Origin: Shigella phage vB_SboD_StarDew | Sequence record: NC_073082 | DNA: 44,715 nt | Direction: 5' to 3' (one strand) | In this document: positions 1-44,715 of the stretch, one piece after another | Numbering within the stretch: the stretch's first letter is position 1 | Layout of the letters: the number at the start of each line of letters is the position of its first letter | Made by a program: the position numbers and the translations under genes | The notes under the pieces: generated by a model | What the model saw: the letters and a program-made list of their open reading frames with translations, nothing else | Told to the model about the DNA's origin: nothing | The model's database searches: none

Positions 1-13
1 ACAGCCTGCCGAT

Positions 14-42
14 TTGGTGGGCTTTTTTGTGCCTGTTATAAT
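14..42 (+). promoter_or_regulatory. candidate sigma70-type promoter with extended -10 (TGtTATAAT at 34-42, -35-like TTGGTG at 14-19) upstream of small terminase gene
   Basis: Read directly; 17-bp spacer. At window edge, so upstream context is missing. Confidence 0.35.
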
Positions 43-112
43 CCACCTTAGATGGCAGGGCCGTCTCCTATGTTGCCGATGGTCGGCGCATATGCACAAA
101 AGGGCTTATATC

Positions 113-664
113 ATGGCAGAAATCAAAGTTAAGGGCCGACGCGCCAAACTGGACGGACGAGTGGCAGTAACCCCGCGCCGTAAACCAGGCGAGCAAACCG
201 AGCATACCAATCTCGGACCTGAAATCGAGTACGGAAAGCGCCGCAAAGGCGGCAAATGTGGACGCCCTACTGACTACCGATCTGTTTACTGCGACCAGCT
301 TCGTCGCTATTTTGCCGACGCCGACGCCTGGCAGGTCAATTACTCCGATAAAGGCGCTGCGCAGGTAATCCCTCGCAACAAAATGCCAACCTTCGGCAGA
401 TTTGCCGCGGAAATCGGTGTGGGCGTTGCCTGCCTGTACCGCTGGGCGCGCGCACATGAGGAGTTCGCCGAGGCGATGGCTGACGCAATGGAGTTGCAGA
501 AAACTTTCCTGATGGAAGCTGGTGGCGTGACCATCGCGGCGGGCTTCGCGACCTTCCTGCTCAAAGCCAACCACGGCGTACGCGACGATATCCCACTGGA
601 TGACGACGAAGATGATAACGGCGACGTCGTTGTCGAACCTACCGGCAAAGGCCAGGGCGAATAA
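113..664 (+). CDS. terS: terminase small subunit (ORF track 14..664; ATG at 113 preferred)
   Basis: Immediately upstream of and overlapping (TAATG) the large terminase; basic N-terminus and acidic C-terminal tail (DDDEDDNGD) typical of TerS; position-based. Confidence 0.55.
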   Translation: MAEIKVKGRRAKLDGRVAVTPRRKPGEQTEHTNLGPEIEYGKRRKGGKCGRPTDYRSVYCDQLRRYFADADAWQVNYSDKGAAQVIPRNKMPTFGRFAAEIGVGVACLYRWARAHEEFAEAMADAMELQKTFLMEAGGVTIAAGFATFLLKANHGVRDDIPLDDDEDDNGDVVVEPTGKGQGE

Positions 665-2049
665 TGCGTAACTATGCTGCAGAACACCGCGCACTGGAAC
701 GCGCGATCGCGAAGCGCAACCGACCACCGCGCCCGACACGCGTTGCGCAGGCGGTGCGGCTTTACCAGCCTGATTGCCTACCGCACCAGGTCGAACTACT
801 GCGGGACACGAAGACTAAAATCCTCGGCCTGTGTTCCGGCTTCGGCGGCGGCAAGTCATGGGTCGCAGCACGTAAGGTAATCCAGCTTTTAACCCTGAAC
901 CCGGGTCATGATGGCATCGTTACCGAACCGACTATTCCACTCCTGGTTAAAATCATGTATCCGGAATTGGAAAAGGCTTTCGACGAGGCTGGCTTCCGGT
1001 GGAAGTTCAACAAGCAGGACAAGATCTATAGCGTTCTGGTGAAAGGCAAATGGACCCGCGTGATCTGTGAATCAATGGAGAACTATACCCGCCTGATCGG
1101 GGTCAACGCCGCGTGGATTGTTGCCGACGAGTTCGACACCACGAAACAAGACGTCGCGCTGGCTGCATATCACAAATTGCTAGGTCGTCTGCGTGCGGGC
1201 TTCGTCCGCCAGTTCGTCATCGTATCCACGCCTGAAGGCTACCGGGCGATGTATCAAATTTTCGAGGTGGAGAAGGATAGCCAAAAGCGCCTGATCCGGG
1301 CGAAGACCACCGACAACCACCATTTACCGGCAGACTTTATCGACACGCTGCGCAGTCAGTACCCGGCGAACCTTATTGACGCGTACCTGAACGGCCTGTT
1401 TGTTAACCTTACGTCGGGCGCGGTGTACAAGATGTTTAATCGCGAGGAGAACGCCAGCACCGAAGAAGTACAACCGGAAGACACGCTGATTATCGGCATG
1501 GACTTTAACGTCACGAAAATGGCGGCGGTCGTGTATGTAAGACGGCAGCGTACCACCGAGAACAAGGAGTTCCGCGACGAGATTCACGCCGTGGATGAAT
1601 TCGTGGACCTGTTTGATACCCCGGCTATGATTGAAGCGATCGAGGAGCGCTACCCCGATCATTGCGCTGCCGGTCGTGTTGTCGTGTACCCGGATAGCAG
1701 CGGCAAATCCCGCAAAACGGTTAACGCTTCGTCGTCCGATATCGCGCAACTGGAAGATGCGGGCTTCGAGGTGGAATACGACAGCGTTAACCCGCCTGTG
1801 AAAGACCGATTGATCGCGATGAATACGATGATGTGCAACTCGAAGGGCGTGCGCCAGTATTTTGTCAACCTGGATAAATGCCCTACACTAGCGAAATGTC
1901 TGGAACAGCAGGTTTACGACCTGAAGAAAGGCGAGCCGGATAAAACCGCCGGTGTGGACCACATGAACGATGCCGCGGGTTATCCAATTGCGCACCTGTT
2001 CCCTGTGATTCGTCCAATCGCCGTTGTTCCTACCGTAGATTTCTACTAA
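664..2049 (+). CDS. terL: terminase large subunit (ATPase + nuclease)
   Basis: Walker A-like GFGGGKS and Walker B-like WIVADEFD in N-terminal half; 461 aa; followed by portal gene. Confidence 0.85.
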   Translation: MRNYAAEHRALERAIAKRNRPPRPTRVAQAVRLYQPDCLPHQVELLRDTKTKILGLCSGFGGGKSWVAARKVIQLLTLNPGHDGIVTEPTIPLLVKIMYPELEKAFDEAGFRWKFNKQDKIYSVLVKGKWTRVICESMENYTRLIGVNAAWIVADEFDTTKQDVALAAYHKLLGRLRAGFVRQFVIVSTPEGYRAMYQIFEVEKDSQKRLIRAKTTDNHHLPADFIDTLRSQYPANLIDAYLNGLFVNLTSGAVYKMFNREENASTEEVQPEDTLIIGMDFNVTKMAAVVYVRRQRTTENKEFRDEIHAVDEFVDLFDTPAMIEAIEERYPDHCAAGRVVVYPDSSGKSRKTVNASSSDIAQLEDAGFEVEYDSVNPPVKDRLIAMNTMMCNSKGVRQYFVNLDKCPTLAKCLEQQVYDLKKGEPDKTAGVDHMNDAAGYPIAHLFPVIRPIAVVPTVDFY

Positions 2050-2060
2050 GGAAACCGACC

Positions 2061-3581
2061 ATGACCGTTAACGTTGACAACCAGCACCCGCTCTATGCGC
2101 GCATCGCGCCAGAGTGGAAAATGATCCGTGACTGCGTAGCAGGTGAGCGCGCCGTGAAGGCGTGCGGCCCCTTGTACCTGCCGCACCCCGCAAGCGGCGA
2201 CACCACCGACCCGAAATCACGGGCACGCTATAAGGCATATAAGCAACGTGCTGTCTTCCTGAACGCCACCGCCCGCACACTGAATGCGCTGTTAGGTGTC
2301 GCCTTCGCCAAACCGGTGAGTATGGACCTTTCCGGGGCAATGGCTGACCTGATTGATGACGTTGACGGCAGCGGTATGCCGCTGGCGCAACTCCTGCGCG
2401 GTGCTATGTCTGAAGTTCTGCAATCAGGTCGTGCCGGGTTTATGGTCGACTACGACCGCCAGGCGCATTTTGACGAACTGGGTAACGTAGTACCGCAGAC
2501 AGCCGCTGAAATGGCAGCACACCGCCCGCTTATCCGCCTGTATACGGCTGAACAGATCATTAACTGGCGGCAGACCCACGGGGTCGACACGCTAATCGTG
2601 CTGAAGGAAACGGACGAAATCAGCACCGAAGACCCGGACGACTTCGCAAACCACGAAGTAACGATCTGGACCGAGCTTCGCATGATTGCAGGTAAGGCCC
2701 ACGCCCGCCGCTGGTTTTACAACGCTGACACGTCCGAGGTGCAGATGGACTTGCCGCGAGGCTTCACCCGCACCGACCTTGTACCATTGGTGGATGCCTC
2801 CGGTAATGCGCTTACTCAACTGCCATTTTGCTGGTGTGGCGCGGTGGACAACAACGCGACACCGGACGCCGCACCGCTGGCGGATATTGCGTCCATCAAC
2901 ATTAAGCACTACAACGCCGAAGCGGACGTCGCCGAGATCGCGCACATCGTGGGCCAACCTACACTCATTGCGACTGGTCTGACCCAATCATGGGCGGACA
3001 AGAACCTGAAAGGAGGCATCGCGCTCGGGGCAACTAAGGGCGTTATCCTGGGCCAGAACATGGACGCTAAACTTCTTCAGGCGGAGGAGCGCAACCTGTC
3101 TGTTGCACTGTGTGAGCGCCGCGAATTGCAAATGGCTAAACTGGGCGCGGCCCTGGTCGAGAAGGGGACCGCACCTAAGACGGCAACCGAGGCGGCCTAT
3201 GATGCACAGACTGATAACAGTATCCTGTCACTGATTGCCGGTAACGTCGAGAAGGCTTTCAACCGTGCGCTGCAAATCGTCAAGCTGTTCACGGGCGACA
3301 CCGCAGATCAACGCGTAACGCTGAATAAGTTCTACACCGAAATCACGGTTGACGCACAGCTTATGACCGCGATGATGGCAGGTGTGCAGACCGGTACTGT
3401 CCGACTGGCTGACTTTATCAAGTGGATGATGGCCCAGGGCGTTATTGATGACTCGCAAACCGTCGAGCAGGTGGAAGACGAACTGCGAAATCAGAATCCA
3501 TTGCCTCAAATGTCCCCGGATGCGGTAGAATCGACCGAAGAAGCCCCGGACGAGGTAGCGGACAATGGCGAAGACAATTAA
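2061..3581 (+). CDS. portal protein
   Basis: 506 aa ORF directly after terL with AAGGAAA RBS; acidic C-terminus; canonical gene order. Confidence 0.75.
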   Translation: MTVNVDNQHPLYARIAPEWKMIRDCVAGERAVKACGPLYLPHPASGDTTDPKSRARYKAYKQRAVFLNATARTLNALLGVAFAKPVSMDLSGAMADLIDDVDGSGMPLAQLLRGAMSEVLQSGRAGFMVDYDRQAHFDELGNVVPQTAAEMAAHRPLIRLYTAEQIINWRQTHGVDTLIVLKETDEISTEDPDDFANHEVTIWTELRMIAGKAHARRWFYNADTSEVQMDLPRGFTRTDLVPLVDASGNALTQLPFCWCGAVDNNATPDAAPLADIASINIKHYNAEADVAEIAHIVGQPTLIATGLTQSWADKNLKGGIALGATKGVILGQNMDAKLLQAEERNLSVALCERRELQMAKLGAALVEKGTAPKTATEAAYDAQTDNSILSLIAGNVEKAFNRALQIVKLFTGDTADQRVTLNKFYTEITVDAQLMTAMMAGVQTGTVRLADFIKWMMAQGVIDDSQTVEQVEDELRNQNPLPQMSPDAVESTEEAPDEVADNGEDN

Positions 3582-4668
3582 TCAATATATGGCGGATCGA
3601 ATGATTCGCCGTCACATCTTCACCCAGCGCCTGAGTAATGACCAGGCGCGGAGGGTGTTGGCTATGTGGGAGAAGTTCCGGCCCACGTTACTGGGTAAGC
3701 TGACCGAGTTGCTTGATGGTAAAAAGTCCATGAGCAACAAGGCGCTTACCACCCTGTTAACGCAACTCGACAAGACCGTCAAAACGGAACTGCGCACCGA
3801 GTTTAAGGTGCTGGCTGAAAGCCTTCAGGAGTTCGCCGACACCGAGGCCGATTATCTCGCCGACACATTAACGGCAGCGATCCAGCCGGTGGTCGCCGTA
3901 CCGGCGGTCGAGGTGGTTGGCGTAGTGACCGGCGCGCAGATCGCAGCAACGGCAATGAAAAACCCGTTCCAGGGCAATACCATGATGCAATGGCCCGACT
4001 CACTTTCTGAGTGGGCCAGGACGCAGATCGGTAATCAGGTGCGGGCGGGATTCATCCAGGGCAAGCCAACGATGGAAATTATCGCGGACGTGAGGCGCGC
4101 GCTAGGCGGTCGTAGTGCGCAAGCCATCTCAAGCGTTGTTAAGTCCGCAGTCAACCACTATGCGGCGACCGCCCGCGAACTAATGGTAAAAGCAAATGAC
4201 GATATTCTCGAAGGTCGCCAATGGTTATCTACATTGGACACGCATACTTCTCCCATGTGCCAGCTACGCGATCGCCTGTTTTATCCGGTTGATGTTACTC
4301 CCGATACGAAAGGGAAGCGAGGCGGAAAAGTGGTGGCGGGATCACAATATGGCGCTGGTCCGGGCAAGCTACATTATTGCTGCCGCTCGACGGAGACGTG
4401 GAAAGTCAAAGGTATGGAAGATTGGCCCAGTGGTAAGCGTCCGGCACTGAAGGCCGACGCAGGCAGATTGCTGAGTGAGCAGGTCGACGCGCAGACGGAT
4501 TTCTTCTCATGGGTGCAGCGCCAGCCGCGCCATATCCTGGAGGAATTATATGGAGTGCAACGCGCCGACCAGATTATGCGCGGCGTGAAAGTGCCGAAGA
4601 TGTTCACCGATTCCGGCGAACTAATGACTATCGAGCAGCTTAAAAACCGGGGGTTATGGCGTGATTAA
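3565..4668 (+). CDS. head morphogenesis / minor head protein (Mu F / SPP1 gp7-like position)
   Basis: 367 aa ORF overlapping portal stop; gene order terL-portal-minor head protein; call is positional. Confidence 0.55.
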   Translation: MAKTINQYMADRMIRRHIFTQRLSNDQARRVLAMWEKFRPTLLGKLTELLDGKKSMSNKALTTLLTQLDKTVKTELRTEFKVLAESLQEFADTEADYLADTLTAAIQPVVAVPAVEVVGVVTGAQIAATAMKNPFQGNTMMQWPDSLSEWARTQIGNQVRAGFIQGKPTMEIIADVRRALGGRSAQAISSVVKSAVNHYAATARELMVKANDDILEGRQWLSTLDTHTSPMCQLRDRLFYPVDVTPDTKGKRGGKVVAGSQYGAGPGKLHYCCRSTETWKVKGMEDWPSGKRPALKADAGRLLSEQVDAQTDFFSWVQRQPRHILEELYGVQRADQIMRGVKVPKMFTDSGELMTIEQLKNRGLWRD

Positions 4669-4990
4669 ATATGCAGCTATTGGACTGGTTATCGGTCTGG
4701 CGGTAGGATTCTGGCTAGGTGACTCCTATCGTGCTGGCGTAGTGGCGGAGGCGGCGCAAGAAGCGCAAGCCCAAGCCCAACGGCAGCAAACTAAAGTTGT
4801 CGAGCGCTCCGTGCAGGCCGAACAAGCCCGCGACGTAGAATACCGGACTATCACGAAAGAGGTTGTTAAATATGTTACGCGCCCTAACCGCCCTGATTGT
4901 AGTTTTGATGCTGAGCGCGTGCGGATCAAGCAACGCGCCGTTGATGCCGCTAACGGAGTCGGCACTGCGACCGCCGTGCAAGTTCGATAG
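4661..4990 (+). CDS. i-spanin (Rz-like): N-terminal TM helix plus Ala/Gln-rich coiled region; GTG start
   Basis: N-terminus MIKYAAIGLVIGLAVGFWLG is a single TM segment, followed by AEAAQEAQAQAQRQQ; overlapped in another frame by a lipoprotein ORF. Confidence 0.5.
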   Translation: MIKYAAIGLVIGLAVGFWLGDSYRAGVVAEAAQEAQAQAQRQQTKVVERSVQAEQARDVEYRTITKEVVKYVTRPNRPDCSFDAERVRIKQRAVDAANGVGTATAVQVR

Positions 4991-5102
4991 CCCGTCCGCA
5001 GACCCCGACGAGGATTTGATGATTGACGTGAAAAATATGGAATGCGGGGCGAAGCTAAGGGCGCAGGTGCTGGAGTTGCAGCAAATAATTAAGGGGCCGT
5101 AA
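4863..5102 (+). CDS. o-spanin (Rz1-like outer-membrane lipoprotein), overlapping the i-spanin gene in a different frame
   Basis: Signal peptide with lipobox (VLMLSAC), Pro-rich mature part with Cys residues; classic overlapped Rz/Rz1 architecture. Confidence 0.55.
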   Translation: MLNMLRALTALIVVLMLSACGSSNAPLMPLTESALRPPCKFDSPSADPDEDLMIDVKNMECGAKLRAQVLELQQIIKGP

Positions 5103-5115
5103 TGGCCCCCTTTTC
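5092..5115. terminator. bidirectional rho-independent terminator (GGGGCC-gtaat-GGCCCC + TTTT) between convergent genes
   Basis: Perfect 6-bp GC stem read directly; T-run follows on plus strand; located between o-spanin stop and stop of the minus-strand gene. Confidence 0.6.
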
Positions 5116-5116
5116 G

Positions 5117-5881
5117 TTAGCGCGGAATACCGCAAATCTCGTTGAGAGTTTTCACATCCAGCGCCACCGCCGTGGATTTTGGCTTGTCCGGGTAAGGGAT
5201 GAATTGCTCAACTTCAGGCCATGCCTTAATCAGCTTCTTGTCAGTATTGTGCAGGTCCAGCACACCGGTAACGGTCAACTTGAACGCGTCATACTTAGCC
5301 CGCAATTCGCGGCGGGCCTTATCGTTACGGTCCAGGCGCTTGCAGAAATCGTGGTCCGCAGGGTAGTCTATGCGACCGCGTGGCTTATAGATCGGCAGCG
5401 ATTTTCCGTCCTCGTCCACTTCACACACCGAAGCCAGCATAACTTCCTCGAACCCCGGTACGATATCGCCGAGATCGGGAGATAGCTTATTCATGTATTT
5501 ATATTCCCAGTATCCTCGATGTACTCGGTATTGGTATCCGTCGCCGCTCAATGACAAGGTGCGAACGTTTCCGCCTGCGTTTATTTCGAAAGTGGCGTCG
5601 TAAACGCTGCCGATACCTTTTGGGCGGTCGGTGTTATAACTATACGTCGCCTTGTTGGTGTATACACAGACGCCGTACATCTGCGACGGGTCATCGCCGA
5701 TTGCTTCAATGCGCTCGAGTAGCTTGGCGAACGTGCGAATGCCTTCCGGCATACAGTCCAGCGTAATGGCATAAGCCAGGTCGCGCGAGTCCATCATGAT
5801 TTGTTTGGCTTCTGTCGCGATTTCGTGGTCGCGCAGGATGTTAGCCAGGATCTGATTTTTAATGTCTTTAGTAAGTCTCAT
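5117..5881 (-). CDS. hypothetical protein (254 aa), reverse-strand accessory gene (moron) inside head module
   Basis: Long ORF with GAGGA RBS 8 nt upstream of ATG at 5881; own promoter at 5911-5940; ORF track 5117..5926 trimmed to first ATG with RBS. No family recognised. Confidence 0.6.
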   Translation of the reverse strand: MRLTKDIKNQILANILRDHEIATEAKQIMMDSRDLAYAITLDCMPEGIRTFAKLLERIEAIGDDPSQMYGVCVYTNKATYSYNTDRPKGIGSVYDATFEINAGGNVRTLSLSGDGYQYRVHRGYWEYKYMNKLSPDLGDIVPGFEEVMLASVCEVDEDGKSLPIYKPRGRIDYPADHDFCKRLDRNDKARRELRAKYDAFKLTVTGVLDLHNTDKKLIKAWPEVEQFIPYPDKPKSTAVALDVKTLNEICGIPR

Positions 5882-5910
5882 TTTTGTGTCCTCGTTGTTG
5901 GTGTGCAACC

Positions 5911-5940
5911 AATATAATGCAACCAATACTCGGATTGCAA
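5911..5940 (-). promoter_or_regulatory. candidate promoter (minus strand): -35 TTGCAA, 18-bp spacer containing ATTGGTTGCA, -10 TATATT
   Basis: Read on reverse complement; same architecture recurs at 27247-27275 and 40008-40036. Confidence 0.45.
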
Positions 5941-6029
5941 GCGAATTTTGCGATTATTTTTATCGCTGATAATATTAAGGCGTGAAGTCAAGCGGGTGGC
6001 CCGCTTTGCCACAATCCCAGGGGGATAGC

Positions 6030-6731
6030 ATGAAACTTACTAAAGCAGAATATGACGCGTTGCCGGAAGGTATGAAGGCGCTTTTTGTTGCCGATGGTGA
6101 CGGGTATAAAGCAACGTTCATGACCGCCGAAGAAGTACAGGCGGAGATCAAGGGTCTGAAAGACAACAACGCGAAGCTGGTTAGCGAGAAGAAAGCAGAA
6201 GCCGAACGCCGCGCCGAAGCCGAGCGCCTTGCGAAAGAGAAAGAGGAAGCCGCCGCGCGCAAAAATGGCGACCTCGAAGCGATCGACAAGTCCTGGAAAG
6301 ATAAGTTTGCGAAACACGAAGCAGACACATCGGGAAAAATAGAAGCCTACCGCAAGCAGATCCACGACCTAACCATCGGCAGCGCTGCCAAAGATTTGGC
6401 CTCGAAGCTGTTCGGTAAGAATGCGGGCATCATGCAACGCCACGTTATGGACCGCCTGACGCTGGAAGACGGCGAAGACGGCAGCTTGAAGGTGCGTGTC
6501 TTGCAGGATGGCAAACCGTCCGCGCTGACTATGGAAGAGCTTGAAAAAGAGTTCCGTAATAACGCCGATTTTGCATCCGTCCTGGCGGGCACGCCAGCCG
6601 GTGGTGCGCCGAGCAAACCGACGCAGGTCGTCGAAGATGTGAAGTCTAAAATCACTATGGGCCACAGCTTTGGCATCACCGACCTGACGAAACAGGCGGG
6701 TGAAATCATCGCTAAAATGGGCGACGAGTAA
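6030..6731 (+). CDS. head scaffolding protein
   Basis: Lys/Glu/Ala-rich, coiled-coil-like sequence (KKAEAERRAEAERLAKEKEEAAARK); immediately upstream of the major capsid gene; GGGGGA RBS before ATG at 6030. Confidence 0.65.
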   Translation: MKLTKAEYDALPEGMKALFVADGDGYKATFMTAEEVQAEIKGLKDNNAKLVSEKKAEAERRAEAERLAKEKEEAAARKNGDLEAIDKSWKDKFAKHEADTSGKIEAYRKQIHDLTIGSAAKDLASKLFGKNAGIMQRHVMDRLTLEDGEDGSLKVRVLQDGKPSALTMEELEKEFRNNADFASVLAGTPAGGAPSKPTQVVEDVKSKITMGHSFGITDLTKQAGEIIAKMGDE

Positions 6732-6735
6732 GCAA

Positions 6736-6762
6736 ATTGCCCGCGAAAGCGGGCAATTTTGC
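6736..6762 (+). terminator. candidate rho-independent terminator after scaffold gene (TTGCCCGC-gaaa-GCGGGCAA + TTTT)
   Basis: 8-bp stem with GNRA-like loop read directly; short T-run. Confidence 0.4.
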
Positions 6763-6828
6763 GAGCGCGTAAATCTAGGGTAACATTAACGGTACTGGGC
6801 GAATGCTCACAACTCAAAGGATTCCGAT

Positions 6829-7929
6829 ATGTCTTTAACAGTGTTCCAGCGTAAACTCGTCACCGCGGTTACGCAAATGATTCCCGATAACCTGAACGTG
6901 TTCAACGCCGCCGCTAACGGCGCTGTTGTTCTCGGTACGGGTGAAGTGCTGAAGGACGTTGTAGAAAAAATGTCCGTAGGCTTGATCGCCAACCTCGTTA
7001 CCGACCGTAACGCCTATGCCCCTGTCGGTACTCCGGCGACCGCAAAAGTGCTGGCGCGTATGCTGACCAACTCCGTAAACCTGTCCGCGAAAGTGGGTCC
7101 GGTAGCAATCACTAAGGCTATGATGGCTAAAATCGAAACCAACGTTAACAGCGTTGCGGCTGAGATTGCGGCACAGGCTACTCAAGCGATTATGCTGCAT
7201 TACCTGAAGGCTGGCATCGGCGCAAGTAAAGCGGCGATCGAGAGCAACGCAGCGGCAAAATACACCCAACCGGCGCGCGTTGACGGCGTTGGCGGTCGTA
7301 CCTTCCCGACCCTGGCAGACTTCCCGCTGGCGGCTTCTAAGTTCGGCGATCAGGCGTCTTTGATTAAGTCCTGGTTTATGGACGGCGTTACTTGGGCAAA
7401 CTTCATTGCGTACCAGGCACTCCCTTCCGCTGAACAGGTATTCGCAATTGGCGATCTCCAGGTAATGGGCGATGGCCTGGGCCGTCGCTTCATTATCTCC
7501 GATGCCGCTGCAGATGCTATGGGCCCGGGTAACATGCTGGGTCTGGTCCCTGGCGCGGTTGCAGTTACCACCAACGGTCTTGATATGCTGGCGCAGGAGA
7601 AAGGCGGTAACGAGAACATCGAACGTTGGTGGCAGGGCGAGTTCGACTTCAACGTGGCGGTTAAAGGCTACCGTCTGAAGGCGTCCGCACGTACTCCGGT
7701 CGAAGGTGTTCGCTCGTTCAAACTGTCCGACATCACCACTTCCGCTAACTGGGAACTGGATCAGGGCCAGGTAGACAACGCACCGGCAACCGTTCAGGAT
7801 GTTGGCGCTGTTGGTGACGGCGATACTAAAGGCCGTCGTAAGACCCAGGCCGCACAGGAAGTGCCTACCCGTCACATCAAGGAAACGGCAGGCGTACTGG
7901 TTACGCTTACCCCGACCAAAGCGTCCTGA
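6829..7929 (+). CDS. major capsid protein
   Basis: 366 aa ORF after scaffold, strong terminator downstream, canonical position; AAGGA RBS. Confidence 0.75.
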   Translation: MSLTVFQRKLVTAVTQMIPDNLNVFNAAANGAVVLGTGEVLKDVVEKMSVGLIANLVTDRNAYAPVGTPATAKVLARMLTNSVNLSAKVGPVAITKAMMAKIETNVNSVAAEIAAQATQAIMLHYLKAGIGASKAAIESNAAAKYTQPARVDGVGGRTFPTLADFPLAASKFGDQASLIKSWFMDGVTWANFIAYQALPSAEQVFAIGDLQVMGDGLGRRFIISDAAADAMGPGNMLGLVPGAVAVTTNGLDMLAQEKGGNENIERWWQGEFDFNVAVKGYRLKASARTPVEGVRSFKLSDITTSANWELDQGQVDNAPATVQDVGAVGDGDTKGRRKTQAAQEVPTRHIKETAGVLVTLTPTKAS

Positions 7930-7946
7930 TCTACGCACATCCCAAA

Positions 7947-7973
7947 TGGGCGGGCATAAGCCCGCCTTTTTTA
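7947..7973 (+). terminator. rho-independent terminator after capsid gene (GGGCGGGC-ataa-GCCCGCC + TTTTTT)
   Basis: Read directly. Confidence 0.6.
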
Positions 7974-7987
7974 TAGGAGTGAATCTA

Positions 7988-8488
7988 ATGTATGGCGACC
8001 CGCAAACCTTTGTTGTTTATGCCGCGGCGCGAGGCGTTGAAATTACGCAGAGCGACGCAACGCGACACCTTACCATTGTTAATGACTTCCTTAACGGCAT
8101 CGACTGGATCGGCGAACAAGCGGACCCGACCGGAATTGACGCATGGCCCCGCGTCAACTACCCGTCAGACGGTAAGCCGGTGCAAAACACGCTTACTGAA
8201 GATTTGACAGTAGTTCCGGCGGGGCAGATTGTAGACTTCGCATCAATCCCTGTTGCCGTTGAGCAAGCCGTTTACCGGCTGGCAATGTTGGTGGCGGACG
8301 ATGTTGATATTTCTCCGGTCAGCGATGGGAAGGAGACTATCCGTGAAACGGTAGGCCCGATCACGATGGAGTATGACGCCGCGACGATTGGTAGCGGTGT
8401 GTCTTTTCCGTGGTGGGATGGCTTGCTGGGCTACTGGGTGAATGTAGACGGCAACGCAGCGGGTAATTTTGACGTATTCCGGGGGTGA
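7988..8488 (+). CDS. putative head-tail connector/adaptor protein
   Basis: 166 aa ORF with AGGAG RBS; position between capsid and neck/tail genes; assignment positional. Confidence 0.4.
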   Translation: MYGDPQTFVVYAAARGVEITQSDATRHLTIVNDFLNGIDWIGEQADPTGIDAWPRVNYPSDGKPVQNTLTEDLTVVPAGQIVDFASIPVAVEQAVYRLAMLVADDVDISPVSDGKETIRETVGPITMEYDAATIGSGVSFPWWDGLLGYWVNVDGNAAGNFDVFRG

Positions 8489-8489
8489 T

Positions 8490-8612
8490 ATGAATCCTGC
8501 ATTACTGGCGGCTATTATCGCCGCAAATACTAAACGCCAACCGGAACCAGAACCGGAACCAGAACCAGAACCGGAACCGCCGGTGCAGGAGGATGAAAAT
8601 GGCGGGCTTTAA
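8490..8612 (+). CDS. small ORF (40 aa) encoding (Pro-Glu)x6 repeat; possibly not a real gene
   Basis: ATG at 8490 with GGGGG 5 nt upstream; contains hexanucleotide tandem repeat; overlaps start of next gene. Confidence 0.25.
   Translation: MNPALLAAIIAANTKRQPEPEPEPEPEPEPPVQEDENGGL
8531..8569 (+). repeat. tandem hexanucleotide repeat (CCGGAA/CCAGAA) about 6.5 units
   Basis: Read directly from sequence. Confidence 0.9.
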
Positions 8613-8952
8613 TTACGCGGGCTTAAAGCGGAAAGTCAATCCGCTGATTAAAAAGTTTGGCATTACGGCTACTGTGACGCGTCCGGGCACCGTAGACCGC
8701 GTAGACGGCGACGAAGTGGTCATCCCTGCGACCTCGTTTGACGTCATCGGGCTTCGCGAGGAGTACAAGCCGCGCGAGATCGACGGTACGCGTATCGTTG
8801 CCGGGGATGTGAAGTTTTTATGCCAGGCCGTCAAGGAAGTAAAGGTCGGAGATTTGGTTAGCCTGAACAATACAGACTACCGGGTTATCAACCCCAACCC
8901 CCTGCAACCGGCGGGCATTACCATGCTGTTTCAACTACAGCTAAGGGGCTAA
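8599..8952 (+). CDS. putative head closure / head-tail joining protein
   Basis: 117 aa; AGGAGG RBS 7 nt upstream of ATG at 8599 (ORF track start 8593 is too close to the RBS); positional call. Confidence 0.4.
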   Translation: MAGFNYAGLKRKVNPLIKKFGITATVTRPGTVDRVDGDEVVIPATSFDVIGLREEYKPREIDGTRIVAGDVKFLCQAVKEVKVGDLVSLNNTDYRVINPNPLQPAGITMLFQLQLRG

Positions 8953-8953
8953 C

Positions 8954-9547
8954 GTGGCTGAAGTCTACTCATTTGCCGCCACTATTGCTACGTGGGTGGA
9001 TAAGACGAAGGAGAACAACGATAAGGCGGTGCGGGCGTACGGGATGCAAATACTCGGACGCCTTATTGAGATCTCCCCGGTGGGCGACCCTCGCCGGTGG
9101 AAAATTAACAGGGCTTACGCGCTGGCCCGCCAGCACGCGAACAAGGTGAACGCCGCGCAGCGTCGCAAGAATGGTGGCAAACTGAAGCGCGGGCAGAAAA
9201 AGCACGCCAGTGTGCTGGTATCATTCAAGACTAAAAACGGCAACGTCACGTTCCGCCAGCGTGGCTGGGCTGCGAAGAATTACACTGGCGGACGCTTCCG
9301 GGGAAACTGGCAGGTTACGTTCGACCGCCCGGCTGTTGGCGCTATTGACCGCGTGGATAAGGCCGGAACGGCAACATTAGCCGCTGGGCGTGAAGTGCTG
9401 GCGCATTACGATTCCAGTGAATACGGGTCGATCTGGTTTACTAACAACGTGCCATACGCGCAGCGACTTGAGTATGGCTGGAGTAAACAAGCGCCCGCGG
9501 GGATTGTTCGCGTCGTAGCGGCAGAAATTAATTCGAAGGTGAAATAA
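8954..9547 (+). CDS. tail completion / neck protein (HK97 gp10-like)
   Basis: 197 aa, GTG start with AAGGGG RBS; C-terminal NNVPYAQRLEYGWSKQAPAG resembles HK97 gp10-family signature; positional support. Confidence 0.45.
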   Translation: MAEVYSFAATIATWVDKTKENNDKAVRAYGMQILGRLIEISPVGDPRRWKINRAYALARQHANKVNAAQRRKNGGKLKRGQKKHASVLVSFKTKNGNVTFRQRGWAAKNYTGGRFRGNWQVTFDRPAVGAIDRVDKAGTATLAAGREVLAHYDSSEYGSIWFTNNVPYAQRLEYGWSKQAPAGIVRVVAAEINSKVK

Positions 9548-9969
9548 TGAGCAATACCGCAATCCGCAAAGCGCTTAACAGCGTGGTAGAAGAGTTATCG
9601 GCGAGCCTGAGCACAAGCCCGCGGCCGATCAAGGTTAACTGGGAGAACGTGCAAGGGGACCACGCAAACGGGAGTGGTGTCTACCTGGAGCCGTACCTGC
9701 TACCAGCCCCGACCCAGTTTGTGGGCCTCCAGCAAAAGGGGAGAATCTATGCAGGCGTATATCAGGTTGCCGTGGTGTTCCCTGCAGGCACGGGTACGCA
9801 GTACGCGAGCGAACTGGCGGACGCCATCGCTACGTCGGATAAGTGGCTGACGGTAAAGATTTCCGGCGCTGCATTCCAGCTTCAGGACGCGCCATACACC
9901 AGTTCAGTGGTTGAGGACGTTGATCGCGCCCGCATCGTGGTTACAGTCCCCTACACCTGTTGCGTCTGA
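9547..9969 (+). CDS. putative tail terminator protein
   Basis: 140 aa ORF between neck protein and major tail protein; stop/start overlap (ATAATG). Confidence 0.4.
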   Translation: MSNTAIRKALNSVVEELSASLSTSPRPIKVNWENVQGDHANGSGVYLEPYLLPAPTQFVGLQQKGRIYAGVYQVAVVFPAGTGTQYASELADAIATSDKWLTVKISGAAFQLQDAPYTSSVVEDVDRARIVVTVPYTCCV

Positions 9970-10030
9970 TTTGGCGCTATTCTGCGCGTGCTGTATCATT
10001 GAACCGTATATCTAAACAGGAGCGTTCATT

Positions 10031-10756
10031 ATGGGTTATCAACTTCCTAACGGGTCTAGCGTCCAGATTGGGTCCGTACTGGGCAACGGTATCGCTGTTA
10101 CGGCAGCTACCAACGCCGCCGCGTCGATCTCTGATCTTACGAAAGGGTGCGTTATCACCTGCGCGGCTTCTCATGGCTTGAAAGTTGGCGACGTGGTTAT
10201 GTTCACTAAAACCCCGTGGGTCCGTGCGCTGAACCGCGCGTTCATCGTGGGTAAAGTGGCGACTGACGACGTTACACTGGCGCGCTTCGATACTCAAGAC
10301 GTCACCAAATACCCTACCGGCGCTTTCAGCACAGGCACACCGGGTGAGGTGGTGAAGGTGTCGAGCTTTGTCGACTTCCCGTATATCACTAACGTTGCTG
10401 TGTCGGGTGGTGACCAGCAGACCACCACCTTCCAGCCGTTGCAGGTGAACACCGCGATCAGTCTGAATACCACGAAAAACCCGTTGGTCCAGACCTACAC
10501 TTTCACACACGACGAAGAAGACCCGATCCGCCCGATTCTGGAAGACCTGGACGACACACAGAAAACCACTGTGATTAAGTTCACTAACCCGGCAGCGGCA
10601 AGCGGCAAAGGTGAGATCCGCATTTACCCGGCTAAGGTGTCTTTCCAGAAGATTCCGTCGGCTGAAGTAAACAACGTGGAGACGGTGGAGTCCACTCTGA
10701 CCATGCAATCCGATATGGTTATTTACCGTAAGGACTTGGTTGAGGCGCTGTCGTAA
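10031..10756 (+). CDS. major tail protein
   Basis: 241 aa ORF with AGGAG RBS, followed by strong terminator and then chaperone G/GT and tape measure genes. Confidence 0.6.
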   Translation: MGYQLPNGSSVQIGSVLGNGIAVTAATNAAASISDLTKGCVITCAASHGLKVGDVVMFTKTPWVRALNRAFIVGKVATDDVTLARFDTQDVTKYPTGAFSTGTPGEVVKVSSFVDFPYITNVAVSGGDQQTTTFQPLQVNTAISLNTTKNPLVQTYTFTHDEEDPIRPILEDLDDTQKTTVIKFTNPAAASGKGEIRIYPAKVSFQKIPSAEVNNVETVESTLTMQSDMVIYRKDLVEALS

Positions 10757-10785
10757 TTTGGTCGCTTAAATAGCGGGTGATAATA

Positions 10786-10810
10786 TGGGGCCAGTACGGC
10801 CCCTTTTTTA
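10786..10810 (+). terminator. rho-independent terminator after major tail gene (GGGGCC-agtac-GGCCCC + TTTTTT)
   Basis: Read directly. Confidence 0.6.
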
Positions 10811-10825
10811 TTGGAGAATACTACA

Positions 10826-11188
10826 ATGGCTAAAGCACCACTCTTTACACTTGACCCTAAGCCGACTTTTAAGCTGCCGATTGAAATCCCGCGCCCCGGC
10901 GAAAACGAACCAGGAAAAATGACGTTTACCGTGCGACACCGCCCTATAGATGAATTTTCGCAGACCATGCAGGATACTGAGCGCAAGTTGTCGGAATATG
11001 ACGACAATGATCCTGACGGCTTTAACGTTATGGTCGAGGCCATCATGCACGTCGCAGAAGGCTGGAATCTGCCGGACGAATTTAACGCGGAGAACGTCCG
11101 CCGCCTGGTGGTCAACTATCCGCGCGCGTTCGGCGTGTTCCACACTTCGTACTATCTCGAACTGATGGGATTGCGTGAAAAAAACTAA
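10826..11188 (+). CDS. tail assembly chaperone (lambda gpG-like)
   Basis: Small acidic protein directly upstream of tape measure; GGAG RBS before ATG at 10826 (track start 10811 is TTG); ends at slippery site. Confidence 0.7.
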   Translation: MAKAPLFTLDPKPTFKLPIEIPRPGENEPGKMTFTVRHRPIDEFSQTMQDTERKLSEYDDNDPDGFNVMVEAIMHVAEGWNLPDEFNAENVRRLVVNYPRAFGVFHTSYYLELMGLREKN

Positions 11189-11502
11189 TTGAGGCGGCGC
11201 GACGCTTTTATGGCCCGCCGCCACCCTCCGAAGATTTAGCCGCAAGTTTATGGGGTGCGACCCCCGAAGATGTTTGCCCGCCGGTTGCACTATGGCCCGA
11301 CAACGCGAAGGTAGTCGCAGTCTTCACAGATTGCTCCACGCAATGGCGCACCGGATTCGGTGGCGCATACGGCATCGACTACGGCGTACTGGAATGGCTA
11401 TTTAAGATGCACGGCATCGAAAACGCGCAACGTGCGTTTAAAGATATCAAGCTAATGGAACGCGTTGCGCTGGATGAAATGGCGCGGCAGAACCACGCAT
11501 AA
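10826..11502 (+). CDS. tail assembly chaperone GT-like fusion made by -1 programmed frameshift at A_AAA_AAC (11179-11185)
   Basis: -1 frame is open from 11179 to stop at 11500-11502 with no in-frame start codon until 11407; slippery heptamer sits just before the G stop codon. Confidence 0.6.
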
Positions 11503-11504
11503 CG

Positions 11505-11817
11505 GAGCGGGACAGGCGGGACGTCCCGTTTTGTCCCGCACCTCTAAAACTGCATATTTACTCACCACAATTGCATAAATTAAAAGCGGGACAGGGGTGC
11601 TGTCCCGCTTTGTCCCTCCCTTAAAAGTGAATAGCTATGCGGTTTTTCTGCATAAAACAAACGGGACAAAAAGCGGGACTGAATGGGGCGGGACAAAGCG
11701 GGACAGCACCCCTGTCCCCGCCAGTGCTGCCGCGGTTTTTAGCCGATCGGGACAGGCGGGACAAAGCCCAGTCTTTCAGACTAGACGGGGGGTCTGGCAC
11801 CCCCTCGTCTGAGACTG
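11505..11817. repeat. iteron/hairpin array A: multiple GCGGGACA repeats, palindromes, ACTGCATAA motifs and a 49-nt imperfect hairpin
   Basis: Read directly; about 90 bp plus the 49-nt hairpin nearly identical to 39660-39848. Confidence 0.85.
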
Positions 11818-11885
11818 AATAAGGTTTGTTTTAAATTCGCTGATACAATGACCGACGGCAACTGCATAAAAAGGGGGACTGCATA

Positions 11886-14528
11886 ATGGCAGATCAGGCA
11901 GCGGGCATCACGCTCAAGGCGGACGTCGCGCAAATTAAAACGGCTAATACTGTGCTGGACACATTTGCGCAGAAATCCGAGAACACAGAACAGAAAGTAA
12001 AGAAATTAAACGACACCCTCGGCAAGTCGAAAAAGGTTACTGGAGACGCCGCGGGCGGAATGGAAAAGTTAGCGACTGAATCGCAGCGTGCCGCCGATGG
12101 CATGACGAAACAGGAGCGACTCGCCAGCCGATTAGGCATGTCGACCAAAAACCTGGGATTCGCATCGCGGAACGCCGCATTCCAGTTACAGGATATTGCG
12201 GTGACGCTTGAAATGGGTATGCCGGTGCACCGCGTTATGCTTCAGCAGTTACCGCAGCTTACTGGGGCGTTTGGCGGACTGGGTAACACGCTGCGATATG
12301 TTGCGGGCTTTCTCGGCCCAGTAGGGATCGGCCTTTCAGCATTAACGGCGACGTTAGGCGTAGGGGTGGCAATTACGACCCGCGCAGAGAACCAGGTGGC
12401 GGCGCTTAATAAGACGCTGGCGCTGTCCGGTAATATTTCAGGCCTCACAGCTAACCAGATCCTTGTGCTGTCCGAGAACGCCGAGCGCATGGGCGGGTCA
12501 TTTCGCAAGACGCGTGACACAATCCAGGCGCTGGCGGCGGCGGGTGTGAAAGCTGGTGGTGACTTCGGAGCATTGGCTAAGGTAGTTAATGACTTTGCGA
12601 AGGTGTCCAGCCAGCCGATCGAGGATGTGGTAGCGGCGGTGGCGAAGCTGTCAACCGACCCCGTTGGCGGACTGCGTGCGCTGGCGGATAAGTATCACGT
12701 CGTAAACGAAGCGCAGATCCAGCAGGTACAGTCGCTCGTTGATGCGGGTCGTGAGACAGACGCAGTTGCGTTGGCTAACAAAACAGCCGCTGCGTCGTTC
12801 ACCAGCATGACCAATGAGATCAAGGCGAACATGGGTACGCTTGAGCGATCTATGAACGTCGTCACATCGGCAGCCAAATCAATGTGGGATGCCATCCTGG
12901 ATGTGGGCCGCGCGCAGTCCTCGAATGAGTCAGAGATGAAAGCGCGTGAGTCATTGCAGCGCATGACCACGGCTTATTATGCCGAGATGAAAGCGGTAAA
13001 CGCTGCCGGTGGGGTAATGACTGAAGCGCAGAAAGCACGTATTAACATGCTTTACAGCGAACTGGTCGCCCAGGAAAAAGTGGTGGCGTCGCTCACCCTG
13101 CGTAACCGTGCTGAACGAGACAACTCCCGCGCCGCAGACGAATCCGCAAAGGCGAACGAGGAGGCCAACCGCACCGCCCGCGACCGCGCCGCGTTTGAAA
13201 AGGAGTACGCAACTAACGCGAAGAAGCGCGCCGACGAGATCGCCCGCCTCAATTTGCTGAATAAGCGCGGCGTTATTGACGAGAAAGAGCTTGCTGAGGC
13301 GGTGAAGCAGGTAAACGAGCGGTACAAAGACCCAGCCCCGAAAAAGGCCGCGGCTGTTCGTGTGGATGCCGGTATGAAAATGCTGGAAGTCGCACGGAGC
13401 GAACTGGCCCAGCTTCGAGAATCCGGCAAGCAGATCGAAGCCAACGCGACTACGCAGACCCGCACGCAACGCGCTCAAGCGGCCTTAAACAAGCTGATCG
13501 CCGACAATGAGCAGTTAATCGCTGCGAGCAAAGAAAGAGCGCTAACGGCAGCAGAAAAGCAGCAATTAGTCGAGTTCGGGCGCGTGAAGGAAGTCCGCGA
13601 GCAGATCGTCGAAGAAGCCAAATTGCTGGATGCGAAAGAGCAGCAGGTTAAGGCGCACGCGCAGATCGATGCCTTCGTTAAGAACCAGAACGCCGAACTA
13701 AAAGCCACCGCCGCGGGGTATGCGCTTTCCACTCGCGAAGCGGCAAACCTGCGCGAAGAATTGCAGCTAATCGATCGCCTGAAGCGGGTTGGCGCTAACG
13801 ATACCGATATTGACAAGGCGGTGTCTAAGCTGCGAGAAGTGCAGGAAGCACAGACCGGCGCTAACGCCTCGTTATGGGATGGATTCAGTCGCGGGCTTAA
13901 GGATAGCGTGTATGAAATGGGTAACGGATATACGCAGATGGCGTCGCTCACGAAATTTACATTCAGCGCTATGCAGGACACGATGAACGAGTTTTTCGAG
14001 ACTGGCAAGCTGAACGCAAAGGATATGGTTAAGTCCATCCTGAGCGAATTAATCAAGCTGGCTACCTCGCAGGCGTTCAAGTCCATCGTTAGCGCTTTCG
14101 GTGGCGACGGCGGCAAAAACGGATTGTTCGGCGCTATATTCTCCGGCCTCACTAAGAATGCGGACGGCGGAGCGTACTCAGGGGGCAATCTCGCGGCCTA
14201 TTCAGGGAAAGTGGTAAGCCAGCCTACCTTTTTCAGTTATGGCGTCCAGGCGTTCGCTAAGGGCGCAGGATTGATGGGCGAGGCTGGTCCTGAGGCCATC
14301 ATGCCACTGAAGCGCGGGCCGGACGGGAAACTGGGCGTTGCCGCGTCTGGCGCAGGCGGTGGTATGGTCGTGACGACTAACGTTTACACGGGGACCGGTA
14401 AAACGGATACCAGTGTCAGCGGGCCGGACCCCCGTACTGCGCAGGCGTTCGGCAAGCAAATCACCGAGGCGGTGAAGGCCGAGATCGTGAAGGCGACGAA
14501 ACCGGGTGGTGTACTTTACAAACGATGA
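11886..14528 (+). CDS. tail tape measure protein
   Basis: 880 aa, coiled-coil-rich middle, Gly-rich C-terminal part; follows G/GT chaperone. Confidence 0.9.
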   Translation: MADQAAGITLKADVAQIKTANTVLDTFAQKSENTEQKVKKLNDTLGKSKKVTGDAAGGMEKLATESQRAADGMTKQERLASRLGMSTKNLGFASRNAAFQLQDIAVTLEMGMPVHRVMLQQLPQLTGAFGGLGNTLRYVAGFLGPVGIGLSALTATLGVGVAITTRAENQVAALNKTLALSGNISGLTANQILVLSENAERMGGSFRKTRDTIQALAAAGVKAGGDFGALAKVVNDFAKVSSQPIEDVVAAVAKLSTDPVGGLRALADKYHVVNEAQIQQVQSLVDAGRETDAVALANKTAAASFTSMTNEIKANMGTLERSMNVVTSAAKSMWDAILDVGRAQSSNESEMKARESLQRMTTAYYAEMKAVNAAGGVMTEAQKARINMLYSELVAQEKVVASLTLRNRAERDNSRAADESAKANEEANRTARDRAAFEKEYATNAKKRADEIARLNLLNKRGVIDEKELAEAVKQVNERYKDPAPKKAAAVRVDAGMKMLEVARSELAQLRESGKQIEANATTQTRTQRAQAALNKLIADNEQLIAASKERALTAAEKQQLVEFGRVKEVREQIVEEAKLLDAKEQQVKAHAQIDAFVKNQNAELKATAAGYALSTREAANLREELQLIDRLKRVGANDTDIDKAVSKLREVQEAQTGANASLWDGFSRGLKDSVYEMGNGYTQMASLTKFTFSAMQDTMNEFFETGKLNAKDMVKSILSELIKLATSQAFKSIVSAFGGDGGKNGLFGAIFSGLTKNADGGAYSGGNLAAYSGKVVSQPTFFSYGVQAFAKGAGLMGEAGPEAIMPLKRGPDGKLGVAASGAGGGMVVTTNVYTGTGKTDTSVSGPDPRTAQAFGKQITEAVKAEIVKATKPGGVLYKR

Positions 14529-14533
14529 TAAAA

Positions 14534-14564
14534 TGGCCCTCACATCCATCGTGGGGGCTTTTTT
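14534..14564 (+). terminator. candidate terminator/attenuator after tape measure gene (GCCCTCAC-atccatc-GTGGGGGC + TTTTTT), abutting next start codon
   Basis: 8-bp stem with one G-U pair; T-run ends 1 nt before ATG at 14565. Confidence 0.45.
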
Positions 14565-15164
14565 ATGTCACAAGGTACAATCACTTTAACGAAAGGAAGT
14601 AAGACCGTCACGGGCGCGGGAACGGCGTTCCTTAGCGAGATCGGTAAGGTACTCGTATTCGCCCGCATCGACGGCAACGACTACACCGGCAAAATTGCGG
14701 CATTCAACTCGAACACGGTCATTACTCTGAAAGATAACTGGGCCGGACCGACGAAATCCGGTGCGGCATATGAGCTAATCGAAGCACACGACCCGCGATC
14801 AAACGAATGGCCCTATTACTGGCACATGCAATTGCAGGGCGGCGGCGACGTGCAGTTGGCTTTCCGGTCGGAGGAATTGCAATTTGGTAATGGCTACGGG
14901 CAGAACATCGCGGACGGCCCGAACGCCGAAACGAAACAGTTCCCCGTGCAATTCATAGGCCTGACTACCGACAAGTGGTGCAACCCTAAACTGGTTTACA
15001 ACTTCCTTCGCGGGCACTTCGTAAAACCGTTTGTCGTCACATCACCGGATGGCGAAACAGGTTTATTCGTGGTCGAGCGTTCGAGCTTGTCGTACACGGA
15101 CAACGGGCACTACACGGCAACGGTATCCGCCACCCTTAAGACTGCTATTGGATTCGTAAGATGA
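14565..15164 (+). CDS. minor tail protein (lambda gpM-like position) with N-terminal domain shared with the tail fiber
   Basis: First gene after tape measure; N-terminal 70 aa similar to N-terminus of the 22040 tail fiber (GT-I/L-x-x-T-x-x-SK-x-V-x-G-x-GT-x-F). Confidence 0.6.
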   Translation: MSQGTITLTKGSKTVTGAGTAFLSEIGKVLVFARIDGNDYTGKIAAFNSNTVITLKDNWAGPTKSGAAYELIEAHDPRSNEWPYYWHMQLQGGGDVQLAFRSEELQFGNGYGQNIADGPNAETKQFPVQFIGLTTDKWCNPKLVYNFLRGHFVKPFVVTSPDGETGLFVVERSSLSYTDNGHYTATVSATLKTAIGFVR

Positions 15165-15949
15165 ATAAACTATATCGCGAGGCGACACGCTTCGACCCAT
15201 CGGGCCGCGTTCGCCTGATTCACATTGACGCTCAGGACGTGGAACCAGGAGACGGCGCGATCGGAGCGGGGCATCACTATTTTCACTACTGCTTTATTCC
15301 GCACACTGCGGAGGATATTGCTGCCGCTGGGGGTGACGAGGATAAGCTGAAGCCAAAATCCATCTTCTTCGGCGGGCAGGAGTTCGAATTCTGGCCCTTC
15401 GATCTGTCTGGCCTTAACTTCTCCACATCGACGGCAGCAGAACCGCAACTAACAATCGTCGATATTGGCGGCATAATAACCCGGCTGTCGCTGAACCACG
15501 ACCAGCTACTTGGCGCGAAGGTTGAGATCATTGATACGTTCGCGAAGTTCCTGGACAACGGGACAGATCCAGACCCGACGCAGAAACGAGTTCAGGAGTA
15601 TTACATCGACTCGCAGGTCGGGCGCAATCCGGGCAAGCAAATTACCTTCGCACTATCCTCGCCTGCGGATATGGAAGGGCAGGTCGTTCCCCGTCGCCAA
15701 ATCATGAATATGTGCGAATGGGCGCTCAACGGGAAGTACGCCAGCGGGGACGGGTGCACCTGGAACCTTGCGAAGCCCGGTATAAAGTATTACGACGAGC
15801 GAGGTAATGAAGTCATTGCGATGAATATGGACCGATGCGGCGGCTGTTTGTCCGACTGTTATCTTCGATTTGGGCAAGGGCTTGCGGACCCGAAAGCGGC
15901 GGTGCTGGACTTCGGCGGCTTTCCTGGGTCCAGATTAATTAAGGGGTAG
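15161..15949 (+). CDS. minor tail protein L-like
   Basis: C-terminal Cys cluster (CEWALNGKYASGDGC...DRCGGCLSDC) as in lambda gpL Fe-S motif; ATGA overlap with upstream gene. Confidence 0.75.
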   Translation: MNKLYREATRFDPSGRVRLIHIDAQDVEPGDGAIGAGHHYFHYCFIPHTAEDIAAAGGDEDKLKPKSIFFGGQEFEFWPFDLSGLNFSTSTAAEPQLTIVDIGGIITRLSLNHDQLLGAKVEIIDTFAKFLDNGTDPDPTQKRVQEYYIDSQVGRNPGKQITFALSSPADMEGQVVPRRQIMNMCEWALNGKYASGDGCTWNLAKPGIKYYDERGNEVIAMNMDRCGGCLSDCYLRFGQGLADPKAAVLDFGGFPGSRLIKG

Positions 15950-15951
15950 CC

Positions 15952-16692
15952 ATGTTAACGAAAAAGGTTAAAAGCGATATCGCCGCGCACGTTGCGGCAT
16001 GTCTGCCGGAAGAAGCCTGTGGGTTGGTAGTCATGGCGGGTCGCAAGCAAGTATTCGTACCATGTCAGAACGTATTCGAAGACCCGACCGGCGTGCGCTC
16101 ACGCAAAGACGCGTTTACTATTAGTGATATGGCCTGGATGGATGCCGAGGATATGGGCGACGTCGTGCGCGTAGTCCACTCGCATCCGGGCCAGCGCGAG
16201 CTTACCCCATCACTGGGAGACGTTAACGGATGCAACGGCAGTGGCGTCGTCTGGACCATCACTAACGAATATGGCGACTTTATCGAGATCGACCCGGAAG
16301 ACCCGCCGCTGGTAGGCCGCCGATTTGTTCTCGGGGTTACTGACTGTTACGGCCTCGTCATGGCATGGCACAAAAAGCAGGGCGTAAACCTGCCAGACTT
16401 CCGCGTGCCGTATAACTGGTGGGAGACAGGCGAAAATCTGTATATGGATAACTGGTACGGCGCGGGCTTCAGGGAATGCGAGGAGAATACGCCGGGGGCG
16501 ATGGTTATCATGCAGATCAGCGCGCCAGTGCCTAACCATGCTGGGATATTCCTTCCGGGCAACCAACTACTACACCATATCTACGGCAGCCTGTCGAGCG
16601 TGATACCCTTCCGATCAGGATTTTTCCGGGACAATGTGGTTAAATGGGTACGTCATAAAGACCTACCGGGGAATATAACAGAATGGCAATGA
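15952..16692 (+). CDS. tail assembly protein K-like (JAB/MPN metalloprotease + NlpC/P60-like domains)
   Basis: JAMM-like motif VVHSHPGQRELTPSLGD; position between L and I. Confidence 0.8.
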   Translation: MLTKKVKSDIAAHVAACLPEEACGLVVMAGRKQVFVPCQNVFEDPTGVRSRKDAFTISDMAWMDAEDMGDVVRVVHSHPGQRELTPSLGDVNGCNGSGVVWTITNEYGDFIEIDPEDPPLVGRRFVLGVTDCYGLVMAWHKKQGVNLPDFRVPYNWWETGENLYMDNWYGAGFRECEENTPGAMVIMQISAPVPNHAGIFLPGNQLLHHIYGSLSSVIPFRSGFFRDNVVKWVRHKDLPGNITEWQ

Positions 16693-17300
16693 CCACATTT
16701 AAATTATACGGCGTTTTAGGACGTCGATTCGGTAAAGTGCATAAGCTGGACTGCTTCACTCCAGGCGAGGGTATCACCGGCCTGTGCGTGAAGTTACCCG
16801 GCTTACAGGACTTTCTAATGTCGGCCCACCTGGACAATATGATGTTCAAGGTGCGCAAAGGCGACCACACGATGACCGGCTATGATGAGCTGGGCGAGTT
16901 CCACGGCAACCGCGTAGTTACCATCGCGCCGGTTATGACGGGCGCAAAAAGAGGGTTGGGACAATTGCTGGCGGGTGTCGCGATCGTTGTGGCGTCGTTC
17001 TATACGGGCGGACTTGCTACTGCCGCTTTCGGGGCTTCGGCTGCAACAGCTGCCGCTATCGGAACGGCGACGTTTTCGTTCGGGATGTCGATGGCGCTGG
17101 GTGGCGTTATGCAATTGCTGTCGCCACAACCGAAAGGATTGCAGACAAGGCAGGACGTGGATAACAAAGCGTCGTACGCGTTCGGCGGGCCAGTGAATAC
17201 AACAGCGCAAGGCACGGCGCTTGGTGTATTATGGGGCGAGCGTGAGATCGGCGGCGCTATTATTTCAGCCGGAATCGTAACCGAGGACTTGAACGAATGA
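16683..17300 (+). CDS. tail assembly protein I-like
   Basis: 205 aa with Gly/Ala-rich hydrophobic C-terminal half; between K and J; ATGA overlap with J. Confidence 0.7.
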   Translation: MAMTTFKLYGVLGRRFGKVHKLDCFTPGEGITGLCVKLPGLQDFLMSAHLDNMMFKVRKGDHTMTGYDELGEFHGNRVVTIAPVMTGAKRGLGQLLAGVAIVVASFYTGGLATAAFGASAATAAAIGTATFSFGMSMALGGVMQLLSPQPKGLQTRQDVDNKASYAFGGPVNTTAQGTALGVLWGEREIGGAIISAGIVTEDLNE

Positions 17301-20300
17301 CGATTATCTACGACGTCACAGGGCATAAAGGCGGCGGCGGCAAACAGCACACCCCGCAGGAGACGCCCGATAGCCTGCATTCGCTGGCTAAAATCCGCAT
17401 CTTGCTCGCGCTTGGGGAAGGGGAATTCGAAAGTATTACCAGCGCCAGCGAATTGCGGCAGCGTGTTTACTTGGATGGAACGCCGATCCAGAACGCTGAC
17501 CTGTCCGAAAACTTCCCTGGCGCGCGTGTGGAGTTCCGCCCCGGCACACAGCACCAGGATGTGATCCACGGATTTTCAGCGGTGGAAAGTGAGCAATCTG
17601 TCGGCGTAAAACTGGAAAACGGCACGCCGTGGGTACGCCAGATTAACGATACCAGTCTGGACGCCGTGCGCATTCGTATCGGCATTCCGGCCCTGTACAC
17701 TAACGAAGATAATGGCGACCTGGTGGGCGGGCGCATCGACTATAAGATCGTTGTGTATACGGATAACGCCGACCCGCGTGAGTTCAGATTCGCCGCCGTT
17801 GGTAAAACAATGTCGCTGTATGAGCGCGACCACCGCATCGAATTACCGCCGAACGTGAATACCGGCTGGCGAGTGGAGGTGCACCGCATAACGGCGGACT
17901 CCACATCGGCGAAAGTGGTTAATGATATCCGGGTGCAGTCCATCACTGAGATTATTGACGCCCGCCTGCGTTACCCGCTAACCGCGCTGTTGTTTGTGGA
18001 GTTCGACGCCAAAGCGTTCCAGAACATCCCGCGCGTGTCCATTAAGTGCAAAGGTCGCAAAGTTCTAATACCGAACAACTACGACCCGATCAATCATACC
18101 TATTCCGGGGACTGGGACGGCACGTTTAAACGCGCATGGACGGATAACCCTGCGTGGCACTGGTACGATATTTGTATTACTGAGCGCTTCGGCCTCGGTC
18201 GGCGTATCAAACCGCAAATGCTAAACCGATACGCGCTCTACCAGATTGCGCAGCGCTGCGATCAGTTGGTCAGCGACGGCAACGGTGGTCGAGAAATCCG
18301 CTTTAAGAATGATATGTACATTCAGTCACAGACGGATGCCTGGACAGTGCTTAAGGATTTAGCCGCCATCTTCGCCGGAATGACCTGGTGGGGTAACCAG
18401 ATGTTGAATATTGTCAGTGACCAACCGGTCGCAGCAGTGTCGCACACTATCACCAACGCCTCGGTAATTGATGGTCGATTCGACTACGCATCTGGCAGCC
18501 AGAAAACGCGCTATTCCACATTCGCGGTAGCATACGGCAATCCGAAAAACCACTATGAAGATGCTATCGCAACGGGGCAACGTGTCGAACTGGTACGCCG
18601 CCATAAGATTAACCGTCTTGATATTACGGCGATCGGCTGTACGCGTGAATCTGAAGCGCAACGCCGCGGGCACTGGGCGCTAATTTCCAACCAGCTTGAC
18701 CAGCAAGTTAGCTTTAAAGTTGGCATGGAAGGGTTATTCTTTATTCCAGGTAGCGTAGTCGCGATCGCGGATACAAACATTTCTGGCGGTTTTGAGACGC
18801 GCGGCGGTCGACTGTTGTCGGACCCCGGAACGCGTACCGTGCTGAACACGGACAGCGAAATCACATTCCGCCCTGGCGATAAGTTCCTGGTGCGCACCGA
18901 TAGCGGTAATGTGGAGACTCGCGAGATCGCCAGCGTCAACGGCAACAAGGTAACGCTAAAAACCGCACTGGACGCCAACCCTATTCCTGACCAGCCGTTT
19001 TGCGTTGACGGGGATGATATCCAGTTGCAAAAATTCCGCATCACCGATCTGGAATATGACGACTCTACGAGCACTTTCTCGGTGCGCGGGATTGAATATA
19101 ACGATAGCAAATATGATGCCGTTGATAATGGCGCGCGCCTAGACCCGGGCATCTTTACACAAGTGCCGGACGGTGTAATGAAGGGGCCGGAATCCGTGAC
19201 TATAACTCCGTCGCAGATTTCATCGCAAGGCCAGCTAATCACCAACGTGGATATTGTTTTCCCGCCGGTGAAAGATGCCGTGGTGTATGAAATCCAGTGG
19301 AGGCGCACCAGCTTACAGAATATGGAAATCCAGTGGGGTAACGACTGGGTGAATATCCCGCGCACGGCGTCGAATGGCGCGCACATCCCCAACGTGTTCT
19401 CCGGTAACTATCAGGCACGCGTCCGCGCAATCGGTATGGGTGAAATCTCGTCCCCGTGGGTGTCGTCCCCCATCACGCCGATCGAAGGTCGCCTCGGTGG
19501 GCTTAACGCACCAATCATCACCAACGCGATTTCAGGTTTGCACCAGATCCTATGGAAGTGGAACCACAACAACGCCGCGACGGATATCTCTTACACAGAG
19601 CTTGAAGTGCGCAAGACGGGCGAAACGGAATGGAAATTCCTGTCCAACGTCCCATACCCTGGGGCAGAGTATGCGCAAACGTCGCTGGAGTTCGGGATTT
19701 ACCAGCAGTTGCGCGCCCGTGTGGTGGATAAAATCGGCAACCGGTCGGACTGGTCGGCCCCGTTTGAAGGGCAGGTGAGTGACAAAGTTGACGAGTACAT
19801 GAAGGGGCTTGATGACGAGTTCTTGACTTCCGAGGATGGTAAACGCTTCCAGGAAGCTATTAACACGATCCCGCAAGGCATATATGAAGCGATGCTCACC
19901 GACGCGCAGCAATTGTTCAACGCCCGCGCCGAGTACAAGGGGATTTATGCGGAAATCTCGGTCGCGTATAACGTGGCGGCGGACGCCCACAAGGCGGTCG
20001 CTCAACTGGAGACGTTGATCGGCACGCGACTTGATGACGCGGAAGCTGCGATCCACACGTTGCAGACCGCGCAGAGCACACAGGAACAAGCATTCGCCCA
20101 GTACCAGCAAACTGTTGCCGCTAAGTTCGGGGAACAGGAAGCCGCCATCCAGCAGGTACAAACGGCAACCGCAGACGTGGCGGGAGCGCTGGCGGAATAT
20201 AAGACCCAGGTCGCGACACAGTTCGGTCAGCAGTCCGCCGCTATCGAGCAGAAGATGACGTCCTCGTTTAACCACTCTGGTGGTAGTGCCACGTATAGCC

Positions 20301-20743
20301 TTAAGGCTGGCGTGACGTATAACGGGACTTACTATGATGCGGGTATGCAGCTTTCCGTTGTGACGTCTGGCAACGCGGTTAAATCGCGTATTGCGTTCAA
20401 GGCGGACCAGTTCTACATCATGCACCCATCTAATGGGTCGCTTTCGTCCGCGTTTATTGTTGACGGTGGTCAGGTGTACATCGACACCGCCCGCATCAAG
20501 AATGCGTCGATCAACTTTGCGCAGATCACGGACACGCTGCAATCAAATAACTTCGCTTCAGGGTCACGCGGCTGGCGAATCCAGAAAGGCGGCGCTGCAG
20601 AGTTTAACGAAGTAACCGTCCGCGGAAACCTGTACGCCACATCGGGTAACTTCGGGTTTTCTGGTGGGACCGTGACGATCGACAAGACAGGCGTCAACGT
20701 GCCGTTGCCCGGCGGTGGAAGGGTGAAAGTAGGGACGTGGTAA
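17297..20743 (+). CDS. host specificity / central tail fiber protein J-like
   Basis: 1148 aa; position after M-L-K-I block; followed by terminator. Confidence 0.85.
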   Translation: MTIIYDVTGHKGGGGKQHTPQETPDSLHSLAKIRILLALGEGEFESITSASELRQRVYLDGTPIQNADLSENFPGARVEFRPGTQHQDVIHGFSAVESEQSVGVKLENGTPWVRQINDTSLDAVRIRIGIPALYTNEDNGDLVGGRIDYKIVVYTDNADPREFRFAAVGKTMSLYERDHRIELPPNVNTGWRVEVHRITADSTSAKVVNDIRVQSITEIIDARLRYPLTALLFVEFDAKAFQNIPRVSIKCKGRKVLIPNNYDPINHTYSGDWDGTFKRAWTDNPAWHWYDICITERFGLGRRIKPQMLNRYALYQIAQRCDQLVSDGNGGREIRFKNDMYIQSQTDAWTVLKDLAAIFAGMTWWGNQMLNIVSDQPVAAVSHTITNASVIDGRFDYASGSQKTRYSTFAVAYGNPKNHYEDAIATGQRVELVRRHKINRLDITAIGCTRESEAQRRGHWALISNQLDQQVSFKVGMEGLFFIPGSVVAIADTNISGGFETRGGRLLSDPGTRTVLNTDSEITFRPGDKFLVRTDSGNVETREIASVNGNKVTLKTALDANPIPDQPFCVDGDDIQLQKFRITDLEYDDSTSTFSVRGIEYNDSKYDAVDNGARLDPGIFTQVPDGVMKGPESVTITPSQISSQGQLITNVDIVFPPVKDAVVYEIQWRRTSLQNMEIQWGNDWVNIPRTASNGAHIPNVFSGNYQARVRAIGMGEISSPWVSSPITPIEGRLGGLNAPIITNAISGLHQILWKWNHNNAATDISYTELEVRKTGETEWKFLSNVPYPGAEYAQTSLEFGIYQQLRARVVDKIGNRSDWSAPFEGQVSDKVDEYMKGLDDEFLTSEDGKRFQEAINTIPQGIYEAMLTDAQQLFNARAEYKGIYAEISVAYNVAADAHKAVAQLETLIGTRLDDAEAAIHTLQTAQSTQEQAFAQYQQTVAAKFGEQEAAIQQVQTATADVAGALAEYKTQVATQFGQQSAAIEQKMTSSFNHSGGSATYSLKAGVTYNGTYYDAGMQLSVVTSGNAVKSRIAFKADQFYIMHPSNGSLSSAFIVDGGQVYIDTARIKNASINFAQITDTLQSNNFASGSRGWRIQKGGAAEFNEVTVRGNLYATSGNFGFSGGTVTIDKTGVNVPLPGGGRVKVGTW

Positions 20744-20746
20744 ATG

Positions 20747-20771
20747 CGAAGGGGCCATCCGGCCCCTTTTC
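20747..20771. terminator. bidirectional terminator (GGGGCC-atcc-GGCCCC + TTTT) between J and convergent minus-strand gene
   Basis: Read directly. Confidence 0.6.
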
Positions 20772-21735
20772 AATACATATTCGGGATGACGAGTAGCGGG
20801 GTAGGTACGGCAATATTTTTACCCGGCATCTGAAATTGCTGCCGTGAGTAGTTGCCGATGACGCGGTTTTTAGCGACGCGCACATTATTACCCGCCATGC
20901 GGATTCCGTTCATGCGGACGTGGTTATAGCCCCCGTTGTTCTGAATCAGCGCTCCGGTGTATGAAAGCTGGATCAGGCTGTTTCCAATATTCTGGTCGCT
21001 CGTTCCGATGTTAATAGTGCGGTCATATACGAACGGCTTGTTCACCGTCGAGAACGTTACCTGATTCTGGTTATTCGTCATGGTAATCCCAGCCCCTGGC
21101 GTGGGTGGTGTATTGTTGAATATTACCAAATCCATGTCCACCGAAGCCGCCACATCGTCGATGCCACCGTAGGACGCGTTGCGGACGATAATACTGCCGC
21201 CATCGAAGCCAACTGATACGTTGCCGTCATCCCAGCGGGCGAACGGGACACCGCTAACAGGCAACGCCATACTCCCGTTGACGCGCACGCGCTTTGCGTA
21301 TCTGCAGGTCATCAGCTTCGCCACGTTGGATATTGCGGTGAAGTCCGTCGAGTTCGCCACCAGTAAACCCGCGTTACGCGACCCAACCGGCAGCACTTCC
21401 ATTATGACGCCCGCCCATTGTGGTAAACCGGAGTATGCGCCATACGCATCCTCCCCGCGCAGGGTGATTCCGCTATTACCGTTGCGAGTAACCGACGTAA
21501 CGTAAAACGGATCTGGTATTACCAGGGTCTGGTCGAATACCTCAATCACTTCTACAGGGCGAGTGAGCGCGACGACGACCTGCGACCCAGCCGTAAGAGG
21601 GGTGTTAATGGTTAGCGTCTTGTTGGACTGTGCCCGCTGGTTAAAGCTGGTGCAGTATGCCGGCGCGCGAAGCCCTGCGGTGATCTCCATGCGCGGTCTT
21701 CCGTCGTTGTAGTCGATAAGTATTCCAGCGCCCAT
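20770..21735 (-). CDS. putative receptor-binding / tail fiber-like protein (321 aa), reverse strand
   Basis: Asn/Gly/Ser/Thr-rich beta-rich sequence; GGGAGTGG RBS before ATG at 21735; co-oriented with upstream lipoprotein gene. Confidence 0.45.
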   Translation of the reverse strand: MGAGILIDYNDGRPRMEITAGLRAPAYCTSFNQRAQSNKTLTINTPLTAGSQVVVALTRPVEVIEVFDQTLVIPDPFYVTSVTRNGNSGITLRGEDAYGAYSGLPQWAGVIMEVLPVGSRNAGLLVANSTDFTAISNVAKLMTCRYAKRVRVNGSMALPVSGVPFARWDDGNVSVGFDGGSIIVRNASYGGIDDVAASVDMDLVIFNNTPPTPGAGITMTNNQNQVTFSTVNKPFVYDRTINIGTSDQNIGNSLIQLSYTGALIQNNGGYNHVRMNGIRMAGNNVRVAKNRVIGNYSRQQFQMPGKNIAVPTPLLVIPNMY

Positions 21736-21737
21736 TA

Positions 21738-21959
21738 TTACCACTCCCGTGATTTAACTGATACTGTGCCTGAGAAATTGCCGTCGCTATCTGAAGACAG
21801 CCCAGTGAATCGCATGTCCACATCTCCTGCCGGTACTTTTTGCCCATCAACGTAGCGCAACATGCAGCTACCGTACGCAACCGTAATGCAATCGCCGTTG
21901 TTGCGTTCTACGGCGCAACCGGATAAAAGAACCGCACAAATCATAATTAAAGTTTTCAT
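21738..21959 (-). CDS. small lipoprotein (73 aa), candidate superinfection-exclusion protein (Llp/Cor-like role)
   Basis: Signal peptide plus lipobox (MKTLIMICAVLLSGCA); RBS GGGGATGA; track ORF 21738..22022 trimmed to ATG at 21959. Confidence 0.5.
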   Translation of the reverse strand: MKTLIMICAVLLSGCAVERNNGDCITVAYGSCMLRYVDGQKVPAGDVDMRFTGLSSDSDGNFSGTVSVKSREW

Positions 21960-22039
21960 GGTATCATCCCCTATATTTGGTTGAGTTTTAGTATTACACC
22001 GCTCAACCGGGATTGCAACCAATTTAAGAGGATTCAGCT

Positions 22040-24112
22040 ATGGCAGCGGGTACACTATCCGTAACGAATAACAGCAAGGCGGTTGTCGGGGTCGGCACAA
22101 CGTTTACGGCGTTTAAAGCGGGCGACTTCTTAACGCTGGTGGTGGGTCAAGTCCCATACACCGTAGCGATCGCGTCCGTTGAAAGTGCAACCGCGCTAAC
22201 GCTGGTGCTGCCGTTCGACGGCCCTACGGCAACCGGCCTAGCATGGGATGGCGTTAAGCGCGACACCATGTCGCTGGCGACGATGGGCGTAACCGTCCAG
22301 GCACAGAAAGCGTTGCGCTTGATGATCGCAGATGAAAACAACTGGCGTGCAATCTTCGGCGACGCTGAAGAAATCACAGTGACGTTACCTAACGGGCAAG
22401 TTATGCAGGGCATGTCGTGGGGCTATTTGTCCTCCTTGCTGAAGGAAGTAGACCCCGTTGAGATGCGCAACCTTCAACAACAGGCCGAGACGGCTAAAAA
22501 CCAAGCTGTTACCGCTAAGGGGCAGGCAGAATCGGCGCGCGACGCAGCTAATACGGCGAAGACTGGGGCGGAGACGGCACGCGACCAGGCTAACAATGCG
22601 AAGACCGACGCGCAGACCGCAAAAGGCCAGGCCGAATCCGCGCGCGACGCCGCTAACACTGCGAAGACCGGGGCGGAGAATGCCCGCAACCAGGCACAAG
22701 GCTATCGTGACGAGGCTGAAGGCTTTAAAAACCAGATTAACCCTTCGCAGTTTATGCAGAAGTCGCAAAACCTGAATGACGTTGCCGATAAAGCGAAGGC
22801 CCGCACTAACCTGGCGTTAAATCGTTTCAACCAGCCGCGCGCCGATTTAACCGAGGTGTACTCTAACGACGACCGTACGGGGTACAAGCTGATTGTAAAA
22901 GATAACGGCGACTGGGGTGCGATGAAACACGATGGTAGCGCGAATATGGCGCTAAGCATCGGTTTTGGTGGTACTGGTGGCAAGACCGGGGCTGAAGCAC
23001 GTGCGTCGCTGAACGTATTTAAACGTGACCGAACATCACTAGGAGAGAGAGATCTGGATACTATCGACGGCAGCGGCGACGGTCCAGGGGTGTATTTCCA
23101 GGCGTCGTCAGCCGCGGCAACGTCAGCGCGCCACTACCCGGAAGCGACAGCGGGGATGCTGGAGGTATTCCAGCACGGGGCAAATGGTGAGTCGGGGGCT
23201 ATCCAGCGCTACACGCCGTTTACGATCTTAGCTATTGCGCCGGAAGGCAGCCAGGAATATGCGCGCGCGGGAAAAGGCACATTCTATGTGCGGTCGAAAA
23301 ACGGTAACGCCCCTAAATGGTCGCCGTGGTTGCCGTTTCAGACGGGTCTTTATGGTGGCGTTGTCAGTTATCCGGGTACGCAGGAGCGCTCAAGTTGGAC
23401 GGATTATGTCAACGTACTCGCACAACAACCAAGCAGCATGGGGACGTATAACATTCGTTCAGTAGGTTGGGTGAATGCCATCTCATCCCGACACCTTAAC
23501 GGCACCGGCGATGGCAGCAATTACGGTGTTGTTTTTGAGGATGGGCAAATGGCGGCTACCCACTACAAAAACGTAACAGTAAGAAAACAGGTAGCTGGTA
23601 ACTGGATTAACCCCGTCACGTTATGGCATACAGGAAACACCACGGTTGACAGCAACGGCTTTGTGAAGCGCGCATCACCAATCGTGAAGGTGTTCGGGAC
23701 CGGTGATTTCGAGACTAACGACGAAAGCGAAGGATGCAAGGTCGAGAAAGTAGGCGTAGGAGAGTATCTCATCACCGGATGTATGGCGCTTAACGCTGAT
23801 CTGGCCTGGGGTGGCGTGCGTGGCGGTATTGAGGTGCCGAGGGATATTAACGGTCAGCCTATTTTGTGGGTTGATTATGAAGTCAACGCAGACGGTAGTC
23901 TTCTGCTTAAGACGTTCCATCGTGAACATCACGACGCGCCGGTGTTCGCACGTAATACGGTGCCGGGTTACTCAAACGGCGACCCTATTGATATTCCTAA
24001 CGATGTTTTTGTGTCAGTGCGTGTGGACATGCCAGAAGATTCGATTTACAACGTACGGGAGCGTGAGATGCGAGCGATTGCTGAGGTTGAGTTAGCAACG
24101 GGGGTAAGGTGA
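22040..24112 (+). CDS. tail fiber protein with internal tandem repeats
   Basis: 690 aa; AAGAGGA RBS; N-terminal domain shared with 14565 gene; Ala/Lys/Gln-rich repeat (GQAESARDAANTAKTGAE twice). Confidence 0.75.
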   Translation: MAAGTLSVTNNSKAVVGVGTTFTAFKAGDFLTLVVGQVPYTVAIASVESATALTLVLPFDGPTATGLAWDGVKRDTMSLATMGVTVQAQKALRLMIADENNWRAIFGDAEEITVTLPNGQVMQGMSWGYLSSLLKEVDPVEMRNLQQQAETAKNQAVTAKGQAESARDAANTAKTGAETARDQANNAKTDAQTAKGQAESARDAANTAKTGAENARNQAQGYRDEAEGFKNQINPSQFMQKSQNLNDVADKAKARTNLALNRFNQPRADLTEVYSNDDRTGYKLIVKDNGDWGAMKHDGSANMALSIGFGGTGGKTGAEARASLNVFKRDRTSLGERDLDTIDGSGDGPGVYFQASSAAATSARHYPEATAGMLEVFQHGANGESGAIQRYTPFTILAIAPEGSQEYARAGKGTFYVRSKNGNAPKWSPWLPFQTGLYGGVVSYPGTQERSSWTDYVNVLAQQPSSMGTYNIRSVGWVNAISSRHLNGTGDGSNYGVVFEDGQMAATHYKNVTVRKQVAGNWINPVTLWHTGNTTVDSNGFVKRASPIVKVFGTGDFETNDESEGCKVEKVGVGEYLITGCMALNADLAWGGVRGGIEVPRDINGQPILWVDYEVNADGSLLLKTFHREHHDAPVFARNTVPGYSNGDPIDIPNDVFVSVRVDMPEDSIYNVREREMRAIAEVELATGVR
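22490..22700 (+). repeat. in-frame tandem DNA repeat (about 102-bp unit, about 2 copies) inside tail fiber gene
   Basis: Repeated GGCCAGGC(A/C)GAATC(G/C)GCGCGCGACGC(A/C)GCTAA(T/C)AC(G/T)GCGAAGAC(T/C)GGGGCGGAGA read directly. Confidence 0.8.
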
Positions 24113-24125
24113 CCGAAGAGTGAAA

Positions 24126-24152
24126 GAAAGGGGCCGTGCGGCCCCTTTTTTT
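24126..24152. terminator. bidirectional terminator (GGGGCCG-tgc-GGCCCC flanked by T-runs on both strands)
   Basis: Read directly; ends the tail fiber gene and the leftward operon. Confidence 0.65.
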
Positions 24153-24727
24153 TAGTTTGAGTTTTCCCAGTCCATTTTTCGCCGCACCAGCGGGCTTTCG
24201 TAATATTCCTTCCCATCCACTTCCACTAAGGGCCAGTCATTAACAATGACGTAAGGTTCTGCGATATCCTCGATCACGCCGTGCGCACTATGTTGTCCGA
24301 AATCTACGCCTACCAGGATAACCCCGGCAACTCGACGAGCAAGATATTCGCGGGCGCAACGCGCCTCTACCAGTCCGCGACGGATGCCGCTGGTGGCCTT
24401 AACCTCGTAGGTCCAGACGGCATCGATCACATGTTCGCGGAAGTCGGGACCGGATTTTACCTTGCGCTTGCCGACCATGATAATATCGCCGCGGTCGATA
24501 GTGTTAGCGCTAAACAGGCCGGTACGCATTAGCAAACCTTGCGGGATACAGCTACGCCCGCCCGCCTGCCCTTCGAGGTACATGCCCGCAAACATCTCAC
24601 CCAGCACACCGACCAGACGGCTTTGCCTGCAAGCGTCGGACTTGTATCGCCACTGGTCAAACTCGATGCTTGCGATCATTGCCGCCAGGTGGAATTGTTT
24701 ACCAGATATTTCATATTCGCCGTACAT
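24152..24727 (-). CDS. hypothetical protein, possible PD-(D/E)xK-type nuclease
   Basis: 191 aa; GAGGA RBS; candidate motif GPDF...TYEVK; weak assignment. Confidence 0.45.
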   Translation of the reverse strand: MYGEYEISGKQFHLAAMIASIEFDQWRYKSDACRQSRLVGVLGEMFAGMYLEGQAGGRSCIPQGLLMRTGLFSANTIDRGDIIMVGKRKVKSGPDFREHVIDAVWTYEVKATSGIRRGLVEARCAREYLARRVAGVILVGVDFGQHSAHGVIEDIAEPYVIVNDWPLVEVDGKEYYESPLVRRKMDWENSN

Positions 24728-24769
24728 CGTGTGGTCCTCGTTGATGCGGGCTTCGGCCCGCGATTAGAA

Positions 24770-25291
24770 TTATTTAAGTGCGCCAGTCACCAGTGTTTTT
24801 TCCATGTTGCGGAAATCTTCCGGCGTCATGAGGATTTTCGATCCGTCTTCGCCCGTGAGCACGACCATAGGCTGGACGTCATGATCTGCGATGCCAAAAT
24901 TAGCGGCTTTAACCGTCTTGCCCACAGATGAAGAAGGATGCCACGTCCCGGCGGAGGCGATGGGCCAACCTTTGAGGCTGTCGTATTGAGCTGCCGTTGT
25001 ATCGACCTGAATCTCGTCATGCGCGGTCATGTAAGACTCGCCCAGCAAGGCGGCATACGCTACCAGGTCCACGATATTATCTTCCTGGTGCTTACGGCAC
25101 TGGCGCACCAGCTTCAGGCAGATCAGGAAGGTCCAGGCTTCTTGCTCGGACAGGTCGCGCCCGGTAAGCGCGTTAAACACGGCGGCGATCTGTTTAGCGC
25201 TGCGTTCTTCTTTCGCGTTGTCATAGCCGTTTTCTTTCCCGCGCTGTTCCATAGTGGTGGCGGCGTTTTTGCAGTATTCGTATGCTTTCAT
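24770..25291 (-). CDS. hypothetical protein (173 aa)
   Basis: AAGGAAA RBS before ATG at 25291; track ORF 24770..25417 trimmed. Confidence 0.5.
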   Translation of the reverse strand: MKAYEYCKNAATTMEQRGKENGYDNAKEERSAKQIAAVFNALTGRDLSEQEAWTFLICLKLVRQCRKHQEDNIVDLVAYAALLGESYMTAHDEIQVDTTAAQYDSLKGWPIASAGTWHPSSSVGKTVKAANFGIADHDVQPMVVLTGEDGSKILMTPEDFRNMEKTLVTGALK

Positions 25292-25353
25292 TATGTTTTC
25301 CTTTTTAGTGGGGGCGGTATTGCCCCCGACGTGATTAAGATACTGCAACCAAC

Positions 25354-25824
25354 CTATTGGTTGCAAGTGAATTTTGCAACGTTTATCGCATAAATTTTCG
25401 GGACCAGATCGCCGCACGCCCGACGAATTGCCGCGATGTTCTTCGGACAGTCTTCAATGATGACCAGTTCCGACACGTCCGCGTAGCAGACCATTTTGAA
25501 CACGGCGCACGCCTTAAACTCTGGCGGCGGGGTGTCGTCCAGCATGTGGCGCATAAACAACCGGCCTACCGGGAATACCTCCAATTGCTCGGCGGTGGTG
25601 TCCCAACATTCACGCTGCCGGTTGGTCAGATACGCGATCTCGAAGCCTTGCTCTTTGTACATGGTCAGCAGCGGCAGCATATCCATGTTCAGATCTTCGC
25701 GTACGTGCGCTCTGTGCCACTTCGCCCAAAAGGTGGATTTAGTTTTTATGCCAGGCACCAGGTCGGCACGCGCATCGCTTGAACCGTTAATAACGCCATC
25801 CAGATCGCAAATCAGTAATTTCAT
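25354..25824 (-). CDS. HAD-superfamily phosphatase-like protein (possible nucleotidase / polynucleotide 3-prime phosphatase)
   Basis: N-terminal HAD motif I (LLICDLDGVI); GAGGAG RBS. Confidence 0.55.
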   Translation of the reverse strand: MKLLICDLDGVINGSSDARADLVPGIKTKSTFWAKWHRAHVREDLNMDMLPLLTMYKEQGFEIAYLTNRQRECWDTTAEQLEVFPVGRLFMRHMLDDTPPPEFKACAVFKMVCYADVSELVIIEDCPKNIAAIRRACGDLVPKIYAINVAKFTCNQ

Positions 25825-26054
25825 TTCAACTCCTCGATCAGATTCGTACGAACAACACGGGCAGAAAAAGCGTCACACACAAGATGACAACGGGCGGTCA
25901 TTACAAGCCAGCCGGTAAGGTCAATGCCGAGCAATTGCTCCGGGCGACTGACCCGCCGCACTTTGTTCTCCCTCGGGTTAATTTGGTAGCGTTTAACAAT
26001 TTCGTCCACGACGCGCATACTGCGGTCAACGACTAAGATATTCATGTAGCTCAC
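25821..26054 (-). CDS. small hypothetical protein (GTG start; alternative ATG at 26045)
   Basis: ORF overlapping the 3-prime end of the methyltransferase gene; weak RBS. Confidence 0.3.
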   Translation of the reverse strand: MSYMNILVVDRSMRVVDEIVKRYQINPRENKVRRVSRPEQLLGIDLTGWLVMTARCHLVCDAFSARVVRTNLIEELK

Positions 26055-26511
26055 TCTCGCTCATTATTTCAATTTGTGCGCTGCCGATGGGTGGCGCTTC
26101 GTCAAATATTATTAATTGCTGGCACTTGTTATTGCTCGGACCGACTTCGCCGGTGACGGCGTGAATGAATCTAATCCGCCAGTCCAGAAGAATTATCATA
26201 TTGGCGGTCCTCCGGGCCAGCTTCGCCCACTTCGTCGACGTGTCCTGATTCAGTAGCATGACGGTCCGACGTCCATGCGCTGCGCACTCGACCCACGGCA
26301 GCGGATCGGAATACGGCGGATTGCACCACTTCCACCCTTTCAACTCCGACCAGTCCGCATCGAGCGCGCTGTGCTCTGCCGTGAAGTAACGCGGCAGCAG
26401 GTGGTTGGCGTCGCTCGCCGCCATATCGTAACGGAATCGGTACTTCCGGCGCAGTGGTTTAAATAAAGCTGGCGGTGTGCGCCAGCTATCTTTTTGCTCA
26501 TTCTCCGTCAT
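26026..26511 (-). CDS. dam: DNA N6-adenine (or N4-cytosine) methyltransferase, phage Dam-like
   Basis: Motifs WRTPPALF and WKWCNPPYSDPLPW (amino-MTase catalytic NPPY); about 160 aa as in phage orphan Dam enzymes. Confidence 0.7.
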   Translation of the reverse strand: MTENEQKDSWRTPPALFKPLRRKYRFRYDMAASDANHLLPRYFTAEHSALDADWSELKGWKWCNPPYSDPLPWVECAAHGRRTVMLLNQDTSTKWAKLARRTANMIILLDWRIRFIHAVTGEVGPSNNKCQQLIIFDEAPPIGSAQIEIMSESELHEYLSR

Positions 26512-26956
26512 AGTCTGGATCTATCGCATACAGGGCGGTTTTCTTGCTGCTAGACAGCACACGTTGGACTCGGGATATCTCCGCCCTACTGAGCGGTCTG
26601 CTATCGGAATAGTAGCTGCCGTTTGCACGCCACGCTATACGCACCAGTCCTTCCCGCGGGATCGAAGACTGGCGGCCTTTGGGGCGCACGTACTCCTCCG
26701 CGCGTTTACAATGTTCACGCAACGCATCCGCCGTGACGCGGTTTAGCGCAACGCTGGTTGTGTATCCGGTGCGCTGCATAATCCCCATCAGTTCGAAAAG
26801 CAGTTCAAAGCGCTCCTCTAACTCCATGCGACGCTTTTCTTCCGTTTCATAGCTTGACAGGTAGGTATCCGCCAGCGCGTTGACGCGTTCGGCATGTTCG
26901 CGGGCTTCGAGGCATTGCGCGGCCCAGTAATCTTTCTCTTCTTGTAAAATTTTCAT
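26498..26956 (-). CDS. hypothetical protein (152 aa)
   Basis: ORF with GGAG RBS; stop abuts stop of upstream gene. Confidence 0.45.
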   Translation of the reverse strand: MKILQEEKDYWAAQCLEAREHAERVNALADTYLSSYETEEKRRMELEERFELLFELMGIMQRTGYTTSVALNRVTADALREHCKRAEEYVRPKGRQSSIPREGLVRIAWRANGSYYSDSRPLSRAEISRVQRVLSSSKKTALYAIDPDYDGE

Positions 26957-27199
26957 TTATTTAAGCTCCGTTGTGCGAATCTCATCGCGCGGGATAAATT
27001 TACCATCCATCTCAACCCAGCAGACACCATAGCGCCATTGGGTATTGCGTCCGGTTTGCTCGGGGTACACGGTATTGCATTCGTAGCGTTCCGTGTAGTA
27101 AATAGCCGCTGTAGGTACGCAAACACAAACGGCAATCATGAGGGTGAGGAGCACCCAAAATCGAAGGTCGCCGTCGTAGTCGAAAAATAATGATTTCAT
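26957..27199 (-). CDS. small membrane protein (one TM helix)
   Basis: Hydrophobic segment WVLLTLMIAVCVCVPTAAIYY; GGAGAC RBS before ATG at 27199; own promoter at 27247-27275. Confidence 0.45.
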   Translation of the reverse strand: MKSLFFDYDGDLRFWVLLTLMIAVCVCVPTAAIYYTERYECNTVYPEQTGRNTQWRYGVCWVEMDGKFIPRDEIRTTELK

Positions 27200-27246
27200 A
27201 TCACTGTCTCCGGGTATCAAAAAGGGCGTCCAAACCGGACACCCTC

Positions 27247-27275
27247 AATATAATGCAACCAATACGGTTATGCAA
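27247..27275 (-). promoter_or_regulatory. candidate promoter (minus strand): -35 TTGCAT, 17-bp spacer containing ATTGGTTGCA, -10 TATATT
   Basis: Read on reverse complement; 19-mer AATATAATGCAACCAATAC identical to 5911-5929. Confidence 0.45.
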
Positions 27276-27280
27276 CCAAT

Positions 27281-27604
27281 TTACGAATAAAAATTTGGGT
27301 CGCGCGCAACGTCTACCAGATACAGGTTACTAATGCGGTTGCCGTAATGGCCTGGTGTGCGTTGACGGCACACTACGGCATAGCCTGGAGGGATTGTATT
27401 GCCAGTCTCAATAATCCACGCCACGCGTGCGCCAGACAGCGTCTTGCCGTTGCATTCGATACGTGTTCCGCCATCGGCGGTGTTAAGGTTGCCGATCTTG
27501 CAGCCTGTGGATTTCAGGCGAATGACGCCGGTCTTGCTGTCGTAGGAAAAAAGCTGATTGGTCATTGCCACGGAAAAGTCGATGGCTTCGAATGTAGTAT
27601 TCAT
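27281..27604 (-). CDS. hypothetical protein with degenerate HNH/AP2-like endonuclease signature
   Basis: Pattern SYDSKTGVIRLK...ARVAWIIETG...NRISNLYLV resembles HNH homing-endonuclease layout but lacks canonical catalytic His; GAGGAA RBS. Confidence 0.35.
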   Translation of the reverse strand: MNTTFEAIDFSVAMTNQLFSYDSKTGVIRLKSTGCKIGNLNTADGGTRIECNGKTLSGARVAWIIETGNTIPPGYAVVCRQRTPGHYGNRISNLYLVDVARDPNFYS

Positions 27605-28296
27605 TTTAAATTTTCCTCATTGACCGCTATCGCGAAGCCGCGCGGGGTGAGCGACCTGATTAATTTGGTGCGGGCTGATTTGCCTCCGAGGCGACTATAC
27701 TGCTTCGAGTACCATTTTTCAACGAAAACAGGTTTCTTCTCTGGCATACGGAAGCCGTTGCCGGTCCATAAGCAGGTCAGCTTCGGATATGAATCGCGGG
27801 CGTTGATGTATTCCGGGAAGAGCGGGTGTACGTCATCCTCCGGCAGATAGCCCCCATACTCCCACGGATCAAACGAGTGGTCCGGCTTACGCCATTGAGT
27901 TGATAGCACGCTGCGCGGATTCTCAATCATATATGGCACTTCGAAGAAGTCACCCAGGTAAGCGGCGATCTTCGCGGTGCGCACCGCCTTAATCTGAAAG
28001 GCTGGGTCTTTTGCACGCTTACGCGGGAAAGCTGGCGCACCGCTCACCGCCAGATCAGTACACGGCGGGAATGCGTAGATGATATCCGGCGTACCGAAAT
28101 CGCCATTCATCGCGCGGTCTACGAAGTCCAGATCGATAAACTCATTACGATATCGGATACCGCGACCATAGATCCGGTAGTCCAGGTAAGACCCGTGATC
28201 GGCTTCGGAGTAGTTGAAGCAATAACACTTATGCCCCATCTCGGCAGCACGCTCGATCATCAAGCCGCTGCCGTCAAATAATGACCAGATAATCAT
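27601..28296 (-). CDS. compact DNA (cytosine-5)-methyltransferase-like protein with non-canonical motifs
   Basis: Motif I-like LFDGSG, motif IV-like FPPCTDLAVSG (catalytic Cys), motif VI-like MIENPRSV; only 231 aa. Confidence 0.5.
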   Translation of the reverse strand: MIIWSLFDGSGLMIERAAEMGHKCYCFNYSEADHGSYLDYRIYGRGIRYRNEFIDLDFVDRAMNGDFGTPDIIYAFPPCTDLAVSGAPAFPRKRAKDPAFQIKAVRTAKIAAYLGDFFEVPYMIENPRSVLSTQWRKPDHSFDPWEYGGYLPEDDVHPLFPEYINARDSYPKLTCLWTGNGFRMPEKKPVFVEKWYSKQYSRLGGKSARTKLIRSLTPRGFAIAVNEENLK

Positions 28297-29717
28297 TTGC
28301 GCGCCTTTTTAGCTTTCATGTATTCCATCAAGTCGTCCTGAATATCCCGCTTACTGTCGCGACGCTCGGCGACAAGTTCATCCAGTGTGCCACGCGCCTG
28401 GATAATGTAGACGAATACCGGACGAGGGTGTCCGGCTTGCATCTGGCGAACCGGCCCGATACGCTCCACAATCTGCGAAAAATGTTCATAGTTCCAGGTG
28501 TCGGAGAAGATGGCAAGGTGGTGTCCGCCATCCTGCAAGTTAAGGCCGTGACCCGCCGATGCCGGGTGTGCGAACATGATGGGGATCTCGCCCCTGTTCC
28601 ACGCTTCCATGTCCTTATTGCCTTGCTTACCCTTACCCATCGCTACGCCGTGCGGGAATTTCTTCTTGAGACGCGCCAGGTCATGCTTATACTGGTACGC
28701 GACGAGCAACGGTGCGCCGTTCAACTCCTCCACGATACTTTCCAGCGCGTCCAGTTTAGCGTCGTGGATTTTCACCCATTCGTCGGTGCGCTCGCCGTCT
28801 TCGTCGACTTTATACACGGCCCCGGAAGCAAGCTGAAGGCACTTAATAGTCTTCGAAGCAGCGTTCGCCGCCTCCACCGTTCCGCTTTCCAGTTCGGCAA
28901 ATAGCTCCGCTTCGAACTGGTCATAAATCTTGCGGGCTTTCTTCGGCAGGTCCACAACAACCGGAGTATAGATTGGCTTGTCACATCCGAAGTATTCAGC
29001 CGCGTCAACGGTAAGGGATACGTCAGACAGGCGTTGTTGGATCTCCTTCTCGGAGTTCTTGAGCGGGGCGTGCTGCATAGTGAAGCTGCCAGGCTTAACA
29101 GGCTTGCTAATAAACCAGCGATCCGTGAATGCCTTATAGCTACTGCCGAGGCGTTCGCCACCGTCGACAAACCACGTCTGACCCCATAGGTCTTTCAGTC
29201 CGTTTGGTGCGGGTGTGCCGGTAAGGTTAATCCAGCGCTTGACGCGCTTATGTGCGATCGCCGCCAGGGCGCGGGCGCGCTTACTTCCCTGCTTGCTGCG
29301 GTAGCCTTTCAGCTTAGTGGATTCATCGGCAACAACGACCGTAAAGGGCCACTCGTCGCCACAATACTCGACAAGCCACTCAACCACATCATAGTTAACA
29401 CAAACCACGTTAGCGTCGCTCTCAAGCGCAGCGATGCGGTCCTTCTCTGACCCAGTGCCATCTACTACCAGCAGGGCTGGGAAGCGCCATTTCTCCTGTT
29501 CCGGGGGCCATGTGCCAGATGCAACGCGCAGCGGGGCCAGCACCAGTACGCGGTCATCCTGGTTGGACAGGATGCCGGTCTGGAACATTTTATTCAGCGC
29601 CCACATAGTCGCGCCGGTTTTACCGGACCCCATTGTCGCCCATATATTGCATCGCTTATGCTTGAGGATGAACGCGGTTATCAACTTCTGATATTCGCGA
29701 CGTCGGAAACGTGCCAT
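28293..29717 (-). CDS. SNF2/DEAD-like superfamily 2 DNA helicase
   Basis: Walker A TMGSGKTG, DEXx box VVADESTKLK, C-terminal helicase domain; ATG at 29717 with RBS (track ORF extends to 29807). Confidence 0.8.
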   Translation of the reverse strand: MARFRRREYQKLITAFILKHKRCNIWATMGSGKTGATMWALNKMFQTGILSNQDDRVLVLAPLRVASGTWPPEQEKWRFPALLVVDGTGSEKDRIAALESDANVVCVNYDVVEWLVEYCGDEWPFTVVVADESTKLKGYRSKQGSKRARALAAIAHKRVKRWINLTGTPAPNGLKDLWGQTWFVDGGERLGSSYKAFTDRWFISKPVKPGSFTMQHAPLKNSEKEIQQRLSDVSLTVDAAEYFGCDKPIYTPVVVDLPKKARKIYDQFEAELFAELESGTVEAANAASKTIKCLQLASGAVYKVDEDGERTDEWVKIHDAKLDALESIVEELNGAPLLVAYQYKHDLARLKKKFPHGVAMGKGKQGNKDMEAWNRGEIPIMFAHPASAGHGLNLQDGGHHLAIFSDTWNYEHFSQIVERIGPVRQMQAGHPRPVFVYIIQARGTLDELVAERRDSKRDIQDDLMEYMKAKKARK

Positions 29718-29721
29718 ATCT

Positions 29722-29940
29722 TTATTCCGCCTTTTTCCAGACTTCGGTTTCACTGTTCCAATTCCTTTTTGTGGCGTCGTAGTTGGTGCGGTGCCCGATG
29801 TGCACACCCGTCGCCCGGAAGCTCTTAAATTTTTGCCAGCATACCGTCAACGGCAGCGGGTCATTCATGCCCGCGATAAACCATACGCGATCGCCCGGTT
29901 TACATTCGCCCAGCTTGGTGAGTCGGTAATGCTCTTTCAT
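29722..29940 (-). CDS. small hypothetical protein (72 aa)
   Basis: GGGAGAC RBS 8 nt before ATG at 29940. Confidence 0.4.
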   Translation of the reverse strand: MKEHYRLTKLGECKPGDRVWFIAGMNDPLPLTVCWQKFKSFRATGVHIGHRTNYDATKRNWNSETEVWKKAE

Positions 29941-29983
29941 CGTCATGTCTCCCAAAAATGGCGGGACAAGCCCGCCGTATTAA

Positions 29984-30157
29984 TTATTTTTGCTCTGCGC
30001 GGTAGCGGCGTTGTCGTTCGCGCTCTTTTTTATTGCGGCACGATTTGCACTCGGCCCGATACCCGTCCGGGCTGCGTGCAGTCTTACCGGTGTATTTGTG
30101 GAACTGGGATAGCGGTTTAACGCAGCCGCAATTACTGCAACGTTTTTCTTCAATCAT
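29984..30157 (-). CDS. small zinc-ribbon protein (CxxC...CxxC) with basic C-terminal tail
   Basis: MIEEKRCSNCGCV...YRAECKSCRNKKERERQRRYRAEQK; GAGGG RBS before ATG at 30157. Confidence 0.45.
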   Translation of the reverse strand: MIEEKRCSNCGCVKPLSQFHKYTGKTARSPDGYRAECKSCRNKKERERQRRYRAEQK

Positions 30158-30197
30158 CTCTAAAACCCTCGATATGGCTAACCGGCACACTATACCG

Positions 30198-30476
30198 CTA
30201 TGCGACCAATTCAGCAACCAATAAATCACAGTCGGCGATGTTGTCGATAACGCGAACGTCCGCACCGCGGCGGGCCATTCGCTCATGTTCACGTACCTGG
30301 TGCGGCTTCGGTTTTCCTCCTGGGCGCTTCACTTCGACGAACACTATTTTGCCGTTGATGATGATAATCAGGTCTGGCGCACCTGCGCGCCCCTCCCAGG
30401 CCATTTTGCGGCAGAATCCGCCTACCTCTTTCACCCGTCGCATCAGGTGACTTTGAATCTTTCCTTCTGGTGTCAT
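30198..30476 (-). CDS. VRR-NUC domain nuclease
   Basis: PD-(D/E)xK core APDLIIIINGKIVFVEVKRPGGK; ATGA overlap with polymerase stop. Confidence 0.65.
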   Translation of the reverse strand: MTPEGKIQSHLMRRVKEVGGFCRKMAWEGRAGAPDLIIIINGKIVFVEVKRPGGKPKPHQVREHERMARRGADVRVIDNIADCDLLVAELVA

Positions 30477-32767
30477 TACTTCCTGTACCTGTACATGATG
30501 TCGCCTTCGGCGGCAAGCGGGAAGCCTTTCGCCCAAACAGGCAGGTCGCACATCAGCGCGCATAGCTCCTCGGTCGTGTAGTCGTCAGTATCCGGCACTT
30601 CGGTTATCAATTCATCGTGCACTGACAGTACGATCTCATAGCCAGCGGCTTCAACTCCAGGCATGGACCACGCGAGGATATCGCGACACAGCGCCTGTAC
30701 GATGTTTTCCGTCAGTTTGCCACCGTAGGTATATTGGAAGCCCCACTGGCGCGTAGTCTGATTCTCGCCTTGATATTTAATGCGGGTGCTGGTGCGTTTC
30801 TTGCCGGTATCTTCGTCGATCTCGGTAGTGACAGACAGCGCAATGCCCGGATAGCTCATGATGCGCCCTGACGGCAACTCAATTTTCAACCACCACCCTG
30901 CGGCGTTCGGGTCGTCGCGCTCCTCGTCGAAGGTTGGGTCATGCTTCGCCTTCGTGCGGACTATCTTGAGCGCTTTCTTACCATCCGGGCGAACGTTCGC
31001 GCCAGCCCAGTATGCTTTGCCCGGATTGCGGATTGCGCACAACACCGCGTCCTCAAGCTCTGCCCAAAAGGCTACCGTCTTCGGGTGGGCCTCACGCCAC
31101 ATACGTTTGATCGCGTCACACGTCAACCACACGTTTTTCGGCAGTATGTAAGTTGGGCGCTCGTCTTTCTTGCCAGGCTTCGGCGGGCGCTTAGCTTCGT
31201 TAATGCGGGCGTATTCATAGCCACGTTTCGCCGCTGCCCAAATATGATCGGGGAATGTGCCCTTCATGACGTCCGCCATTGCATACAGGTCGAGGCCCAG
31301 GTTTTTAGCAAACTGCAGGAACGCGGCAACGCCGCCACCATAACCCAGCCCCAATTCGCACGCCTTACCAATCTGGCGTAAGTCTTTGCGGTTGGCTTTG
31401 ATGTATTCCGGGTCGAGGCCAAACATCTTACCGGCAGTTTCACAATAGATATCGCGACCCGCCCTAAACACCATTAGCGCGGTTTTCTCGCCAGCGATCC
31501 AGGCGAGGCCACGCCCTTCCACGTTGGAATAGTCCGCTACGACAAACTTCTTACCCTTCGCCGGAATAATGCACCCGCGAACAGTCGAGGCCGTTAACTT
31601 CGATATGTCATACGCCCAGTGTGCGGTCCCGCGTAACAGGGAGTTGATGCCGTTGGTAAGCATGTGCGACCGCACCCAAAACGCGACGTCGCTCTCGCCT
31701 TCACGGCGCTTAATCTTCCCTTCGTGGTCGTCGCTATACTCGCCGCGTGCCAGGTTTTGCGGCTGGAAGCCTTTGCCCGCCCAGCGTAGCGTGCGTTTCG
31801 CCCCGCCATACTGGAGACACCCACGACGGCGACCATCTGCGGATAAGCCATTAACGAGCGGATTGTACTTAGTCGAGGCCGTTGATGACGCACCGAGGCG
31901 CATCTCGATAAGCACTTTGCCCTCGTCGGGGAAGTCCGGGTCTTCCAGCAGGTCGTTAAGCGTGGATTTCTGCGCGTTGTGGATTGTGAACGCAGGCGCG
32001 AGGTCGCGCAGCGCTGGCAGGAAGTCATTGCCGGTCAGCTTACCGCCGAAGCGCTCCCATGCTTCTTCCTTCAATTCTTCCTTATGCGCCTGCACCGCTT
32101 TGATCGCGGCGTTCGCCAGGTCAACGTCCACATAGAAGCCGCGGTCATTGATCAACTGGTCAATAAGCAGGATTTCGTCTTCCTTCGGCGTGTTACCCCA
32201 GTCCGGTATGCGCCAGTAGACTTCCCTCATCGCTATAATATCCAGCGCGGCATAGCGCAGGAATTTAGCCCATTCGTCAGGGTGAGTCTCGCGCGTGTAG
32301 CGGCGTATTTTGTAAGTCTTAGGGGTGGGCTTACAGAATCGTTTGATCAGCGCCTTGCCAGCCTTATCCTTCGCGTGCTCTGCGTCAACGCCCAACACCT
32401 GGCACTGCATATCGAGGCTACCCGGCAGCGCGTGTCGAAAGGCCATAATCATGGTGTCTTCGATCTGGCCTACCGGCAGGTCAATGCCCCACTTCTCGCG
32501 AATAACCAGGCGGTCAAACAGGAGGCCGTTAGCCATCACGATTTTTGCTTTCTTGCGGGATACCCGGCGGAGCGCCTTGCGCAGTTCACGCGGCATTGTG
32601 GGGGATTCGGTGCAATCCCATGTCTGCACGCGGCCCTCGTCGATGGCGTATGTGCAAATCATAATCTCGGTAGTTGGGTGTTCCGCGTAGGCGTATGCGC
32701 CCACTTTCTTCAGATCCACCCCGCTAAATGTCTCGGTATCGAGAAAAAGGCGTTCGAAGTCTTTCAT
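30476..32767 (-). CDS. family A DNA polymerase with N-terminal 3-prime to 5-prime exonuclease domain
   Basis: Exo I motif LFLDTETFSGVDL; pol motif A-like VVADYSNVEGR, motif B-like RQIGKACELGLGYGGG, motif C-like LSVHDEL. Confidence 0.9.
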   Translation of the reverse strand: MKDFERLFLDTETFSGVDLKKVGAYAYAEHPTTEIMICTYAIDEGRVQTWDCTESPTMPRELRKALRRVSRKKAKIVMANGLLFDRLVIREKWGIDLPVGQIEDTMIMAFRHALPGSLDMQCQVLGVDAEHAKDKAGKALIKRFCKPTPKTYKIRRYTRETHPDEWAKFLRYAALDIIAMREVYWRIPDWGNTPKEDEILLIDQLINDRGFYVDVDLANAAIKAVQAHKEELKEEAWERFGGKLTGNDFLPALRDLAPAFTIHNAQKSTLNDLLEDPDFPDEGKVLIEMRLGASSTASTKYNPLVNGLSADGRRRGCLQYGGAKRTLRWAGKGFQPQNLARGEYSDDHEGKIKRREGESDVAFWVRSHMLTNGINSLLRGTAHWAYDISKLTASTVRGCIIPAKGKKFVVADYSNVEGRGLAWIAGEKTALMVFRAGRDIYCETAGKMFGLDPEYIKANRKDLRQIGKACELGLGYGGGVAAFLQFAKNLGLDLYAMADVMKGTFPDHIWAAAKRGYEYARINEAKRPPKPGKKDERPTYILPKNVWLTCDAIKRMWREAHPKTVAFWAELEDAVLCAIRNPGKAYWAGANVRPDGKKALKIVRTKAKHDPTFDEERDDPNAAGWWLKIELPSGRIMSYPGIALSVTTEIDEDTGKKRTSTRIKYQGENQTTRQWGFQYTYGGKLTENIVQALCRDILAWSMPGVEAAGYEIVLSVHDELITEVPDTDDYTTEELCALMCDLPVWAKGFPLAAEGDIMYRYRK

Positions 32768-32934
32768 TACTTAATCCTCACTACGGCGTCAGCGCTGCCG
32801 ATCATAGAGAAGATGCCGTCGGAAAGGGTTATCTCCTCGCCGTTGTTGCGAATCTCGGCAACGGTGAAATATTCCCCCAGCAATTTGGACCATACCTGCA
32901 TTCCGACTTTTACTTCGCTGGCTTTAATGCGCAT
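32767..32934 (-). CDS. small ORF (55 aa) translationally coupled to DNA polymerase (stop overlaps pol ATG by 1 nt)
   Basis: Translated by hand: MRIKASEVKVGMQVWSKLLGEYFTVAEIRNNGEEITLSDGIFSMIGSADAVVRIK; below the ORF-track size cutoff. Confidence 0.3.
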   Translation of the reverse strand: MRIKASEVKVGMQVWSKLLGEYFTVAEIRNNGEEITLSDGIFSMIGSADAVVRIK

Positions 32935-32992
32935 TTTTCATTGTCCTATTAAAAAGCCCGCATTAAGCGGGCTTGAATAGTGGGCCTTGCCC

Positions 32993-33775
32993 TTAACGGC
33001 GGCGACGTTTGCGTGGCGCTTCGTCTTCGTCGTCGTCCTCATCTTCGTCATCGCGTGGCTTACGACGTTTGCGAGGTTTTTCATCTTCCTCATCGTCGTC
33101 GTCATCGCGGCGCTTGGACTTTTTGGACTTACGCGGCTTATCATCTTCATCATCGTCATCACGACGTTTTGACTTCTTAGCCTTGCGCGGTGCTTCGTCT
33201 TCGTCGTCGTTGTCCAGGTCTTCATCGGAGCAAGAAGATCCGCCACCGCCGAAGGCTTCGCCGTCATCCCGGAAGCGCAGACCCAAAAGACCAGCACCGA
33301 GTCCCTTGCCGTTGGTATTGTTCCACGCCCAAATATCCAGTGACACGTTGCAATAACAACCGGAGTAGATCTCCTGGCCTTCGATCTCGTCGCCTTCTAC
33401 GGTCAGACCTTGTTCAGTCTGCTTCTCGCCGAGTGACGTTTGAATGTTTGGTTGTTTGAACGATTTGGCGTTGATGTACAACATGCCTTCGAATTCTTCG
33501 GTTTCTTCGTCGCGCTCGTCACCGTCGCGAACTGCACATTCCTTAGAATCCTGGGCGTAGTGGCGGTCCATCCACTTATCGGCATTCTTCTCGGACTTCA
33601 GCTTGTCGGTGAGCACTGCGCGCGCTGCCGCTTCCACTTTGTCCACCTGCGGATCTTCTTTATCCAGAAGAATCACGGCGCGGTATGCTGGTTTTTGTCC
33701 ATCCTGTTTAGGGGTATCGCGTTCCCAAATTTTCAGGAAACATACGCGCACATTTTTCAGGTTGACTTTAGCCAT
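32993..33775 (-). CDS. putative ssDNA-binding protein (T7 gp2.5-like / DUF2815-like) with repetitive charged C-terminal tail
   Basis: N-terminal MAKVNLKNVRVCFLKIWE and central GKGLGAGLLGLRF resemble gp2.5-type SSB; GAGGAA RBS; C-terminus is D/E and K/R block repeats. Confidence 0.5.
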   Translation of the reverse strand: MAKVNLKNVRVCFLKIWERDTPKQDGQKPAYRAVILLDKEDPQVDKVEAAARAVLTDKLKSEKNADKWMDRHYAQDSKECAVRDGDERDEETEEFEGMLYINAKSFKQPNIQTSLGEKQTEQGLTVEGDEIEGQEIYSGCYCNVSLDIWAWNNTNGKGLGAGLLGLRFRDDGEAFGGGGSSCSDEDLDNDDEDEAPRKAKKSKRRDDDDEDDKPRKSKKSKRRDDDDDEEDEKPRKRRKPRDDEDEDDDEDEAPRKRRRR

Positions 33776-33865
33776 TTTCCAATTCCTCATTTTCACATGT
33801 ATCGGGGTTATTGGAAGCCACCCCGTTCGGCTTGGTTGCAGATTTACTCGGTTGCGCCTAAGCGG

Positions 33866-34108
33866 TCAAGCATTTTCATCAAAAAGATTTCGGGTCACGT
33901 AATTGGTTGCGTTCTCGATCCAGCTTAACGGCGGGCGGTCGATGTTCTTTTCCACCCAATCGACGGCAACTTCGCTATAGCCGTCATCCAGCCAGCGGGT
34001 CGGATGGCGAATCATCCACGCCACCATTAACACGCCTTGCACGCAATGCAGGATAAATCCCAGCGCGCCGAGCAAAAACATCAATAAGATTGCGAATACT
34101 TTATTCAT
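33866..34108 (-). CDS. small membrane protein (80 aa)
   Basis: Two hydrophobic segments (VFAILLMFLLGALGFILHCVQGVLMVAWMI); GAGGA RBS. Confidence 0.45.
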   Translation of the reverse strand: MNKVFAILLMFLLGALGFILHCVQGVLMVAWMIRHPTRWLDDGYSEVAVDWVEKNIDRPPLSWIENATNYVTRNLFDENA

Positions 34109-35531
34109 TGCTTAAGTCCTCGTCAGTAGCTTCTGACCACGCAGGGCGCGGGTCGTCGATTGGCGCTAATACCGGTTTGGCGGGTGCGCGCGTGATTTTA
34201 GCACACAGCTTCGCCCACACTTTCGGTTTTTCGTCCTTCAATACCTTCTCGGCATCCGTAGGGCTGAGCAATGTTTCTTTGTACATCACATCGCGCTTGA
34301 TCCGGGCCTTCGTGAAGATTTCAATCACTTCGCTCTCGTCCGCCCACTTGCGGATTCCTTCCTTACCGGCAACCATCTTTAAGCCCAGCGATTCGCCATC
34401 ACCCGCCATTACCGCTTTGAATACCGCGGACTCGATAGCTTTGATGTGCTGTCGCATTGCGTCCAGGCCTTCATACGCCTTGCGCAGTTCCGCAGCGCTC
34501 ATAGCACCGGGGGCCGCTTCTTTCTTACCACGCTTCGCACGTCGGGCCGCCTTCCGGGCTTCGCGGGCCATATTGCCGTCATGGTTGGCGCATTCTTCCT
34601 CTGTCGCAATACTCACGTCGTCGCCCAGGTCTTCGTCGGTTGCCGTTGGGGGTGTCATCGTGTCGATTGCGGCCTTAGCGCGGGCACTACACTGATCCGC
34701 AAATCGGCACCACTGGCACGCATCAACGCTGGGACGGAAGTCGGCACGGGTAAGTCCCTTCTTGCCTCGGGAATACGCCTCCAGTGCGGCAATCGCGCGC
34801 TTGGATGCAAACTTCGCGAATATCTCCAGCGCTTCTACCGAAATATCCCACTCCGACGCCCCGCCGCAATACGGCTGGAAGATAACCAGGCGAACGGTCG
34901 TAATGTCGTACATAGTTTGCAGCTTGCGCAGCAGTCCGAGCGCGTACAACATAAGCTGTTTGTTCTCTTTCGCCTCGACCTTATGCCGCCCGGTCTTCAG
35001 GTCGCCAACAATCAGCATGTACGTCCCATCGGTCTTTTTCATGACCATGACCATATCGGCAGTACCGAACGTTTTAATCCTGTTGCCGTCGATCTCGTAG
35101 CCTGAGTGAAGGACGCGGGTCAGATCGGCGCGCATCTCAAGCTGGACAAACTCCGCCACTTCGAGGAGCGGTCGCCAGTGGTCGATGTACGCGTCGCACT
35201 GTTTCACCATGTCGTCGTTGACCAGTACGCCGCCTTTCGGTGCTTTCGGGTGTGCCTTTACCGGCCCCTTGCCTTCGTTCTCGACGTAGCACCCTTTATA
35301 CGTCTTTGCGGTTATCAGCTTTTCGCCGGCGATAATGCGGTTTAGCACCACTTCAGATACGGTGTGCATACTCGTACCGTTAATCGCGGCTTGCCCGGAT
35401 TCGTTCGGGATATCTTTTTCCACCACCAGGGCAGCAGGGCAACCCATCCACTTTTTAGCACCGGATGGCCCAAGTAATGAGTGTTCTGTATTGCTACCGG
35501 ATTGCGTTTTACGTTTTGGTTTAATCGCCAT
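34101..35531 (-). CDS. PD-(D/E)xK / Cas4-like nuclease (DUF2800-like) of replication-recombination module
   Basis: N-terminal LLGPSGAKKWMGCPA, core GDLKTGRHKVEAKENKQLMLYAL, C-terminal Cys cluster CQWCRFADQC; usual neighbour of gp2.5-like SSB and PolA. Confidence 0.55.
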   Translation of the reverse strand: MAIKPKRKTQSGSNTEHSLLGPSGAKKWMGCPAALVVEKDIPNESGQAAINGTSMHTVSEVVLNRIIAGEKLITAKTYKGCYVENEGKGPVKAHPKAPKGGVLVNDDMVKQCDAYIDHWRPLLEVAEFVQLEMRADLTRVLHSGYEIDGNRIKTFGTADMVMVMKKTDGTYMLIVGDLKTGRHKVEAKENKQLMLYALGLLRKLQTMYDITTVRLVIFQPYCGGASEWDISVEALEIFAKFASKRAIAALEAYSRGKKGLTRADFRPSVDACQWCRFADQCSARAKAAIDTMTPPTATDEDLGDDVSIATEEECANHDGNMAREARKAARRAKRGKKEAAPGAMSAAELRKAYEGLDAMRQHIKAIESAVFKAVMAGDGESLGLKMVAGKEGIRKWADESEVIEIFTKARIKRDVMYKETLLSPTDAEKVLKDEKPKVWAKLCAKITRAPAKPVLAPIDDPRPAWSEATDEDLSNE

Positions 35532-35710
35532 TATTCCACCCGTGTAAACTGGACAATTACATATTTCACATTTGCCAGGCCCGCTTTTTCGACTCGGCGC
35601 TTAACTTCATTTTGCGCGTCCACAAAGCAATTGCTTGCGTTGGTGTTTTCAACAATAAAAGAAGTGTGGTCGTTTAATTCGTGGCATGTTGCCAGCACGA
35701 AGAATTTCAT
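35531..35710 (-). CDS. small ORF (59 aa), stop overlaps start of downstream nuclease gene
   Basis: Translated by hand: MKFFVLATCHELNDHTSFIVENTNASNCFVDAQNEVKRRVEKAGLANVKYVIVQFTRVE; ATG overlaps upstream stop; below ORF-track cutoff. Confidence 0.3.
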   Translation of the reverse strand: MKFFVLATCHELNDHTSFIVENTNASNCFVDAQNEVKRRVEKAGLANVKYVIVQFTRVE

Positions 35711-35961
35711 TATTTCGTCTCCCAGCGGTCAATCGTTCTTGCTTCGGATGCAACCGCGAAGCGAACATATTCCAGATTGGAGTCTGCCCAAATATAAAAG
35801 TCGGGGTTAGTAAAGGTGGTGCGCTTAATTTGCGCGGGGGTGTTTCGGCGTTTATCTATTACGGCAACTCGTGACTGAAAGCTGCCGATGCGTTCGAATA
35901 GCCAATAGTACGGGCGCTGGTCGCGGGAGTCCACCGCCTCAATTAGCGTGAAGCGTGCCAT
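35710..35961 (-). CDS. hypothetical protein (83 aa)
   Basis: GAGGACGAG RBS before ATG at 35961. Confidence 0.45.
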   Translation of the reverse strand: MARFTLIEAVDSRDQRPYYWLFERIGSFQSRVAVIDKRRNTPAQIKRTTFTNPDFYIWADSNLEYVRFAVASEARTIDRWETK

Positions 35962-35975
35962 TGTCTCGTCCTCTA

Positions 35976-36005
35976 AAAATAGGCCCGCAGATTAGCGGGC
36001 CGGAT
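35976..36005 (-). terminator. candidate attenuator hairpin (GGCCCGC-agatta-GCGGGCC) after first early gene
   Basis: 7-bp GC stem; on minus strand followed by TATTTTT. Confidence 0.35.
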
Positions 36006-36009
36006 AATA

Positions 36010-36525
36010 TTAATCTTCCAGTTCGAAATAAGTTTCGACGATTTCTTTAAGATCTTTGTGGAAGTCTTCGACGTCTTCATCTTCCAGCTTGGCGATTGAT
36101 TTGATCTCGAACGATTCCAGCAGGTCGTCAAATTCGTCGTTCGCGTCGTCGTCGTCACCACCGGCAATAATAGCGGCATATTGTTTGATTTCGTCGCGCA
36201 TCTCCGCCAGCGGATCGGCATCTTTCTTGCCTTTGACTTTCGCCGGGGCTTTTTTAGATTTAGCCGGTTTTTCGTCTTCGGCATCATCGTCGTCATCTTC
36301 TACGACTTCTTTTTTGGCCTTACCTTTCGCCGGGGCTTTTTTAGATTTAGCCGGTTTTTCGTCTTCGGCGTCATCGTCGTCATCTTCGACAACTTCTTTT
36401 TTCACCTTAGACGGCTTCTTGTCTTCCTGCTTACCAACGGCAGCGCCAACGGTTTCATAATGCTTAGCGATGGTTTCCAGTGCTACTACGCCGCGAGTAA
36501 TCAGGTTTACGATTTGTTCAAACAT
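36010..36525 (-). CDS. first gene of leftward early operon: protein with tandem Lys/Asp/Glu-rich repeats and acidic C-terminus
   Basis: GGAGA RBS before ATG at 36525; 26-aa unit KKEVVEDDDDDAEDEKPAKSKKAPAK repeated twice; track ORF 36010..36753 trimmed. Confidence 0.55.
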   Translation of the reverse strand: MFEQIVNLITRGVVALETIAKHYETVGAAVGKQEDKKPSKVKKEVVEDDDDDAEDEKPAKSKKAPAKGKAKKEVVEDDDDDAEDEKPAKSKKAPAKVKGKKDADPLAEMRDEIKQYAAIIAGGDDDDANDEFDDLLESFEIKSIAKLEDEDVEDFHKDLKEIVETYFELED

Positions 36526-36721
36526 GGTGTATCTCCGATTGGTTAAGTTTAGGTGTCGGCAGTTAACTTCGTCGGTGGCCTTAACATATTGCCAGGTTAC
36601 GCGTTCTCCCGTTCGGGTAGTGGACCTGGTTATATAATCACGGTTGGGAATCCTGACACTTCGATCCGGCCCCTGCGTTGCCCCTCTCCAGTTTGCGTCC
36701 TGCATCCTGTCGACGGAGTGA

Positions 36722-36750
36722 ATATTAGATTGGTTGCAGAAGGGAGTCAA
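36722..36750 (-). promoter_or_regulatory. candidate leftward early promoter: -35 TTGACT, 17-bp spacer containing TGCAACCAAT, -10 TAATAT
   Basis: Read on reverse complement directly downstream of the minus-strand terminator. Confidence 0.35.
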
Positions 36751-36759
36751 CAACTAATT

Positions 36760-36795
36760 AAAAAAAAAAAGCGCCGAGGCAAAATGCACCGGCGC
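36760..36795 (-). terminator. strong minus-strand rho-independent terminator (GCGCCG-13 nt loop-CGGCGC followed by 11 U)
   Basis: Read directly: plus strand has A11 then the hairpin, so the U-tract follows the stem only on the minus-strand transcript. Confidence 0.65.
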
Positions 36796-36824
36796 TAACC
36801 AATAAGAGACAATGAGACGGGAGT

Positions 36825-36853
36825 ATTATTACACGCGTGCGCGCCCGTTTCAA
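36825..36853 (-). promoter_or_regulatory. candidate minus-strand promoter: -35 TTGAAA, 17-bp spacer, extended -10 TGtAATAAT; about 60 nt upstream of the terminator
   Basis: Read on reverse complement; back-to-back with the rightward promoter. Confidence 0.4.
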
Positions 36854-36865
36854 TATCCAAAGGAT

Positions 36866-36894
36866 TTGACACCTTACGGTTTTAGGTGTAGTTT
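36866..36894 (+). promoter_or_regulatory. candidate rightward promoter: perfect -35 TTGACA, 17-bp spacer, weak -10 TAGTTT
   Basis: Read directly; 32 nt upstream of ATG at 36926. Confidence 0.4.
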
Positions 36895-36925
36895 CGTTGG
36901 TCATTAACCAACTGAGGGCAGTGCG

Positions 36926-37255
36926 ATGAATGTAAATGACGCAATCGAAATGTTAACGAAGACTGTTAGCAGTGAAACACGCCGGTCATGGGCTTATACC
37001 GATGCCGTGGGGGCGGTGTTATTTGAAATCGAACGACTGCGCAGTGTCGAAAAAGAATTACGCGCCAGGCTGGAATTGCTCAACGGCACGGCAGCAAGCA
37101 AGCTGCAAAAGCACAATGAAGAAATGGAAGAATACAAAAAACAGGTTATCCGTTTGCGCGCCGAGGGCAAATCCTGGGCGATGATTGCCGAGTTGACCGG
37201 AATTAATCAGAGCACAGTGCGCTCCTGGGTACGCAATAATAAAACTTCTAAGTAA
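36926..37255 (+). CDS. HTH DNA-binding protein (candidate transcriptional regulator)
   Basis: C-terminal helix-turn-helix-like segment GKSWAMIAELTGINQSTVRSWV; GAGGG RBS; first rightward gene. Confidence 0.55.
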   Translation: MNVNDAIEMLTKTVSSETRRSWAYTDAVGAVLFEIERLRSVEKELRARLELLNGTAASKLQKHNEEMEEYKKQVIRLRAEGKSWAMIAELTGINQSTVRSWVRNNKTSK

Positions 37256-37265
37256 GGCCGCGGCA

Positions 37266-39530
37266 ATGAGCTTAATTAAATTCGCTGTAACACGACCCGC
37301 TAAAAAAGGCGAAAAAGCCAGGGCGGAAAACTTCCAGATGACTACCGAAGAGTTTTTCGAATTTATCAATGATGCGAAAGAAATCTCCTCGGTGCATATC
37401 AACAAAACGGAAGATAAAGCGGAGTATGCACGCCGCAAGCGTAAGGCCGATGGCATTGTGGCTTATACCAGTGACGGCTTACGTCGCAAGACCAGTGCGG
37501 TGGACCGCTCGATCCTGTTCTTCGATATTGACCGTACTGACACCCGCACCCTACGCCGCTGCCGTAAGGCGTTCATCGACGCGGGACTGGAACACGTATT
37601 TCACACCACAACCGGCGACCGCCACCCGCTGAAAGGCGGCACGCGTTGCGCTCGATTCCTGGTACTCACGGACAAGCCTGTACCAGCTGAAGACCTGGGC
37701 CGTGTCCAGTATGCGCTATTACACCAACTGGGCCTGTCAGATGTGGACTTCGACGACTGCACGAAAGACACAAACCGCCTTATGTACCTGCCACACCAGC
37801 AGTCTGTTATTAAGTGCCACTATGGCAAGCGCGCCCGCGTCCGTCGTCTGCTCCGCCTGGCTGACAAGCTGGGAGTGGAAAAAGAGGAAGTTCGCCGCGA
37901 ACTGACCCAGGGCGACGACGCAGTGGCAGACGGCATTCTGGACTGGTGCTTCCAGGCAGGATTCGAGGAGTTATCTTCCGGTCGGGGTTATGAAGTGCCG
38001 TGCCCGAACGAACATCTGCACAGCGGCGAAGGGTCGACGGCTATCATGGTCAAGGATGGCGAGATCCGTTTCAAGTGTATGCACACCGGCAACGAGTGTT
38101 GCTCGGAGCTGAACAGACACCAACACCTGGCGCTGCGTCTTATCGGCATACCGGACCACCTCAACGTCGAGCCACACAATATGTCCCGTAAGCAAATCGC
38201 CGCCATCCTTCCGGGGCTGGACGACGAGGAAGTGGAATCCTTATACGAACATATTGTTGATGCAGTTGGCGACGGCGAAGAATACGGCGTGTGCACCGAT
38301 GCGGACCTGGATAACGAGCTGGTTGCGCTGTTCAGTAAGCACGACCCGATCATCGAGGGGTTGATTAACTTTAAATCGACCTGGTACATGGCTGGCGAGT
38401 CGAATATCGGTAAGTCTTTCTACGTGCTGGGCCAGATGGGAGCGGTTGCCGCCGGTATTCCGTTTGGTGGCGCGAAGGTCGTCCAGTCTCATTGCTTCTA
38501 TTTCGACGCGGAAGGTGGCGAAGCCTCCAACCAGCGTAAAGAAGCATTGCAGATTAAATACGAGCACGACCTGGACAAGCTGCACATTATAGACCTGCAG
38601 TCACGCGGCTGGGATATCACCAGCAAATCAGGCTTGCGCGAAGTTATCAGCTTTATCAACCGCACCGCTAACGGCGAACCGGTTGGCCTGGTGGCGTTCG
38701 ACTCACTCAACCAGACGGTTGCGTTGCGGTCCGCTGATGCTAAACCGTTCGACGAGAACAACGCCAGCGATATGGGTGAAGTGGTCAAAGCGCTGAAGGC
38801 CATCGCGGAAAATACAGGTGGCAGTGCGGGCGTCATCCACCACCCGGCTAAAGGTGCAAACGGCAGCAGAACGCCACGCGGGTCCGGTGCGCTGCATGGT
38901 GCTGTCGATTCTGCGTTCTTCCTGGAACAGCCGGACGACAACCAGCCCGGACAATTGAACCTGTATCACGAAAAGTCACGTAACGGCATCAAGCAAGCGC
39001 CGCGCGGCTTCGTCCTGCTCAAGTGCAAGGTGAAGGTGGATCTCCGCAAGTCAGAAGCGTTCGAGGCGCACCAGTCCACCAGCACCGGGCCAGACTTCGG
39101 CGACGTGGTTGCCGGATGGGACGTCAAGCCGATTGCCTCCACGCCACGCGACGAGACTCTCTACCTCGTACCGGTTGCCCTGGCACCGTTCGCTATTGAA
39201 CAGGCGAAGGCCGCGGGCAAAGCAGCAGTTAAAGAAGAGAACACCGCCGGACCGCGCAACGAAAAAGAGAAAGTGCTCTATGCGGCACTGGAAAAACTGA
39301 TGGAAGATAACCCGGACCATACTGGATTCAGTAAATCGGCAATTGTCCGCCAGGCTGGGCTGGCAAAAGGTGGCACTTCGACGAAGGCAATCGACGATAT
39401 GGTGGAGCGCGGGGTGATAGGTTTTTACACCGATCCGCACACCGGGGCCATCTATGGGTCGTCTAATTTGGTCATCAAATCGGATATACCCATCACGCTT
39501 TCAGCGACCGATGACGATTTAAAAGATTAA
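37266..39530 (+). CDS. DNA primase/helicase-like replication protein (prim-pol-like N-terminus, Cys/His cluster, RecA-like ATPase domain)
   Basis: ILFFDIDR acidic motif, Cys/His cluster CPNEHLHSGEGS...FKCMHTGNECC, Walker A MAGESNIGKS and Walker B-like LVAFDSLN. Confidence 0.65.
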   Translation: MSLIKFAVTRPAKKGEKARAENFQMTTEEFFEFINDAKEISSVHINKTEDKAEYARRKRKADGIVAYTSDGLRRKTSAVDRSILFFDIDRTDTRTLRRCRKAFIDAGLEHVFHTTTGDRHPLKGGTRCARFLVLTDKPVPAEDLGRVQYALLHQLGLSDVDFDDCTKDTNRLMYLPHQQSVIKCHYGKRARVRRLLRLADKLGVEKEEVRRELTQGDDAVADGILDWCFQAGFEELSSGRGYEVPCPNEHLHSGEGSTAIMVKDGEIRFKCMHTGNECCSELNRHQHLALRLIGIPDHLNVEPHNMSRKQIAAILPGLDDEEVESLYEHIVDAVGDGEEYGVCTDADLDNELVALFSKHDPIIEGLINFKSTWYMAGESNIGKSFYVLGQMGAVAAGIPFGGAKVVQSHCFYFDAEGGEASNQRKEALQIKYEHDLDKLHIIDLQSRGWDITSKSGLREVISFINRTANGEPVGLVAFDSLNQTVALRSADAKPFDENNASDMGEVVKALKAIAENTGGSAGVIHHPAKGANGSRTPRGSGALHGAVDSAFFLEQPDDNQPGQLNLYHEKSRNGIKQAPRGFVLLKCKVKVDLRKSEAFEAHQSTSTGPDFGDVVAGWDVKPIASTPRDETLYLVPVALAPFAIEQAKAAGKAAVKEENTAGPRNEKEKVLYAALEKLMEDNPDHTGFSKSAIVRQAGLAKGGTSTKAIDDMVERGVIGFYTDPHTGAIYGSSNLVIKSDIPITLSATDDDLKD

Positions 39531-39607
39531 ATTTTGCGCGCATTGGTCGCCGTTATGGGAATCCCCATATCGGTAAAAGATTAAATTTTGCGCGCATTGG
39601 TTGCCAT
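39521..39607 (+). repeat. pair of 31-nt direct repeats (AAAAGATTAAATTTTGCGCGCATTGGT(C/T)GCC) separated by 25 bp
   Basis: Read directly; first copy overlaps primase stop codon; each copy contains an ATTGGT(C/T)GCC element. Confidence 0.85.
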
Positions 39608-39659
39608 TTTGCGTGCTTTTAGCCGGTCGTATTGGTTGCCGTGTAGTGTAAATATAATG

Positions 39660-39848
39660 AATAGTTATGCAGTTTTATTGCATAAAGTAAGCGGGACAAA
39701 AAGCGGGACAGACCAGGGGCGGGACAAAGCGGGACAGCACCCCTGTCCCGCCCCGGATGACGCGGCCTGGCGAGGAGCGGGACAGCGGGACAGCACCCCA
39801 GTCTTTCAGACTAGACGGGGGGTCTGGCACCCCCCTCGTCTGAGACTG
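39660..39848. repeat. iteron/hairpin array B, near-duplicate of array A
   Basis: Shares GGGACAAAAAGCGGGAC, GGGGCGGGACAAAGCGGGACAGCACCCCTGTCCC and the 49-50 nt hairpin with array A. Confidence 0.85.
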
Positions 39849-40007
39849 CATAAAATCCAGGATTGCATAACGCACGGCAACATGATGCAAATTGCGGTCG
39901 TCGATGATCTAGGCAACCAATGCGAGTTGCAGAATGGTGGGTGAGAAATGCAGTTTGCAGTCACAGCAGATAGCGATCAACTTTTTCATACGCGTGATTA
40001 ATATTGG

Positions 40008-40036
40008 TTGCACCCACCCTGGCACCCTGCTATATT
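40008..40036 (+). promoter_or_regulatory. candidate promoter: -35 TTGCAC within ATTGGTTGCA, 17-bp spacer, -10 TATATT, conserved leader
   Basis: Leader TATATTGGTTGCACACCAACA...GAGGAC nearly identical to the reverse complement of 5890-5916. Confidence 0.45.
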
Positions 40037-40064
40037 GGTTGCACACCAACATGAGGACTGAACA

Positions 40065-40370
40065 ATGAAAGCATTAATCTGGAATTACACAATGGCGGTG
40101 GCGAAGCTGTATGAAGCGAAGCACACAGACGGCAACGCAGACGACGCTCGCCAGGTTGTCATCCTGGCCCGGCAGGGAATCATGGACGCGTTCGACGATA
40201 TGTTTGCCAGCCTGGACGAACTGGAACCGCTGCGCGTGGCAATCTGCGAATATGCGAGGGCATTTGCCCGTGAGCGCCTGGCGTATCGCTTCGGGATCGG
40301 AGAGACGGCAGCGACAAACGTCGCCCGGATTAAAGCCCAGCGCGAGCTATTCGCCCAGCTTGCGAAATAA
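40065..40370 (+). CDS. hypothetical protein (101 aa)
   Basis: GAGGA RBS; first gene downstream of promoter at 40008-40036. Confidence 0.5.
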   Translation: MKALIWNYTMAVAKLYEAKHTDGNADDARQVVILARQGIMDAFDDMFASLDELEPLRVAICEYARAFARERLAYRFGIGETAATNVARIKAQRELFAQLAK

Positions 40371-40379
40371 GGGGCCAAA

Positions 40380-40649
40380 ATGGACCGCAGACGCGCAAAA
40401 CGCCTTTCATGGCGTATTCCACTGCATTGCATACGAATATGGGCTAAGAATGCGAATGAGGGCGATTCTGTGTTCTGGTGCTATCGCGACGATGTGAAGC
40501 CATTAACGCAGACTCGCTATCTGCACCAGTTCGCCAGGGGGCATGGGCTTGCCATAAAAACGTCCTTGCAACCAATTGGCATCCGTATTACATTACGCCG
40601 GAAGCCCGCAGTCGAGCGGGTAGGCAAACACTGGAGACTGAGCAAATGA
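40380..40649 (+). CDS. hypothetical basic protein (89 aa)
   Basis: AAGGGG RBS 6 nt upstream of ATG; alternative-frame ORFs overlap, so coding frame uncertain. Confidence 0.35.
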   Translation: MDRRRAKRLSWRIPLHCIRIWAKNANEGDSVFWCYRDDVKPLTQTRYLHQFARGHGLAIKTSLQPIGIRITLRRKPAVERVGKHWRLSK

Positions 40650-40789
40650 CACCAGCACTAATGGCGGGATTCTCGCAGAAGTTTATTTCTGTTGATGCCT
40701 GCATAGCAGATTATGAGATGGACGGCATCGCTACGGTGTGCGATGGCGACACGAAAACGGCCGATGAGACTGAGGAGACAGAACAATGA
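40646..40789 (+). CDS. small acidic ORF (47 aa), ATGA-coupled to neighbours
   Basis: GGAG RBS 9 nt upstream; start overlaps upstream stop, stop overlaps downstream start. Confidence 0.35.
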   Translation: MTPALMAGFSQKFISVDACIADYEMDGIATVCDGDTKTADETEETEQ

Positions 40790-41343
40790 AATTACTATTC
40801 CGCCGCAAATCGGACGGGCGCATACTGCAGCCGATACAGACCCTGGACGCATACGTTCGCCTACACCACGCCGCAAGCGATCGGGTCTGGTGGGCAAAGA
40901 AGGACAAGCTGCCAGAAAACTTCGATATTGTCACGCATGATATAGCGCGCGGAGATATGCTGCGTGATATTCGCGACGGTAGTATGTGGATCGTTGAATA
41001 TGTCGGTCTTCATGGCCTGCGTATGCAATCCCGCAAGGATGGCGTAGCAGGTATGACTTACTTCGGGCTGGTCAACTACGAGCGAGTGGGCCGCAAATAC
41101 AGCCTGCGCGACCGCCAACCGCATGAGCGCGTTGAGTTACGCAAGACCCAACACGCCTACGCAACCTACGACGCCCACCAGGTGCAAGCGAAGATGGGAC
41201 GCGCCGTACACCAAATCGTCAATCGCTTTGATGCCGTGACGAATGCGCAACGCCATGCGCAGGAATACGGCGTTGGATTCATCCGGGTCGAACGTGACGG
41301 CAGCATGAAAGCCATCGACCCGCGCTCGGTGATTCTGAAATGA
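40786..41343 (+). CDS. hypothetical protein (185 aa)
   Basis: ORF with ATGA overlaps on both sides. Confidence 0.5.
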   Translation: MKLLFRRKSDGRILQPIQTLDAYVRLHHAASDRVWWAKKDKLPENFDIVTHDIARGDMLRDIRDGSMWIVEYVGLHGLRMQSRKDGVAGMTYFGLVNYERVGRKYSLRDRQPHERVELRKTQHAYATYDAHQVQAKMGRAVHQIVNRFDAVTNAQRHAQEYGVGFIRVERDGSMKAIDPRSVILK

Positions 41344-41480
41344 GTGCAACGATCCGTGATATGCTTCAGCATAACCGCTTTGAGATAGGCGGTCGGGTAT
41401 TTCGCAATTACTTCGTGGCGCGTGCATGGGCGCGCCATATTGGCAAACCGGAAGGGGCAATTCGATGCTACACGATGTGA
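41340..41480 (+). CDS. small ORF (46 aa), possibly not a real gene
   Basis: Translated by hand: MSATIRDMLQHNRFEIGGRVFRNYFVARAWARHIGKPEGAIRCYTM; ATGA overlap with upstream gene. Confidence 0.3.
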   Translation: MSATIRDMLQHNRFEIGGRVFRNYFVARAWARHIGKPEGAIRCYTM

Positions 41481-41752
41481 TTTATTGGTTTGGTTTGATC
41501 TGCGGGCTGTGCCTGCTTACCGCGGTGTTGTTGGGCGTCCTGATGTTCGTAGTATGGCCCGCGGTGGAAGCCGCCAGCATCACCCGCATGACGTTCGAGG
41601 TATACAAGCGCCGTGGAATCACGGAGCACCCGACCAGGTTGCGCATGTGGTGGCTGTGGTATCGGGATATGATAGGCGGGCGAACATTCGAAGCCGTCCG
41701 ATCATCCGGGTGGGAGTGGAAAGGCGTCGGCAAGTGGTCCATTTTCGATTAA
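41465..41752 (+). CDS. small membrane protein (one TM helix)
   Basis: Hydrophobic IYWFGLICGLCLLTAVLLGVLMFVVW; GGAAGGGG RBS; followed by terminator. Confidence 0.45.
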   Translation: MLHDVIYWFGLICGLCLLTAVLLGVLMFVVWPAVEAASITRMTFEVYKRRGITEHPTRLRMWWLWYRDMIGGRTFEAVRSSGWEWKGVGKWSIFD

Positions 41753-41769
41753 TTATGCAAGCGTGATAT

Positions 41770-41805
41770 AGTCCCAGTGAGCTAAAACTTACTGGGACTT
41801 TTTTT
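41770..41805 (+). terminator. rho-independent terminator (GTCCCAGT-12 nt loop-ACTGGGAC + T7) ending 1 nt before the holin start codon
   Basis: Read directly. Confidence 0.6.
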
Positions 41806-42096
41806 ATGGATAAGCTAAACGAGTGGCTATTCGCCCTGGCATGTCTGGCTGGTGGATTCGTAGGCGCACGCATTCATGGTGAGGCTACGAAAGGACCGCT
41901 AAACTTCGTTTTATATATCGTGGTGGGCTTCTTGTGCGCCGTTTTTGGTGCGCCAGCTATTGCCGAGTGGGCTGGCTTATCGGGGGAGCGCACTGTCGCT
42001 GGTTTGGGCTTCGTAACCGCAATCTTCTGGATGCCAATAGCCGCCCGGATCAGGGAGACTATTGAGTCGTTCCGACTTCCGGGGGGCGCAAAATGA
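41806..42096 (+). CDS. holin (three predicted TM segments)
   Basis: 96 aa with three hydrophobic segments and charged C-terminus; upstream of a second small membrane protein and the endolysin. Confidence 0.6.
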   Translation: MDKLNEWLFALACLAGGFVGARIHGEATKGPLNFVLYIVVGFLCAVFGAPAIAEWAGLSGERTVAGLGFVTAIFWMPIAARIRETIESFRLPGGAK

Positions 42097-42338
42097 TTAT
42101 CTCCGTCCTGTTGTTTGTTATCATAGGGGCTTCGTCCCTGTTTAACGTGTATGCGCCGTCTGTCCAGGATGGCATTTTCGGTCGGGTGCTGTATCTGTTA
42201 ACGGCAATGGTCTGTATTATCGGATTGTTGCAAACAGGAGACGTATCTGATACCACCTGGACCGCGTTAATCTGGCTGTTTGCATTGCGCACACTGCGTA
42301 ATGCTGTTTTGAATGGGGTAAAACATGCGATTCAGTGA
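42093..42338 (+). CDS. second holin-like membrane protein (holin/antiholin candidate)
   Basis: 81 aa, hydrophobic segments; GGGGGG RBS; ATGA overlap with previous gene; overlaps endolysin start. Confidence 0.5.
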   Translation: MIISVLLFVIIGASSLFNVYAPSVQDGIFGRVLYLLTAMVCIIGLLQTGDVSDTTWTALIWLFALRTLRNAVLNGVKHAIQ

Positions 42339-42816
42339 CAACGGTCTGAGATTCACGGCAGCCTGGGAGGCTTTCAGCCCAGTGCCGTATTTCGCGACCA
42401 AGAAAGAGCAGGCCCGCGGCCTGTACACCTGGGGCTATGGTCACACCGGCACTAATCCGCCACGAAGCATTACCCGTGCGGAAGCGCTGGAACTGCTCAA
42501 GCGAGATGTGGCGTATGCCGAGGACTGGGTGAACAAATACGCACATCCGAGCATTAACCAGGCGCAATTCGACGCGCTGGTTGACCTGGTAATCAACGCC
42601 GGTCCGGGTCCGATCGTACCTGATGACGTCGCGAATGATTTCGATGATGCGGTGCGACTGGGAGACTGGGCGAAGGTCCGTGCTACGCTGCCGCTGTTCC
42701 GCAAGCAAGGTGGGGAAGTGCTTAAGGGTCTGGTACGCCGTGCAATCGGCAGACAGGCGTTGTTTGATGGTAAGCAGTGGGACGTTGCCGAGAAAATCGG
42801 GCGTAACGCTGCATAA
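42325..42816 (+). CDS. endolysin, phage lysozyme (GH24-like)
   Basis: 163 aa; N-terminal region (RFTAAWEAFSPVPYF...GLYTWGYGHTG) matches T4/P22-type lysozyme active-site layout; follows holins. Confidence 0.7.
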   Translation: MRFSDNGLRFTAAWEAFSPVPYFATKKEQARGLYTWGYGHTGTNPPRSITRAEALELLKRDVAYAEDWVNKYAHPSINQAQFDALVDLVINAGPGPIVPDDVANDFDDAVRLGDWAKVRATLPLFRKQGGEVLKGLVRRAIGRQALFDGKQWDVAEKIGRNAA

Positions 42817-42832
42817 TACGAGGTAACACAGT

Positions 42833-43240
42833 ATGTTAAAAAGCATTCTTGATCATAACGCCGACGCGCTCGCCGCGCTGGCTAAAACCGAAGACCCCGG
42901 CGCACGCGCTATTGTAGCGGATACGATCAGCCATGCGGGGGTGTTTGGCGCAAGCCTTCCGGGTCCGAAACCAGAGGTAAAAGTGACAAGCGCCACGGTA
43001 ACTGTAGCTCCCGAGGCGGTTACAATCGGCACCCCGGCGAAGGCTACTGCGGCGGTACAACCGGCAGGGGCGACCAATAAATCCGGCGTGTGGGTCAGCG
43101 GGTCGCCGACCATTGCCACCGTGGATGCTTCCGGCAATATCACGGGTAAAGCACCTGGATCTGTCGATATTATTTGGGTGGCTAAGGATGGAAGCGGGGT
43201 GTCGGGCCGCAAAACGGTAACTGTGGCAAACGCAAAGTAA
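42833..43240 (+). CDS. Ig-like (Big_2-type) domain protein
   Basis: C-terminal alternating pattern (VTVAP...VTIGTPAKATAAVQPAGATNKSGVWVSGSPTIATVDASGNITGKAPGSVDIIWVAKDG...TVTVAN) typical of bacterial Ig-like group 2 domains. Confidence 0.5.
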   Translation: MLKSILDHNADALAALAKTEDPGARAIVADTISHAGVFGASLPGPKPEVKVTSATVTVAPEAVTIGTPAKATAAVQPAGATNKSGVWVSGSPTIATVDASGNITGKAPGSVDIIWVAKDGSGVSGRKTVTVANAK

Positions 43241-43245
43241 TGAGC

Positions 43246-43272
43246 AAGCCCGCCGTATTGGCGGGCTTTTTA
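43246..43272 (+). terminator. rho-independent terminator (AGCCCGCC-gtatt-GGCGGGCT + TTTTT)
   Basis: Read directly. Confidence 0.65.
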
Positions 43273-43289
43273 TTGTTCGACCTGCGACC

Positions 43290-43325
43290 AATTAATAGCC
43301 CATACTGCGGTCGCCGTGGTATATT
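43290..43325 (+). promoter_or_regulatory. candidate promoter with extended -10 (TGgTATATT at 43317-43325) and upstream TGCGACCAAT element
   Basis: Read directly; 34 nt upstream of ATG at 43359. Confidence 0.35.
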
Positions 43326-43358
43326 GACCGCGGACAATCTGAATCAGGAAGATATGCA

Positions 43359-44501
43359 ATGCACCCGCAAACTAAAATCACCGACGAGCAATTGATCGCC
43401 GAGTTGCAATCCGGCACTACCGCGAAAGAGATTGCGAAGAAGTACGGCCTTTCCCTACGAAACGTCTATATGCGCAAAGCCCGCCTGTCGAAGAAAGGTA
43501 TTGGTCACGGTAATGATGCCGTAATCCGTAAGCGCGTTGCCGATGGCTTCGGCGTGAAGCGTGTCTCCGCCCTGGTGCGTGGCAATGGCGAAGAGGTCAT
43601 GTCGTGGGTTATCACAGAGCAGGACAAGGAGCGCCAACTCGAAGCTATGCGCGCTGTTGTCGAGGGCATGAACAGCGAAATCACACCGGCAGCGCCAGTA
43701 AAAGCCCCGCCAGTCCCGATCCAGGCGCTCGACTTGCTAAACCTGTACACCGTGTCAGACTTCCACCTGGGCATGTTGGCGTGGGGCGAGGAGACTGGAG
43801 AAGACTGGGATATGGCAATCGCCGAAGATCTGTTTTACCGCTGGTTTGTCGAAGCCTTCGCACGCGCACCAGACGCAGGCACTGCCGTAATTAATATCCT
43901 CGGTGATATGGCGCACTTTGATAGCCTCGATGCGGTCACCCCGGCAAGTGGTCACGTACTTGACGCCGACACCCGATACCAGAAGTTGGTCCGCTACATG
44001 ATTCGCATGGTGCGCAACGTCGTCGAACTGGCGCTGCAAAAACACCACAAAGTCAAACTGCTAATCGTCCAGGGGAATCATGATGAGTCGGGCATGATTT
44101 GGCTTGCTGAGATGTTCAACACGCTGTACGAGAACGAGCCGCGCGTCGATGTGGATACGTCCCCGGACGTCTACAAAATGGTGCAGCACGGTAAGACCAC
44201 GCTATTCTTCCACCACGGGCACAAAGCGCGATTCGATGCTATCGAGACGGTTATGATTGCTAAGTTCAGGAAAGCATTTGGCGAAAGCGAGTACAGCTAC
44301 GCGCACGTAGGCCACTTGCACCACCAGAAGATTGTAGAATCCCGCAACATGATTGTTGAACAGCACCGGACGCTCGCAGCGAAAGACGCCTACGCCAGTC
44401 GTGGCGGTTGGATGTCCGGTCGCAGCGCAAACGTCATCACCTATAGCGCCAACTACGGCGAAGTAGCACGCTTAACCATTAGCCCGGAAATGTTGAAATG
44501 A
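43359..44501 (+). CDS. fusion protein: N-terminal HTH domain + calcineurin-like metallophosphoesterase
   Basis: HTH-like TAKEIAKKYGLSLRNVYMRKARL; phosphoesterase motifs VSDFHLG, ILGDMAHFD, VQGNHDE, FFHHGH, HVGHLHH in canonical order. Confidence 0.65.
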   Translation: MHPQTKITDEQLIAELQSGTTAKEIAKKYGLSLRNVYMRKARLSKKGIGHGNDAVIRKRVADGFGVKRVSALVRGNGEEVMSWVITEQDKERQLEAMRAVVEGMNSEITPAAPVKAPPVPIQALDLLNLYTVSDFHLGMLAWGEETGEDWDMAIAEDLFYRWFVEAFARAPDAGTAVINILGDMAHFDSLDAVTPASGHVLDADTRYQKLVRYMIRMVRNVVELALQKHHKVKLLIVQGNHDESGMIWLAEMFNTLYENEPRVDVDTSPDVYKMVQHGKTTLFFHHGHKARFDAIETVMIAKFRKAFGESEYSYAHVGHLHHQKIVESRNMIVEQHRTLAAKDAYASRGGWMSGRSANVITYSANYGEVARLTISPEMLK

Positions 44502-44710
44502 TTAGACAAATATTCATGAGCACGCAGGCCGATCGCCTGAAAGAACTACGCAAACAACTCGAAGGCTTGCGCCGATTCGAACGAACGGCAGCGGCGGTAG
44601 GCATGTCTATCAGCGAACGGATCGAGATACTATCGCAAATACGCTACACAGAGGGTGCGATAAGAGAAGTACAAAGCATGTTAACCCGATACTACGGGCG
44701 CGACGTTTAA
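44498..44710 (+). CDS. small hypothetical protein (70 aa), ATGA-coupled to the phosphoesterase gene
   Basis: Start overlaps upstream stop; charged helical-looking sequence. Confidence 0.4.
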   Translation: MIRQIFMSTQADRLKELRKQLEGLRRFERTAAAVGMSISERIEILSQIRYTEGAIREVQSMLTRYYGRDV

Positions 44711-44715
44711 ACCGC

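Follow-up and report, generated by a model that had tools for sequence, protein, structure and literature searches.

Nmad5 and its published orthologues

The Nmad domains were reportedly defined by Iyer et al. in 2013, and the name of the Nmad5 family reflects an association with modification genes. The closest described members are the nmad5 genes of the Dhillonviruses SM_A8 and SM_S22, which were studied by Yamashita et al. (2025, Commun Biol 8:290; PMC11846954). In that work, the substitution K216E alone was sufficient for escape from the Tmn defence system, an abortive-infection NTPase, and its reversion restored sensitivity. Deletion of nmad5 gave a viable phage that formed plaques and was still sensitive to Tmn; hence, Nmad5 is not the only trigger of Tmn. 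Attempts to clone the gene in E. coli were unsuccessful, apparently due to its toxicity, and the co-expression test failed for this reason. Wild-type nmad5 gave no rescue from Tmn, whereas the K216E allele did. Sensitivity despite a wild-type nmad5 was observed both in SM_S22 deleted for its anti-Tmn gene and in SM_A8, in which the anti-Tmn gene is reduced to a remnant. The authors followed the family name in terming nmad5 a “DNA modification enzyme” (PMC11846954).

A further point of comparison is Tmn-25, which, according to a 2026 preprint, is triggered directly by RIIB of T2/T4, a membrane-anchoring component of the replisome, and from which RIIB nonsense mutants escape (PMC13001434). The resemblance to nmad5 is one of functional analogy only: mutations in either phage protein allow Tmn escape, but the loss of RIIB leads to escape whereas the deletion of nmad5 does not. 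Homology between Nmad5 and RIIB was tried and rejected (hhalign probability 0.3%).

The window analysed here, i.e., the whole stretch of 44.7 kb, is a complete genome (annotation transferred from phage Zumzum). A first-pass annotation, made from the letters alone, had called its reverse-strand gene at 5117-5881 unrecognised and had proposed a sensitive profile search. When this search was run, the encoded protein matched Pfam PF18757 (Nmad5, “Nucleotide modification associated domain 5”) with E=6.8e-59 and 199.8 bits, against a cut-off of 27, the match spanning residues 1-253 and model positions 1-206 of 206. It also matched PHROG 1965 (E=1.6e-62), while the PADLOC and NCBIfam scans of the protein gave no match. 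The gene is therefore not an unrecognised one but a full-length member of a catalogued family, with orthologues that had already been named nmad5. The protein was 91% and 93% identical to Nmad5 of SM_A8 and SM_S22, respectively, with the same locus and an invariant K216, and the window gene is almost certainly the Dhillonvirus nmad5. As a finding, the gene itself adds little: it is already known, Pfam has listed its family for years, and the literature already contains deletions, mutants and a discussion of near-identical orthologues (PMC11846954).

The nmad5 genes of SM_A8 (PP920553, CDS7) and SM_S22 (PP627283, CDS6) come from the same genus as that of the window and have the same position, orientation and length of 254 aa, and their loci carry promoter and terminator elements as in the window. 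A difference was found directly upstream of the gene, where a slot is empty in the window and in SM_S22 but occupied by a 104-aa cargo ORF in SM_A8. The phenotypes described above were measured in these orthologues, that is, in phages different from that of the window. The GenBank CDS of the SM_S22 gene (PP627283 CDS0006, positions 2006-3010 of locus L003) overshoots the gene by 80 aa at its N-terminal end, taking in the promoter and reaching into the scaffold gene; hence, residue K296 of the published work on SM_S22 corresponds to K216 of SM_A8. Compared with a typical PF18757 member (about 205 aa), the Dhillonvirus protein is about 50 aa longer, the extra residues lying in a variable beta-sheet insert, and the N-terminal MRLT and C-terminal WPE and LN..GLP motifs of the family are all present in the window protein. 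Unlike what the PF18757 name would suggest, no modification genes adjoin the Dhillonvirus gene.

The nmad5 transcription unit in the head module

In the window, the genes come in the order terS, terL, portal, Mu-F-like, spanins, nmad5, scaffold, capsid and tail, after which there is a DNA-metabolism block on the reverse strand. By megablast, both the region and the capsid gene had ~95% nucleotide identity to phages phiEco273 and SECphi4 of the genus Dhillonvirus (HK578-like E. coli siphoviruses). Within the head module, nmad5 is flanked by the o-spanin gene (end at 5102) and the scaffold gene (ATG at 6030), and the following features were assigned to the locus.

5091-5111, both strands: GC-rich 8-bp hairpin, predicted to be terminator-like on both strands, where the o-spanin and nmad5 transcripts would converge
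5117-5881, minus strand: nmad5 coding sequence (Nmad5 family, PF18757), with K216 inside T213-x-x-K-L-x-x-x-W221-P-E223
5882-5903, minus strand: short 5' leader, the position of a hypervariable cargo slot that is empty in the window
5889-5893, minus strand: ribosome-binding site GAGGA, read from the sequence, 7 nt upstream of the nmad5 ATG
5904-5926, minus strand: direct repeat of the 9-mer TTGGTTGCA (5926-5918 and 5912-5904) that flanks the -10 element
5911-5940, minus strand: sigma-70-like promoter, with -35 TTGCAA (5940-5935), an 18-nt spacer and -10 TATATT (5916-5911)

The reverse-strand ORF runs intact from the ATG at 5881 to the TAA at 5119-5117 (254 aa). Its length was not taken as proof of coding, because a 367-aa ORF at 6835-7938 (minus strand) lies antisense to the major capsid gene, which makes ORF length a poor coding criterion in a genome of 55% GC; this 367-aa ORF is almost certainly a non-coding shadow ORF. 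The coding status of nmad5 is shown instead by the Pfam match (E=6.8e-59), by a median pairwise dN/dS of 0.115 among the orthologues (mean dS about 0.49) and by a length of 254 aa unchanged in 14/14 orthologues, and its reading as a spurious antisense ORF was rejected. The ATG at 5881 is the true start, since few parts of the family proteins are as conserved as the N-terminal M-R-L-T. An alternative TTG start at 5926 was discarded, as it lies upstream of the predicted -10 element. The product is a soluble, near-neutral protein of 29 kDa.

The promoter and the hairpin proposed by the first-pass annotation held up on closer analysis. The recurrent TTGCA/TATATT family that it had noted is genuine, because three matches to TTGCA-N16-19-TATAWT were counted in the window, with 0.14 expected, and none of the shuffles reached three. 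The element ahead of nmad5 was retained in 13/14 orthologous loci, always in front of the first gene of the reverse unit. Sister promoters of the same architecture were found at 27.2 kb (27247-27275, minus strand) and at 40.0 kb, and the stretch from the -10 element to the ribosome-binding site, TATATTGGTTGCACACCAACA..GAGGAC, is common to the nmad5 promoter and to 40031-40058 (plus strand). On these sequence grounds, nmad5 is predicted to be transcribed from a host-type promoter of its own, belonging to a kind that is otherwise seen in the DNA-metabolism and early regions.

The 9-mer TTGGTTGCA was present in 12 exact copies in the window, with about 0.3 expected for a random 9-mer. Its sites (5904-5926, 22014, 25344-25365, 27254-27279, 33832, 36730, 40004-40043 and 40567) are mostly intergenic in the DNA-metabolism/early block, and the copies are often paired or arranged as an inverted repeat, as at 25344-25365. 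The 9-mer probably serves as a promoter element or as the binding site of a regulator. The -35 hexamer of the nmad5 promoter, TTGCAA, is its own reverse complement. A weak, sub-threshold promoter-like element seen by eye, TTGCGA-16-TAATAT at 5948-5975 on the plus strand, adjoins the nmad5 promoter upstream of the scaffold gene, and positions 5935-5975 may be a compact divergent control region.

At the other end of the unit, the hairpin at 5091-5111 begins 5 nt past the nmad5 stop codon and contains the stop codon of the o-spanin gene in its loop. For the minus strand, a folding energy of -16.8 kcal/mol was calculated (z=-2.1). The hairpin was conserved in 14/14 loci, and the T-runs behind it are no more than moderate on either strand. 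The claim of a bidirectional terminator at the 3' end agrees with these calls on both strands. Likewise borne out was the description of a gene lying on the opposite strand between the spanin pair and the scaffold gene; with the predicted promoter and the shared hairpin terminator as its limits, this gene would be transcribed from the reverse strand as a unit of its own within the head module.

The further claim that this unit is a horizontally acquired moron did not stand for nmad5 itself. A promoter and a terminator of its own, which are expected of a moron, were found as consensus matches conserved across the orthologous loci. Atypical base composition was not found for nmad5: its GC content was 52.0% (gene mean 55.0 +/- 2.1) and its GC3 63.1% (62.7 +/- 5.7), the latter typical of the genome, and neither value hints at a recent acquisition. 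The presence/absence check across relatives was run on 157 Dhillonvirus records found by a capsid-gene search, and patchy presence was not observed among them: tblastn detected nmad5 at >=60% identity in 148 of the about 157 records, and at full length in 144. Almost every member of the genus carries the gene, which evolves under purifying selection. No second copy of Nmad5 was found within the window, where hyp49 was checked and was not one.

What varied among the relatives was the slot between the reverse promoter and nmad5, with five states in 14 Dhillonviruses. The slot was empty in the window, in SM_S22 and in three IMG/VR genomes, the start codons of nmad5 and the scaffold gene being 148-149 nt apart. 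It was occupied by a 104-aa ORF (phrog_24635) in five genomes, by a 53-aa ORF in one, by a 135-aa ORF in two and by a 170-aa beta-clamp-like ORF (phrog_3007) in EP23; examples of occupied slots upstream of nmad5 are those of loci L001 (2823-3191, minus strand), L007, L008 (2050-2457) and L012 (1853-2419). The reverse unit is thus composed of promoter, variable cargo, nmad5 and hairpin, with nmad5 as the constant anchor and the slot as the true moron-like site.

Protein features and genomic context of the family

A profile search against 1.84 billion representative proteins yielded 831 Nmad5 matches at E<=1e-3, with a median length of 205 aa. An AlphaFold2 model of the window protein built on an alignment of 141 sequences reached a pLDDT of 90.9 and a pTM of 0.84, and replaced a first run on an 8-sequence alignment (pLDDT 64). 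The predicted fold has a helix at its N-terminus and a long helical hairpin with antiparallel arms (residues 20-42 and 178-209), together with a beta-sheet insert (about 75-175) and three short helices at the C-terminus. No relative of this model was found in the PDB, and phmmer and profile searches of the PDB sequences returned nothing meaningful.

Conservation was measured on 137 diverse homologues and was concentrated at both termini (R2-L3-T4, T213, L217, W221-P222-E223, P229, L246-N247 and G251-x-P253), the middle of the alignment being poorly aligned, with occupancy down to 5-20%. All the family motifs (M-R-L-T, G104, G113, T213..L217...W221-P-E223, P229, L246-N247 and G251-[LI]-P253) are present in the window protein. 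G, P, L and W make up most of the conserved positions, with R2, T213, E223 and N247 in addition, and no conserved His/Cys/Asp catalytic set was found among the 137 homologues. The residue changed in the Tmn escape mutants, K216, is flanked by the near-invariant T213, L217 and W221-P222; at this position K is the majority residue (77 of 137), followed by Q (24) and R (19), which together account for 120/137. Neither a hydrophobic or transmembrane segment in the window protein (maximum KD19 1.09) nor a consistently basic region across the family was found, and a membrane or DNA-binding signature was thus not supported.

The genomic context was surveyed in loci from IMG/VR and assemblies, collected in part with three sub-alignments as queries and clustered at 70% identity into 33 Nmad5 groups. 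The genes repeatedly found next to Nmad5, as read from crude metagenomic gene calls, were an SF2 helicase (6 loci), DNA polymerase A (6) and a DUF2800/PD-(D/E)XK exonuclease (5), followed by a primase-helicase, an Enc34-type SSB and a ParB-like protein (3 each), the last being assigned from motif reading, without a Pfam match. When the 149 neighbour ORFs were compared with Pfam, the top families included CI-like repressors, exonucleases, helicases, AAA_24, polymerase, primase and SSB. Methyltransferase, glycosyltransferase, TET/JBP, DpdA and thymidylate-synthase-like families were all absent from the top 25 families listed for these ORFs, so that each of them has at most two members among the 149, and no hydroxymethylase family was listed either. 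Some homologues adjoin NADAR, Lambda_Kil and other small early genes.

In Klebsiella phage VLCpiS11a, a member of the Guernseyvirinae (locus L004, 4462-7480), Nmad5 stands in the order acidic protein, Nmad5, two small ORFs, exonuclease, SSB and PolA, and the replication module of the window is syntenic with that of this phage. The window encodes a homologue of the acidic protein at 36010-36525 (minus strand; a C-terminal 36-aa match, E=1e-9) and an exonuclease at 34101-35531 (minus strand) with 54% identity to the DUF2800 exonuclease of VLCpiS11a. Both genes keep the VLCpiS11a order, without Nmad5 between them. From this comparison, nmad5 appears to have been relocated from the replication module into the head module of Dhillonvirus, the direction being taken from the majority context. 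Nmad5 normally belongs to the replication/recombination module, and the accessory-gene hot spot in Dhillonvirus is the slot directly upstream of it.

An association with base-modification genes was found only in the YuA-like Pseudomonas phages, the neighbours at the window locus being spanin and scaffold genes. In YuA, gp15 lies between aGPT-Pplase/kinase/radical-SAM/PLP genes and a dUMP hydroxymethylase gene, and the Nmad5 proteins of M6 and SN1 are placed by annotation within a thymidine-hypermodification cassette (PMC9476957). YuA gp15 and the M6 and SN1 proteins are of the same family as the window protein, with ~40% identity over the C-terminal 80 residues. The YuA-type protein is of 186 aa and sits in a hypermodification cassette, whereas Dhillonvirus has none of those genes.

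Two further loci deserve mention. In an unrelated metagenomic phage (locus L022, 4815-7654), a 204-aa Nmad5 heads an opposite-strand block of small genes, the last of which encodes a dGTP_diPhyd_N protein; this block is inserted between the portal and Mu-F genes, which parallels the placement in Dhillonvirus. In the Stx2a-converting phage Stx2_06E050 (locus L006, 3528-5315), Nmad5 is cut to a 152-aa C-terminal ORF, and the sequence suggests that it was truncated by an IS3-family element (two transposase-like ORFs, 3528-4741). The remnant lies upstream of an ORF for a putative P-loop ATPase, Sak4/AAA_24-like by motif.

Candidate roles of Nmad5

The explanation that we favour, though by a modest degree, is that Dhillonvirus nmad5 encodes an early, non-catalytic binding or adaptor protein of the replication module that was relocated to the head module; the non-catalytic adaptor mechanism, taken by itself, is proposed more tentatively, with a chance a little below even. 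Nmad5 would bind or bridge other molecules rather than act as an enzyme, and the absence of a His/Cys/Asp set from the conserved residues argues against an enzymatic role. Its conserved head (N-terminal MRLT together with C-terminal T..KL...WPE and LN..GLP) would contact a conserved phage replication/recombination partner, and the lineage-specific beta-sheet insert (about 70-170), at the far end of the helical hairpin, would give specificity. The gene would have moved out of a replication module like those in which its homologues lie by exonuclease, SSB and DNA polymerase A genes, and the relocated copy would be a stand-alone unit of the head module that kept early-type regulation, as suggested by a promoter family common to the DNA-metabolism and early regions.

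As for the escape mutants, K216E, a charge reversal in the most conserved motif of the family, would have gained or changed binding specificity so that it masks or sequesters the real Tmn trigger. It is best read as changed binding, and not as the loss of a sensed protein; deletion of nmad5 gives no Tmn escape. A replisome-linked explanation is also attractive because RIIB, a replisome component, triggers another Tmn. Several observations weigh against the adaptor reading: the neighbourhood is only correlative and relies on crude gene calls in the metagenomic loci, the position of YuA, M6 and SN1 Nmad5 inside a thymidine-hypermodification cassette is consistent with a base-modification role, and the lack of a known fold is still compatible with a new catalytic fold.

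A more far-reaching proposal is that Nmad5 is a fold-novel, non-catalytic organiser of the replisome or of recombination in many proteobacterial siphophages, whose head would bind the component sensed by Tmn; K216E would then convert a routine accessory protein of replication into an anti-Tmn factor that masks the trigger. This would be a long shot, with a lower chance than either of the two alternatives discussed next; if true, it would link the RIIB-type logic of Tmn triggering to a second, unrelated family of phage proteins.

Unlike the adaptor reading, the published label would cast Nmad5 as a factor that truly modifies nucleotides or DNA, be it a new-fold enzyme or an obligatory subunit or specificity factor of such an enzyme; it would mark Dhillonvirus DNA, with Tmn or another defence sensing the mark. 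This is unlikely in our judgement. It accords with the family name, with the cassettes of YuA gp15 and SN1, with the description given in PMC11846954, and with the presence in the window of two DNA methyltransferases and a polynucleotide kinase, one of the sister promoters heading the operon that contains MTase2. However, Nmad5 has neither a known catalytic fold nor conserved catalytic residues, none of the modification families named above figured among the top 25 neighbour families (149 ORFs, 33 loci), Dhillonvirus lacks a hypermodification cassette, and deletion of the orthologue left a viable phage that kept its Tmn sensitivity (PMC11846954). The label “DNA modification enzyme” is unsupported by the fold, the conserved residues and the typical neighbourhood of Nmad5. 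The relocation and the upstream slot favour the search for protein partners of the N/C-terminal head over a search for modified bases.

Judged improbable to a similar extent was a role in host takeover or anti-defence, in which Nmad5 would inhibit a nuclease, a repair protein or an immunity protein of the host, its resistance to cloning would reflect this activity and the K216E change would redirect it to Tmn. The gene is non-essential, resisted cloning with apparent toxicity and gave rise to a gain-of-function point mutant; it forms a stand-alone unit with a predicted host-type promoter and adjoins a hypervariable cargo slot, as is typical of accessory and anti-defence loci, and some homologues lie by NADAR, Lambda_Kil and small early genes. 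Counter-defence genes are, however, usually patchy and fast-evolving, whereas purifying selection acts on nmad5 and nearly the whole genus carries it. Furthermore, the conserved part of the protein is common to phages of Escherichia, Pseudomonas, Bordetella, Vibrio and alphaproteobacteria, and such different hosts point to a phage-side or universal partner. Neither PADLOC nor any other search gave a defence-related match, and the wild-type gene did not protect from Tmn (PMC11846954). The suggestion of an anti-defence or exclusion factor in the first-pass annotation was therefore upheld in part: the gene is accessory and deletable and its K216E form escapes Tmn, but carriers of the wild-type gene stay Tmn-sensitive. 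The inhibitor reading is compatible with the adaptor explanation and the two are not mutually exclusive.

A head-assembly or structural role, suggested by a location with the Mu-F-like/spanin genes on one side and the scaffold gene on the other and by one unrelated phage with Nmad5 between its portal and Mu-F genes, is highly improbable for a gene on the opposite strand with its own predicted promoter, with most homologues in replication or early regions, with no similarity to any structural protein in the searches and with a viable deletion (PMC11846954). The view of nmad5 as an accessory rather than a structural gene agrees with this, as the homology to a conserved structural protein that would have spoken against it was not found. 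The interest that remains lies in the biochemistry of Nmad5 and in the gain-of-function escape from Tmn through K216E.

Additionally, a 152-aa ORF at 26498-26956 (minus strand) of the window was 77% identical to SM_S22 CDS0035, which is annotated as “DNA ligase” and is very probably the published anti-Tmn protein (ORF35). It was full length in 151 Dhillonvirus records and reduced to a remnant in SM_A8, in agreement with PMC11846954. In the window, this ORF belongs to the operon behind the sister promoter at 27247-27275 (minus strand), of the same family as the nmad5 promoter.

Follow-up and report, generated by a model that had tools for sequence, protein, structure and literature searches.

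The described systems closest to the one reported here include the operators and stoperators of mycobacteriophage L5, a temperate phage whose immunity repressor is gp71 and whose stoperators are oriented with transcription, and the Cro/CI operators at PL and PR of lambdoid phages. Also pertinent are the sites of lambda CII, which have the form TTGC-N6-TTGC, and the MotA box of T4, which is centred at -30. Work on anti-phage defence now uses the Dhillonviruses (SECphi4, SECphi18, Bas14-18 and others) as standard test phages. We found no account of their transcription programme in the searchable literature: start-site or RNA-seq data were found for no Dhillonvirus, and searches for promoters of Dhillonvirus, HK578 or SO-1, and for the word described below, likewise gave nothing, the exact-string matches being unrelated primers. 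Among PHIRE-type repeats, the dispersed 21-nt repeat aaATAGCACnnnTTGnTAAAA of phage TLS has been likened by its authors to the L5 stoperators (PMC11447400). Here, we describe a short word dispersed over the genome of a Dhillonvirus, its placement relative to candidate promoters and the phage protein that may read it.

The window, that is, the whole stretch of DNA analysed (44,715 bp, G+C 54.7%), belongs by megablast to the genus Dhillonvirus, HK578-like virulent E. coli siphophages, with 93-96% identity to many genomes of ~44-45 kb, and because its length matches theirs we take it to be an essentially complete genome. Mapping onto annotated relatives places the structural genes on the plus strand from 14 to ~24,100, interrupted by two minus-strand inserts (5117-5881, the Nmad5 moron gene, and 20770-21959). 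A replication and modification block follows on the minus strand from 24,152 to ~36,700, and a plus-strand block starting at 36,926 holds the gene for a 109-aa helix-turn-helix (HTH) protein, the primase-helicase gene, small genes, the lysis genes and a phosphoesterase gene. Neither an integrase nor an immunity gene or module is annotated in eight Dhillonvirus records.

An initial annotation had proposed a recurrent promoter family at gene boundaries, and both its enrichment and its location at gene starts are borne out: TGCRACCAAT has 12 exact matches in the window against 0.26 expected, with a maximum of 2 in 100 shuffles. At up to one mismatch, TGCAACCAAT has 19 matches (3.06 expected), and the 9-mer core ATTGGTTGC is present in 15 copies (0.55 expected). 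An unbiased order-3 Markov k-mer screen, run blind to the earlier word, places ATTGGTTGCA at the top of the 10-mers (10 versus 0.10 expected) and ATTGGTTGC at the top of the 9-mers, with AGCGGGACAG as the sole other family that is strongly over-represented. Per genome, 16-21 copies are found at up to one mismatch. The positions first listed were right within 1-6 nt, and four more copies can be added:

5904-5913, 5918-5927, 22014-22023, 25344-25353, 25356-25365: motif copies, confirmed
27254-27263, 27271-27280, 30201-30210, 30213-30222, 36729-36738: motif copies, confirmed
39596-39605, 39631-39640, 40003-40012, 40034-40043, 43283-43292: motif copies, confirmed
39542-39551, 39912-39921, 40567-40576, 33831-33840: motif copies missing from the earlier list

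The information in the aligned copies is confined to about 10 bp, a-TTGGT(T/c)GC-(a/c), which form an asymmetric logo with flanks that carry none, and TTGC is no more invariant than ATTGG, the 5 bp that precede it. Relative to the local genes, 12 copies are oriented with transcription and 7 against it, and the distances between neighbouring copies are irregular (9, 12, 13, 14, 17, 31 and 35 bp).

Many of these copies coincide with hexamer pairs of the sigma-70 type, in which a -10 hexamer with A at position 2 and T at position 6 stands with a -35 hexamer 16-18 bp upstream. The arrangements TTGCA(A/T/C)-N17/18-TATATT are present exactly as first claimed (5940 to 5911 and 27275 to 27247 on the minus strand, 40008 to 40036 on the plus strand), and the leaders of the genes starting at 5881 and 40065, said to be almost identical, are indeed so (TATATTGGTTGCACACCAACAACGAGGAC at 5916 to 5888, TATATTGGTTGCACACCAACATGAGGAC at 40031-40058). 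Site by site, the layout is as follows, including details from the relatives L008 and L010:

5904-5913, minus strand: motif copy ATTGGTTGCA at -9 to 0 of the moron promoter, forming the left arm of a palindrome at 5897-5913; invariant in 7 genomes
5918-5927, minus strand: motif copy in the spacer at -23 to -14, 1 nt before TATATT; flanking spacer bases vary, the motif is kept
5911-5940, minus strand: candidate promoter TTGCAA-18-TATATT of the Nmad5 moron gene, found by the neutral scan; promoter and leader stand before three different cargo genes in relatives
22014-22023, minus strand: motif copy at -40 to -31; Ioannina has a two-copy version in the same place
22018 to 21990, minus strand: candidate promoter TTGCAA-17-AATACT of the lipoprotein and DUF6453 genes, with conserved hexamers
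25344-25365, both strands: inverted pair, GTTGGTTGCA (minus) in the spacer and ATTGGTTGCA (plus) giving a palindromic TTGCAA at -35
25366 to 25337, minus strand: candidate promoter TTGCAA-18-TATCTT; one copy is flipped in JLBYU60
27254-27280, minus strand: two direct copies 17 bp apart, at -40 to -31 and -23 to -14; same design in L008
27275 to 27247, minus strand: candidate promoter TTGCAT-17-TATATT of gene 26957-27199 and downstream genes
30201-30222, minus strand: two direct copies, ATTGGTTGCT and ATTGGTCGCA, 12 bp apart; conserved in relatives and L008
30217 to 30189, minus strand: candidate promoter TTGCTG-17-TATAGT of the Lar-like zinc-ribbon gene 29984-30157
33831-33869, minus strand: candidate SSB-gene promoter TTGACC-17-TAAATC, its reverse variants being (c)GCAACC(A/G)AG (spacer) and TGCAACCAAG (+1); in L008 TTGACA-17-TATCTT, with GCAACCAAT abutting the -10
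36722-36750, minus strand: putative main leftward promoter TTGACT-17-TAATAT, found by the neutral scan, with the reverse copy 36729-36738 placed in the spacer at 1 nt from the -10; the spacer of L008 and L010 is filled by a tandem pair of reverse copies
36866-36912, plus strand: candidate rightward promoter TTGACA-17-TAGTTT of the HTH gene, with the palindrome GTTGGT-N5-ACCAAC (36896-36912) over the start site; in the leaders of L008 and L010, the equivalent position is taken by a complete GCAACCAAT copy
40003-40050, plus strand: two direct copies 31 bp apart, at -40 to -31 and -9 to 0, and the palindrome ATTGGT-N5-ACCAAC at 40034-40050
40008 to 40036, plus strand: candidate promoter TTGCAC-17-TATATT of gene 40065-40370
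40566-40594, plus strand: candidate internal promoter TTGCAA-17-TACATT, its -35 being the palindromic end of the reverse copy 40567-40576, which lies within a coding region at a mosaic boundary
43283-43325, plus strand: reverse copy TGCGACCAAT and degenerate copy 43306-43315 upstream of the phosphoesterase gene, between a terminator (43246-43268) and an extended -10, TGgTATATT (43316-43325); the least clear architecture

Motif sites fall on lax sigma-70-like hexamer pairs at 15 site-strands, compared with 2.6 +/- 1.5 at random positions, and eleven hexamer pairs overlap motif copies at this lax threshold. The hexamers are conserved in relatives and stand upstream of genes with a ribosome-binding site (7-8 genomes, with a like design in L008). 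Promoter-like matches of a neutral sigma-70 scan are not enriched over shuffles in the window, and just two motif promoters pass it, because TTGCAT, TTGCAC and TTGCTG match TTGACA at only 3/6 positions; the promoter claim therefore rests on conserved geometry and not on scan scores. From this geometry, we infer that the hexamer pairs are plausible promoters, would fire and belong to the genes assigned to them. Several of the transcription units are closed by terminators, at 5111 to 5091 (moron), 29976 to 29960 (Lar-like gene) and 24121-24154 (the unit of the 25350 locus).

Relative to these hexamers, motif positions span -40 to about +18. The slot at -40 to -31, in which TTGC(A) is the -35 box, is taken by forward copies at 22014, 27271, 30213, 40003 and 39631. 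The spacer slot at -23 to -14, 1 nt before the -10, is occupied by forward copies at 5918, 25344 and 27254 and by a reverse copy at 36729, the slot at -28 to -19 by a single copy (30201), and that at -9 to 0 by the copies at 5904 and 40034. Reverse copies with a palindromic TTGCAA serve as the -35 box at 25356 and 40567, and promoters with a canonical TTGAC(A/T/C/G) -35 (36750 to 36722, 33869 to 33841 and two in L008) carry the word in reverse orientation in their spacer. The palindromic form RTTGGT-N5-ACCAAY occurs three times in the window (0.01 expected), each time over a putative start site: of the moron gene, of the gene at 40065 and at the HTH gene's own promoter. Two other readings of such sequences were rejected. 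An RNA-level role of the leader palindrome is contradicted by its 5' arm, which overlaps the -10 and therefore would not be transcribed, and Rfam returned nothing in the window; a sigma-54 reading of TGGCAC...TTGCA near 40020 fails on spacing when the sequence is inspected.

Seven other Dhillonvirus genomes, among them Ioannina at ~80% identity, retain every motif copy at its position, and the number of relatives with copies at the same positions rises to eight when one ~70%-identical contig is counted. In alignments of 7-8 genomes, 78.5% of motif columns and 76% of hexamer columns are invariant, compared with 57.7% of other intergenic columns (odds ratio 2.7), figures that serve only as description, given the relatedness of the genomes. 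Each decamer is unchanged across the alignments, whereas free variation is seen in the bases that separate paired copies (for example 7 bp at 27254/27271) and, at the moron promoter, in the 8 bp that lead from the -35 to the first motif copy, which is itself kept. One copy at the 25350 locus is inverted in JLBYU60 yet remains in place. In the metagenomic relative L008, which has ~70% identity in conserved genes and a different terminase, ATTGGTTGC is again the top 9-mer (10 versus 0.16 expected); its copies are syntenic with those of the window, and the architecture is unchanged. The motif and the 109-aa HTH protein were found together in 10/10 genomes or contigs examined, and Jerseyvirus phi135 has zero copies of ATTGGTTGC and no homologue of the 109-aa protein. 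A wider scan of viral contigs for tandem 9-mer pairs was swamped by unrelated 27/54-nt tandem arrays, with ~70 chance matches estimated and fragments that were short.

One account of these sites is a plain promoter family, in which the word is an extended -35 region, TTGCA with the bases upstream of it, for host sigma-70 RNA polymerase alone, with no dedicated protein, and extra copies are relics of promoter duplication or overlapping tandem promoters. At least seven cases in which TTGC stands 17-18 bp upstream of a conserved -10, the conservation of the hexamers and the terminators that bound the cassettes are all as this account would have it. Copies in the spacer, at +1 or in reverse, however, cannot be the -35 box of the adjacent gene, and tandem overlapping promoters starting from spacer or +1 copies were rejected, as a search for an acceptable -10 at 16-18 bp downstream found none; reverse copies likewise lack one 17 bp downstream. 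Nor do sigma-70 contacts explain why ATTGG is as invariant as TTGC, why conserved copies at 39542, 39596 and 39912 come without hexamers, why the word is present even in canonical TTGACx promoters, or why it is absent from the related Jerseyvirus, whose host is closely related. We therefore regard a plain promoter family as unlikely. Of the promoter reading in the initial annotation, what stands is the conserved -10 at 17-18 bp beyond TTGC in many copies; the spacer, +1, reverse, flipped and promoter-less copies, together with the invariant ATTGG, mean that the word is more than a -35 element. Such features, as read from the sequence, are hallmarks of a putative protein-binding site laid over core promoters, and of the two earlier proposals, a possible regulator site at the duplicated motif has more support than the promoter reading with which it was coupled. 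The targets also reach beyond the accessory genes originally named: besides Nmad5, the Phage_lipoprotein and DUF6453 pair and the Lar-like protein, they include the main leftward promoter, the SSB promoter, internal promoters of the replication and modification operon, and region B beside the primase-helicase gene.

Region B is annotated in the SO-1 record as a repeat region and possible origin. A 13-nt subtype of the motif, CGYATTGGTYGCC, brackets its GCGGGACA iteron core with four copies:

39539-51, 39593-605 and 39627-40, plus strand: three direct CGYATTGGTYGCC copies, left of the iterons
39912-39924, minus strand: inverted copy GGCAACCAATGCG, right of the iterons, 100% complementary to 39593-39605

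The inverted copy has no promoter context and is invariant amid variable flanks, and at least three of the four region-B copies (39542, 39596, 39912) lack conserved hexamers. This arrangement of direct and inverted repeats around the iterons, and the gene order, in which the primase-helicase gene (754 aa, with an AAA_25 domain only) is immediately flanked by the HTH gene on its upstream side and by region B on its downstream side, would suit a replication or architectural element, for instance a site for a protein that organises the origin in region B, with the promoter copies coupling transcription to replication. At least 14 of the 20 motif copies, however, are dispersed at gene starts inside core promoters, away from region B, and region A, the second iteron cluster, has no motif copy in the window, so that we consider this account very improbable. 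Some protein must also read GCGGGACA, the second over-represented word, and the HTH protein could serve there rather than at the motif.

A protein that may read the motif is encoded at the start of the rightward operon, beside the divergent control region:

36926-37255, plus strand: gene for a 109-aa protein in which a long helix precedes a C-terminal HTH; foremost candidate as reader of the motif

Residues 65-105 score above the Pfam cut-offs for HTH_23, HTH_28 and Sigma70_r4_2, and below the cut-off for HTH_3. The AlphaFold (AF2) model (pLDDT 84) has a long helix, residues 26-79, that runs into a tri-helical HTH; the next match in a PDB sequence search is the vimentin coiled coil, and fold matches are local only, to HTHs of LuxR/GerE-type, IS-transposase and resolvase proteins, all with E > 0.3. 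PHROGs places the protein in a family of its own, labelled 'transposase'. An alternative sigma factor was rejected as its identity, the protein being 109 aa long and having a region-4-like HTH, no region 2 and one long helix as the remainder, and searches by sequence and fold for homology to CII, MotA or AsiA gave none. The family is small (24 clusters, all on ~45-kb phage-like contigs), and across 17 members the C-terminal ~60 residues are almost invariant and the N-terminal ~45 hypervariable; in CHD5UKE2, the N-terminal half is replaced outright, with HTH and DNA word unchanged. As judged from the model, the 6-5-6 palindromes and the paired copies would both suit a dimer that is joined by a coiled coil and bears two HTHs; the irregular distances between copies do not match any single rigid dimer geometry.

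Co-variation of protein and word offers no help in identifying the reader: Gln at the start of the recognition helix is replaced by Val, Met or Arg in homologues (L007, L008, L010) while the word is unchanged, so there is no specificity switch to exploit. The co-occurrence of protein and motif is weak evidence, because it comes from a single clade. A second phage protein, the HTH-phosphoesterase (380 aa, 43359-44501), is disfavoured as reader because Jerseyvirus phi135 keeps a 75%-identical homologue and has zero copies of the word. The constancy of the motif despite the recognition-helix substitutions would also agree with a host-factor site, bound by an E. coli transcription factor (a LacI-family member, for example) or nucleoid protein and exploited by the phage, as would the copies that read GTTGCATT and so resemble the CytR octamer. 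Yet the conserved bases are those of ATTGGTTGC, and the bases after GC(A) that a CytR octamer needs vary, a mismatch on which the CytR lead was dropped; no CRP-like flanking sites were noticed in the sequences inspected, the word is absent from the related phage of a closely related host, and a top genome word is typical of phage-specific regulation. A host factor is, in our view, quite improbable.

How a phage protein bound at these sites would act depends on their position. The word could be an activator site, at which host RNA polymerase would be brought or redirected to promoters with weak -35 hexamers by a phage protein, the HTH protein or another, so that a middle or delayed-early class arises. 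The forward promoters of the -40 to -31 slot have poor -35 boxes (TTGCAT, TTGCAC and TTGCTG score 3/6), and their copies would suit activation no less than repression; the HTH scores as sigma-70 region-4-like, and TTGC is part of the word as it is of CII sites. Set against this, activator geometry is usually fixed and here position and orientation vary, spacer and +1 copies are typical repressor positions, the spacings differ from the 10-bp register of CII, and the 109-aa protein has no homology to CII or MotA. We hold activation to be possible but doubtful. A variant that we rate as improbable combines both signs and makes the 109-aa protein a free-standing, sigma-region-4-like two-way switch on host RNA polymerase. 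Bound at the forward -40 to -31 copies, it would replace the weak -35 contact and activate delayed promoters; at the reverse spacer copies it would silence the canonical early promoters (PL, SSB); and the inverted 13-mers around region B would be its clamp on the origin. If true, this would be a one-protein analogue of sigma appropriation, unrelated to MotA/AsiA of T4.

The reading that we favour, to which we give about an even chance of being right as a whole, is that ATTGGTTGC(A) is the predicted site of a DNA-binding protein on sigma-70-type promoters, and that these sites form one regulon with the 109-aa protein as its reader and repression as its mode. This regulon would take in the flanks of region B, the putative origin, and about ten transcription units: the leftward replication operon and the promoters internal to it, the SSB gene, the small genes of the rightward block, and three moron cassettes, the last built as promoter-gene-terminator units. 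The most likely reader would be the phage's own protein encoded at 36926-37255, predicted as a coiled-coil-like helix that ends in a LuxR/sigma-region-4-like HTH, and we infer that it binds the word. Repression is the most likely sign of regulation because almost all of the promoters carry at least one copy in the spacer or over -10/+1, where a bound protein would clash with RNA polymerase; forward copies at -40 to -31 would double as the -35 element. It may take the form of an early shut-off or of a feedback loop, including autoregulation via the palindromic site on the protein's own promoter.

Taken together, a 10-bp word, about eleven candidate promoters and a candidate regulator amount to a testable model of gene control for Dhillonvirus. 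The model would account for how moron genes, once swapped in, become part of the phage programme: one conserved cassette of promoter, operator and leader carries varied cargo (Nmad5, a lipoprotein family member or a Lar-like protein), and could serve as a ready-made engineering part for Dhillonviruses.

Like the gp71 operators and stoperators of L5, the motif system described here consists of a short asymmetric site in ~20 dispersed copies per genome, at promoters and in short intergenic gaps, with a candidate small HTH protein as reader, encoded beside a divergent control region. Unlike in L5, no integrase or immunity module is annotated, orientation is mixed (12 with transcription, 7 against), many copies double as -35 boxes, and we saw no protein homology. 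The lambdoid Cro/CI system at PL and PR shares with it a small HTH protein as the first rightward gene, sites in both divergent promoters and, in the 17-bp palindrome over the HTH protein's own promoter, an autoregulation-like feature. In contrast to the tripartite operator clusters of lambdoid phages, the sites here are mostly single asymmetric 10-mers spread genome-wide, and the divergent region holds one motif copy in PL and one palindrome at PR, which is not clustering of the Cro type; the protein is of HTH_23/LuxR/sigma-4 type with a coiled-coil-like helix, not of the Cro/HTH_3 fold. The TLS repeat resembles the word in ranking first in a small virulent coliphage transcribed by host RNA polymerase and in lying in intergenic regions between terminator-bounded modules, whereas the word here is shorter and different in sequence, has a definable position relative to -35 and -10 and a palindromic variant, and comes with a named candidate reader. 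As at CII sites and MotA boxes, a phage-specified word replaces or overlaps a weak -35 in front of a good -10, with TTGC in the word; here, however, neither register nor position is fixed, spacers and +1 positions carry copies as well, and the 109-aa protein has no sequence or fold relationship to CII, MotA or AsiA. The motif system is thus not a member of the L5 stoperators, of the lambdoid Cro-type operators or of the TLS-type dispersed repeats, and is best read as a probable phage-specific regulatory word with a candidate cognate regulator.

The helix-turn-helix (HTH) protein, the leading candidate reader of the motif, is unevenly conserved across the family: its N-terminal third (45 codons, 36926-37060) is hypervariable or mosaic, and in CHD5UKE2 it is wholly exchanged, with a gain of 40 aa. 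Hardly any change is seen in the 60 residues at the C-terminus. This pattern suggests a fixed DNA-binding module that would carry a swappable partner-binding or sensing module at its N-terminus.

The divergent control region also holds a short leftward unit (36760-36853, minus strand), composed of the following two elements:

36853->36825, minus strand: promoter-like site TTGAAA-17-(TGT)AATAAT, which heads the unit
36795->36771, minus strand: hairpin with a U11 run (dG -16.9, z -2.55), downstream of the promoter-like site

Pairing in the stem is maintained by compensatory changes in Ioannina and in L008, a metagenomic relative that is about 70% identical, and a search of Rfam gave no match for the unit. 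It is possible that the unit encodes a small RNA of about 55-60 nt or an attenuator, placed upstream of the main leftward promoter. Further along, the leader of the leftward operon contains a 52-nt stretch (36638-36689) with 92-94% identity to unannotated DNA in otherwise unmatched coliphages of about 51 kb and one Salmonella phage (slyngel, ityhuna, tunus and Phunderstruck). The stretch is missing from Ioannina, rolling and CHD5UKE2, in which a different first gene begins at this point.

In the moron cassette (5117-5940; homologous loci L001-L007 in relatives), promoter, operator and leader are invariant and the cargo gene varies: it is Nmad5 in the window, Ioannina, Oekolampad and rolling, another gene in JLBYU60, and a gene annotated as 'DNA pol III beta' or 'RusA-like' in AV129 and SO-1. 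Back-to-back with the moron promoter lies a further candidate, which lacks the motif:

5948-5975, plus strand: candidate promoter TTGCGA-16-TAATAT, preceding the genes for scaffold and capsid

About 40 bp around it are almost invariant in seven genomes, and it may be a late promoter that does not belong to the motif regulon. A mosaic boundary (40520-40600) falls at the internal candidate promoter 40566-40594: on the 5' side of TTGCAACCAAT the coding sequence of the window is very unlike that of its relatives, and the sequence on the 3' side is conserved.

The 380-aa metallophosphoesterase (43359-44501) shares 75% identity with a protein of a Jerseyvirus. Near its N-terminus, residues 8-48 weakly resemble an HTH and fall below Pfam cut-offs; SO-1 gives the protein two annotations, transcriptional regulator and repair exonuclease.

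Unrelated viral contigs of about 78-85 kb from IMG/VR (L012-L033, L090 and others) contain ATTGGTTGC within long tandem arrays (27/54-nt period); these matches are a sequence coincidence and have no connection with the Dhillonvirus motif.

A second family of over-represented words, (A/G)GCGGGACA(G/A), is kept in L008 and in a further relative, L010. In the window it clusters in two non-coding stretches, 11500-11830 and 39689-39850, which lie 28 kb from each other and have in common a palindromic block of about 50 nt (CCCAGTCTTTCAGACTAGACGGGGGGTCTGGCACCCC..TCGTCTGAGACTG). The SO-1 record labels their counterparts as repeat regions A and B and as possible origins. This two-region layout recalls that of an ori accompanied by a second cis-acting region.

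Follow-up and report, generated by a model that had tools for sequence, protein, structure and literature searches.

A repeat and hairpin array in the tail operon of a Dhillonvirus coliphage is the second copy of an element that follows the helicase-primase gene and is probably of origin type

The repeat array that interrupts the tail genes of the Dhillonvirus coliphage analysed here (Shigella phage vB_SboD_StarDew, record NC_073082; the window is the whole stretch of 44,715 nucleotides) duplicates an element found just after the helicase-primase gene, and is therefore most likely an origin-type landing site for the helicase-primase. We refer to the tail-operon copy as site A and to the other as site B. 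By analogy with known systems, we lean by a little towards reading site B as an iteron-type origin and site A as its second copy, a system that would function in the manner of ori/crr of P4, the origin of pRN1 and oriL/oriR of SPP1. The original prediction had offered a replication origin, a binding array for a phage regulator or the primase, and a late-transcription control element as possible roles. Comparative evidence favours the first two jointly, as an origin read by the helicase-primase, because several genera have the putatively ancestral copy immediately behind the helicase-primase gene and because the repeat word changes by lineage in step with the winged helix of that protein; late-transcription control is the main rival.

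Site A lies between the T-part of the tail chaperone (11188-11502, Pfam DUF1799; the G-part at 10826-11188 is Phage_TAC_4) and the tape measure gene, which starts at 11886. The same junction spans only 42 nt in a T1-like Henuseptimavirus, whose chaperone is homologous, which supports the earlier view that DNA has been inserted into a normally tight junction. All the elements of the repeat and hairpin array that had been described there were recovered in place, and site A holds 12 CGGGAC cores (9 on the + strand and 3 on the − strand), five TGCATA motifs and a 49-nt hairpin, arranged as follows.

11503-11885, + strand: site A, the whole non-coding gap of 383 bp from chaperone stop to tape measure start
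11507-11539, no strand: palindrome 1, GCGGGACA-G-GCGGGAC/GTCCCG-TTT-TGTCCCGC, four units in nested inverted pairs just 3' of the chaperone stop
11550-11579, + strand: M1, an AT-rich double TGCATA module with half-sites 21-22 nt apart
11583-11611, no strand: palindrome 2, AAAGCGGGACAG-GGGTG-CTGTCCCGCTTT, an inverted copy of the palindrome at 11685-11718
11628-11656, + strand: M2, an AT-rich double module, TGAATAGCTATGCGG-N6-CTGCATAAA, which opens the block shared with site B
11661-11718, + strand: four direct CGGGAC(A) repeats (11662, 11674, 11689, 11699), the last with an inverted partner (GGGACAG-CACCC-CTGTCCC)
11719-11746, + strand: spacer with conserved CTGCCGC..GGTTT..GCCGA, with counterparts in phiEap-2, AH01 and FSL SP-031
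11747-11764, + strand: two more direct repeats (11748, 11757)
11769-11817, + strand: three-tier hairpin of 49 nt, with outer stem AGTCT/AGACT, middle stem AGACG/CGTCT with a bulged T, inner stem G5/C5 and a variable loop
11841-11849, + strand: TGATACAAT, extended -10 promoter-like by consensus resemblance only, 36 nt 5' of the tape measure start
11856-11886, + strand: CGGCAAC followed by two ACTGCATAA motifs, the second overlapping the tape measure ATG

The repeats are concentrated in the two sites. Sixteen exact copies of GCGGGACA occur genome-wide against 2.0 expected, a count reached in none of 100 shuffles; seven fall in 11507-11763, seven in 39691-39792 and two elsewhere, so that 14 of the 16 lie in sites A and B. 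The two palindromes reported as perfect, CGGGACGTCCCG (11517-11528) and GCGGGACAG-GGGTG-CTGTCCCGC (11586-11608), are both exact, and the four TGCATAA motifs reported for the gap are present at 11572, 11649, 11863 and 11880, the last overlapping the ATG of the tape measure gene. Over the whole genome TGCATAA occurs 16 times against 5.8 expected. M1 is 75% AT, which places it at the 99.9th percentile among 40-nt windows.

Site A is present in all 157 Dhillonvirus records, with a length of 383 to 408 nt and 1-nt indels. We rejected a protein-coding gene in the gap: the start codon is absent in 9 of 17 genomes, 1-nt indels occur in 11 of 17, and early stops are present. In the same 17 genomes the CGGGAC cores are 95% conserved and the hairpin stems 99%, compared with 64% for the hairpin loop, 78% for the spacers and 84% for flanking third codon positions. 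Selection thus acts on the motifs and not on a reading frame. The internal units of site A are shuffled between genomes, and in many of them the place of palindrome 2 is taken by a different unit, including a copy of palindrome 1.

The second copy, which had been placed near 39.7 kb, lies beyond the gene for the 754-residue helicase-primase, the proposed trans-acting partner of the array.

37266-39530, + strand: helicase-primase gene, 754 aa
39249-39485, + strand: coding region of its C-terminal winged helix (residues 662-740), the proposed repeat reader
39531-40064, + strand: site B, the non-coding region after the helicase-primase gene (region B in the annotation of phage SO-1)
39658-39686, + strand: M module of site B, within the most AT-rich 40-nt window of the genome (80% AT, at 39650)
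39691-39792, + strand: repeat array of site B, with direct repeats at 39692, 39704, 39720 and 39730, an inverted partner at 39745-39750, a spacer, and repeats at 39778 and 39786
39799-39848, + strand: hairpin of 50 nt, a copy of the site A hairpin plus one extra C
39847-39881, + strand: two TGCATAA motifs and CACGGCAAC, 3' of the site B hairpin

The duplication is significant and extensive: 11628-11822 and 39658-39853 are 84.3% identical over 198 columns (E 1.3e-53), and 11586-11620 is an inverted copy of 39717-39751 at 97%. Site B, phiEap-2 and AH01 all keep the four-repeat spacing of site A (12, 15 and 10 nt). The two sites are 16.7 or 28 kb apart, and no copies of the element were found in the genome beyond them. 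Within a genome, copies A and B are 80.7% identical, compared with 79.6% for A and B from different genomes (permutation p 0.001), which indicates slight concerted evolution. This pattern, the presence of two copies per genome and the shuffling of internal units could all be expected of a selfish or neutral repeat module, for instance a recombination hotspot or MITE-like insert of which one copy reached the tail operon and has been tolerated there. We consider such a module very improbable. None of the 157 Dhillonvirus records has lost either copy, a second genus has kept both, purifying selection on the motifs is clear whereas the spacers drift, and further genomic copies are lacking. Moreover, identity is higher between orthologous copies (88-90%) than between paralogous ones (80%), which argues against ongoing spread.

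The repeats themselves were already known. The GenBank record of Sodalis phage SO-1 (GQ502199.1) marks the orthologous DNA with repeat_region features: region A (11214-11597), flanked by gp16 and the tape measure gene, and region B (40178-40657), which follows the helicase/primase gene. It notes them as direct, inverted and palindromic repeats that are mutually similar. Our literature searches found no paper on SO-1 regions A and B, and nothing on the sequences or on Dhillonvirus regulation. The architecture across genera and the link to the winged helix, both absent from the SO-1 record, are new here. Several GenBank records start or end inside site A, including that of Edwardsiella phage eiAU (KF772233), and repeat clusters are typical of pac sites, which could suggest a packaging signal or a physical genome end. 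However, the three Dhillonvirus records checked have exact 127-nt terminal overlaps and are thus uncollapsed circular assembler contigs, PhageTerm on phage BF9 indicates headful packaging (PMC10059673) with the BF9 match to site A about 12 kb from the start of its record, and the element is linked to the helicase-primase gene rather than to the terminase genes, all of which make a pac site or genome end extremely improbable.

The same ordered architecture, consisting of an AT-rich double 12-mer, four direct repeats with an inverted partner, a spacer, two further repeats, a three-tier hairpin and CACGGCAAC, is found in other genera. It stands directly 3' of the helicase-primase gene in phiEap-2, Pantoea phage AH01, Cornellvirus FSL SP-031 and the metagenomic contigs L142 and L146. 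In eiAU (Eiauvirus) the full module, hairpin included, occupies the tail-gene site instead of the position behind the helicase-primase gene. Of the five relatives compared, four have CACGGCAAC 3' of the hairpin; it is missing there at site A of eiAU. The repeat word differs between lineages (CGGACAA in phiEap-2, CGGACAA in AH01, GGGGAGA in SP-031, CGGGACA in L142, GGGATAA in L146 and CGCCCCG in eiAU), while the spacing between repeats is kept at 12-13, 15-16, 9-10, about 46-49 and 8-10 nt. The eiAU repeats are C-rich on the strand on which those of the other lineages are G-rich; the orientation of the element relative to transcription is identical in every case seen. The unlinked sites A and B share their repeat word in Dhillonvirus and again in eiAU, which argues for a reader that acts in trans. 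No comparable array was found after the helicase-primase gene of Jerseyvirus SE2 or of a Kagunavirus, whose helicase-primases are more distant.

The protein best placed to be this reader is the helicase-primase. Its core is RSF1010 RepA-like (AAA_25/RepA type) and not SF3, and it ends in a C-terminal winged helix; the N-terminal 'primase' domain matched no family or fold. The full-length protein retrieved homologues as a query, and the C-terminal 195 aa alone gave no matches; plasmid homologues with mapped origins yielded none that were useful. When 45 protein pairs are ranked by the ratio of winged-helix to core identity, the three pairs that share a repeat word take ranks 1-3. AH01 and L146, with different words, are 90% identical in the core and 39% identical in the winged helix. 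On these comparisons of sequence, winged-helix divergence tracks the repeat word, although this covariation is confounded by physical linkage: the end of the winged-helix coding region adjoins the array, so recombinational co-transfer could give the same pattern. We rejected the small HTH protein at 36926-37255 as the reader, as it does not covary with the repeat word and is of a different HTH kind in Dhillonvirus and in the relatives.

The long hairpin predicted in the gap folds at -26.5 kcal/mol (11769-11817, z -3.05), and its copy in site B at -28.4 kcal/mol (39799-39848, z -4.43). Within Dhillonvirus we saw one compensatory change (AGACG/CGTCT to GGACG/CGTCC), and in five lineages beyond it the same fold is built from different stem sequences; RNAalifold on the hairpins predicted 11 pairs, 4 of them with compensatory changes. 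A loose hairpin pattern scan of the sequence collection returned mostly chance matches, together with two new Dhillonvirus-type variants and the site B copy of SO-1. Such conservation of structure with changed stems across genera, the strong folding of the sites (site A, z -9.4; site B, z -3.65) and the constant orientation relative to transcription would also suit a structured non-coding RNA that begins at the M module, spans the repeats, ends with the hairpin and acts in cis, as in put-like antitermination or as primer RNA, or in trans. This is very improbable. Rfam 15 gave no matches at gathering score in the whole genome, and the E-value mode brought up nothing but generic long-hairpin miRNA models, scoring 20-33 bits where the cut-offs are 37-100; long-range pairing within site A is not conserved between genomes and palindrome 2 is swapped in many; no promoter or terminator for such an RNA is recognisable; and the C-rich repeats of eiAU, like the turnover of words with kept spacing, suit a protein reader better than base pairing.

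A transcription-control module, the main rival, would work as follows: a phage regulator would bind the repeats, transcription from upstream genes would be terminated or attenuated at the palindromes and hairpin, and regulated promoters downstream would mark the early-late boundary at site B and, at site A, boost the long late operon anew ahead of the tape measure gene. Site B does sit right at the border of the early helicase-primase gene with the lysis and structural genes, all of them on one strand, and site A is flanked by terminator-like hairpins after the chaperone stop and by a promoter-like sequence before the tape measure gene. The HK578 record marks the position of palindrome 1 as a rho-independent terminator, all 17 genomes carry TGATACAAT unchanged, the element is followed by sigma70-like promoters in relatives (TTGACA-17-TATTGT in AH01 and TTGCAA-17-TAATAT in SP-031), and an enriched motif that overlaps promoters elsewhere, GCAACCAAT, flanks the M module. 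We nevertheless regard this module as rather unlikely. The hairpin has no U-tract, a terminator scan of the + strand was empty at both sites, and palindrome 2 was flagged as terminator-like on the − strand only; canonical sigma70 promoters and intrinsic terminators were likewise sought inside the arrays, with none on the + strand. The M module has no match to the sigma70 consensus, and a simple -35/-10 scan found no promoter in the region of TGATACAAT. No late activator, sigma factor or antiterminator is recognisable among the phage proteins, it is the winged helix of the helicase-primase, not the small HTH proteins, that covaries with the repeat word, and fourteen binding sites far exceed what a promoter usually needs.

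As expected of iteron origins, in which a cluster of direct repeats is largely confined to the origin, each copy holds six ordered direct repeats with conserved spacing, and an adjacent AT-rich candidate unwinding region is present as a matter of anatomy: the M modules are 70-80% AT and lie at the 99.6th-100th percentile of 40-nt windows, those of site A at the 99.6th-99.9th. Two origin markers gave no signal. DnaA boxes, which many but not all enterobacterial iteron origins carry (TTATNCACA, up to one mismatch), number 27 genome-wide against 26 expected, with one in site A, and there was no enrichment when TGCATAA was read as TTATGCA-type DnaA boxes. GC skew follows only gene orientation and transcription, with its minimum at 36-37 kb and not at A or B.

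We infer that the lineage-specific GC-rich repeats (CGGGACA here) would act as iterons bound by the C-terminal winged helix of the helicase-primase. Cooperative binding would gather the protein beside the M module, with its AT-rich double 12-mer, and the conserved stem-loop; the duplex would open there, the RepA-like hexameric helicase would load, and the primase part would start synthesis, perhaps priming at the hairpin. Site B is probably ancestral, and site A would be an old duplicate inserted in the common ancestor of Dhillonvirus and Eiauvirus. Site A might serve as a second origin, as a cis enhancer like crr of P4, or as a protein-bound barrier that stalls forks and leads to concatemer synthesis, as proposed for oriR of SPP1. 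As the insertion of site A breaks the late operon, the invariant TGATACAAT may restart transcription into the tape measure gene.

Each of the known systems shares part of this arrangement. The ori/crr sites and alpha protein of P4 were reportedly characterized by Ziegelin et al. in 1993, and 1KA8 is said to be the structure of the origin-binding domain. P4 alpha combines primase, SF3 helicase and a C-terminal winged-helix origin-binding domain in one polypeptide, and P4 carries the same octamer iteron, direct and inverted, in two separated regions, ori and crr, that are 4.5 kb apart. The phage described here likewise has one polypeptide with a helicase and a C-terminal winged helix, and the same word in both orientations in two separate regions. 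Its helicase, however, is of RepA(RSF1010)/SF4 type rather than SF3, so the two proteins are not homologous overall and the phage system is alike in working rather than a member of the P4 class; in addition, P4 is not known to have a conserved large stem-loop, and its sites are much closer together than the 16.7 or 28 kb seen here. In the oriV of RSF1010 (IncQ), iterons occur together with GC-rich and AT-rich segments and with stem-loop signals for single-strand initiation that the plasmid primase recognises. This origin differs in using three separate proteins (RepA, RepB' and RepC) and two oppositely oriented ssi hairpins.

pRN1 requires a stem-loop just 3' of its primase-helicase-winged-helix gene, conserved more in structure than in sequence, and its authors saw the same layout in phage BIP-1 (PMC4234260). 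The order of a small DNA-binding protein gene, a primase-helicase-winged-helix gene and a stem-loop is common to pRN1 (PMC4234260) and to our phage, in which the downstream stem-loop is also conserved more in structure than in sequence. pRN1 differs in having an SF3 helicase and a proven AEP prim-pol domain, in contrast to the N-terminal domain here that matched no family or fold, in having no iteron array, and in the size of its stem-loop (about 100 bp versus 49-61 nt here). In SPP1, one site lies by the replication genes and the other interrupts a conserved order of late structural genes, oriL and oriR are about 13 kb apart on the circle compared with 16.7 kb here, and oriR with bound initiator is proposed to stall a fork and trigger concatemer synthesis (PMC6316719; PMC3485210). 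SPP1 differs in using a separate initiator (gp38), loader (gp39) and DnaB-type helicase (gp40) with host primase, in place of the fused helicase-primase here, and in having oriL inside gene 38; it is not known to have a conserved hairpin and has no evident sequence or protein homology to the phage system.

A broader and more tentative proposal can also be made, which we would put forward as a possibility rather than an expectation: one composite origin design may be common to Dhillonvirus, Eiauvirus and part of the Guernseyvirinae. A fused primase/RepA-type helicase/winged-helix protein would read fast-evolving, lineage-specific iterons through a swappable C-terminal domain, and its conserved parts would act on the AT-rich double 12-mer and on the three-tier stem-loop as priming or loading site. 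The tail-operon copy in Dhillonvirus and Eiauvirus would then be a programmed second origin or fork barrier that times the switch to concatemers and splits late transcription.

The elements described here account for the frequent assembly breaks at this locus and for the spurious small ORFs that gene callers place in the gap. Dhillonvirus and its Guernseyvirinae relatives include many coliphages and Salmonella phages that are used in defence-system research and considered for therapy. If the origin reading is correct, it would provide these phages with exact origin coordinates and a one-protein initiator with an exchangeable specificity domain, and would offer natural matched pairs of iterons and winged helices for studying how origin specificity evolves. 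Finally, E. coli would become a host in which to test whether a second origin can switch the mode of replication, an idea for which SPP1 has so far been the main case.

vB_SboD_StarDew is a coliphage of the genus Dhillonvirus (HK578/SO-1-like). In the region of the element discussed here its genome shares ~96% identity with vB_EcoS_SD276 and EP23, and its gene order is that of SO-1.

Main features of the genome (families by Pfam where marked)
14 nt to ~24.1 kb, + strand: terminase, head and tail genes
10031-10756: tail tube (Pfam)
10826-11188: tail assembly chaperone (Pfam)
11188-11502: DUF1799, the T-part of the chaperone (Pfam)
11503-11885: site A, non-coding
11886-14528: tape measure (Pfam)
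24.2-36.8 kb, - strand: DNA metabolism genes
36926-37255, + strand: HTH gene
37266-39530, + strand: helicase-primase gene, followed by small genes and lysis genes on the + strand
39531-40064: site B, non-coding

Elsewhere, PHROGs identifies the 380-aa protein of 43359-44501 as a metallophosphatase-type DNA repair exonuclease (E 6e-162), and its Pfam metallophosphatase matches are all sub-threshold; SO-1 names it a 'transcriptional regulator', another record a 'DNA polymerase II small subunit'. GTC/GTCATC-rich tandem repeats at 33009-33227 and 36216-36389, including an 87-nt unit present twice at 90% identity, lie inside two - strand early genes and encode acidic Asp-rich stretches on that strand. 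The tail fibre gene (22040-24112) holds a 105-nt repeat in three overlapping copies (64-74% identity) at 22481-22690.

The original prediction described a repeat-filled gap in the tail gene block, and its anatomy is borne out throughout. The gap spans 383 bp (11503-11885); where 2.0 copies of GCGGGACA would be expected, the window has 16 (seven in site A, seven at 39691-39792 and two elsewhere), and the core CGGGAC occurs 12 times within the gap. The quoted palindromes are exact, and four TGCATAA motifs are present, one overlapping the tape measure ATG (16 in the window against 5.8 expected, four in each of sites A and B). The 49-nt hairpin at 11769-11817 folds at -26.5 kcal/mol (z -3.05), and its copy at 39799-39848 at -28.4 kcal/mol (z -4.43). 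A BLAST search with the gap, run on the remainder of the window, recovered the anticipated duplication near 39.7 kb, pairing 11628-11822 with 39658-39853 (84.3% over 198 columns, E 1.3e-53), and an inverted 35-nt copy pairing 11586-11620 with 39751-39717 (97%). On a circle, 28.0 kb separate the two sites in one direction and 16.7 kb in the other. Both contain an AT-rich double 12-mer, the M module: that of site B (39658-39686) falls within the genome's most AT-rich 40-nt window (80% AT), and M1 (11550-11579) and M2 (11628-11656) of site A reach the 99.9th and 99.6th percentiles. Two further 38-nt direct repeats (TAAAAGATTAAATTTTGCGCGCATTGGTyGCC; 92% alike, 54 nt apart) occupy 39520-39611, starting in the last helicase-primase codons and extending into site B, and each bears an inverted GCAACCAAT-type motif.

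Both places are already marked as repeat regions A and B in the SO-1 GenBank entry, the HK578 annotation has a terminator just past the chaperone stop, and the phage jat record has a repeat_region at palindrome 2 (11583-11611 here). We found no paper discussing the element or containing its sequences. The repeat regions are on record as an observation; what is new is their proposed nature, a variant of known origin designs. Three deposited Dhillonvirus records (NC_073063.1, MZ234029.1 and LR990702.1) have an exact 127-nt overlap between their genome ends, inside site A; these are uncollapsed circular assembler contigs, hence 127 bp too long and broken at the repeat; PQ843332.1, at 88,607 bp, is about two genome lengths. 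Two entries carry the names of unrelated hosts, OQ221563.1 ('Acinetobacter phage NJ01') and a 'Campylobacter' record, yet share 95% identity with ordinary coliphage Dhillonviruses; their hosts are likely mislabelled or the sequences contaminants.

Site A occurs in all 157 Dhillonvirus records of the phage collection (78-94% identity), measuring 383-408 nt across 17 distinct genomes. No conserved reading frame crosses it, in keeping with the original prediction: the ORF at 11637-11822 lacks an ATG in 9 of the 17, has 1-nt indels in 11 and meets early stops in several. Conservation is mosaic, being highest in TGATACAAT (1.00), the hairpin stems (0.99), and the CGGGAC cores and TGCATA (0.95 each), and lower in the hairpin loop (0.64) and the remaining sequence (0.785); in a sample of only five genomes, the flanking genes score 0.84 at third codon positions. 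Site A is real, strongly non-random, conserved and non-coding, and the alignments indicate that it is selectively maintained; a functionless repeat module is a less likely reading. The tape measure ATG is preceded, at 36 nt, by the invariant TGATACAAT, which, by resemblance to the consensus only, looks like an extended -10 promoter that would restart the operon past the insert. Internal units are shuffled among genomes: in some, palindrome 2 is an inverted copy of the palindrome that lies downstream, and in others it repeats palindrome 1 (11507-11539). Site A of the window folds very strongly over long range (z -9.4), but with such shuffling the fold is not conserved. Orthologous copies resemble each other more closely (A-A 88%, B-B 90%) than paralogous copies do (80%), and copies A and B show a slight excess of identity within a genome (80.7% versus 79.6% across genomes; permutation p 0.001). 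The duplication is hence an old one, and short stretches have occasionally been converted.

In phage records and metagenomic contigs we traced homologues of the helicase-primase that are 43-69% identical. Right after this gene, the ordered plan of the window's shared block recurs in phiEap-2, Pantoea phage AH01, Cornellvirus FSL SP-031 and the contigs L142 and L146.

Shared plan, in order
AT-rich double 12-mer (M module): GTGAATAGTTAT twice, 22 nt apart, nearly identical across Guernseyvirinae
four direct GC-rich repeats, with an inverted partner on the last
spacer with CTGCCGC..GGGTTTG.TGCCGA
two further repeats
long imperfect hairpin
TGCATAA- or TTATTCA-type motifs and CACGGCAAC
sigma70-like promoter of the next operon

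The M module reads GTGCATAcCTAT...GTGCATAAA in Dhillonvirus, and phiEap-2 shares a 42-nt piece around its own module with about 30 Salmonella phages at 91-98% identity. Repeat spacing is kept (~12-13, 15-16, 9-10, 46-49 and 8-10 nt) despite different repeat words: CGGGACA in Dhillonvirus and L142, CGGACAA in phiEap-2 and AH01, GGGGAGA in SP-031, GGGATAA in L146 and CGCCCCG in Edwardsiella phage eiAU. Guernseyvirinae members have a single copy of the element, after the helicase-primase gene. At that place the relatives 37P2 (L143), L144 and L145 have different repeats and hairpins, and Jerseyvirus SE2 and a Kagunavirus have no copy. The motif ACGGCAAC (complement GTTGCCGT), at 11856-11862 and 39875-39881, is also found in L046, L140, L141, L146, L147 and L148; it follows the hairpin in all relatives compared except at eiAU site A, and also occurs in large non-coding control regions of SE2 and the Kagunavirus, both without the rest of the element.

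The tail junction is tight elsewhere, as had been supposed: in a T1-like phage whose chaperone is homologous, 42 nt separate the chaperone and tape measure genes, and in phiEap-2 and AH01 the two genes overlap or abut. By this comparison, site A is an insertion. In eiAU (Eiauvirus), whose chaperone is 46% identical, large gaps occur at both of the positions where Dhillonvirus has them; they resemble each other and carry the phage's own word CGCCCCG. The ordered plan, hairpin included, stands at its tail-gene site, and the site after its helicase-primase gene is rearranged. The eiAU tail-junction gap is 1.1 kb (42121-43015 plus 1-221), and ~790 nt upstream of its repeat module, absent from Dhillonvirus, resemble - strand coding sequence (annotated ORF 42365-42718).

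What might read the repeats is suggested by the neighbouring gene. The 754-aa helicase-primase matches Pfam AAA_25; its N-terminal 340 residues hold an invariant Asp-x-Asp, a His and a Cys/His cluster and matched no family or fold, so the 'primase' label rests on record annotations. Among ten helicase-primases, the three pairs sharing a word have the highest of 45 identity ratios between the C-terminal winged helix (residues 662-740) and the core (0.83, 0.79 and 0.72). Identity between AH01 and L146, whose words differ, is 90% for the core and 85% for the N-terminal part but only 39% for the winged helix; between AH01 and phiEap-2, which share a word, it is 78% for the core and 56% for the winged helix. 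The small HTH proteins encoded upstream lack such covariation (AH01-L146 60% identical, AH01-phiEap-2 51%), and that of Dhillonvirus is HTH_23-type, unrelated to those of relatives. The winged-helix coding end abuts the array, and joint transfer by recombination could mimic functional coupling. However, in both Dhillonvirus and eiAU the unlinked sites A and B carry the same word, which calls for a trans-acting reader and counters a purely linkage explanation.

The hairpin stems are almost invariant in Dhillonvirus and the loop is free to vary (TCAATGG, TCAGCGG, TCTGGCA, TATCGG and others); one divergent genome has a compensatory change from AGACG/CGTCT to GGACG/CGTCC. With RNA and DNA parameters alike, the same three-tier hairpin with an inner G-run/C-run stem forms across genera despite different stem sequences. 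RNAalifold kept 11 pairs, four with compensatory changes, in a small, imperfectly aligned sample of 11 sequences, a result that is supportive rather than decisive. A structured RNA is a less likely account of the element.

A transcription-control module is plausible, though less likely: such a module would suit an element that lies at the early/late boundary, has terminator-like palindromes and downstream promoters, and has the promoter-associated GCAACCAAT motif adjoining its M module. Against it, the array yielded no canonical signals, the genome has no recognisable late regulator, and the helicase-primase is the protein singled out by the covariation. Another motif, GCAACCAA(T), is also enriched, with 18 copies in the window against 1.8 expected, nearly always intergenic (5905, 5919, 22015, 25345/25357, 27255, 27272, 30214, 33832, 33903, 36730, 39597, 39632, 39913, 40004, 40035 and 40568). 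It overlaps sigma70-like promoters, such as the - strand TTGACT-17-TAATAT near 36.75 kb, whose spacer contains the motif, and TTGCAC-17-TATATT at 40008-40036, upstream of gene 40065; variants in relatives (GCAACCAAC, CAGCCAAC and CGGCCAAC) likewise flank the M module. The motif probably serves a phage regulator as its operator. A pac site is also less likely, and GC skew and DnaA boxes were uninformative on an origin.

Comparative anatomy and covariation together suggest that the element is likely a duplicated iteron-plus-stem-loop origin read by the fused helicase-primase. The winged helix would read the iterons, the DNA would open at the AT-rich M module and/or an extruded stem-loop, and a RepA-like ring would then load, with priming next. 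This design would combine features of P4 ori/crr, pRN1 and RSF1010 oriV. In P4, the same octamer in two regions, ori and crr, is read by the C-terminal winged helix of the alpha primase-helicase. RSF1010 oriV joins iterons to stem-loop priming signals, and of the three systems its helicase is the one we take to be closest to that of the window. In pRN1, an essential stem-loop, kept more in structure than in sequence, lies just downstream of the primase-helicase-winged-helix gene, a layout also noted in phage BIP-1 (PMC4234260). SPP1 offers the best precedent for the second copy, site A: there, the initiator on oriR has been proposed to make forks stall and so set off the change to concatemer synthesis (PMC6316719; PMC3485210). 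For specialists in phage replication, the element is of moderate to fairly high interest.

What the first reader, a model, noticed from the sequence alone, without database searches (positions are those of the whole stretch)
20770..21959. Reverse-strand lipoprotein plus fiber-like protein pair embedded between the J gene and the tail fiber gene
A 73-aa lipoprotein (signal peptide plus LSGC lipobox) with its own TTGCAA-type promoter is followed on the same strand by a 321-aa Asn/Gly/Thr-rich beta-rich protein. Both run antisense to the surrounding tail genes and are bracketed by bidirectional terminators. The layout resembles T5 llp-oad and the Cor-type exclusion lipoproteins of T1-like and lambdoid phages, where the lipoprotein masks the receptor used by the adjacent receptor-binding protein. 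The 321-aa protein could be the true receptor-binding adhesin.
Basis: partly seen in the sequence, partly recalled or inferred. Interest (0 to 1): 0.6.

Follow-up and report, generated by a model that had tools for sequence, protein, structure and literature searches.

The report
Known LptD receptor-binding and exclusion module
The two reverse-strand genes are the already-characterised host-recognition module of LptD-targeting small coliphages: a tail-tip protein that plugs into the bacterial LPS-export channel LptD, and a small lipoprotein that blocks that same channel in infected cells.

Summary
A 73-aa lipoprotein gene (21738..21959, -) sits 2 nt upstream of a 321-aa gene (20770..21735, -), between a J-like tail-tip gene and the lateral tail fibre gene of a Dhillonvirus genome.

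The 321-aa protein is 318/321 identical to PDB 9RPT chain C. That chain is the receptor-binding protein (RBP) of phage Oekolampad (Bas18), solved by cryo-EM inserted into the extracellular face of the LptDE lipopolysaccharide translocon.

The lipoprotein is 100% identical to Oekolampad bas18_0026 and 36% identical to Rtp45 (PDB 9RPS). Rtp45 binds the periplasmic side of LptD and displaces loop EL4, so that the RBP cannot bind.

By sequence, however, the proteins belong to PF24052 and PF20051 (DUF6453), not to the Cor, Llp or pb5 families, and the receptor is LptD.

Three details need correction:
- Only one terminator-like hairpin exists, on the J side.
- The proposed promoter is a weak consensus match, although partly conserved.
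- The 321-aa protein did not look like a fibre: it was purified and modelled as one copy per LptDE.

Novelty: already known. Interest: low.

The parts
17297..20743 (+). J-like central tail fibre / tail-tip protein (1148 aa), the presumed scaffold that carries the RBP
   Evidence: PF24801, PF09327 and PF13550; phrog_31 'central tail fiber J'. 1125/1148 identical to Oekolampad bas18_0024.
20749..20768 (.). GC-rich hairpin (AAGGGGCC-ATCC-GGCCCCTT) in the 26-bp gap between the convergent J and RBP genes; a likely shared intrinsic terminator
   Evidence: Folds at -19.0 kcal/mol (+) and -18.6 kcal/mol (-). The stem is conserved in 6 Dhillonvirus relatives, and Rtp has a different hairpin at the same place. 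The consensus scan did not list it.
20770..21735 (-). LptD-specific receptor-binding protein (321 aa, DUF6453/PF20051)
   Evidence: PF20051 E 8.8e-121. 318/321 identical to PDB 9RPT/9RPW/9RQI chain C. 99.7% to SO-1 gp23. 33% to Rtp44.
21744..21748 (-). GGGAG ribosome-binding site of the RBP gene, inside the end of the lipoprotein gene (translational coupling likely)
   Evidence: Read directly from the sequence. The lipoprotein stop TAA is at 21740..21738 and the RBP ATG at 21735.
21738..21959 (-). Outer-membrane lipoprotein (73 aa precursor; signal peptide residues 1-14, lipid Cys15); Rtp45-type superinfection-exclusion protein
   Evidence: PF24052 E 1.8e-21. 100% identical to Oekolampad bas18_0026. 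36% to Rtp45 and E 2e-8 to PDB 9RPS chain D. Cys15, Cys24 and Cys32 are invariant with Rtp45 and phiEco32 gp106.
21967..21971 (-). GGGGA ribosome-binding site, 7 nt before the lipoprotein ATG
   Evidence: Read directly from the sequence.
21990..22018 (-). Candidate sigma-70 promoter of the lipoprotein-RBP operon (TTGCAA, 17-nt spacer, AATACT, with TG upstream of the -10)
   Evidence: 8/12 match, below the scan threshold. The -10 region is invariant and the -35 partly conserved in Dhillonvirus relatives. Not experimentally mapped.
21979..22008 (.). Inverted repeat GGTTGAG-N16-CTCAACC overlapping the candidate -10; unknown role (possibly an operator), not a terminator because no T-run follows
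   Evidence: Unique in the window, with 0 expected in shuffles. In PEC9 and Bas84 a T>C change in the left arm is matched by A>G in the right arm; in AV129 and CHD2B1 it is not.
22040..24112 (+). Lateral tail fibre protein (690 aa); a separate adhesin for the primary (glycan) receptor, not part of the LptD module
   Evidence: PF25670 E 6.1e-57 and tail-fibre PHROGs. Only 295/578 aligned residues identical to the Oekolampad fibre.

Best explanation
The pair is the terminal-receptor module of an LptD-dependent Dhillonvirus.

- The 321-aa protein is made without a signal peptide. It is presumably attached non-covalently to the distal end of the J-like tail tip (inferred).
- At infection it inserts deeply into the extracellular mouth of an open state of the LptD barrel, contacting loops EL3-5 and EL11. 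This commits the phage to DNA injection. The binding is shown for the 99%-identical Oekolampad protein.
- The 73-aa protein is exported, lipidated at Cys15 and sorted to the inner leaflet of the outer membrane.
- By analogy with Rtp45, it docks on the periplasmic side of LptD between LptE and LptM. A hairpin pushes up through the lumen and displaces EL4, which makes LptD unable to accept the RBP.
- The result is that infected cells and their debris neither admit a second phage nor trap progeny.
- The two genes form a two-gene operon, with a 2-nt gap and a coupled RBS. It is transcribed against the tail genes from its own start region and ends at a hairpin shared with J.
For: - RBP: 318/321 identity to PDB 9RPT/9RPW/9RQI chain C (differences A26S, E95D, A215T).
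- The only RBP residue the main text names at the interface, Gln299, which H-bonds LptD Ser350, is present.
- Cryo-EM, pull-down and resistant-mutant data for Oekolampad are in PMC12685063.
- Genetic assignment of LptD as the Bas18 receptor, and of this locus as the RBP locus, is in PMC8594841. It is re-confirmed across phages in bioRxiv 10.64898/2026.04.02.716166.
- Lipoprotein: identical to SE-Oeko; PF24052 76 bits against a cut-off of 27; homologous to Rtp45 of 9RPS.
- The lipid Cys and the Cys24-Cys32 pair align with Rtp45 Cys30-Cys38 (SI Fig. S5).
- The same gene order and orientation (J, then RBP and lipoprotein on the opposite strand) occurs in Rtp, SO-1, Oekolampad and four other Dhillonviruses.
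- Homologues occur in 422 (RBP) and 326 (lipoprotein) phage records.
Against: - Nothing was tested on this phage itself.
- The Oekolampad-type lipoprotein could not be expressed by Dunbar et al., so its binding to LptD rests on 36% identity to Rtp45.
- In-vivo exclusion by this allele was not found in the papers read.
- How the RBP attaches to J is unknown; the tail-proximal part is disordered in the cryo-EM map.
- In-vitro complex formation was very slow and required a degraded LptD jellyroll domain.
- The three substitutions could not be mapped to the interface, because the contact table is an image.
- The promoter and terminator are sequence inferences only.
Confidence: 0.92

Rival explanations
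1. The lipoprotein is a Cor-type exclusion protein that inactivates FhuA, as in T1, phi80 and N15, and the phage uses FhuA.
For: Weak PHROG match to 'Cor superinfection exclusion protein' (phrog_1119, E 6.5e-4). Some Dhillonviruses do use FhuA.
Against: - The Cor match covers only residues 1-30, i.e. the signal peptide and lipobox.
- The best families are phrog_4281 (E 1.9e-33) and PF24052.
- FhuA-type Dhillonviruses carry a different allele at this locus.
- The identical lipoprotein belongs to LptD-dependent Oekolampad.
Confidence: 0.02
2. The 321-aa protein is a host-directed membrane protein or 'moron', as annotated in PHROGs and RefSeq, and not a virion adhesin. Receptor specificity would then lie in J itself, as in lambda.
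For: phrog_1265 is labelled 'membrane protein; moron, auxiliary metabolic gene and host takeover'. Many records copy this annotation. The gene is on the strand opposite to the tail genes.
Against: - No signal peptide or hydrophobic segment is visible in the sequence.
- The 99%-identical protein is soluble and binds the extracellular face of LptDE at 2.8 A, and LptD point mutants that block infection abolish that binding.
- Allelic variation at this locus, not in most of J, tracks receptor use.
Confidence: 0.02
3. The molecular mechanism is the same, but the selected benefit of the lipoprotein is protecting progeny virions from futile adsorption to LptD in lysed-cell debris, rather than excluding incoming phages. 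This was proposed for T5 Llp and for Rtp45. It is not mutually exclusive with the best explanation.
For: This is a virulent phage type with no lysogeny module noticed. The BASEL authors and Dunbar et al. state both roles. Co-transcription with the late-acting RBP would fit expression late enough to matter at lysis (inference).
Against: No timing data exist. A sigma-70-like promoter would also allow early expression.
Confidence: 0.3

Closest known systems
Oekolampad (Bas18) bas18_0025 / bas18_0026 (RBP-Oeko and SE-Oeko; PDB 9RPT, 9RPW, 9RQI)
   Same: - The RBP is 318/321 identical and the lipoprotein 73/73 identical.
- The locus is the same, between J and the lateral tail fibre, in the same orientation.
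- The region is 95.5% identical at the nucleotide level.
   Different: - There are three conservative RBP substitutions (A26S, E95D, A215T).
- The neighbouring lateral tail fibre is a different allele (690 vs 606 aa, about 51% identity).
- The rest of the genome is about 92-93% identical to other Dhillonviruses.
Phage Rtp rtp44 / rtp45 (Rtp45-LptDE complex, PDB 9RPS)
   Same: - Both proteins fall in the same Pfam families (PF20051, PF24052).
- The gene order and orientation relative to J are the same.
- The lipid Cys and the disulfide pair are conserved.
   Different: - Identity is only 33% (RBP) and 36% (lipoprotein).
- Rtp is a Drexlerviridae phage.
- In Rtp the two genes overlap by 1 nt, whereas here there is a 2-nt gap.
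- The C-terminal third of the lipoprotein differs in length.
T5 pb5 (oad) / Llp acting on FhuA
   Same: The logic is the same: a dedicated RBP at the tip of the central fibre, and an adjacent gene for a small periplasm-facing outer-membrane lipoprotein that makes the receptor refractory to the RBP.
   Different: - No sequence homology was found.
- The receptor is LptD, not a TonB-dependent transporter.
- Exclusion is by steric displacement of EL4 through the lumen rather than long-range allostery.
- The genes here look co-transcribed.
Cor lipoproteins of T1, phi80, N15 and HK022
   Same: Small phage lipoproteins encoded next to the J-type tail-tip gene that block the phage's own outer-membrane receptor.
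   Different: Similarity is confined to the signal peptide (phrog_1119 residues 1-30). Cor acts on FhuA. It is a different protein family.

Membership tests
LptD-binding RBP family (PF20051 / DUF6453; Rtp44, RBP-Oeko) | Full-length match to the family profile above the curated threshold | tested here: met
   403 bits against a cut-off of 25, covering residues 4-297 of 321. phrog_1265 E 4.9e-122.
LptD-binding RBP family (PF20051 / DUF6453; Rtp44, RBP-Oeko) | Close identity to a member with a solved receptor complex | tested here: met
   318/321 identical to PDB 9RPT chain C. Gln299 is present.
LptD-binding RBP family (PF20051 / DUF6453; Rtp44, RBP-Oeko) | [quoted passage not shown] | tested here: met
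LptD-binding RBP family (PF20051 / DUF6453; Rtp44, RBP-Oeko) | Physical binding to LptDE and LptD-dependent infection by this phage | not testable with these tools
   Shown only for Oekolampad.
LptD-binding RBP family (PF20051 / DUF6453; Rtp44, RBP-Oeko) | Predicted fold matches RBP-Oeko | tested here: inconclusive
   Single-sequence AlphaFold2 gave mean pLDDT 28.9, which is unusable. The test is redundant given 99% sequence identity.
Rtp45-type exclusion lipoproteins (PF24052 Phage_lipoprotein) | Profile match above the curated threshold | tested here: met
   76.3 bits against a cut-off of 27, residues 3-73. phrog_4281 E 1.9e-33.
Rtp45-type exclusion lipoproteins (PF24052 Phage_lipoprotein) | Sec/SPII signal peptide with a lipobox and an outer-membrane sorting residue at +2 | tested here: met
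   MKTLIMICAVLLSG|C-A, read from the sequence. No predictor program was available.
Rtp45-type exclusion lipoproteins (PF24052 Phage_lipoprotein) | Conserved intramolecular disulfide pair (Rtp45 Cys30-Cys38) | tested here: met
   Cys24 and Cys32 align with it and are invariant in three divergent members (SI Fig. S5B).
Rtp45-type exclusion lipoproteins (PF24052 Phage_lipoprotein) | Binds the periplasmic face of LptD and confers exclusion | not testable with these tools
   Shown structurally for Rtp45 only. SE-Oeko could not be expressed.
Cor superinfection exclusion proteins (phrog_1119) | Homology over the mature protein | tested here: not met
   The match is limited to residues 1-30, E 6.5e-4.
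T5 Llp / pb5 | Sequence homology to Llp or pb5 | tested here: not met
   PDB sequence searches returned only 9RPT-type and 9RPS chains. No T5 chain appeared at E <= 1 for the lipoprotein or E <= 0.01 for the RBP. No Pfam match.

The most novel reading that the evidence does not exclude
The Oekolampad-type lipoprotein has never been shown to bind LptD. It is only 36% identical to Rtp45 and has a different, longer C-terminal segment. It could therefore engage LptDE differently, for example by threading further through the lumen or being surface-exposed via LptDE, as Dunbar et al. speculate for small lipoproteins. In addition, the conserved inverted repeat over the operon's -10 could be an operator that times expression of the RBP and its own antagonist from a single transcript.
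Probability: 0.1. Interest if true: 0.35.

Novelty: already known. Interest (0 to 1): 0.1.

Why it matters
For this window it matters only as annotation. The phage can be predicted with high confidence to use LptD as its terminal receptor and to be excluded by its own lipoprotein. Database labels such as 'membrane protein / moron' or 'hypothetical protein' for the 321-aa gene are wrong. The biology itself, a phage adhesin that captures an open state of an essential LPS translocon plus a lipoprotein that blocks it from the periplasm, is important but was published in 2021-2025.

Tried and rejected
- **Structure prediction.** Single-sequence AlphaFold2 of the 321-aa protein gave pLDDT 28.9. It was discarded and no fold search was run.
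- **Promoter and terminator scan.** I presume the hairpin was missed because the maximal stem uses up part of the T-run. The hairpin was checked by folding and by conservation instead. The scan's own hits lie inside coding sequence, number no more than the shuffles give, and were ignored.
- **NCBIfam.** No family matched either protein.
- **Mapping the three substitutions.** I tried to place A26S, E95D and A215T on the LptD interface using the paper's supplement, but the contact table is an image and could not be read.
- **Cor membership.** Rejected.
- **Regulon-wide operator.** I searched for the inverted repeat elsewhere in the window, by analogy with the Rtp52 repeats of phage Rtp (my recollection). 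It occurs only once.
- **Tandem repeats.** Tandem Repeats Finder found nothing in the tail fibre gene. The repeat finder did find a diverged 105-nt duplication.
- **Technical note.** Loci L002 and L003 never appeared in the Python sandbox, so the Rtp comparisons were done with protein comparison.

Full report
**What is there**

The window is genome-sized (44.7 kb) Dhillonvirus sequence, about 92-93% identical in nucleotides to many deposited E. coli Dhillonviruses. Around the finding it is 95.5-95.7% identical to Sodalis phage SO-1 and Escherichia phage Oekolampad (Bas18).

- A 73-aa ORF at 21738..21959.
- A 321-aa ORF at 20770..21735.

The two are 2 nt apart, and a GGGAG ribosome-binding site for the second gene lies inside the end of the first. 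They therefore look like one operon.

The 73-aa product begins MKTLIMICAVLLSG|CA. This is a textbook lipoprotein signal peptide with lipobox LSGC, and Ala at +2 implies outer-membrane sorting. The 321-aa product has no signal peptide or hydrophobic segment. It is rich in V, G and N and poor in K and E.

**Flanking signals**

The 26-bp gap between the convergent J and RBP genes holds a GC-rich hairpin (20749-20768).
- It folds at about -19 kcal/mol on both strands.
- It is conserved in six Dhillonvirus relatives.
- Phage Rtp has a different hairpin at the same position.
- It is followed by TTTT on the + strand and by a poor T-run on the - strand.

It is a plausible shared terminator, though the consensus scan did not list it.

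On the other side there is no terminator. This matches only 8/12 of the sigma-70 consensus and falls below the scan threshold. Its -10 is invariant among the relatives, while the -35 varies.

A unique inverted repeat, GGTTGAG-N16-CTCAACC (21979-22008), overlaps the -10. One arm position co-varies in two relatives but not in two others. Its role is unknown.

**What it is**

- The 321-aa protein is a full-length member of PF20051 (DUF6453; 403 bits) and the lipoprotein a member of PF24052 (76 bits).
- Against the PDB, the 321-aa protein is 318/321 identical to chain C of 9RPT, 9RPW and 9RQI. The differences are A26S, E95D and A215T.
- The lipoprotein matches chain D of 9RPS, 'Phage lipoprotein', at E 2e-8.
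- It is 100% identical to Oekolampad bas18_0026 and 36% identical to Rtp45.
- The lipid Cys and the Cys24/Cys32 pair align with Rtp45 Cys30/Cys38 (SI Fig. S5B of the paper).

**How it works (from the literature on near-identical proteins)**

Maffei et al. 2021 (PMC8594841) established three things:
- Small siphoviruses carry allelic 'bona fide RBP loci' with cognate exclusion genes just downstream of gpJ.
- The allele present predicts the terminal receptor.
- Seven such phages, including Oekolampad, are blocked by in-frame lptD deletions.

Dunbar et al. 2025 (PMC12685063) solved the Oekolampad RBP bound to LptDE at 2.8 A. Their findings on the RBP were as follows:
- The RBP inserts deeply into the extracellular lumen of an open, 27-stranded state of LptD, with an interface of about 1,700 A2.
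- It contacts loops EL3-5 and EL11; for example, RBP Gln299 bonds LptD Ser350.
- LptD point mutants D352Y and Y671N block both infection and in-vitro binding.

They also solved LptDE-Rtp45. The lipoprotein sits on the periplasmic side between LptE and LptM. It sends a hairpin up the lumen and displaces EL4 by up to 20 A, which sterically precludes RBP binding.

A 2026 preprint re-confirms the association between this locus and the receptor across many phages.

Gln299 is conserved in the window's protein.

The best explanation is therefore an LptD-specific RBP plus its Rtp45-type exclusion lipoprotein, with confidence about 0.92.

Steps that remain inferred for this allele:
- That the Oekolampad-type lipoprotein itself binds LptD. 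Its expression failed in that study.
- That the RBP is attached to the J tip.
- The promoter, the terminator and the timing of expression.

The T5 llp/oad and Cor comparisons are correct as functional analogies but not as family assignments.
- The Cor PHROG matches only the signal peptide.
- No T5 chain is recovered in the PDB sequence searches.
- The receptor is LptD rather than FhuA.
- Exclusion is steric rather than allosteric.
- 'Fiber-like' is not apt. The protein was purified and modelled as one copy per LptDE and plugs into the barrel. PDB nevertheless labels the chain 'Tail fiber protein', and PHROGs and RefSeq mislabel the family as 'membrane protein / moron'.

**Distribution**

- RBP homologues occur in 422 phage records and lipoprotein homologues in 326. 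These include Dhillonvirus, Drexlerviridae, Queuovirinae and Klebsiella phages.
- The J / RBP / lipoprotein arrangement is conserved in Rtp, SO-1, Oekolampad, PEC9, Bas84, AV129 and CHD2B1.

**Side observation, outside the window**

Kuravirus podophages such as phiEco32 carry distant members of both families, but unlinked.
- phi32_21 (PF20051, E 1.2e-23) lies directly after the tail-fibre and needle genes and before the transglycosylase ejection protein.
- phi32_106 (PF24052, E 2.4e-36) lies among small early-region genes. It keeps the lipid Cys and the disulfide pair.
- By gene order, phi32_21 would correspond to gp19 of SU10. The SU10 virion-structure paper does not mention gp19.
- No paper in the searchable library links Kuravirus to LptD.

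This suggests, without proving, that LptD may be a terminal receptor for these podophages as well.

**Verdict**

The feature is already known, near-identical to a structurally characterised module, so interest is low (0.1).

Noticed in passing
Outside the window: phiEco32 NC_010324.1 20445-21476 (L008:3446-4477) and 66050-66331 (L009:2551-2832): Kuravirus podophages encode unlinked members of both LptD-module families. A DUF6453 protein (phi32_21, E 1.2e-23) lies between the tail needle/fibre genes and the ejection proteins. A PF24052 lipoprotein (phi32_106, E 2.4e-36) lies among small early-region genes and keeps the lipid Cys and disulfide pair. No paper in the searched library links Kuravirus to LptD, and the SU10 structure paper never mentions the corresponding gp19. 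LptD may be a terminal receptor of these podophages.
   Followed up: partly
window 21979-22008: A unique inverted repeat, GGTTGAG-N16-CTCAACC, overlaps the candidate -10 of the lipoprotein-RBP operon in the 80-bp divergent region shared with the lateral tail fibre gene. One arm position co-varies in PEC9 and Bas84 but is mismatched in AV129 and CHD2B1. It could be an operator. It is not a terminator.
   Followed up: partly
window 22040-24112 (repeat at 22481-22690): The lateral tail fibre (690 aa) is a different allele from Oekolampad's (606 aa; 295/578 aligned residues identical), even though the flanking RBP module is near-identical. It contains a diverged 105-nt internal duplication (74% identity) that encodes an Ala/Gln-rich coiled-coil-like segment (weak Alanine_zipper match). 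This is the usual mosaic exchange at the fibre locus.
   Followed up: partly
Klebsiella and Enterobacter phage records, e.g. OX335370.1 10772-10996 and NC_043469.1 10994-11218 (lipoprotein hits); OX335422.1 20785-21738 (RBP hit): In the Klebsiella phage records, the lipoprotein-homologue hits lie near 11 kb in some genomes and the DUF6453-homologue hits near 20 kb in others. I never placed both hits in the same record. If the two genes are unlinked there, as in Kuravirus, adjacency would not be universal for this pair.
   Followed up: no
Database records matching window 20500-22300: Near-identical Dhillonvirus genomes are deposited as 'Sodalis phage SO-1', 'Acinetobacter phage NJ01' and 'Campylobacter phage' records. 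The LptD-type RBP module and the overall identity to coliphages make these host labels doubtful. The family is widely mis-annotated as 'membrane protein' or 'moron'.
   Followed up: no

Follow-up and report, generated by a model that had tools for sequence, protein, structure and literature searches.

The perfect palindrome at positions 25344-25365 of the Shigella phage vB_SboD_StarDew genome is, with a probability that we put at roughly 0.6, the core of an internal sigma-70-type promoter/stem-loop cassette that carries two operator boxes for a phage regulator. The window analysed here (sequence record NC_073082; 44,715 nucleotides) is a complete Dhillonvirus genome (HK578/SSL-2009a-like coliphage). 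The putative promoter would read leftward into the two final genes of the leftward early/middle cluster, the DUF6378 gene (24770..25291) and a gene encoding a 191-aa product (24152..24727). Its predicted elements follow one another in the order UP-like A/T-rich stretch, TTGCAA, an 18-bp spacer, TATCTT, a start near 25330, a stem-loop 1-3 nt further on, a Shine-Dalgarno sequence and an ATG (Table 1).

The palindrome reads TGCAACCAA-CCTA-TTGGTTGCA, with two perfect 9-bp arms around a 4-bp centre, in exact agreement with the first-pass annotation of this DNA, which had also correctly described the neighbouring GC hairpin GGGGGC-ggtatt-GCCCCC at 25310-25327. The same annotation had placed the site between two genes, and this holds on one side only: the next gene begins at its ATG at 25291, but the right arm lies inside the open reading frame of the HAD phosphatase (25354..25824, minus strand). 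Because this frame spans 25354..25824, the right arm (25357-25365) constitutes the last three phosphatase codons (Cys-Asn-Gln). Two relatives, L013 and L015, have the spacer in the flipped form CCTA together with a phosphatase ORF that is 17 codons longer. A perfect palindrome with 9-bp arms is by itself not rare; with loops of up to 12 nt, 13 inverted repeats occur at about seven places in the genome compared to a shuffle mean of 3.0, every 9-bp register being counted. What goes beyond chance is the over-represented box that forms both arms.

Table 1 Features of the palindrome region, other box-bearing promoters and the candidate box-binding protein (positions in the window)
Feature	Position	Strand	Remarks
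Palindrome	25344..25365	.	two Dhillonvirus boxes, head to head; inverted pair in 27/31 relatives
UP-element-like A/T-rich stretch GCAAAATTCAC	25367..25377	-	upstream of -35; putative function
Predicted -35 TTGCAA	25361..25366	-	inside right arm; 4/6 match to TTGACA
Box 1 core ATTGGTTGC	25356..25364	+	right arm; gene strand GCAACCAAT, ~-34..-26
TAG stop codon, HAD phosphatase	25354..25356	-	inside the 4-bp spacer of the palindrome
Box 2	25344..25353	-	left arm; gene strand GTTGGTTGCA, ~-23..-15
Predicted -10 TATCTT	25337..25342	-	4/6 match
Predicted transcription start	25329..25331	-	~7 nt past -10; placed by sigma-70 geometry
GC stem-loop GGGGGC-aauacc-GCCCCC	25310..25327	-	predicted transcript 5' end; no U-tract after
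Shine-Dalgarno AAGGAAAA and ATG of DUF6378 gene	25289..25303	-	gene 24770..25291
Promoter A-left, paralogous	5898..5941	-	drives nmad5; TTGCAA-N18-TATATT
Promoter D, paralogous	27219..27280	-	box, TTGCAT, N17 with second box, TATATT
Promoter G, strong leftward early	36722..36750	-	TTGACT-N17-TAATAT, reversed box in spacer
Promoter H3, rightward	40003..40049	+	box at -35 (TTGCAC), N17, TATATT, second box/dyad over start
Candidate box binder, 109 aa	36926..37255	+	long helix and C-terminal helix-turn-helix; candidate only

The earlier suggestion that the palindrome may mark an internal promoter gains support from the sequence TTGCAA-N18-TATCTT on the gene strand and from the conservation of this layout in relatives. 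At all 31 orthologous sites that we compared, an invariant TTGCAA is followed after 17-18 bp by a -10-like hexamer and, 7-9 nt past the latter, by the hairpin. The -10 element occurs as TATAGT in 20 relatives, as TATATT in five and as TATCTT in six sequences including the window, the first two alleles being 5/6 matches. A promoter scan flags orthologues with the arrangements TTGCAA-18-TATAGT and TTGCAA-17-TATATT (L002, L019); the window's own -10 is weak, its predicted promoter having a score of 8.0 as opposed to 10.2-11.2 in most relatives, and the TATCTT allele falls below the threshold of the stringent promoter scan, which did not flag it. The site combines a TTG-type -35, a spacer within 16-18 bp, a -10 with A2 and T6 and a gene with a ribosome-binding site downstream, AAGGAAAA and the ATG at 25291 lying some 40 nt downstream of the promoter on the same strand. 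Hexamers of promoter-like sequence come about readily, and TTGCAA matches at no more than 4/6 positions. The A/T-rich stretch upstream of the -35 is shared with promoter A-left, where it reads GCAAAATTCGC, and box 2 occupies the half of the 18-bp spacer nearest the -10, a register in which promoters A-left and D also have a box.

Both arms of the palindrome are most likely copies of a box of 9-10 bp, ATTGGTTGC(A), which is plausibly a protein-binding element. The 9-mer that had been called recurrent is indeed so, with 12 copies on both strands against 0.49 expected and none of 100 shuffles reaching that count, and the core ATTGGTTGC, which is better defined than the 9-mer, has 15 copies against an expectation of 0.55. 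Non-coding DNA makes up 7% of the genome and holds 12 of these 15 copies (binomial P ~6e-12). The registers are stereotyped: boxes lie over the -35, in the spacer beside the -10 or over the start site, their cores at -40..-32, -34..-26, -23..-15 and -9..-1 and in both orientations. Paralogous promoters in the window have boxes at the shared registers -40..-32, -23..-15 and -9..-1, and some eight promoters of this kind have ATTGGTTGC in fixed registers. TTGCAA is a palindromic hexamer, so that the -35 can come from a box of either orientation. Seven of the best 49 PWM promoter matches bear a box, and these seven include most of the correctly oriented matches at gene boundaries. Four further Dhillonvirus genomes and a sister clade keep the box at the homologous positions, and it most likely marks nearly all early/middle promoters of this clade of E. 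coli phages. GCC variants of the box at 39596, 39631 and 39913 are kept outside any promoter; they adjoin an iteron cluster downstream of the helicase-primase gene (39542-39921), which is probably an origin.

At A-left the spacer holds one box, and a second box covers the start site, where it forms a TTGGT-N5-ACCAA dyad. Promoter D possesses a terminator-like hairpin that starts 1 nt past the -10, overlaps the start site and is followed by U4; a stem-loop accompanies only some of the box promoters, namely C, D and I. Promoter G is kept in all genomes compared, and its spacer in the sister clade is taken up by two overlapping boxes; a box inside the spacer of this near-consensus promoter is a repressor-type geometry.

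The GC hairpin downstream of the palindrome has a 6-bp G/C stem with a predicted stability of -14.6 kcal/mol (z -3.0) and folds in 25 of 25 distinct orthologous sequences, each of them folded separately. Its stem occurs in the variants GGGGGC/GCCCCC, GGGGC/GCCCC and GGGAGGC/GCCUCCC, which differ by paired changes; this covariation comprises few variant types from closely related sequences, and several relatives have uncompensated mismatches. A column-wise covariation analysis on a MAFFT alignment was dropped, as indels had shifted the 3' arm out of register. By analogy with 5'-terminal stem-loops such as that of ompA, the hairpin would most likely stabilise the transcript.

In the mechanism that we propose, the host RNA polymerase would use TTGCAA and TATCTT, and a phage-encoded sequence-specific protein would bind the boxes. 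Given the position of the boxes, over the -35 and in the spacer, such binding would most likely block the polymerase, and the promoters would be shut off as the box-binding protein accumulates; the regulator is probably a repressor. The 5'-terminal hairpin would stabilise the transcript, and the unit as a whole may act as a mobile promoter/stem-loop cassette at which genes come and go.

Other explanations have to be weighed against this one. The first-pass annotation had interpreted the palindrome as the dyad of a dimeric repressor or activator, in which the symmetry is what the phage protein recognises; we consider this unlikely. The site itself is symmetrical, with perfect 9-bp arms and a 4-bp centre, 27 of 31 relatives retain the inverted arrangement, dyads built on the TTGGT submotif are in use in this genome, and the long helix of the candidate HTH protein discussed below could dimerise. 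At the remaining four orthologous promoters, however, the boxes are direct repeats in one orientation or the other (three '<<' and one '>>') while the promoter geometry stays constant, and the centre flips in L013 and L015 with the site retained. Nor is the architecture shared elsewhere in the genome, where boxes are single or form direct pairs spaced 12, 14, 17, 31 or 35 bp apart. The dyads that are enriched read TTGGT-N5-ACCAA (three copies where 0.04 are expected, each lying over a predicted start site), a polarity opposite to the ACCAA-N4-TTGGT of the palindrome, which is the sole such arrangement in the genome. The mirror symmetry looks incidental, a by-product of two asymmetric boxes inside one promoter. 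A role at the RNA level in read-through transcripts, where the GC hairpin and a palindrome hairpin whose loop contains the stop codon would jointly split the operon by attenuation, termination or processing, appears quite improbable. The palindrome hairpin is predicted to be stable as well (-12.4 kcal/mol; -27.1 for the two together, z -4.3), nearby promoter D has a terminator-like hairpin with a U-tract, and the G/C-tract stem-loops of T4-type promoter-early stem-loop (PeSL) cassettes lowered downstream reporter expression (PMC2839356). Against this, neither hairpin has a U-tract on the transcribed strand. The GC hairpin does have the GC-rich stem-loop of an intrinsic terminator, but ACUAAAAAGG follows the stem, which speaks against a terminator or attenuator of this kind, and it sits just downstream of the predicted start and not upstream, contrary to the earlier proposal of an attenuator; a terminator scan of the minus strand does not have it among its matches. 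The palindrome hairpin is impossible in the four direct-repeat relatives. The same loss disposes of an antisense terminator that the scan flagged on the plus strand (the palindrome followed by AGTGAATTTT), nor should rightward transcription reach the site, given the strong bidirectional terminator at 24121-24154. An Rfam search returned no family match, the best being DUF2693 RNA with 22.3 bits compared to a gathering score of 81.3.

The boxes could alternatively be activator sites, at which a phage factor comparable to T4 MotA/AsiA or lambda CII recruits or remodels the host RNA polymerase at 'middle' promoters and thereby switches the promoter on, but this seems rather unlikely. The -35 hexamers of the box promoters are imperfect (TTGCAA, TTGCAT, TTGCAC and TTGCTG) and several spacers measure 18 bp; the box overlaps the -35 in the manner of MotA boxes and CII repeats, and the promoters drive genes of replication and nucleotide metabolism that are typical of the delayed-early class. 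Boxes are, however, also found in the spacer beside the -10 and over start sites, in both orientations; promoter G, being near-consensus, needs no activator and yet holds one box or two in its spacer; and a non-exhaustive scan of the early proteins encountered no MotA- or AsiA-like family. Box geometry alone does not separate a repressor from an activator. Very improbable, finally, is the notion that no dedicated protein exists and that the box reflects the shared ancestry of duplicated cassettes or recombination microhomology, with the palindrome as a by-product. Paralogy of the cassettes is clear, since the sequence GCAAAATTCRC-TTGCAA-N8-TTGGTTGCA-N-TAT is common to A-left and C, and genes are gained and lost at the cassette as they are at T4-type PeSLs. 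Yet the 9-mer is invariant amid diverging flanks in five Dhillonvirus genomes and in a sister clade with different neighbouring sequence, it holds fixed registers in either orientation, and the GCC variants are retained even though they belong to no promoter.

The search for the box-binding protein covered the early proteins. Pfam and PHROGs scans of these yielded a single HTH protein, the product of 36926..37255 with the recognition helix STVRSWVRN, for which an AlphaFold model found only generic HTH matches in the PDB (E ~1); the helicase-primase matched AAA_25 only in Pfam. The promoter of the HTH gene carries a TTGGT-N5-ACCAA dyad at 36897-36911. It is possible, though doubtful, that ATTGGTTGC is the box of one small phage protein, most plausibly this 109-aa coiled-coil/HTH product, whose DNA-binding half varies hardly at all within the clade and which would regulate its own synthesis and govern a genome-wide regulon of a virulent siphophage; the protein could equally serve the GCGGGACA iterons. 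Should the proposal be true, the protein would autoregulate at the TTGGT-N5-ACCAA dyad over its own start and shut off at least eight early/middle promoters, including the palindrome promoter and that of the toxic nmad5. Binding next to the iteron origin would in addition link the early-to-late switch with replication. In this scenario the palindrome would amount to a two-site operator free in its orientation, because each box would be read independently. Co-variation of box and protein cannot be exploited, since no relative turned up with a change in either the box or the DNA-binding half of the protein.

A host chromosomal operator was considered and rejected. In a scan of one genome per species across 185,579 species, the dyad, its 4-bp centre left free, had 15 scattered matches in unrelated taxa, where by our estimate 9-17 are expected by chance; E. 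coli was not among these taxa, one match came from a short Serratia contig, and single boxes are too short for a search of this type. Among the sites of host factors, CytR octamers (GTTGCATT), PdhR/GntR-type sites (ATTGGT-N3-ACCAAT), sigma-54 -24/-12 elements and NtrC sites do not seem to fit the invariant ATTGGTTGC or its spacings and are at most leads.

Dhillonviruses are common coliphages in phage-therapy and defence-system work, and our literature search recovered no paper on the motif or on Dhillonvirus promoters, gene regulation, transcription starts, transcriptomes or protein-binding sites. If our interpretation is right, one 9-bp box maps essentially all early/middle transcription units of these phages and offers a handle for engineering expression, for example that of nmad5, a gene described as toxic and as a trigger of the Tmn defence system (PMC11846954). 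The nmad5 gene sits behind the two-box promoter A-left. For the palindrome itself the lesson is modest, as it is no special dyad element. It is precisely at the cassette that gene content varies: in McMelon two copies of the hairpin enclose an additional 111-aa ORF, and in LM40P1 the phosphatase is absent and the cassette is kept. This suggests that promoter/stem-loop cassettes are gene-shuffling junctions beyond the T4-like phages.

Operators embedded in core promoters are textbook elements, exemplified by lac O1, TetR sites in spacers and lambda OR/OL. The boxes described here resemble them as short sites over the -35, spacer and start, several per promoter, in a geometry suited to RNA polymerase occlusion; in contrast to these operators, which are dyads bound by dimers, the box is an asymmetric 9-mer that occurs in either orientation and with variable spacing. 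In this respect it is reminiscent of DnaA boxes, asymmetric 9-mers found at the origin and in promoters, since the phage box likewise lies in either orientation, clusters by the iterons (39542-39921) and recurs at promoters genome-wide; unlike them it has no sequence similarity to TTATCCACA, and no DnaA-like protein is evident in the phage. Any role of the box in replication is pure conjecture. The 5'-terminal stem-loops of the ompA type are mRNA stabilisers, and the GC hairpin is similar to these in that it is stable, is predicted to lie 1-3 nt from the 5' end and is located upstream of the Shine-Dalgarno sequence without sequestering it, the difference being that the transcription start is here a prediction only. 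In T4, the MotA box has its centre near -30 and takes the place of the -35. Common to both systems are a phage-specific box of 9-10 bp near the -35 and a sigma-70 -10 that is kept, whereas in our phage a TTG-type -35 is retained and the boxes occupy three registers in both orientations. The middle promoters of T4 with their MotA boxes are mentioned by Comeau et al. (2014; PMC4122927).

The PeSL cassettes (Arbiol et al. 2010, PMC2839356; Comeau et al. 2014, PMC4122927) were defined in T4-type phages, in the hyperplastic regions of these T4-like myoviruses, whereas the present phage is a 45-kb siphovirus. The cassettes of the present lineage moreover add an invariant 9-10-bp box in one to three copies that is not described for PeSLs, and among the box promoters only C, D and I have a stem-loop. 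Because the window is a Dhillonvirus and not a T4-like myovirus, the resemblance is functional and architectural rather than one of membership. It encompasses the succession of an upstream stop codon, an A/T-rich stretch, sigma-70-like -35 and -10 elements, a G-tract/C-tract stem-loop, a Shine-Dalgarno sequence and an ATG (PMC2839356), so that here, too, a promoter and a G/C stem-loop are found between stop and Shine-Dalgarno. It extends to the many copies per genome, to the terminator-like stem-loop of promoter D that overlaps its start site, and to the gain and loss of ORFs between related phages exactly at the cassettes, as with the McMelon insertion between duplicated stem-loops.

The inverted repeat at 25344-25365 reads TGCAACCAA-CCTA-TTGGTTGCA, exactly as the first-pass annotation had described it, and the neighbouring GC hairpin (GGGGGC-ggtatt-GCCCCC) was likewise recovered. 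The recurrent 9-mer noted there does occur 12 times against 0.49 expected; a k-mer survey of the window places the true core of this repeated box at ATTGGTTGC, with 15 copies against 0.55 expected, 12 of them in the non-coding DNA that makes up 7% of the genome. A 9-bp palindrome is unremarkable per se, and the non-random part is that both arms are the box. The repeat does sit at the junction of the HAD phosphatase gene with the next gene, but not wholly between them: the HAD-type phosphatase ORF ends within it, the right arm forming its final three codons and the 4-bp centre containing its TAG stop. We read the element as an internal promoter with embedded boxes in a cassette resembling the promoter-early stem-loops (PeSLs) of T4-type phages, and give this reading as a whole a probability of about 0.6.

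BLAST against phage genomes places the window, a complete 44.7-kb genome, in Dhillonvirus, the genus of HK578/SSL-2009a-like E. coli siphophages, with ~155-190 matching phage records at 80-95% identity; the genome of phage Oekolampad is colinear with it. A strong bidirectional terminator (AAAGGGGCCgtgcGGCCCCTTTTTTTT) separates the convergent tail-fibre gene from the end of the leftward cluster, and its 8-mer AAGGGGCC is over-represented (10 copies, 0.64 expected), the likely reason being a terminator stem shared between sites.

Coordinates of the features discussed
Feature	Position	Direction	Remark
Structural genes		rightward	
Replication and nucleotide-metabolism genes	~36750 down to 24152	leftward	long cluster
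Early cluster	from 36926	rightward	
HTH gene	36926-37255		109-aa product
Promoter A-left	5940 to 5911	leftward	drives nmad5
nmad5	5117-5881	minus strand	
Promoter B	~22018 to 21990	leftward	drives Cor-like lipoprotein gene
Promoter C (palindrome)	25344-25365	leftward	drives DUF6378 gene
GC hairpin	25310-25327		
Promoter D	27275 to 27247	leftward	
Promoter D hairpin	27219-27252		
Promoter E	30217 to 30189	leftward	
Promoter G	36750 to 36722	leftward	near-consensus early promoter
Promoter H3	40008 to 40036	rightward	
Promoter I	40566 to 40594	rightward	
TTGGT-N5-ACCAA dyads	36897-36911; 5898-5912; 40035-49		first at HTH gene promoter
GCC box variants	39530-39640; 39913-39921		
Near-palindrome	39553-39569		
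GCGGGACA clusters 1 and 2	39691-39792; 11507-11763		7 copies each
Terminator	24121-24154	bidirectional	

On the minus strand the palindrome reads gcaaaattcac-TTGCAA-ccaataggttggttgcag-TATCTT-aatcacgtc-GGGGGCaataccGCCCCC-actaaaaaggaaaacata-ATG, whereby a -35-like TTGCAA and a -10-like TATCTT are separated by 18 bp and followed, after 9 nt, by the GC hairpin, a Shine-Dalgarno sequence and the DUF6378 gene start. The suggestion that the site might mark an internal promoter is supported both by this sequence and by comparison of the orthologous sites, 31 sequences drawn from IMG/VR, GenBank and metagenomes: a -10-like hexamer lies 17-18 bp from TTGCAA (TATAGT in 20, TATATT in five and TATCTT in six, the window counted), and the hairpin always starts 7-9 nt past it. 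The window carries the weakest allele (PWM score 8.0 versus 10.2-11.2 in most relatives), and a stringent promoter scan that misses its TTGCAA-18-TATCTT flags the orthologous TTGCAA-18-TATAGT and TTGCAA-17-TATATT.

The same annotation had proposed an operator dyad for a dimeric regulator, and the inverted box pair is indeed found in 27 of the 31 orthologous sites. The other four are direct pairs with the promoter intact: slur06, McMelon and one IMG/VR contig share TGCAACCAAT-aa-TGCAACCAA-c-TATATT, and LM40P1 has a direct pair in the opposite orientation, ATTGGTTGCA-atccgta-TTTGGTTGCA-c-TATATT. In every arrangement, inverted or direct, the -35 is TTGCAA and the second box abuts the -10; since TTGCAA is a palindromic hexamer, a box of either orientation can provide the -35. 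Judged from these sequences, the conserved unit is the promoter and not the symmetry, and the dyad proposal is not upheld. The window contains true dyads elsewhere: three copies of TTGGT-N5-ACCAA were counted where 0.04 would be expected, each over a predicted start site (A-left, H3 and the HTH-gene promoter), with half-site centres 10 bp apart, the classical HTH-dimer spacing. The palindrome is the sole ACCAA-N4-TTGGT arrangement in the window, and its opposite polarity sets it outside this class. Coding constraint does not account for the boxes either, because LM40P1, which lacks the phosphatase, keeps them in non-coding DNA, and selection therefore acts on the DNA rather than on C-N-Q codons. 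An attenuator, also suggested for the site, is not supported, as the GC hairpin has no U-tract and therefore falls outside the canonical terminators. The fold recurs in each of the 25 distinct orthologous sequences, the stem being GGGGGC/GCCCCC, GGGGC/GCCCC or GGGAGGC/GCCUCCC (the last a paired insertion); a few have uncompensated mismatches. The hairpin would begin 1-3 nt from the predicted transcript 5' end; 5'-terminal stem-loops such as that of ompA can stabilise transcripts, and its position fits such a putative stabilising role.

Variation around the palindrome extends to its centre, which in two compared sequences (L013 and L015, ~2960-3030) is flipped from TAGG to CCTA; the phosphatase stop codon is lost and the ORF extended by 17 codons with the site undisturbed. 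This is the exact product expected if the segment between two inverted repeats inverts. A Serratia sp. PL17 contig (L046, 6096-6117) has identical 9-bp arms around another centre, TGCAACCAA-cttt-TTGGTTGCA. TAGAAT lies beyond a further 17-bp spacer, as it might in a promoter, but the surroundings are unrelated and the match may be due to chance.

A PWM scan of the window combined with anchored inspection located box promoters in eight places. The core takes stereotyped registers, over the -35 (-40..-32, or -34..-26 if reversed), in the spacer abutting the -10 (-23..-15) or over the start (-9..-1), which account for the recurrent 14-, 17- and 31-bp gaps between copies. Four further complete Dhillonvirus genomes keep the sites, though their flanks have diverged, and the sites persist also in a more distant sister clade of identical gene order. 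Promoter D differs from C in having a 10-bp hairpin followed by U4 and starting 1 nt past the -10, so that upstream transcripts could terminate there and D-started transcripts would lack the stem's 5' arm; this layout is also present, with compensatory changes, in the sister clade (L020). The nmad5 promoter has one box in its spacer and a second that forms the dyad over the start site; nmad5 of Dhillonvirus SM_S22 is reported to be toxic when cloned and to trigger the Tmn defence system (PMC11846954).

An invariant asymmetric 9-mer, in either orientation, over core promoter elements and at non-promoter sites argues for a sequence-specific protein, which we infer would bind the boxes, rather than for a mere promoter element. 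The strong promoter G holds one or two boxes inside its spacer, a geometry that favours a repressor over an activator; we tentatively put a repressor at somewhat short of even odds. Among the early ORFs scanned, the only protein with a recognisable DNA-binding domain is the HTH-gene product, which matches HTH_23, HTH_28 and Sigma70_r4_2 and is labelled 'transposase' in PHROGs; the remaining ORFs gave no informative match. Its AlphaFold model (mean pLDDT 84.5) has a long helix (residues 21-79) and then a C-terminal HTH, and in the PDB it matches nothing more specific than generic HTH domains. Across 20 aligned homologues the last 60 residues, which comprise a helix and the HTH, are almost invariant, paralleling the box; the N-terminal 45 diverge beyond recognition, and several lineages have unrelated sequence in their place. 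The dyad at its promoter looks like an autoregulatory operator, and in the sister clade the gene's own promoter has a perfect box at ~+9..+18. That perfect box occupies the position of the window's dyad. This evidence, suggestive though circumstantial, makes the protein a candidate box binder, if one less likely than not, and the iterons of GCGGGACA, conserved to the same degree as the box, could just as well be its target.

There are 16 copies of the octamer GCGGGACA in the window (2.0 expected), and the sister clade has the octamer too. Cluster 1, a likely origin, comes directly after the helicase-primase gene; cluster 2 is in non-coding DNA ahead of the tape-measure gene, an arrangement reminiscent of satellite phage P4, which has iteron clusters at ori and crr. 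Beside the iterons downstream of the helicase-primase gene, GCC box variants (ATTGGTTGCC), unable to form a TTGCA -35, are retained, each preceded by AAATTTTGCGCGC. They flank the near-palindrome TTATGGGAATCCCCATA (TATGGGAATTCCCATA in relatives) and stay GCC in all compared genomes, sister clade included, which points to a function away from promoters.

Our literature search found no paper on the box or on any Dhillonvirus promoter, and the putative ATTGGTTGC box regulon surrounding the element is undescribed. Of the architectures described so far, the PeSL comes nearest: after the stop codon of the upstream gene come an A/T-rich stretch, a promoter of sigma-70 type and a stem-loop built from a G-tract and a C-tract, and then the Shine-Dalgarno sequence and ATG of the next gene; many copies are spread over a genome, and they act as recombination junctions at which ORFs are shuffled (PMC2839356, PMC4122927). 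In McMelon (L018, 24400-24790) an extra 111-aa ORF (phrog_7287, unknown function) sits between the promoter-plus-hairpin and a second hairpin copy, AACCACATCGGGAGGCAATACYGCCTCCC, an insertion with duplicated stem-loops on both sides that resembles PeSL-mediated shuffling; the absence of the gene upstream of the cassette in LM40P1 likewise recalls the ORF gain and loss at PeSLs. Because the lineage differs and the invariant box is additional to the T4-type design, the cassette resembles the PeSLs without being one of them. The element adds one more case to familiar kinds: it is a promoter carrying putative embedded operators, set in a PeSL-like cassette.

Follow-up and report, generated by a model that had tools for sequence, protein, structure and literature searches.

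The window analysed here is the whole 44,715-nt stretch of Shigella phage vB_SboD_StarDew (NC_073082), within which a leftward block carries two putative DNA methyltransferase genes, an SNF2-family helicase gene and three further reading frames. The features of this region are as follows.

28293..29807, minus strand: SNF2-family helicase (Pfam SNF2-rel_dom, E 3e-11; phrog_62, E 7e-157)
27601..28296, minus strand: putative compact orphan DNA C5-cytosine methyltransferase, 231 aa, phrog_757 family (phage 'Dcm-like' proteins)
28264..28284, minus strand: motif I SLFDGSG, SAM-binding loop after β1, residues 5–11 (read from sequence)
28054..28071, minus strand: motif IV FPPCTD, residues 76–81, with the catalytic Cys79 codon at 28060–28062
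27916..27924, minus strand: motif VI ENP, replacing the canonical ENV, residues 125–127
27622..27690, minus strand: conserved C-terminal block LGGKS..TK.IRSLTPRGFAIAV, residues 203–225
27281..27604, minus strand: 107-aa HNH-like protein (phrog_99, E 1.2e-16; Pfam HNH_3, PF13392, E 0.05)
27221..27280, minus strand: 60-bp gap between genes, holding the repeat, promoter-like and hairpin elements of the next three rows
27254–27262 and 27271–27279, minus strand: the TTGGTTGCA direct repeats
within 27221..27280, minus strand: promoter-like site TTGCAT-N17-TATATT
about 27219–27243, minus strand: GC hairpin followed by a T-run
26957..27199, minus strand: small conserved reading frame, 80 aa from ATG 27199 or 87 aa from TTG 27220
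26498..26956, minus strand: 152-aa conserved reading frame (phrog_10530, E 3e-87)
26026..26511, minus strand: putative orphan phage Dam-type N6-adenine methyltransferase, 161 aa (profile matches in Pfam, PHROGs and PADLOC)
26311–26322, minus strand: NPPY codons of the 161-aa reading frame, residues 64–67

The 231-aa protein matches phrog_757 across residues 1–229 (E 1.3e-82), and methyltransferases of this type occur in 1510 phage records, with about 3 % of sequenced phage genomes encoding a member of the family. The altered C5-methyltransferase motifs I, IV and VI reported for it in a preliminary description of this DNA are all present, and they are near-invariant among 225 homologues: F7 and G11 of motif I are retained in 177 and 195 of these, respectively, Cys79 in 217, and E125, N126 and P127 of motif VI in 221, 216 and 223. 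This conservation of Cys79, Glu125 and Gly11, along with weak PF00145 matches in 68 of 115 close relatives (best E 1.3e-6, 28.5 bits; threshold 22), indicates that, at the level of sequence, the three motifs exceed chance. The matches of the relatives cover only profile positions 4–94, corresponding to motifs I–IV. The StarDew protein itself has no match in Pfam or NCBIfam, and PF00145 is absent even at E-values up to 10.

Searches of PDB chains returned nothing useful with the single sequence (the best match was a kinase, E 0.44) and no match at E-values up to 10 with a 115-sequence profile of the family. Using hhalign, motifs I–IV align to DNMT3A (E 1.4e-4), with SLFDGSG paired with 'SLFDGIATG' of DNMT3A and 'DLFAGLGG' of M.HhaI. 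The AF2 model of the protein (pLDDT 90.6, pTM 0.89) displays a class I methyltransferase fold that has the topology of C5-methyltransferases, and the top 38 matches of this model in a Foldseek search of the PDB are all DNMT3A, 3B or 3C. Despite this, identity to the DNMT3A/DNMT3B catalytic domain is only 12–16 %, and DNMT3 enzymes possess clear motifs VIII (RxR), IX and X (GRSW), have about 55 more residues, and act on CpG as DNMT3L or homo-oligomers. The resemblance may reflect no more than compactness.

Whilst motifs I–IV align to C5 profiles with confidence, the C-terminal part of the protein maps ambiguously. Position-specific matrices built from 78 viral relatives of M.HhaI found their best motif IV match at FPPCTD (p 0.012) and their best motif IX match at RSLTPRGFAIAV (residues 214–225, p about 0.02), with no significant match in the protein for motif VIII (QxRxR, p 0.74) or motif X (GN[AS]V, p 0.42). 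Alignments of the C-terminus by hhalign to DNMT3A, M.HhaI, E. coli Dcm and a profile of the 78 viral M.HhaI relatives are of low confidence and contradict one another, in that RSLTPRGFAIAV is placed at motif IX by the M.HhaI family, and the neighbouring LGGKS at motif X by DNMT3A. The protein ends six residues past its C-terminal block, with no recognisable motif X (GN) following it. The segment EYGGYLPEDD resembles motif VIII 'DYGvPQxRxR' but is without the arginines, in place of which the invariant K172 may serve.

Classical stand-alone bacterial C5-methyltransferases are larger, such that a protein of about 230 aa falls some 30 % below their size. The preliminary description had considered the protein too short for a normal target recognition domain, and this is borne out: the variable region from K172 (β7) to R214 (RSLTPR) spans 42 residues, compared with 107 (R165–R272) in M.HhaI, and is below the 80–100 residues or more, approximately, that separate motifs VIII and IX where such a domain is present. 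Overall, the evidence supports a genuine homologue of the C5-cytosine methyltransferases, very compact and with its variable region greatly shortened. Homology, fold and conserved catalytic residues are properties of the StarDew protein itself, whilst its activity and specificity are predicted from those of its relatives.

With regard to these relatives, full-length comparison with bas06_0055 of phage KarlJaspers (Bas06) gives 54 % identity (E 1e-85), and the published residues C82, E128, K175 and K176 of the K42 Dcm land exactly on that KarlJaspers protein. C79, E125 and K172 of the StarDew protein align with C82, E128 and K175, whilst K176 is replaced by Leu173. The K42/KarlJaspers enzyme is the trigger of retron-Eco1 (Ec86); K42 Dcm raises 5mC in Ec86 msDNA by LC-MS, the inactive quadruple mutant C82A/E128A/K175A/K176A (Dcm-mut) produces no such rise, and alteration of the CC in the CCTGG site of the msDNA abolishes Ec86 defence (bioRxiv 10.1101/2023.08.16.553469). 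Both enzymes share family, architecture, similar size (231 aa in StarDew, 236 aa in K42/KarlJaspers), orphan status and a lytic E. coli siphovirus setting, but differ in phage group (Dhillonvirus, as opposed to the Drexlerviridae genus Hanrivervirus for KarlJaspers) and in context, the StarDew gene being coupled to those of the SNF2 helicase and the HNH-like protein. A second relative, gp52 of Pantoea phage vB_PagS_AAS23, is 51.6 % identical to the StarDew protein, and from a digest panel including MboI and EcoRII its authors concluded that AAS23 DNA is both Dam- and Dcm-methylated (PMC8004638). AAS23 infects another host genus and also has a Dam-superfamily methyltransferase, and a digest of virion DNA leaves a host contribution possible. 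Pantoea phage MED16, which has the Dam-superfamily methyltransferase only, yields DNA that is MboI-resistant and cut by EcoRII (PMC8306585), although the host strain was not the same for the two Pantoea phages (AUR and BSL). The retron-Ec86 preprint and these Pantoea restriction digests were the only literature on phage methylomes found to cover the 231-aa family.

The conservation and orthologue data bear directly upon whether the protein methylates DNA at all. Motifs VIII and X are unrecognisable, and three distant family members (P0221, P0224 and P0234) have lost both the Cys and the Glu, so that inactive derivatives of the family exist; the StarDew protein could accordingly be pictured as a methyltransferase-like protein without activity that binds DNA or serves as a regulator, or as a DNMT2-like RNA methyltransferase. 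Such a role is scarcely credible, however, when Cys79, Glu125 and the SAM loop are near-invariant in the phage clade, and when DNA methylation by the K42 orthologue is lost in a mutant with C82A among its changes.

The best explanation as a whole, and one that we consider probable, is an active, compact, orphan SAM-dependent DNA C5-methyltransferase, coupled to the SNF2 helicase and most probably directed at CCWGG. The enzyme would be translated together with the helicase from the leftward replication-gene block, their genes overlapping as ATGA where the stop codon of the immediately upstream helicase meets the methyltransferase start. By analogy with the superfamily, the attack on C6 of a flipped-out cytosine would fall to Cys79 in FPPCTD, Glu125 of motif VI would hold N3/N4, and SAM bound in the SLFDGSG loop would donate its methyl group to C5, giving 5-methylcytosine. 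Target recognition would depend upon the much reduced variable region, to which a conserved insertion of 20–30 residues before β7 (EYGGYLPEDD...RDSYPK) may add. If CCWGG is indeed the target, Dcm-type methylation would be complete regardless of host Dcm, conferring protection from EcoRII-type restriction, and the cost would be that the enzyme is the very molecule sensed by retron-Eco1.

CCWGG is the most probable target on indirect grounds, namely an assumption in the K42 preprint, the msDNA mutants and the comparison of AAS23 with MED16. The preliminary description had proposed an orphan Dcm-type enzyme; the orphan part holds, whilst kinship to E. coli Dcm does not, with a BLASTP E-value of 0.79, an hhalign probability of 0.1 % and no similarity in the target recognition domain. 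E. coli Dcm, at 472 aa, has a full target recognition domain and a GN motif X, and is paired with Vsr, all of which distinguish it from the StarDew protein. Features common to the latter and to E. coli Dcm/M.EcoRII (PF00145) are motifs I, IV and VI and the motif IX-like string 'R.LTPR..A', and the product, 5mC in CCWGG, is probably also the same. 'Dcm-like' is, as judged from the sequences compared, a functional label and not a statement of kinship, and the name hides this lack of relationship.

With so small a variable region, the enzyme might still generate 5mC within a motif that is shorter than CCWGG or otherwise unlike it (for example 2–4 bp, as with CpG for DNMT3), or act with relaxed or multiple specificity. 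The 42 residues between β7 and the motif IX-like segment, the dinucleotide read by its closest structural matches, DNMT3A/B, and its lack of resemblance to the target recognition domain of E. coli Dcm all point in this direction. Dcm overexpression was also apparently toxic, according to the K42 authors (bioRxiv 10.1101/2023.08.16.553469). Furthermore, strain MG1655 is dcm+ yet tolerates Ec86, which would be unexpected if methylation of the same cytosine sufficed as a trigger, and this failure to self-trigger hints that the phage enzyme may differ from host Dcm. Against this stand the EcoRII digests, by which AAS23 was judged Dcm-methylated and MED16, without the gene, was cut, as well as the requirement of both cytosines of the msDNA CCTGG for triggering. 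McrBC cuts at R-5mC sites, and the ability of the phages to plaque on McrBC+ K-12 hosts thus argues against frequent R-5mC methylation. On balance, a target other than CCWGG is unlikely, although it retains an appreciable chance. Site counts within the window display no avoidance (148 CCWGG sites, observed/expected 0.92; 172 GATC sites, 0.85; other sites likewise), and these counts carry no information on specificity. Counting against the best explanation, BASEL phenotyping in Drexlerviridae did not tie restriction resistance to methyltransferase genes in any simple way, and Dhillonvirus phages were described there only as less restriction-resistant than Queuovirinae.

A different base-modification chemistry, also raised in the preliminary description, finds little favour in these data. 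Under such a scheme, the enzyme would transfer a carboxymethyl group from host carboxy-SAM (made by E. coli CmoA), or some other group, to yield 5-carboxymethylcytosine or a derivative instead of 5mC. The known example is CmoX (PDB 8yf3), a protein of 333–372 aa with an SPPC motif and Arg350 where the motif X Asn would be, which depends on a CmoA encoded by the phage and frequently occurs with CmoY (PMC12783734). Engineered M.MpeI N374K and M.MedI N377K gain the use of Cx-SAM; the 231-aa family has no GN and carries conserved basic residues (K206, R214 and R219) in its C-terminal block, a low-confidence alignment sets K206 at the position of the motif X Asn, and a short D/N28 in motif II recalls M.MpeI E45D, which together with N374K improves carboxymethylation. 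Conversely, DNMT3A, which uses SAM, apparently has an Arg (R891) where the motif X Asn would be, by our reading of its sequence, whilst M.MedI-N377K still fully methylates with SAM. The StarDew protein has FPPC instead of the SPPC signature that defines CmoX, and is no more similar to CmoX than to ordinary methyltransferases; nor does it share the size of CmoX. No gene for CmoA, a CmoY-type partner or a ligase is present in this genome type, as annotated in the syntenic Oekolampad genome. Given the rise in 5mC measured by LC-MS for the K42 orthologue and the verdict of Dcm methylation for AAS23 DNA, an altered chemistry is very improbable.

A related and only marginally less remote idea is that phrog_757 represents a truly minimal C5-methyltransferase, whose pocket could take host carboxy-SAM or whose specificity could be DNMT3-like and confined to a short motif. 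On this view, the protein would dispense with the cofactor lid of motif X and with the motif VIII RxR, end right behind the motif IX-like helix, and have its conserved K206, R214 and R219 near the cofactor. Were this improbable proposal true, very common coliphages would contain some 5-carboxymethylcytosine, or display relaxed short-motif specificity, either alongside 5mC in CCWGG or in its place.

The second methyltransferase, the 161-aa protein, had been described as an NPPY-type amino-methyltransferase at 26026–26511, and both its position and the NPPY motif prove correct. It passes the threshold of the Pfam Dam family PF05869 (E 1.1e-36, 126.5 bits, cut-off 28.1), with which it shares NPPY and small size, and also matches phrog_111 (E 1.5e-54) and the PADLOC orphan methyltransferase PDLC03721 (E 2.6e-11). 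Its score against NCBIfam TIGR01712 (87.7 bits) lies under the equivalog cut-off of 97.05, making it a member of that family as opposed to a certified equivalog. Identity is 37 % to the Dam of Stx phage and 30 % to that of the T1-like phage KarlJaspers, and T1-type Dam enzymes are longer, at 233 aa. The non-specific adenine methyltransferases Hia5 and Hin1523 were considered as members of PF05869 and dropped; the paper on them aligns them with M.EcoKDam and M1.DpnII. The Dam genes of MED16 and AAS23, both of which have MboI-resistant DNA, were assigned by their authors to the Dam superfamily (cl05442) (PMC8306585, PMC8004638). The evidence supports the 161-aa protein as an independent orphan Dam-type N6-adenine methyltransferase, with a probable specificity for GATC.

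The 'cluster' of the preliminary description is not upheld in a functional sense: in Drexlerviridae, the Dam and C5-methyltransferase genes lie 6 kb apart on opposite strands, and in StarDew three reading frames and a promoter-like gap separate them. Nor is the HNH-like gene the sole reading frame in this interval, as had been implied, although it is present there, alongside those of 152 and 80/87 aa. Its earlier description as degenerate appears sound. The HNH_3 alignment scores 13.7 bits (cut-off 24.8) and covers profile positions 5–21 of 46 only, whilst comparison by eye with what we take to be the HNH_3 consensus finds 'GNRISNL' kept and the 'DH' position of the catalytic His occupied by 'VC/CR', such that the 107-aa protein has probably degenerated as a catalyst. 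An ATGA shared by its start codon and the stop of the methyltransferase gene couples the two genes, and the HNH-like protein is found in about 155 Dhillonvirus records (at least 90 % amino-acid identity), always adjoining the methyltransferase gene. Such an arrangement might suggest that the two work as a pair, akin to restriction-modification or as a methyl-directed nuclease, or that they belong to a coordinated modification cluster with Dam. However, the methyltransferase family occurs in its 1510 phage records and the HNH-like gene in only 160, the small neighbours of the methyltransferase in KarlJaspers and AAS23 are unrelated to it, its product is below the Pfam threshold with Cys/Arg where the catalytic His would presumably lie, and Dam is unlinked to the C5 enzyme in Drexlerviridae. 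Due to these differing distributions, the functional pair is rejected as exceedingly improbable. No nuclease partner accompanies the methyltransferase family across its 1510 phage records and none of the PADLOC restriction-modification models match the 231-aa protein, which is an orphan, without a cognate nuclease.

More than 140 published Dhillonvirus genomes already have both methyltransferase genes in their annotation, and, given also the 5mC activity demonstrated for a relative, the finding is real but ordinary, and adds little. The expected modifications, m6A in GATC and 5mC in CCWGG, are those of E. coli K-12 hosts, so that finding no modification beyond host patterns, once proposed as a refutation, would be unusable as such. 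As retron-Eco1 senses the 231-aa family, presence of the gene predicts that StarDew would be sensitive to this retron.

Regarding the remaining features, the 152-aa reading frame has no match in Pfam, NCBIfam or PADLOC; it is named 'DNA ligase' by PHROGs and RefSeq, a name set aside here because there is no domain evidence behind it. The 80/87-aa reading frame aligns through residues 8–87 to the full 80 positions of phrog_18961 (E 1.3e-53), with a GGAG upstream of ATG 27199. The TTGGTTGCA 9-mer repeated in the intergenic gap has 12 exact copies in the window, and, allowing up to one mismatch, 23 sites, compared with 11.6 ± 3.2 in shuffled sequence, a count reached by 0 of 100 shuffles.

The DNA-modification region of the Shigella phage vB_SboD_StarDew comprises the following open reading frames:

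26026-26511, minus strand: Dam-like ORF of 161 aa, with NPPY at residues 64-67 (Pfam PF05869 'Dam', E 1.1e-36; phrog_111, E 1.5e-54)
26498-26956, minus strand: ORF of 152 aa (phrog_10530), labelled 'DNA ligase' without domain support
26957-27199/27220, minus strand: small ORF of 80/87 aa (phrog_18961)
27281-27604, minus strand: HNH-like ORF of 107 aa (PHROG HNH family, E 1.2e-16; Pfam HNH_3 at only E 0.05)
27601-28296, minus strand: C5-methyltransferase ORF of 231 aa, with SLFDGSG (5-11), FPPCTD (76-81) and ENP (125-127)

The preliminary description had proposed the Dam-like, HNH-like and C5-methyltransferase-like ORFs, and all three are found where it placed them, motifs included. The HNH-like ORF does lie between the methyltransferases, but two more conserved ORFs, of 152 and 80/87 aa, had been missed. 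At 28293-28296 and 27601-27604, the stop codon of one gene overlaps the start codon of the next within ATGA, which couples the helicase, methyltransferase and HNH-like genes. The 2.3-kb region matches 156 phage records at 89-92 % nucleotide identity, nearly all of them from Escherichia phages in Dhillonvirus, a genus of HK578-like siphoviruses with genomes of about 44-45 kb, examples being vB_EcoS_011D5, YD-2008.s, SSL-2009a and the BASEL phage Oekolampad/Bas18. As these records already carry the labels 'Dam-like N6-adenine methyltransferase', 'putative homing/HNH endonuclease' and 'Dcm-like C5 cytosine methyltransferase', the gene content is already public.

With regard to the smaller ORFs, the mechanically called 87-aa version (26957-27220, minus strand) begins at a TTG within the T-run of an upstream hairpin. 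The phrog_18961 profile (80 positions) covers residues 8-87 of this ORF and a GGAG lies upstream of the ATG at 27199, such that the real small gene is probably 26957-27199 (80 aa). The 'DNA ligase' name of the 152-aa ORF (26498-26956, minus strand) appears in PHROGs and in some RefSeq records; the product has zero matches across Pfam, NCBIfam and PADLOC, is far below ligase size, and the name looks like a propagated misannotation.

The 231-aa protein returned no match in Pfam, NCBIfam, PADLOC or PDB sequence searches; however, the phrog_757 'DNA methyltransferase' profile matches it in its entirety (E 1.3e-82). The compact family to which it belongs comprises 2898 clusters at 90 % identity, or 800 representatives at 50 % identity (E up to 1e-3), and is present in 1510 of 50,697 phage records, mostly from Escherichia, Klebsiella and Salmonella phages, with carriers including Dhillonvirus, Drexlerviridae and large myoviruses (CarlMeissner, Krischvirus LF73P4). 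Weak PF00145 matches occur in 68 of 115 close relatives (best E 1.3e-6) and span profile positions 4-94 only, corresponding to motifs I-IV. Amongst distant homologues (P0221, P0224 and P0234, also P0218 and P0245), some members carry long low-complexity N-terminal extensions, and in three the catalytic residues are gone, with PPC becoming PPS or PPG, and ENP becoming ANP, SNP or LNP, whilst the TPRGFA.A C-terminal helix is still kept. Such homologues may be inactivated derivatives, possibly borne by eukaryotes or giant viruses. The compact methyltransferase fold also forms one domain of the BFVD entries A0A6J5SE15_1 (1397 aa) and A0A6J5NPY6_2 (1126 aa), uncultured-phage proteins annotated 'Helicase/UvrB, N-terminal', a fusion that echoes the helicase-methyltransferase translational coupling in the window.

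Experimental evidence comes from a compact orthologue in phage K42, a strain 95 % identical to the BASEL phage KarlJaspers/Bas06. Mutations in a 'dcm' gene of 711 bp allow K42 to escape the retron Ec86, and expression of the gene is toxic only with the retron present; msDNA 5mC, as measured by LC-MS, rises with K42 Dcm but not with a C82A/E128A/K175A/K176A mutant, and Ec86 defence is lost when the CC of the msDNA CCTGG site is changed. In the authors' collection, 34 of 35 Ec86-sensitive phages encode a Dcm of this type (all bioRxiv 10.1101/2023.08.16.553469). The KarlJaspers gene bas06_0055 is likewise 711 bp, and its product has C82, E128, K175 and K176 exactly at the published positions. Along its full length, the 231-aa protein shares 54 % identity with this product (E 1e-85); C82, E128 and K175 are matched by C79, E125 and K172, and K176 by a leucine. 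The enzyme identities first proposed are upheld, and the preliminary interpretation as a whole is partly supported. None of the genes is new, and for a relative the function has been established.

A second link is provided by Pantoea phage AAS23, whose gp52 is 51.6 % identical to the 231-aa protein, and whose DNA was concluded by its authors to be Dam- and Dcm-methylated, using a digest panel including MboI and EcoRII (PMC8004638). In Pantoea phage MED16, the only methyltransferase is of the Dam superfamily, with DpdA also encoded, and its DNA is cut by EcoRII and not by MboI (PMC8306585). As a natural control this comparison is imperfect, the two phages having been propagated on different P. 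agglomerans strains, but it points to CCWGG as the likely target of the compact C5 family and GATC as that of PF05869-type Dam enzymes.

The suggestion that the 231-aa protein is a Dcm-type enzyme is not borne out in terms of kinship, as E. coli Dcm aligns with it at a BLASTP E of only 0.79, with no TRD similarity; 'Dcm-like' is a name for the presumed product alone. Closest by structure and motif detail is instead the DNMT3 catalytic domain, whose DNMT3-specific SLFDG (motif I) and PCxDL[SA] (motif IV) are shared by the phage family. At 12-16 % identity, this likeness may reflect convergence towards compactness or could be a real evolutionary link. Amongst solved structures, those closest to an AF2 model of the 27601-28296 product belong to mammalian DNMT3A, 3B and 3C, and not to bacterial restriction-modification methyltransferases.

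By the superfamily mechanism, Cys79 would attack C6 of the flipped-out cytosine, Glu125 would contact N3/N4, and the methyl group would pass to C5 from SAM held at the SLFDGSG loop. Target recognition is the unusual part of this enzyme. In M.HhaI (reference sequence validated as 327/327 identical to 10mh_A), 107 residues separate R165 (motif VIII) from R272 (motif IX), compared with 42 between the invariant K172 (beta-7) and R214 of the phage protein, in keeping with the reduced TRD first suspected. A conserved insertion of 20-30 residues, EYGGYLPEDDVHPLFPEYINARDSYPK, directly precedes beta-7, and its start recalls the canonical 'DYGvPQxRxR' but without the arginines. At the C-terminus, LGGKS..TK.IRS.TPRGFA.AV...N is kept across the family, after which the protein ends. 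Using PSSMs built from 78 viral M.HhaI relatives, motif IX is best placed at RSLTPRGFAIAV (p about 0.02), a significance comparable with that of motifs IV (0.012) and I (0.06), and no motif X is found (p 0.42). Alignment by hhalign to the M.HhaI-family profile gives the same motif IX placement, whilst that to DNMT3A (validated as 285/285 identical to 5yx2_A) places LGGKS..IR on motif X, 'LLGRSWSVPVIR', instead, both with low confidence.

The preliminary description had allowed for a different base-modification chemistry, an idea that is not supported; one candidate for it is carboxymethylation from carboxy-SAM. Cofactor choice is set at the motif X Asn position, occupied by Arg350 in CmoX and by Lys in the engineered M.MpeI N374K and M.MedI N377K; the compact family has no GN, yet displays conserved basic residues nearby, and carboxy-SAM is made by E. 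coli. However, M.MedI-N377K retains full SAM methylation, and DNMT3A uses SAM despite an apparent Arg at this position (our own reading of the validated sequence). Furthermore, a CmoA or CmoY-type gene is absent, the 231-aa protein does not display the published CmoX signature (SPPC, Arg350 and an accompanying CmoA), and it is 5mC that K42 Dcm raises (bioRxiv 10.1101/2023.08.16.553469). Carboxymethylation is thus very improbable and methylation to 5mC the favoured activity.

The 161-aa protein is a clear PF05869 member, with 37 % identity to Stx-phage Dam, 30 % to T1-like KarlJaspers Dam, and relatives in 1746 phage records. It is matched by the PADLOC 'orphan methyltransferase' models and scores under the TIGR01712 equivalog cut-off. 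The HNH-like gene is found in 160 records, about 155 of them Dhillonvirus, always adjoining the methyltransferase gene; outside this genus it occurs only in Edwardsiella phages, at 40 % identity. It is thus no sporadic homing endonuclease. Compared by eye with the HNH_3 consensus, 'GNRISNL' is kept and the catalytic 'DH' position reads 'VC/CR', which makes the term 'degenerate' plausible. Within Dhillonvirus it is a fixed, highly conserved core gene with amino-acid identity of at least 90 %, while the region as a whole is about 90 % identical in nucleotides, and it is therefore under purifying selection, though the catalytic His appears absent; the protein was probably recruited to a non-nuclease role. 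The C5 family is about ten times more widespread than the HNH-like gene, and in KarlJaspers the two methyltransferase genes are encoded on opposite strands with 6 kb between them. As their linkage is not conserved, the 'cluster' first described is not supported in a functional sense, and we see here two independent orphan methyltransferases within a replication-gene block.

The HNH-like gene is followed downstream by a gap of 60 bp, in which a pair of TTGGTTGCA repeats, a promoter-like site (TTGCAT-N17-TATATT) and a hairpin with T-run are located. This 9-mer has 12 exact copies in the whole window, against about 0.3 occurrences expected by our own estimate for a random 9-mer in 44.7 kb (both strands); with at most one mismatch, there are 23 sites, compared to 11.6 +/- 3.2 in shuffles.

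Sites of TTGGTTGCA: 5904-5926, 22014-22022, 25344-25365, 27254-27279, 33832-33840, 36730-36738, 40004-40043, 40567-40575

The copies are mostly paired and located in intergenic gaps directly upstream of genes, as direct repeats spaced 14-31 bp, or as an inverted pair at 25344-25365, often with TATA(T/A)T located 3′. The element resembles a promoter or operator specific to the phage. Across the whole window, CTAG is strongly depleted (13 observed, 49.5 expected, ratio 0.26), GGCC (0.65), TATA (0.64) and CTGCAG (0.60) are moderately low, and GATC and CCWGG counts are close to expectation.
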